Source of the DNA: Candidatus Hermodarchaeota archaeon
GTDB taxonomy: Archaea; Asgardarchaeota; Lokiarchaeia; Sigyniarchaeales; SOKP01
Assembly: GCA_048885925.1 (NCBI GenBank)
Contig: JBHLLG010000080.1
Coordinates: 1 to 12,614 of the forward strand
Length of the DNA stretch: 12,614 bases
Direction of reading: 5' to 3'
Part shown: positions 1-12,614 of the stretch, piece by piece
How the letters are laid out: each line of letters opens with the position of its first letter
Position numbering within the stretch: the stretch's first letter is position 1
Notes under the pieces: generated by a model
The model's input: the letters and a program-made list of their open reading frames with translations, nothing else
What the model was told of the DNA's origin: nothing
Database searches by the model: none
Program-made: the position numbers and the translations under genes

Positions 1-1443
1 GGTGGAGTTATTGGTTGTTGCATAGCTCGTACACTTTCAAAATATGATTTAAAGATCTGTTTATTAGAAAAAGAAGCAGAAATAGCTTCAGGAACTACTA
101 AAGCCAATTCTGGAGTTATTCATGCAGGGTATGCGGCTCCCAGAGAATATATAAAACGACATTTAGGTATTAGAGGAAATAAATTATATACTAAAGCCGC
201 AGAAGAATTGAATTTTCCTTTCAAACGAATTGGTTCTTTTGTAGTAGCCCTAGAAGATAATCAAATTAAACAATTAGAGGAAGAAAGGAAAAAAGGAATT
301 GAGGATGGGGTTCCTGGTTTGGAAGTACTATTAGATAAAAAAATAATAAAACAGATGGAACCAAATTTAACTGATGAAGTTGTTGGTGTTCTACATGCTC
401 CCTCCGCTGGGCTTGCAAGTCCTTATGAATTAACCTTTGCCTTAGCTGAAAATGCTGCTATTAATGGTGTAAAGTTTTTCAGAAGCCATGAAGTTGTAAA
501 AGTTAAACACCAAGATTATATATTTACTGTAAGAACATATCGTGGTGAATTTCAAGGAAAAAATCTTATTAACGCTGCAGGACTTCATGCTGCTAAAATT
601 TCAAAAATGTTAGGATTAGATTATTTTAGTATAATGCCAAGAAAAGGGGAATATATTCTTTTTGATCGAAATGCCTTTCAATTAAATAAAATCTTATTCC
701 CAATTCCCACAAAAGTCTCAAAAGGTATATTAGTTTGTCCAACATTGCATGGTAATACTTTTGTTGGGCCTAATGCTCAAAATATAACAGATTTTGAAGA
801 CACGGCTACTACTACAGCAGGTTTAAAAGAAATATTAGAAGGTGGAATGACATTGGTTCCAAATCTCCCTGCAAGAAGCTCAATTAGAAATTTTGCCGGA
901 TTAAGAGCTGTTCCTGATACATACGATTTTATTATTGATAATACAGATGTTTATGGCTTTATCAATGTTGCGGGAATTTTATCCCCTGGATTGACAGCAA
1001 CCTTTGCAATCGCTGAAAAAATAGTCGAATTTCTTGAATTATTAGGAGTAGAATTAAAAATAAAAGAAGATTATAACCCATTTCGTCCCAAACCTGAAAG
1101 ATTTAAAGATTTCACAAAAAAGGAGCTTGATCAAAAAATTCAAGAAGATCCTGCTTGGGGCAGGATTATTTGTCGATGTGAAACTATTCCCGAGAAAGAA
1201 ATAATTAATGCGATTCATGTACCAGTAGGAGCTAATACAATTGATGGAGTAAAATTTCGATGTAGACCTGGTATGGGTCGATGTCAAGGTGGATTTTGCC
1301 GTCCACGTGTAATTGAAATTTTAGCAAGGGAATTGAATAAATCATTTGAAGAAATCACAAAGAAGGGAGAAGATACAAATATACTAGTTGGAAAGACAAA
1401 AGATTACATTTTAAAAAGTGAAAAAGGAGGTGCTATTGAATGA
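1..1443 (+). CDS. FAD-dependent oxidoreductase, glycerol-3-phosphate dehydrogenase (GlpA/LhgO-like) with C-terminal BFD-like [2Fe-2S] domain; 5'-truncated by the window edge
   Basis: Frame 1 is open from base 1: GGVIGCCIARTLSKYDLKICLLEKEAEIASGTTKANSGVIHAGY (end of the GxGxxG FAD motif plus the T-x-A-N-S-G-x-I-H-A-G motif), so the true start lies before the window, not at 208. Also INAAGL, RKGEY, FAGLRA, SPGLTA and C-terminal ICRCE...RPGMGRCQGGFC. Confidence 0.9.
   Translation, partial: GGVIGCCIARTLSKYDLKICLLEKEAEIASGTTKANSGVIHAGYAAPREYIKRHLGIRGNKLYTKAAEELNFPFKRIGSFVVALEDNQIKQLEEERKKGIEDGVPGLEVLLDKKIIKQMEPNLTDEVVGVLHAPSAGLASPYELTFALAENAAINGVKFFRSHEVVKVKHQDYIFTVRTYRGEFQGKNLINAAGLHAAKISKMLGLDYFSIMPRKGEYILFDRNAFQLNKILFPIPTKVSKGILVCPTLHGNTFVGPNAQNITDFEDTATTTAGLKEILEGGMTLVPNLPARSSIRNFAGLRAVPDTYDFIIDNTDVYGFINVAGILSPGLTATFAIAEKIVEFLELLGVELKIKEDYNPFRPKPERFKDFTKKELDQKIQEDPAWGRIICRCETIPEKEIINAIHVPVGANTIDGVKFRCRPGMGRCQGGFCRPRVIEILARELNKSFEEITKKGEDTNILVGKTKDYILKSEKGGAIE
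1426..1432 (+). promoter_or_regulatory. Shine-Dalgarno site for the 1440 gene
   Basis: GGAGGTG 7 nt upstream of ATG 1440; the ATGA start/stop overlap indicates translational coupling. Confidence 0.8.
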
Positions 1444-2738
1444 AAAAATATGATGTAGATGTTGCTATAATAGGTGGTGGATCTGCTGGTTTAGCTGCTG
1501 CAATTGTTGTTAAAAAAGCTGAATTAGATGTTTTAATATTGGAAAGGGATAGAGAATTAGGAGGAATTACTCTCCAATGTATTCACAATGGATTCGGACT
1601 TCATGAATTTAAAGAGGAATTGACAGGTCCTGAATATGTCCAACGCTTTATTAATCAAGCCGAAGAATTAAAAATTCCCTATAAGTTGGATACGATGGTA
1701 ATTGAATTTAATCCTGACAAAACAATATATGCTGTAAACAAGAATGAAGGATTACTTGAAATCAAAACAAAAGCAATTATTTTAGCAATGGGATGCCGTG
1801 AAAGAACAAGAGGTGCAATTAATATCCCTGGATTTAGACCTTCTGGAATATTTACTGCTGGACAAGCGCAAAGATTTGTAAATATTGAAGGATATTTGCC
1901 TGGTAGAACTTTTGTCATTTTGGGAAGTGGGGATATCGGTATGATTATGGCACGTCGCTTAACCTGGGAAGGATGTGATGTTAAAGCTGTTGTTGAGATT
2001 CAACCTTATGTAAGCGGATTGCTAAGAAATGAAGTGCAATGCTTAGAAGATTACGGGATTCCATTAATAACAAGTTATACAGTTACTAAAATTCATGGAA
2101 AGGATAGAGTCAAAGGTGTAACAATTTCAAAAGTAGATAGAAATTTTGATAGAGTTATAGGATCTGACAAGTTTATTGAATGTGATACTCTTTTATTATC
2201 AGTTGGATTAATACCTGAGAATGAATTGACGAGGGAAGCGGGAGCAGAAATATCGCTAATGGGGGGTCCTGTTGTTGATAATAATTTAGAAACCACTATT
2301 GATGGTATATTTGCTTGTGGCAATGTTTTACAAGTTCATGATTTAGTTGATTTAGTTTCAGCAGAAGCAAAACGTGCTGGATTAAATGCTGTTGAATATA
2401 TTAGGGAAAGATATGGTAAAAAAACTGATAAAAGAGAACAAATCAAATGTTATGCTGGAGAAAATGTTAATTATATAAAGCCTGATTTAATAAATAAATC
2501 TGATTTAGCCAAGGGTATTATATTTACTTTTCGAGTAAAGCGACCAGAGAGAAGGATTTTAATTCAATTTAAGGATGATAAAAATAAAGTTATTTTTAAA
2601 AGAAAAAGAAGATACGTTATTCCAAGCGAAATGGTAGAATTAAAATTAAATTTAAGTGAACAACAAATTGATCTTGAAACTAAAGCCTTAGAAATAGAAG
2701 TAATCCCACGACCAGAGGTTTTAATAGAAGATGATTAA
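1440..2738 (+). CDS. NAD(P)/FAD-dependent oxidoreductase (pyridine nucleotide-disulfide family), partner subunit of the GlpA-like enzyme
   Basis: IIGGGSAGLAAA Rossmann motif, LGGITLQCIHNGFG, ELTGPEY, LAMGCRER, ILGSGDIGMIMARR, IFACGNVLQVHDLVD; overlaps the upstream gene by ATGA. Confidence 0.9.
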   Translation: MKKYDVDVAIIGGGSAGLAAAIVVKKAELDVLILERDRELGGITLQCIHNGFGLHEFKEELTGPEYVQRFINQAEELKIPYKLDTMVIEFNPDKTIYAVNKNEGLLEIKTKAIILAMGCRERTRGAINIPGFRPSGIFTAGQAQRFVNIEGYLPGRTFVILGSGDIGMIMARRLTWEGCDVKAVVEIQPYVSGLLRNEVQCLEDYGIPLITSYTVTKIHGKDRVKGVTISKVDRNFDRVIGSDKFIECDTLLLSVGLIPENELTREAGAEISLMGGPVVDNNLETTIDGIFACGNVLQVHDLVDLVSAEAKRAGLNAVEYIRERYGKKTDKREQIKCYAGENVNYIKPDLINKSDLAKGIIFTFRVKRPERRILIQFKDDKNKVIFKRKRRYVIPSEMVELKLNLSEQQIDLETKALEIEVIPRPEVLIEDD

Positions 2739-2747
2739 ATATATCAA

Positions 2748-2755
2748 GAGGTGAT
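2748..2755 (+). promoter_or_regulatory. Shine-Dalgarno site for the 2761 gene
   Basis: GAGGTGAT 5 nt upstream of ATG 2761. Confidence 0.75.
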
Positions 2756-2760
2756 AAAAA

Positions 2761-3159
2761 ATGCCAACAGAATCTAATGAAGAAGAGCTTCCTAAAGGAT
2801 TCAAAGATATAAGATGCATTGTCTGTCCCACAGGTTGTTTAGTACATGTTGAAAATATCAATGGAGAGTTAATTATAGAGGGACATTCATGCAAAAGAGG
2901 AGAAGAATATGCAAAAGAGGAATTTATTGCTCCAAAAAGAATACTTACAACAACACTGCAAGTAGAAAATGGTCTTTTGCCACTAGTACCTGTAAGATCA
3001 GATGAGCCAATTCTAAAAGATCGATTACAAGAAGCTCTTAAAGTAATTGCAAAAGCAAAAGCTAAAGCACCTATAAGAATGGGCGATATTCTTATAGAAA
3101 AAGTTTTAGGCCTTAATATTAATATAATTGCAAGCAGAAATTTAATACAAAAAGATTAA
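2761..3159 (+). CDS. DUF1667 family small Cys-rich (Fe-S/metal-binding) protein, third member of the G3PDH-type cluster
   Basis: CIVCPTGC...GHSCKRGEEYA...PKRILTTT...PIRMGD pattern and position after the two oxidoreductases. Confidence 0.85.
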   Translation: MPTESNEEELPKGFKDIRCIVCPTGCLVHVENINGELIIEGHSCKRGEEYAKEEFIAPKRILTTTLQVENGLLPLVPVRSDEPILKDRLQEALKVIAKAKAKAPIRMGDILIEKVLGLNINIIASRNLIQKD

Positions 3160-3264
3160 ATTTATCAACATTTTAATCTTCCTTGTTGCTCTTATTATTT
3201 GATGCTTATATTGTTATATATAGATGGATCTTTCCTTTATGTTTCACTTTACTAAAATATATAA

Positions 3265-3279
3265 AATCTAACTTAGATT
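3265..3279. promoter_or_regulatory. Palindrome AATCTAA-C-TTAGATT, possible transcription-factor site
   Basis: Perfect 7-1-7 inverted repeat next to TATATAAA, about 60 nt upstream of TTG 3337. Confidence 0.3.
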
Positions 3280-3336
3280 AAATTGTTAAAGAAATGTATT
3301 AAAATTTTAAAAAAAATATTTTAGAGGAAACTCATT

Positions 3337-3711
3337 TTGTCAGAATTCGAACAAAAAGTCTTGAAATTACTAGAGGAAATTAATAATAAACTAGATAAAG
3401 TCCTGAAAACTGGACCTACATCTGTAAGTTCAGCTTCAGTGGTATCTGTTTCATCTACTCCTACTGCCACAACAGTTAAACCTTCTGCTATAGTTGATAA
3501 ACAAGCGCAAGAAGCTCGATTAGAAGAGAAACCTGTTTTAGATGGTCGAAGAGTTTGTCCAGAATGCGGTGGTACAGCATTTACCACACATGAAGATAAA
3601 ACCCAAGTTTTACATCAGATGGGCGGTGTTAAAATATACGCAAAAAAATATGTTTGTAATTAATATTAGAATTCCTAATAATAGCAAAAACAGTGTGGCT
3701 ACGAGTATTAA
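3337..3711 (+). CDS. Small Zn-ribbon protein (N-terminal amphipathic helix, Ser/Thr/Pro linker, C-terminal CxxC...CxxC); interrupted gene, predicted join(3337..3659,3690..3711), 114 aa
   Basis: TTG start after GAGG. The unspliced ORF ends at 3663 as ...RRVCPECG...KIYAKKYVCN*, but the same frame resumes after the insert as KQCGYEY* (3688-3711). The joined domain aligns with the intact C-terminal domain of the gelsolin in this window (GRRKCPECG...DK...MYGRKYLCGQCGCQW). Confidence 0.8.
3660..3689 (+). other. Candidate 30-nt bulge-helix-bulge(-like) intron in a protein-coding gene
   Basis: Sequence TTAATATTAGAATTCCTAATAATAGCAAAA with five in-frame stops. Central 4-bp helix UUGU(3654-57)/GCAA(3684-87), 3-nt bulge AAU(3658-60), inner stem UA-a-UAUUAG/CUAAUA-a-UA with an AAUUC loop, AAA(3688-90) on the other strand, weak outer helix. 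Cuts after 3659 and 3689 give TGT AA|A CAG TGT = CKQC. Confidence 0.7.
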
Positions 3712-3727
3712 AATCTAGTATAAATAA

Positions 3728-3745
3728 TTCTTTTTTTTTCTTTTT
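3728..3745 (+). terminator. Oligo-T archaeal-type terminator for the Zn-ribbon gene
   Basis: TTC-T9-C-T5 beginning about 16 nt after the spliced stop at 3711, between convergent genes. Confidence 0.55.
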
Positions 3746-4757
3746 ATAAATTTTTCAATCTCGGATCTAACGCATCCCTTAATCCATCACCAACTAACAT
3801 GAAACCAAGTACAGCAATTAGGATCATAAAACCAGGCCAGAGCGCTGCCCAGGGAGCATCATATAAATGGAGCCGTGCATCATTTATATCATTTCCCCAT
3901 TCAATTAATCTGATATCACTATAACCCAAGAAGGCAAGACCCGCTAAACTCAAAATGATCCCACCAATATTAAATGTAAGAGAAATAATAATAGGTTGTA
4001 TAGTATTTGGAAGGATATGTCTAAACATTATTCTCCAATTTCCTGATCCCGATGTTCTTGCGGCTTCAATATAAGGTAATTCTCGCGCTTGCAATACAAC
4101 TCCTCGAATTAATCGTGAATAATAGGGCACACCAAGAATTCCAAAAGCTAGCATTATATATTCCATCCTTGGGCCCCAAATTGCGACAAATACAAGAGCA
4201 AGGATCAAACCCGGAAACGCAAGGAAGATATCCATAATTCTCATTATTAATGAATCGACCCATCCTCCGTAATATCCGGAAATAACTCCAAAGATAACAC
4301 CAATAACCACACTAAAAGCAATAGACGGTAAAGCAATTGTCAAAGAAGCTCTTGCCCCATAAATGAGCCGTGCTAAAATGTCGCGTCCAAAATCCGTGGT
4401 ACCGAGGGGGTGTCCTGAGGAGGCAGGCTGCCATGCACCATAAAATACACCATTAGCTTGTTCAAATGTATATTGAGAAAGCCATTCCGGGAACACGGCA
4501 AAAGTTGAGATCGTAAAAACAATTAAAATTCCTAATATGGTTAATGGAGATTTTAATCGTCGTATAAACTTTCTTTTACTTATCGTTTTTTCATATTCAA
4601 ATTCCCGAATAGATAATTCTTCTAGCCTATAACCCGGTATAAAAAGAAATTTCAGATTATGGATAATCCATGAGAAAGTACTAATTATAATACCTTTTTC
4701 TTTTCTTTCTTCTAGTTCTAATTCTATTTTATATTCTTGTTCTTTTGTTTGTTTCAT
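3744..4757 (-). CDS. dppC: Peptide/nickel ABC transporter permease, DppC/OppC family
   Basis: HPLGTTDFGRDILARLIYGARASL, GYYGGWVDSLIMRIMDIFLAFP, EAA loop YIEAARTSGSGNWRIMFRHILPN, C-terminal GDGLRDALDPR. Confidence 0.93.
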   Translation of the reverse strand: MKQTKEQEYKIELELEERKEKGIIISTFSWIIHNLKFLFIPGYRLEELSIREFEYEKTISKRKFIRRLKSPLTILGILIVFTISTFAVFPEWLSQYTFEQANGVFYGAWQPASSGHPLGTTDFGRDILARLIYGARASLTIALPSIAFSVVIGVIFGVISGYYGGWVDSLIMRIMDIFLAFPGLILALVFVAIWGPRMEYIMLAFGILGVPYYSRLIRGVVLQARELPYIEAARTSGSGNWRIMFRHILPNTIQPIIISLTFNIGGIILSLAGLAFLGYSDIRLIEWGNDINDARLHLYDAPWAALWPGFMILIAVLGFMLVGDGLRDALDPRLKNL

Positions 4758-4798
4758 AATTTTTTCACATCTACTATTCTAAATATTTTTATTATCAA

Positions 4799-5812
4799 TT
4801 AATACCTTATTCGGGGATCAATAACTCCATACAGGACATCAATCCCTAAATTTATAATGATAAAAACAAGTGTTGTTATAAATACAATTCCGTTTAATAT
4901 CCAATAATCAACATTTGTAATAGCAATGATTAATAACTCCCCCATTCCATGCAAATTAAAAGTAGATTCCGTAAGAACAGCACCCCCTAATAATCCTCCA
5001 AAGTTTAATCCTATAATCGTCATTGTTGGTATGAGCGCATTTTTTCGCGCATGTGTATTGATTACATCCTTTTCCTTACATCCTTTTGCCCTAGCAGTTC
5101 TTACATAATCCTGTTCCAAGACTTCGAGCATACTCGACCGGGTTTGTCTCGTGATAGATGCCAGTGTTATAATTGTTAAACATAATACTGGTAAAATTAA
5201 ATGCTCGATATAATCTATAAGCATATGGATATTTCCTGATAAGAGACAATCAATTATTCTGAAATTAGTAATACTGGGAGGATCTCCTATACCTGAAGTC
5301 TTGTAGCCAATTGCTGGAAACAGCTTGATTTGCCAAGTGAGAAGGTATTGAAACAACATTCCCATCCAAAATACGGGAATAGAAACTCCAACCAGAGCAA
5401 ATCCCCGTAAGAAGGTATCTTTAGCCTTATTTCGGTGGGTTGCTGAAATTACACCCGTCTTAATCCCTAAGATAGATGCGATGATAACTGAGAATAACGC
5501 GATATCAAAAGTTCTAAAAAACCGTTCTGTAACAATATCCCATACTGGGATACCTCTATATTGACTGGATAGTCCCCAATCACCAGTAAATAACCTCCCT
5601 AAGTAAAGAAAATATTGCTCCACAATTGGTCTATCAAGACCCAATAATCTCAATTGTGCATCATACTGTTCTTGTGTAAAAACCCTACCAAGATGAGCTA
5701 AAACGGGATCTCCTGGCAATAATCTTGAAAGAATAAAGGTTAATGTAATTGCACCAAACAATACAGGTAATAATTGTAGCGTCCTTCTTATGATGTATTT
5801 AATCATACTCAT
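4799..5812 (-). CDS. dppB: Peptide/nickel ABC transporter permease, DppB/OppB family
   Basis: YIIRR, LPGDP, GLDRPIVEQY, GDWGLS, SIPVFW, RSSMLEVLEQDYVRTARAKG, HARKNALIP, C-terminal DPRIRY. Confidence 0.94.
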   Translation of the reverse strand: MSMIKYIIRRTLQLLPVLFGAITLTFILSRLLPGDPVLAHLGRVFTQEQYDAQLRLLGLDRPIVEQYFLYLGRLFTGDWGLSSQYRGIPVWDIVTERFFRTFDIALFSVIIASILGIKTGVISATHRNKAKDTFLRGFALVGVSIPVFWMGMLFQYLLTWQIKLFPAIGYKTSGIGDPPSITNFRIIDCLLSGNIHMLIDYIEHLILPVLCLTIITLASITRQTRSSMLEVLEQDYVRTARAKGCKEKDVINTHARKNALIPTMTIIGLNFGGLLGGAVLTESTFNLHGMGELLIIAITNVDYWILNGIVFITTLVFIIINLGIDVLYGVIDPRIRY

Positions 5813-5837
5813 AATTTATCTTCTCTCTAATATAATT

Positions 5838-5945
5838 TTAGATTTTTTTAATCTCTTGAAGGTAATTTTTGTATTTTCGTTTAGTTATTGCACTCAAAAT
5901 GATAAGAACTCTTAATTTTCTATTTAAATTCACTTTTATATACAT
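5838..5945 (-). other. Short ORF (35 aa) with a strong SD upstream of dppB; possible small protein or gene remnant
   Basis: Minus strand reads GGAGGT then MYIKVNLNRKLRVLIILSAITKRKYKNYLQEIKKI*; the in-frame GTG at 5933 is 12 nt from the SD; the ORF ends 25 nt before the dppB start. Confidence 0.25.
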
Positions 5946-6053
5946 ACCTCCAAGATTTTAGTATTAAGATTATGTTTTTTTGGTTTAGAAAATTTTTTAG
6001 ATTCATTAATCTTCAAAAAAAATTATTATTTTCTTGTTTAAAAACATTAGGAC

Positions 6054-6069
6054 GTTCGAATTTTCGAAC
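6054..6069. promoter_or_regulatory. Palindrome GTTCGAA-TT-TTCGAAC in the divergent intergenic region, possible operator
   Basis: Perfect 7-2-7 inverted repeat, relatively GC-containing in an AT-rich spacer between divergent dppB and radical SAM genes. Confidence 0.35.
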
Positions 6070-6324
6070 AGCTTTAAAATTTTAAAATTTATAACCCTAG
6101 GATTACATTCTTTTGGTATAAATCCTATTAATGAGCTAAAATTAAAGAAAATGAAACCTTTAACAAATACTATAGAAGAATAGACCATTTTTTATTTCCT
6201 TTATAAAGCACGAGATTTAAAAAAAAATCTATTATTTATTAAATCGTTAAGTTAGATTTTTAATTTCTATATACTTTAAATTCTTAATTAGAGATTTAAT
6301 AGAGCAATTGTGGAGTAGATTTAG

Positions 6325-7410
6325 ATTCCTAAAAAGCGAGTAAGTACATGGATTCAATACATTAAAAATTTCATTTTAAGCAATTTTACCAATCGAAAGA
6401 TCCCTTATTCTGCTCAAATAGAGCTGACTCTACGTTGTAATGGGTTATGCCCATTCTGTTCAATTCATTCTTTACCCAAATCCATTATAGGCACCGATAT
6501 GAGTACAGAGCAAATAAAATTACTAATTGATCAAATCGCTGATTTAGGAGTGTTAGCTCTCTCATTTACTGGGGGTGAACCAACATTAAGAAAGGACCTT
6601 CCAGAGCTTATTTATCATACCGGAATTACACATAATTTTATGAATGGAATAGCCACTAATGGATATTTATTACCTAAATTATTCAAAGAAAATAAAGTTG
6701 AAGGTTTAGATTATATCTTAATTTCACTTGACTATCCTACAGCAGAACTACATGATAAGATACGAGGAATTAAAGTATTTGATAGAATAATCGAATCCAT
6801 TGACTTAGCTAATAAAAAAGATATTAAAGTTATAATCAGTACAGTAGTTATGAAAGATAATATACACCTTTTAGATGATATTTGCGATTTAGCTGACAGA
6901 TTAGGTTGTTCGATTGAATTATATCCATGTGAAGATATAATAAGAGATTTTCCAAATCAAAGTTACCAAATTCAATATATTCAAAAAATGATACCAGATA
7001 TTTCTGTTTGGGCGAATCTTATTCGCTCACTAAGAAAAAAATACCATAATATTTTAACAGATCCTTGCAGTGTAGAAATTGTTGAGAAAGGTGGCTTTGG
7101 AGGTTTTCCAGATTACAATCAAAATGTTTTACGTTGCCATGTTGCCGAAGCCTATATATTTATTAGTCACGATGGATTTATTCATTATCCTTGTAAAATT
7201 CACCCTATAGTAAGTTTTAATGCATTAAAATATCCAATCTCCAACATATATTACTCTAAAGAAGTTAAAGAGATCATGAAGAAACATGATGGATATAGCT
7301 TTTGTAATGGTTGTAGAATAGGTTGTGCAATAGCCTCTTCAATTCCAACTCGCTGGAAAACAGTTTATGCTAAATACATTAAAGGGTTTATAGATGGTGG
7401 GTTGAGGTAA
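6325..7410 (+). CDS. Radical SAM protein with C-terminal SPASM/twitch-like Cys cluster (PqqE/NirJ-like superfamily); probable ATT start
   Basis: The frame is open from 6325 (after TAG 6322-24): (M)PKKRVSTWIQYIKNF...ELTLRCNGLCPFCS, so the CxxxCxxC lies upstream of the listed ATG 6499. Also SFTGGEPTLRKDL, IATNG, ISLD, HDKIRG, and C-terminal CHVA...DG...PC...CNGCRIGC. Product is confident, exact start is less so. Confidence 0.85.
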   Translation: MPKKRVSTWIQYIKNFILSNFTNRKIPYSAQIELTLRCNGLCPFCSIHSLPKSIIGTDMSTEQIKLLIDQIADLGVLALSFTGGEPTLRKDLPELIYHTGITHNFMNGIATNGYLLPKLFKENKVEGLDYILISLDYPTAELHDKIRGIKVFDRIIESIDLANKKDIKVIISTVVMKDNIHLLDDICDLADRLGCSIELYPCEDIIRDFPNQSYQIQYIQKMIPDISVWANLIRSLRKKYHNILTDPCSVEIVEKGGFGGFPDYNQNVLRCHVAEAYIFISHDGFIHYPCKIHPIVSFNALKYPISNIYYSKEVKEIMKKHDGYSFCNGCRIGCAIASSIPTRWKTVYAKYIKGFIDGGLR

Positions 7411-7530
7411 TAAATAAAATGATCTAAACTTTATTCAATTTTAACAAGTATTAAGTCTTTGAATAAAGGAAAAAAAAGAATTCAAAAAATTTAACTTTAA
7501 ATAAATTTTTCCTAATATAGAGATGATATT

Positions 7531-8178
7531 ATGTCAAATGGAATAATCGTTATTCAAATAATGTTTATAACCATTGGTATGGTTGCCCTAGGTATGGTTC
7601 TTAATTACATTTTAGGATTAAAAAAGGAGGTTATGAAAGATTTACGGGAAAAAGCACTAAATTTGCAAGAACGCATGAGAAATGCTCAAGCGATTGGTGA
7701 TTTTCAACAGTTGACACAATTACAGCGAGAATCTATTTTGTTTATGAAACAGATGATGAAAAAGCAGTTTGTACCAATGTGTATTCGGTGTATGATATTT
7801 ATTGGTATTTTTATAGTTCTTGGCTTTATTTATTCTGATTATAATAGTGGATTGTTACCATTTCCGTTATTATTTTTTGGCAATGGTTGGGTTGCGATTT
7901 ATATTATTTTTTCAATTAGTTTTTCTTTAATTATATTTGGAGTCCAAAAACTCTATAAAAGAATTACAGGAAAAGAAACAAGAGCACAAAGTTATATGAG
8001 AGATATTATAAAAATAATTTCACCTTCACAACAAGAATCAAGTTCTCCATTCCAAATATCTACTAGAGTTCCTATTAATAGTACACATGGATACAGAGAA
8101 ATTCCTTATTCTAAAGAAGATAAAGAGGAAACTTCAAAAAATAAATCAGATTCATGGAAGGATCGTATTGAAAAATGA
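7531..8178 (+). CDS. EMC3/TMCO1 (DUF106, Oxa1/YidC superfamily) membrane protein
   Basis: TM1, then a cytosolic Met/Gln-rich coiled-coil hairpin (MKDLREKALNLQERMRNAQ...QLQRES..MKQMMKKQFVPM), TM2, LPFP, GWVAIYI TM3: the DUF106 architecture. Confidence 0.75.
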   Translation: MSNGIIVIQIMFITIGMVALGMVLNYILGLKKEVMKDLREKALNLQERMRNAQAIGDFQQLTQLQRESILFMKQMMKKQFVPMCIRCMIFIGIFIVLGFIYSDYNSGLLPFPLLFFGNGWVAIYIIFSISFSLIIFGVQKLYKRITGKETRAQSYMRDIIKIISPSQQESSSPFQISTRVPINSTHGYREIPYSKEDKEETSKNKSDSWKDRIEK

Positions 8179-8211
8179 AATTCAACATTTTAAGTCATTA
8201 AAATTTTACTT

Positions 8212-8517
8212 TTGAGAAAATTTAGTTTAACAATGAGACGAAATATAATTTTAAATCTAGCTTTCCTTGCTCTATTCATCATTTTTTTAATTTTATCAAT
8301 CATGATAGATTTCTTTTTTTTCATTCCAATCATTTGCTTCCTCCCATTCACTTTTAGAACAAAAAAGTTTAACAAAAATAATCTTCATGATCTTACAACT
8401 GAAAATTCTAAATTTAAGAATTTAGGAATAAGATATTGTTCTCATTGTGGCGGTAAAATAACAGAACCAATCGCCAAGTTTTGTTATCACTGCGGAGAAC
8501 ATTTAAATAATGTTTAA
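8212..8517 (+). CDS. Small membrane protein with C-terminal zinc ribbon
   Basis: Hydrophobic N-terminal segment(s) then YCSHCG...AKFCYHCGEHL; start may be TTG 8212 or ATG 8233. Confidence 0.8.
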   Translation: MRKFSLTMRRNIILNLAFLALFIIFLILSIMIDFFFFIPIICFLPFTFRTKKFNKNNLHDLTTENSKFKNLGIRYCSHCGGKITEPIAKFCYHCGEHLNNV

Positions 8518-8530
8518 ATGGTGTTAGAAA

Positions 8531-9016
8531 ATGGTAGAACAAGAACAAAAAGATAATGTTAAAAAACAAATGACTATTTATTTCATATTCGCAGCTTTAA
8601 TGATAGGACTGAATTACATTATTCAAAAGCTTAATCAACTAGTATTTGCCCGATTAATTTGTCAAAATTGGGGAGATTTTAAACTTTTTGAGTTATTTTA
8701 TTGTTCAACTGATCCATTTAATATGCCAGAGTTAATTGGATCTATATTTGCGGTTGGCATTACATACATTATCAAGTTTTTCTTAGATAAATTTATTGTG
8801 TTCAAAAAGAAGGGTAAAGAATTAAGAGAAACCTCGATAGAATTCTTAAAATATTTCGGATTTGCTATCTTAACTACAATTGAAAATATTGGAATCCAAT
8901 TTCTGTTGACAAATTATGTGAATACCCCCTTGGAGATAAGCTTTATAATCGCATTATCAATTGGATATTTAACAAAATTTTTTCTGGATAGGAAATATGT
9001 TTTTAATATTGAATGA
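8531..9016 (+). CDS. GtrA-family small membrane protein (putative lipid-linked sugar flippase)
   Basis: Four hydrophobic segments and an internal two-fold repeat ending KFFLDKFIVF and KFFLDRKYVF, with FLKYF starting the second half; GGTG SD-like site upstream. Confidence 0.75.
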   Translation: MVEQEQKDNVKKQMTIYFIFAALMIGLNYIIQKLNQLVFARLICQNWGDFKLFELFYCSTDPFNMPELIGSIFAVGITYIIKFFLDKFIVFKKKGKELRETSIEFLKYFGFAILTTIENIGIQFLLTNYVNTPLEISFIIALSIGYLTKFFLDRKYVFNIE

Positions 9017-9078
9017 TTTATTATTTACAAAATTAAATCATAATAAAATTTAATAGAACGAATGGTGTTTTTAAGTAT

Positions 9079-10203
9079 ATGTCTGATGAACGTGAATCTC
9101 GTGAAGAAGATGATGATAAATCTATTGTAAATGCATTAAGTCAATTAGGATGGGTCGAGGAAAAAGAAAAAGAGGAGGAAGCTTTAGAGCCAGAAGAAAA
9201 TGTTAAAGAACAACTTAAATACTTTAAGAATGAGAATAAAAGATTAATAGGAGAGATTAGTGAAAAAAATGAAAAACTTCGAGACTTAGAAGAACAAATT
9301 CAAAATTTTGAACTACAAATCCAAAAATTATCTCAAAAAGCAGAAGATAAAGCGAACCAAAATCAAGCAATACAAAAACTTTATGAGACGATTGAAGCTA
9401 AAAATGATGAAATTGAAACTCTTAATTGTCGTCTTGAAGAAGATACAGGAAAATTAAATGAAATTATTAATGAACAAATTGAAAAAATTAAACATTTATC
9501 GAATGAAATTGAACAAATTCAATCTGATCAATCTGAAAGTCAAGATTTACTTAAAAAGTTAGCTGAAAAAGATGCTATAATAAGTGATTTAAAAGAACAG
9601 CTTAGCTATCTTGAGAGTGATTCAATACAAAAATCTAAGTTTGAAAAACTTGAAGTTCTTTTAGAGAAAAAAGATGAAATTATAACTGAAAAAGAAAAAG
9701 AAATTTTTAAAATTGAGAATAATATAAAAGCGGCGAATCAAAAAATTCATGACCTTCAACAACAATTAGAAACCTTTAATTTAGTTAAAAAGGATTTGGA
9801 GAAAAAATCAGAACGAACTAAAGAATTAGCTATACAAATTGAAGAAATGAAACAAAAAAGTATTACTAACCAAGAATTAATTAAACATCTTGAAGAAAAA
9901 TTAGAAGAGGCACATGCGAAATCAGGAAATCTTGCAGGTAAATTTGAATTAGAATTAGCTAATATTCGAAGTATACTTGATGATAAAACTCAAGAAATTA
10001 AAAACTTAAGAAAAGAAATTTCACCACTACGGGAAGAGTTAAAAGAAGTAAAAGAAACAAAAGAAAGGCTATTAAAAGATATTCAGACTGCCAACGATGA
10101 GAAGATAAAAAGAGAATCTGAAATTGAAGAAAAAGATAAAGAAATCATCGAATTGAAGAAAAAGATTAAAATAATGCGTCGAGATTTACAAAAGACAGCA
10201 TGA
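9079..10203 (+). CDS. Long coiled-coil protein of unknown function
   Basis: About 330 aa of E/K/L/I-rich heptad sequence with almost no Pro; short acidic head with ALSQLGW; no Walker motif seen, so not an SMC ATPase. Confidence 0.85.
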   Translation: MSDERESREEDDDKSIVNALSQLGWVEEKEKEEEALEPEENVKEQLKYFKNENKRLIGEISEKNEKLRDLEEQIQNFELQIQKLSQKAEDKANQNQAIQKLYETIEAKNDEIETLNCRLEEDTGKLNEIINEQIEKIKHLSNEIEQIQSDQSESQDLLKKLAEKDAIISDLKEQLSYLESDSIQKSKFEKLEVLLEKKDEIITEKEKEIFKIENNIKAANQKIHDLQQQLETFNLVKKDLEKKSERTKELAIQIEEMKQKSITNQELIKHLEEKLEEAHAKSGNLAGKFELELANIRSILDDKTQEIKNLRKEISPLREELKEVKETKERLLKDIQTANDEKIKRESEIEEKDKEIIELKKKIKIMRRDLQKTA

Positions 10204-10239
10204 ATATCTTTATTAATTAATAATTTAAAATAAATTATT

Positions 10240-10260
10240 AAAAAAAGAGAAAAAATAAAA
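10240..10260 (-). terminator. Oligo-T terminator for the gelsolin gene
   Basis: A-runs on the + strand (AAAAAAAGAGAAAAAATAAAA), i.e. U-runs on the - strand, starting about 17 nt after the stop at 10277. Confidence 0.45.
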
Positions 10261-10276
10261 TATAAAAATTACAATC

Positions 10277-11293
10277 TTACTTTTCGCGCCATTGGCAGCC
10301 ACATTGTCCACATAAATATTTTCGACCATACATTCGTGGGTAGTCGAGAATTATATTCCCTTTATCTACACTTTCGTGGATCATGTGCGGATCATCAATA
10401 CCACATTCGGGGCATTTTCTACGTCCCTCTTGTTTTTCAACCGTTAATATTGATGTATCTGTTTTTCCTGGGATTCCTGGAGCCGCCCCAGAAGCTTTTA
10501 TCTCTGAAATATCTTCCTTTACTTCTTCAGGAGTAACTTCTCTAACCTCTGCTTTAAATTCGGGTTGGATAGCTTTTGCAATTCTATCATCCTCATCTTC
10601 CCCTTCTAATACTGATTCTGCTTTCAATTGCACCGCATCAGATTCTTTATAACCTTCACCTCTCGCTAAAGCTGCTATAAATTCAGCATCATCGCCTTCC
10701 TCAAAAATCGTTTCTTGTTGTAGTCCAGCTCTATCAGCATCAATTGCTCGAGCCCACTGGCCGGCTTTAACTTTTTCAGTAGTAGTACATGCACTTCCCT
10801 GCCAGATATAAACCTTATTTCCTAAATCAGCAACATAGCAATCCTCAGAGTCGAGTGATTCTTTTTTAAAGGGAACTTGAATCATTTTCATGGCATTAAT
10901 GTCTTCGAATTCCTCTGAAGAAACCCTATACAAGACATTTTTCCACTCTGTAAATCCTGCCCAATCTCCAGTTGTGACATCTTTAAGTAACGTTTTCGCA
11001 TAATTTTTTTCAACAATTTTCATTACACCCATTAGACTTATTACTTTAATAAATTCTTTGGATTCTTGACCTTGATCAACAGTAATAATTTTAGCAGCAC
11101 CCCCTCGTTGTTGGTCAAGAGTTCTTGCTTGCGCAGCACCAGCTGTTTTTTCATCGACAGAACACTTATTTCCTATCCATACGTAGATAGTTTTTTCATC
11201 GTCTACAAGATACACATCTCCGGAAGAAAAGACTGGTTTATCGATTTCTTTTAGATTTCCTTTATCAATTAAGTATAGTTTCATTTTCACCAT
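10277..11293 (-). CDS. Two-domain gelsolin/villin-family actin regulator (Asgard 2DGel-like) with acidic linker and C-terminal Zn ribbon
   Basis: Two gelsolin repeats (FSSGDVYLVDDEKTIYVWIGNKCSVDEK...VDQGQESKEF and LDSEDCYVADLGNKVYIWQGSACTTTEK...FEEGDDAEF), interdomain LKDV segment, C-terminal CPECG...CGQCG. Start could be 11296, 11293 or 11284. Confidence 0.9.
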   Translation of the reverse strand: MVKMKLYLIDKGNLKEIDKPVFSSGDVYLVDDEKTIYVWIGNKCSVDEKTAGAAQARTLDQQRGGAAKIITVDQGQESKEFIKVISLMGVMKIVEKNYAKTLLKDVTTGDWAGFTEWKNVLYRVSSEEFEDINAMKMIQVPFKKESLDSEDCYVADLGNKVYIWQGSACTTTEKVKAGQWARAIDADRAGLQQETIFEEGDDAEFIAALARGEGYKESDAVQLKAESVLEGEDEDDRIAKAIQPEFKAEVREVTPEEVKEDISEIKASGAAPGIPGKTDTSILTVEKQEGRRKCPECGIDDPHMIHESVDKGNIILDYPRMYGRKYLCGQCGCQWREK

Positions 11294-11387
11294 CAATTTT
11301 TTTTAATAAAGTTATCATATTATTTTTTGAAAAATATCTTAACAACATTATAAAAATCAAATAATATATATGTATTTTTTTTTTACT

Positions 11388-12614
11388 TCAAAAATCATTA
11401 AGAGCTAAATCAATCCTTTTTACTAATTCTGGTATGTTACTTTGATCTATAGAACAATAGGCAATTCGTATCCCATTAATTTTTTCATCTAATTTTTCAA
11501 TTGGGATTACTCCAACCTTATATTTTTTTAAAAGGTGATCAGCGAATTCTGTTGCTTTAATTTTATTAGGATTCAAATTTACAAATAGAAAAAATCCCCC
11601 AGAATTAGGATCAACTGAGATATTAGGATTATGAATTTTCATTATCTCAGAATTAATACTTCTATACCTTTTTTCAAGTAAACTTTTTACTTTCTCTCTT
11701 GACTGAGTAATATGTTTCATGCCCTTCTCTAGAAACAATTTACGAGTTAACTCTTGGTAAAAACTATTACAGTTAGAAATTGTGGCACGAGTAAAGCCTT
11801 CCATTTTATTATTTATTTCAGTTTTTAATTTTTCTAGTTCTTCTTCATTATTTATCCAAGAAGGTTTTAACCCTAATGTAATAAAACCAATCCTTCCACC
11901 ATAGATCAAGAATTCTTTGGTTATTCCATCTAATTTAATCGGAATTATGTTTTCGTCTAATTGGTGTAAATCATAAAAGATCGACCTTTTTATTGAATCA
12001 GCACCATATACATATGGTTCATAAGCATCATCAACTAGTACTATAAATGGTTTATTATACTTTAGTTGGCTATCTTGGAGTAATCTAACAAGCTCAGAAG
12101 CTTCATTTAACGTAGGAACATATCCAGTAGGGTTATTGGGAAAGTTTAAAAAGATTAATATTTTCTCCTGAATCTTAGCAACTTCATTAATGACTTTTCT
12201 CAATCCTTCAAGATTTATTTCACTATTTGTAAAAAACTCGAATGATTTTATTTTTGCTCCAATAAATTTACCAAGAATATTATCATAATTACCCCATCTC
12301 TTATTTGGAATAATGATTGAATCGTTGGGATTTAAAAACAGTACACAACATTGGAATATGCCGTTTGTAACTCCTGCTGTGATTATGGGGGTTGTAATAT
12401 ATCTTTTTAATCTCAACAATAGTTCAATTTCTTCATTTTCATCATATAGCGATTTACTAATTATCCAATCTTTCCAAACATTTCTTGTTTCTTGTAAACC
12501 GCCAATGGAAGTGTATGGAATAACTTGATTAACATTTAGGTTAAAATAATCCTTAACTTCCTTGAGATAACAAGGCATCCAATTGGAATTTCCTCCATCA
12601 ATAAAATCCTTCTC
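11388..12614 (-). CDS. PLP-dependent aminotransferase class I/II (aspartate aminotransferase-like); 5'-truncated by the window edge
   Basis: WGNY, LNFPNNPTGY, VDDAY, KLDGITKE (PLP lysine), GGRIGF, NSGGFF, GIRIAY; the frame stays open from 12578 to the window end (EKDFIDGGNSNW-MPC). Confidence 0.9.
   Translation of the reverse strand, partial: EKDFIDGGNSNWMPCYLKEVKDYFNLNVNQVIPYTSIGGLQETRNVWKDWIISKSLYDENEEIELLLRLKRYITTPIITAGVTNGIFQCCVLFLNPNDSIIIPNKRWGNYDNILGKFIGAKIKSFEFFTNSEINLEGLRKVINEVAKIQEKILIFLNFPNNPTGYVPTLNEASELVRLLQDSQLKYNKPFIVLVDDAYEPYVYGADSIKRSIFYDLHQLDENIIPIKLDGITKEFLIYGGRIGFITLGLKPSWINNEEELEKLKTEINNKMEGFTRATISNCNSFYQELTRKLFLEKGMKHITQSREKVKSLLEKRYRSINSEIMKIHNPNISVDPNSGGFFLFVNLNPNKIKATEFADHLLKKYKVGVIPIEKLDEKINGIRIAYCSIDQSNIPELVKRIDLALNDF

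Follow-up and report, generated by a model that had tools for sequence, protein, structure and literature searches.

A probable 30-nt bulge-helix-bulge intron in the pre-mRNA of an Asgard zinc-ribbon protein, and a candidate set of similar mini-introns in its genus

The window analyzed here is an entire 12.6-kb contig (C80) of a metagenome-assembled Asgard genome of 3.9 Mb with 29% G+C and 181 contigs. On its forward strand, a TTG-started open reading frame (ORF) occupies 3337..3663; its translation has the C-terminal end ...GGVKIYAKKYVCN before the stop, the last residues being ...YAKKYVCN. In-frame stops follow at 3661, 3667, 3676, 3679, and 3682, and past the last of these the frame is open again as QKQCGYEY, with a stop at 3709-3711. 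Deleting 3660-3689 produces TGT-AAA-CAG-TGT and a protein ending in ...YVCKQCGYEY. Because AA is repeated at both borders of the insert, the deletions 3658-87, 3659-88, and 3660-89, each offset by one base, give an identical product. The features of the locus, as we read them, are as follows.

3324..3327, + strand: GAGG, read from the sequence; candidate ribosome-binding site, 9 nt ahead of the TTG codon
3337..3659, + strand: exon 1 of a small zinc-ribbon protein gene, from the TTG start to Cys107 and the AA that begins the junction codon
3648..3651, + strand: 5' strand of a weak outer helix (h), with 3693-3696, after mismatches 3652/3692 and 3653/3691
3654..3657, + strand: 5' strand of the 4-bp central helix, exonic, pairing with 3684-3687
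3658..3660, + strand: 5' bulge AAU, predicted cut 3659/3660
3660..3689, + strand: predicted intron of 30 nt; in order, one base of the 5' bulge, a stem strand of 9 positions, a loop of 5 nt, the second stem strand, 4 nt that belong to the central helix, and two bases of the 3' bulge
3661..3683, + strand: inner helix (h'), 3661-3669 with 3675-3683, with an A3663.A3681 mismatch and the loop AAUUC at 3670-3674
3684..3687, + strand: 3' strand of the central helix, intronic, pairing with 3654-3657
3688..3690, + strand: 3' bulge AAA, predicted cut 3689/3690
3690..3711, + strand: exon 2; opens with the third base of the junction Lys codon, then encodes QCGYEY up to the stop at 3709-3711, and brings the fourth zinc-ligand Cys
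3731..3745, + strand: T9-C-T5 tract 3' of the exon-2 stop, likely an archaeal termination signal

Oligo-T runs act as archaeal terminators, which is the basis for our reading of 3731..3745; the sequence between the first stop and exon 2 holds no T-run. The spliced product would complete a CPEC...CKQC zinc ribbon. A Pfam search of this protein found no family at the cut-off and only sub-threshold zinc-ribbon matches, the best being Zn_Ribbon_TF (18.5 bits vs. a cut-off of 29). No second orthologue is listed in the same genome; the next match (E = 9.7e-7) is a 282-aa paralogue on contig C55 with the same four-Cys ribbon at its C-terminus, CPNC...CTKCGFEF followed by the stop.

The candidate bulge-helix-bulge (BHB) has the central pairs U3654-A3687, U3655-A3686, G3656-C3685, and U3657.G3684, that is, three Watson-Crick pairs and one G.U, and its inner helix is paired at eight of nine positions. 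In size, the central helix and the two bulges are canonical. The outer helix, two mismatches and then four pairs of which two are G.U, is weak, so the motif takes a relaxed hBHBh' form; the preliminary description had called the motif relaxed as a whole, which fits the outer helix and does not fit the other two elements. Everything else that it read from the sequence (the stops, the resumed frame, the named pairs, the bulges, and the stems) holds on re-reading. In the part of PMC5829648 that is cited here, the relaxed form is said to be accepted only by a broad-specificity EndA.

In each bulge, EndA cuts between residues 2 and 3 (PMC2738675, in the passages cited). We took this rule from that source for all loci and enumerated every position/length pair near each insert. 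In this locus, the cuts fall after 3659 and 3689 and remove 30 nt; the earlier claim that the rule takes out exactly 30 nt and restores CKQC agrees with 28 intron-less orthologues, which share that C-terminus. An alternative register exists in this locus and in its orthologue in genome G006, with cuts after 3658 and 3690 that remove 32 nt and shift the frame. It has four Watson-Crick central pairs and scores worse, at -1.9 versus -3.7 kcal/mol for the frame-restoring BHB register. The register was chosen by the coding criterion and not by structure alone.

The fold of this one locus is unexceptional. The minimum free energy (MFE) of 3640-3705 (66 nt) is -5.9 kcal/mol, with no exceptional stability against 200 shuffles (z = 0.08); the MFE structure of this segment is not a BHB, and the frame-restoring register, at -3.7 kcal/mol, lies above it. 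Genome-wide, the bare motif (a 4-bp helix plus the inner stem) has 631,850 matches, or about 8x10^-4 per position/length pair, with a denominator of about 8x10^8 pairs by our own arithmetic. Since the motif is common and the fold unexceptional, the single locus proves nothing alone. The weak points of the BHB reading are a fold no better than that of shuffled sequences, the weak outer helix, and the frame-shifting alternative register.

There is another reading, in which the 30 nt are a hairpin insertion that is never removed and the gene either makes a truncated three-Cys protein (...YVCN) or is a decaying pseudogene. The ORF as written does end at the stop 3661-3663, hairpin-plus-helix motifs are frequent by chance in an AT-rich genome, and the fold does not stand out; moreover, since exon 2 is just seven codons long, a truncated protein might be tolerated. 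The comparative evidence is what decides here, and it does exceed chance: the same geometry recurs in independent orthologue inserts, with the frame restored.

The source is a metagenome-assembled genome of 181 contigs, in which assembly or sequencing artefacts might be suspected. Contigs from a second sample, however, cover 3634-3690 with 0 differences, another study has a contig across 3454-3718 in which there are seven substitutions and no gap, and related inserts are found in seven other assemblies, two of which are single-contig genomes. An artefact, which the preliminary description had named as one way in which its reading could fail, is refuted to the extent that contigs of DNA can refute it, and we give it a negligible probability. 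One second-sample contig runs from 3656 on into the type of intron described below for G022.

Orthologues were found in 34 of the 35 other genomes of the genus, and 35 loci, the present one included, were read. The insert is absent in 28 of these, where the protein ends in ...KIYAK[KR]Y[VI]C[KR]xCGxxx and the junction Lys codon stands exactly where the cut rule places it; C74, C77, C107, C110, and G111 are invariant across all 28. The other seven loci carry inserts of 29-32 nt at two sites that lie 12 nt apart. Site 1 (after YVC-AA) is occupied by 30-nt inserts in the present locus, G006, and G022, the G006 insert differing from ours by three substitutions and the G022 insert having another sequence. 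Site 2 (after YA-AA) lies 12 nt further upstream and is occupied in G007 (29 nt), G021 (32 nt), and G005 and G014 (30 nt each). The 30-nt introns at both sites have a common architecture, 1 + 9 bp + 5-nt loop + 9 bp + 4 + 2.

The preliminary description had looked to an alignment of orthologues for intron-less alleles and for inserts of variable length. Both exist, and the inserts of other length (29 and 32 nt) follow the same cut rule. In G022, G007, and G021, just one solution combines four central pairs with a long inner helix (of 9, 5, and 11 pairs, respectively), and this solution restores the orthologue frame, in the last two although 29 and 32 are not multiples of three. Thus, a 4-bp helix with 3-nt bulges and the EndA rule lead to the exact frame in five of the seven inserts (the present one, G006, G022, G007, and G021).

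The remaining two, G005 and G014, are less regular, as is L101, a further metagenome-assembled genome found in a wider scan. In these three, the fully paired register would remove 28 nt and shift the frame; only if the register is moved by a single base, which leaves three of the four central pairs and an A.G mismatch, is the frame regained. Compared with G021 and G007, two bases have been lost from their introns, and the exonic Ala codon has changed from GCU to GCA. That wider scan, of public genome contigs, found inserts in 6 of 68 loci, 61 intact loci, and one without a detectable motif, the inserts being of the types already found in the genus plus the one in L101. Among 46 JGI metagenome loci, there were no inserts.

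On a gene tree built from 300 nt, the intron-bearing rows are scattered and require seven changes, a pattern that is also expected of sporadic insertions and to that extent suits a truncated or decaying gene. G006 is placed as sister to the intron-less G009 with a support of 100/99, yet its intron is nearly identical to ours. This placement implies repeated precise loss, transfer by recombination, or an unreliable tree from a short gene.

The preliminary description had also pointed to covarying stems. Of 51 cells in the introns at site 1, 98% are paired, and among these three introns there are three pairs, all in the inner helix, that are changed on both sides; the central helix is paired in 12 of 12 cells, as is the outer helix, there mostly by G.U and A-U. 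When the partners are slid by 1-3 columns as a control, 31-69% of the cells are paired. Because there are just three sequences and the observed values are matched by 29 of 500 shuffles, these compensatory changes are suggestive of a conserved stem and should be read as a signal from a very small sample.

All seven intron-bearing loci keep the frame of exon 2, the Cys and Gly codons in it, and the position of its stop, and the Cys codons are only TGT or TGC. The three differences between the present locus and G006 are all synonymous, and the variable sites fall on codon positions 1/1/6 for site 1 and 4/4/10 for site 2. Exon 2 evolves as coding sequence in the intron-bearing genomes, and its conservation, even where inserts of 29 and 32 nt put it out of frame, contradicts an insertion that stays unspliced. 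Further points against a truncated protein or a pseudogene are that no second orthologue is listed in this genome and that the insert is not repeated in it. We therefore consider permanent truncation or decay of the gene improbable.

A search of the genome with the insert and its flanks (blastn-short) gave no second copy. A 23-nt match on contig C6 was rejected as a repeat copy, as it lies on the opposite strand in a coding stretch for a membrane segment. A mobile palindromic element was considered and set aside.

We scanned the genome for BHB motifs whose removal merges two long open frames, and kept cases by continuity of the Pfam profile and by their orthologues. The outcome of this genome scan, which the preliminary description had put forward, is mixed: several of the hits with the best structure are clearly split genes, but the counts show no statistical excess over controls with cuts shifted by 1-2 nt. 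Genome-wide, there were 4747 ORF-merging motifs versus 4650-4906 in these controls and, under stricter settings, 34 versus 24-35. Adjacent genes on the same strand swamp the signal, and the scan therefore gives no number of introns. The individual cases and the weaker candidates, given by contig and position, are the following.

C16:1810-1839, - strand: predicted intron in CdhC (ACS beta), 30 nt; the PF19436 profile ends at 154 and resumes at 156, with one junction codon between
C4:38336-38367, + strand: predicted intron in CODH, 32 nt; PF03063 is interrupted between 457 and 458, and the insert shifts the frame
C2:56851-56880, - strand: predicted intron in an EF-G/EF-2-like GTPase, 30 nt; splits the G domain (PF00009 2-35 and 49-187)
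C5:45896-45925, - strand: predicted intron in a nucleoside-phosphorylase-like/glycosyl-transferase-family-3 gene, 30 nt; PF02885 lies on one side and PF00591, from profile position 11 on, on the other
C15:18539-18569: candidate in a JAB/MPN gene, 31 nt, motif only
C31:18957-18988: candidate in a 4Fe-4S protein gene, 32 nt, motif only; a textbook hBHBh' with a 6-bp outer helix
C6:5548-5581: candidate in a second Prismane-family gene, 34 nt, motif only

At the CdhC site, 27 of 29 genus loci are contiguous, with an AAA or AAG codon there. A homologous intron, also of 30 nt, stands in the CdhC gene of G027, and its stem shows compensatory changes relative to that of the present genome. Other species carry 30-nt inserts in CdhC at two more sites (one in G017 and G004, the other in G016), where the BHB cut would yield a product of orthologue length; this brings the CdhC sites to three. 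The CODH site is contiguous in all 22 other genus loci, so the intron is found in only 1 of 23. Its motif is a textbook hBHBh' with an outer helix of 6 bp; this helix lies in the exons, and orthologues that lack the intron have it already. In both the CdhC and the CODH inserts, the cut positions implied by the frame agree with the EndA rule, and inserts of this type, if they stayed in the message, would break these two essential genes as well, a further argument against truncation of the zinc-ribbon protein.

Other hits were discarded. Those at C22:43872, C37:9725, C42:11552, and C24:1524 (strand-specific indices) were rejected as neighboring genes, their supposed second exons starting like a protein N-terminus. 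At C5:49821-49850, the read-through has a single TGA at a Cys position of what we take to be an HdrA-like CxxC motif, probably a selenocysteine codon.

The genome encodes both enzymes that this type of splicing would use. An EndA gene is recognized as a 198-aa ORF on C22 (PF01974, 101.7 bits), and RtcB is encoded on C12 (PF01139, 569.6 bits). PF01974 detects no second EndA-family gene even at E <= 10, and with that model no beta subunit was identified. The relevant part of PMC5829648 describes the Asgard EndA as an (alpha-beta)2 type whose L1 loop is tied to broad specificity. As for tRNA genes, those of this genome look heavily interrupted, with aragorn introns in 19 of 31, though the details of these predictions are unreliable.

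The proposed course of events is as follows. The pre-mRNA would fold so that exonic 3654-3657 pairs with intronic 3684-3687, leaving a 3-nt bulge on each strand; EndA would cut after the second base of each bulge, at 3659/3660 and 3689/3690; RtcB would ligate the exons; and the mature mRNA would encode the full four-Cys protein ...YVCKQCGYEY.

Some other machinery, such as a different structure-specific nuclease or a self-cleaving element, might remove the insert instead. In favor of this are the poor outer helix and the two orthologues that need a central helix with only three of four positions paired. On the other hand, the frame-implied cuts coincide with the EndA rule in five of the seven inserts of this gene and also in CdhC and CODH, and the motifs of CODH and of the C31 candidate are textbook hBHBh' with 6-bp outer helices. 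We regard removal by enzymes other than EndA and RtcB as very improbable.

Alternatively, the ribosomes could skip the 30 nt while translating, so that RNA processing would not be required. An example is phage T4 gene 60, where ribosomes hop over a segment of the mRNA, with a stop codon and a hairpin at the take-off site, and in the present gene a stop codon and a hairpin likewise directly follow the last sense codons. However, no matching take-off and landing codons yield the orthologue sequence (a hop from UGU to UGU drops KQC), and bypassing does not predict that a 4-bp helix and 3-nt bulges mark the exact borders of inserts of 29, 30, 32, and 34 nt in several genes. A ribosomal hop is, in our view, scarcely credible here.

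We conclude that 3660-3689 is, with high probability, an intron of the BHB or tRNA type, carried by the pre-mRNA for a small zinc-ribbon protein; from the comparison of genomes, we infer cleavage and ligation at 3659/3660 and 3689/3690. This agrees with the preliminary description, which proposed an EndA/RtcB-type intron in a Lokiarchaeia-like genome and is now supported by orthologue junctions, inserts at two sites, conservation of exon 2, compensatory changes, the enzyme genes, and other split genes. The intron appears to be one of a set of predicted mini-introns of 29-34 nt in protein-coding genes, present or absent by species at the same site. It is likely, though less firmly so than for the single intron, that this Promethearchaeia (Lokiarchaeia) genus carries a population of BHB mini-introns of about 30 nt, subject to turnover, in the CdhC, CODH, translation-type GTPase, and zinc-ribbon genes, that several proteins need mRNA splicing by the tRNA machinery, and that gain and loss take place where the exon supplies half of the motif.

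If this is true, EndA and RtcB splice several mRNAs of Asgard archaea, among them those of central carbon metabolism (the core Wood-Ljungdahl enzymes CdhC and CODH), and the annotation of such metagenome-assembled genomes will label these genes as truncated, split, or pseudogenes. Their presence or absence by species would also form a natural series for BHB intron gain, with the two sites 12 nt apart, the three CdhC sites, and a CODH intron on a pre-existing exonic outer helix as examples.

Pre-mRNA introns in crenarchaeal cbf5 were reportedly treated by Watanabe (2002) and Yoshinari (2006). These introns have a BHB-like motif, in which each cut is predicted to separate bulge residues 2 and 3 (Yokobori 2009, PMC2738675, in the passages cited). 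The Asgard case resembles them, as far as those passages go, in having a BHB-like motif in a protein-coding transcript with the same predicted cut positions, and in an intron that some species have and others lack at that site; the hetero-oligomeric, broad-specificity EndA of the cbf5 hosts may be listed as a further common feature. It differs in the gene (an uncharacterized zinc-ribbon protein and not the pseudouridine synthase Cbf5), in the phylum (Asgard/Promethearchaeia vs. Thermoproteota), and in the intron sequence, as well as in the involvement of several unrelated genes per genome, two sites within 12 nt, three CdhC sites, and a narrow class of 29-34 nt. Splicing of cbf5 was shown by cDNA, whereas that of the Asgard zinc-ribbon gene is deduced from DNA comparison.

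Asgard tRNA genes are very intron-rich, and the route by which these introns arrived is given as unknown (PMC11291895; bioRxiv 10.64898/2026.10.13.758758, both in the passages cited, which make no mention of protein-coding hosts). With the tRNA BHB introns described there, the mini-introns share the motif, the presumed enzymes, the exonic half of the motif, and sporadic gain and loss; here, unlike in tRNA, the host RNA is an mRNA, and the cut must therefore also preserve the reading frame. In Haloferax volcanii, the HVO_1309 mRNA is cleaved by the splicing endonuclease (PMC7714728, in the section cited). That case is alike in offering an mRNA as EndA substrate, but it is a single additional euryarchaeal one and, in that section, is not described as an ORF-interrupting intron in several genes.

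In eukaryotes, the HAC1/XBP1 mRNA undergoes unconventional splicing by Ire1 and RtcB. The parallel with the present proposal is that a protein endonuclease excises a small structured segment from an mRNA, which is then resealed by a ligase of the RtcB type and encodes a changed C-terminus; the endonuclease and the RNA motif differ, and there is no family relationship. The Asgard introns, if real, would bear on the ancestry of mRNA splicing by protein enzymes (Ire1/RtcB-type) in the lineage leading to eukaryotes.

In the parts of the literature cited, protein-coding BHB introns are documented essentially for cbf5 (Crenarchaeota) and the one Haloferax mRNA, and reviews up to 2025 cite only these; the cbf5 studies are the only ones cited in a structural paper of 2025, and a 2020 paper speaks of the motif in "one mRNA." The main texts searched held no report of BHB introns in Asgard protein-coding genes. 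The BHB intron as a type is thus already known, and what is new are the host genes and the phylum; the more novel claim, made in silico, is that several genes of one genus would carry such introns with turnover among species.

Outside the window, G000 (the genome to which the window belongs) has four more protein-coding genes that are interrupted by bulge-helix-bulge (BHB)-bounded inserts of 30–32 nt, as follows (C numbers are G000 contigs and L numbers individual loci):

C16:1810-1839, minus strand: insert in the CdhC/ACS beta gene (L156); the Pfam profile continues 154/156 across the insert
C4:38336-38367, plus strand: insert in a CODH gene (L160); the Pfam profile continues 457/458 across the insert
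C2:56851-56880, minus strand: insert in an EF-G-like GTPase gene (L157); Pfam profile coordinates continue across
C5:45896-45925, minus strand: insert in a glycosyl-transferase-family-3 or nucleoside-phosphorylase-like gene (L154); Pfam profile coordinates continue across

The CODH intron is flanked by a 6-bp outer helix (GCUCCA with UGGAGC), which is exon sequence and is already there in most of the 22 intron-less orthologues (CODH junction, L192-L214); the exonic hairpin therefore predates the intron, which lies within its loop. Inserts of 30 nt with in-frame stops are also found in the CdhC genes of other species of the genus, namely L186 (genome G017), L188 (G004), L190 (G016), and L170 (G027), and altogether these occupy three distinct sites. 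Cutting after the second base of each 3-nt bulge yields a CdhC of orthologue length in all four, and the four-pair central helix is complete in L186 and L190, with three of the four pairs formed in L188 and L170.

There are three more candidate introns in G000; for each of them Pfam matches only one exon of the two, and joining the exons restores a recognisable motif:

C15:18539-18569, minus strand: candidate intron of 31 nt in a JAB/MPN gene (L158); the join recreates HSHPGF/KVMMSHID
C31:18957-18988, minus strand: candidate intron of 32 nt in a 4Fe-4S protein gene (L159); the join recreates CNGCAFC-x-RACDFG
C6:5548-5581, plus strand: candidate intron of 34 nt in a second Prismane-family gene (L161); the join recreates a Cys-rich CODH N-terminus

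The intron scan also returned a false positive, in an HdrA-like gene (C5:49821-49850, minus strand; L155). Here there is one single in-frame TGA, at the position of the second Cys in the CxxC motif of related proteins, and this codon probably specifies selenocysteine.

In the tree of zinc-ribbon gene orthologues (L001-L035), those with the intron are scattered. The intron-bearing genome G006 groups with the intron-less G009 (support 100/99), yet its intron differs from that of G000 at only 3 of 30 positions, which hints at either precise loss or lateral spread. A 256-nt contig from another sample (run X2) matches window positions 3621-3656 and thereafter carries the G022-type intron, a different 30-nt sequence at the same site, so two variants of this intron occur together in one sediment sample.

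The four-Cys ribbon itself recurs in this group as a domain that has no name. It forms the C-terminus of a 282-aa paralogue in G000 (L153:970-1815, minus strand; contig C55), which also contains a long coiled coil rich in Gln. Most relatives have similar proteins, about 300 aa in length. One insert-free orthologue, on a metagenome contig (L072), reads YVFKKCG, with Phe replacing the third zinc-ligand Cys.

The gene neighbours in the window look ordinary (names from reading the translations):

within 1440-3159, upstream, plus strand: putative FAD-dependent oxidoreductase, 432 aa
within 1440-3159, upstream, plus strand: small Cys-rich protein, 132 aa
within 3744-5812, downstream, minus strand, convergent with the zinc-ribbon gene: two ORFs of 337 aa, both resembling ABC-transporter permeases

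Across the whole of G000, aragorn detects just 31 tRNA genes, of which 19 are called as intron-containing. Several of these introns are oddly placed, and the calls are unreliable one by one. The overall picture fits published reports that tRNA genes are heavily interrupted in some Asgard archaea.
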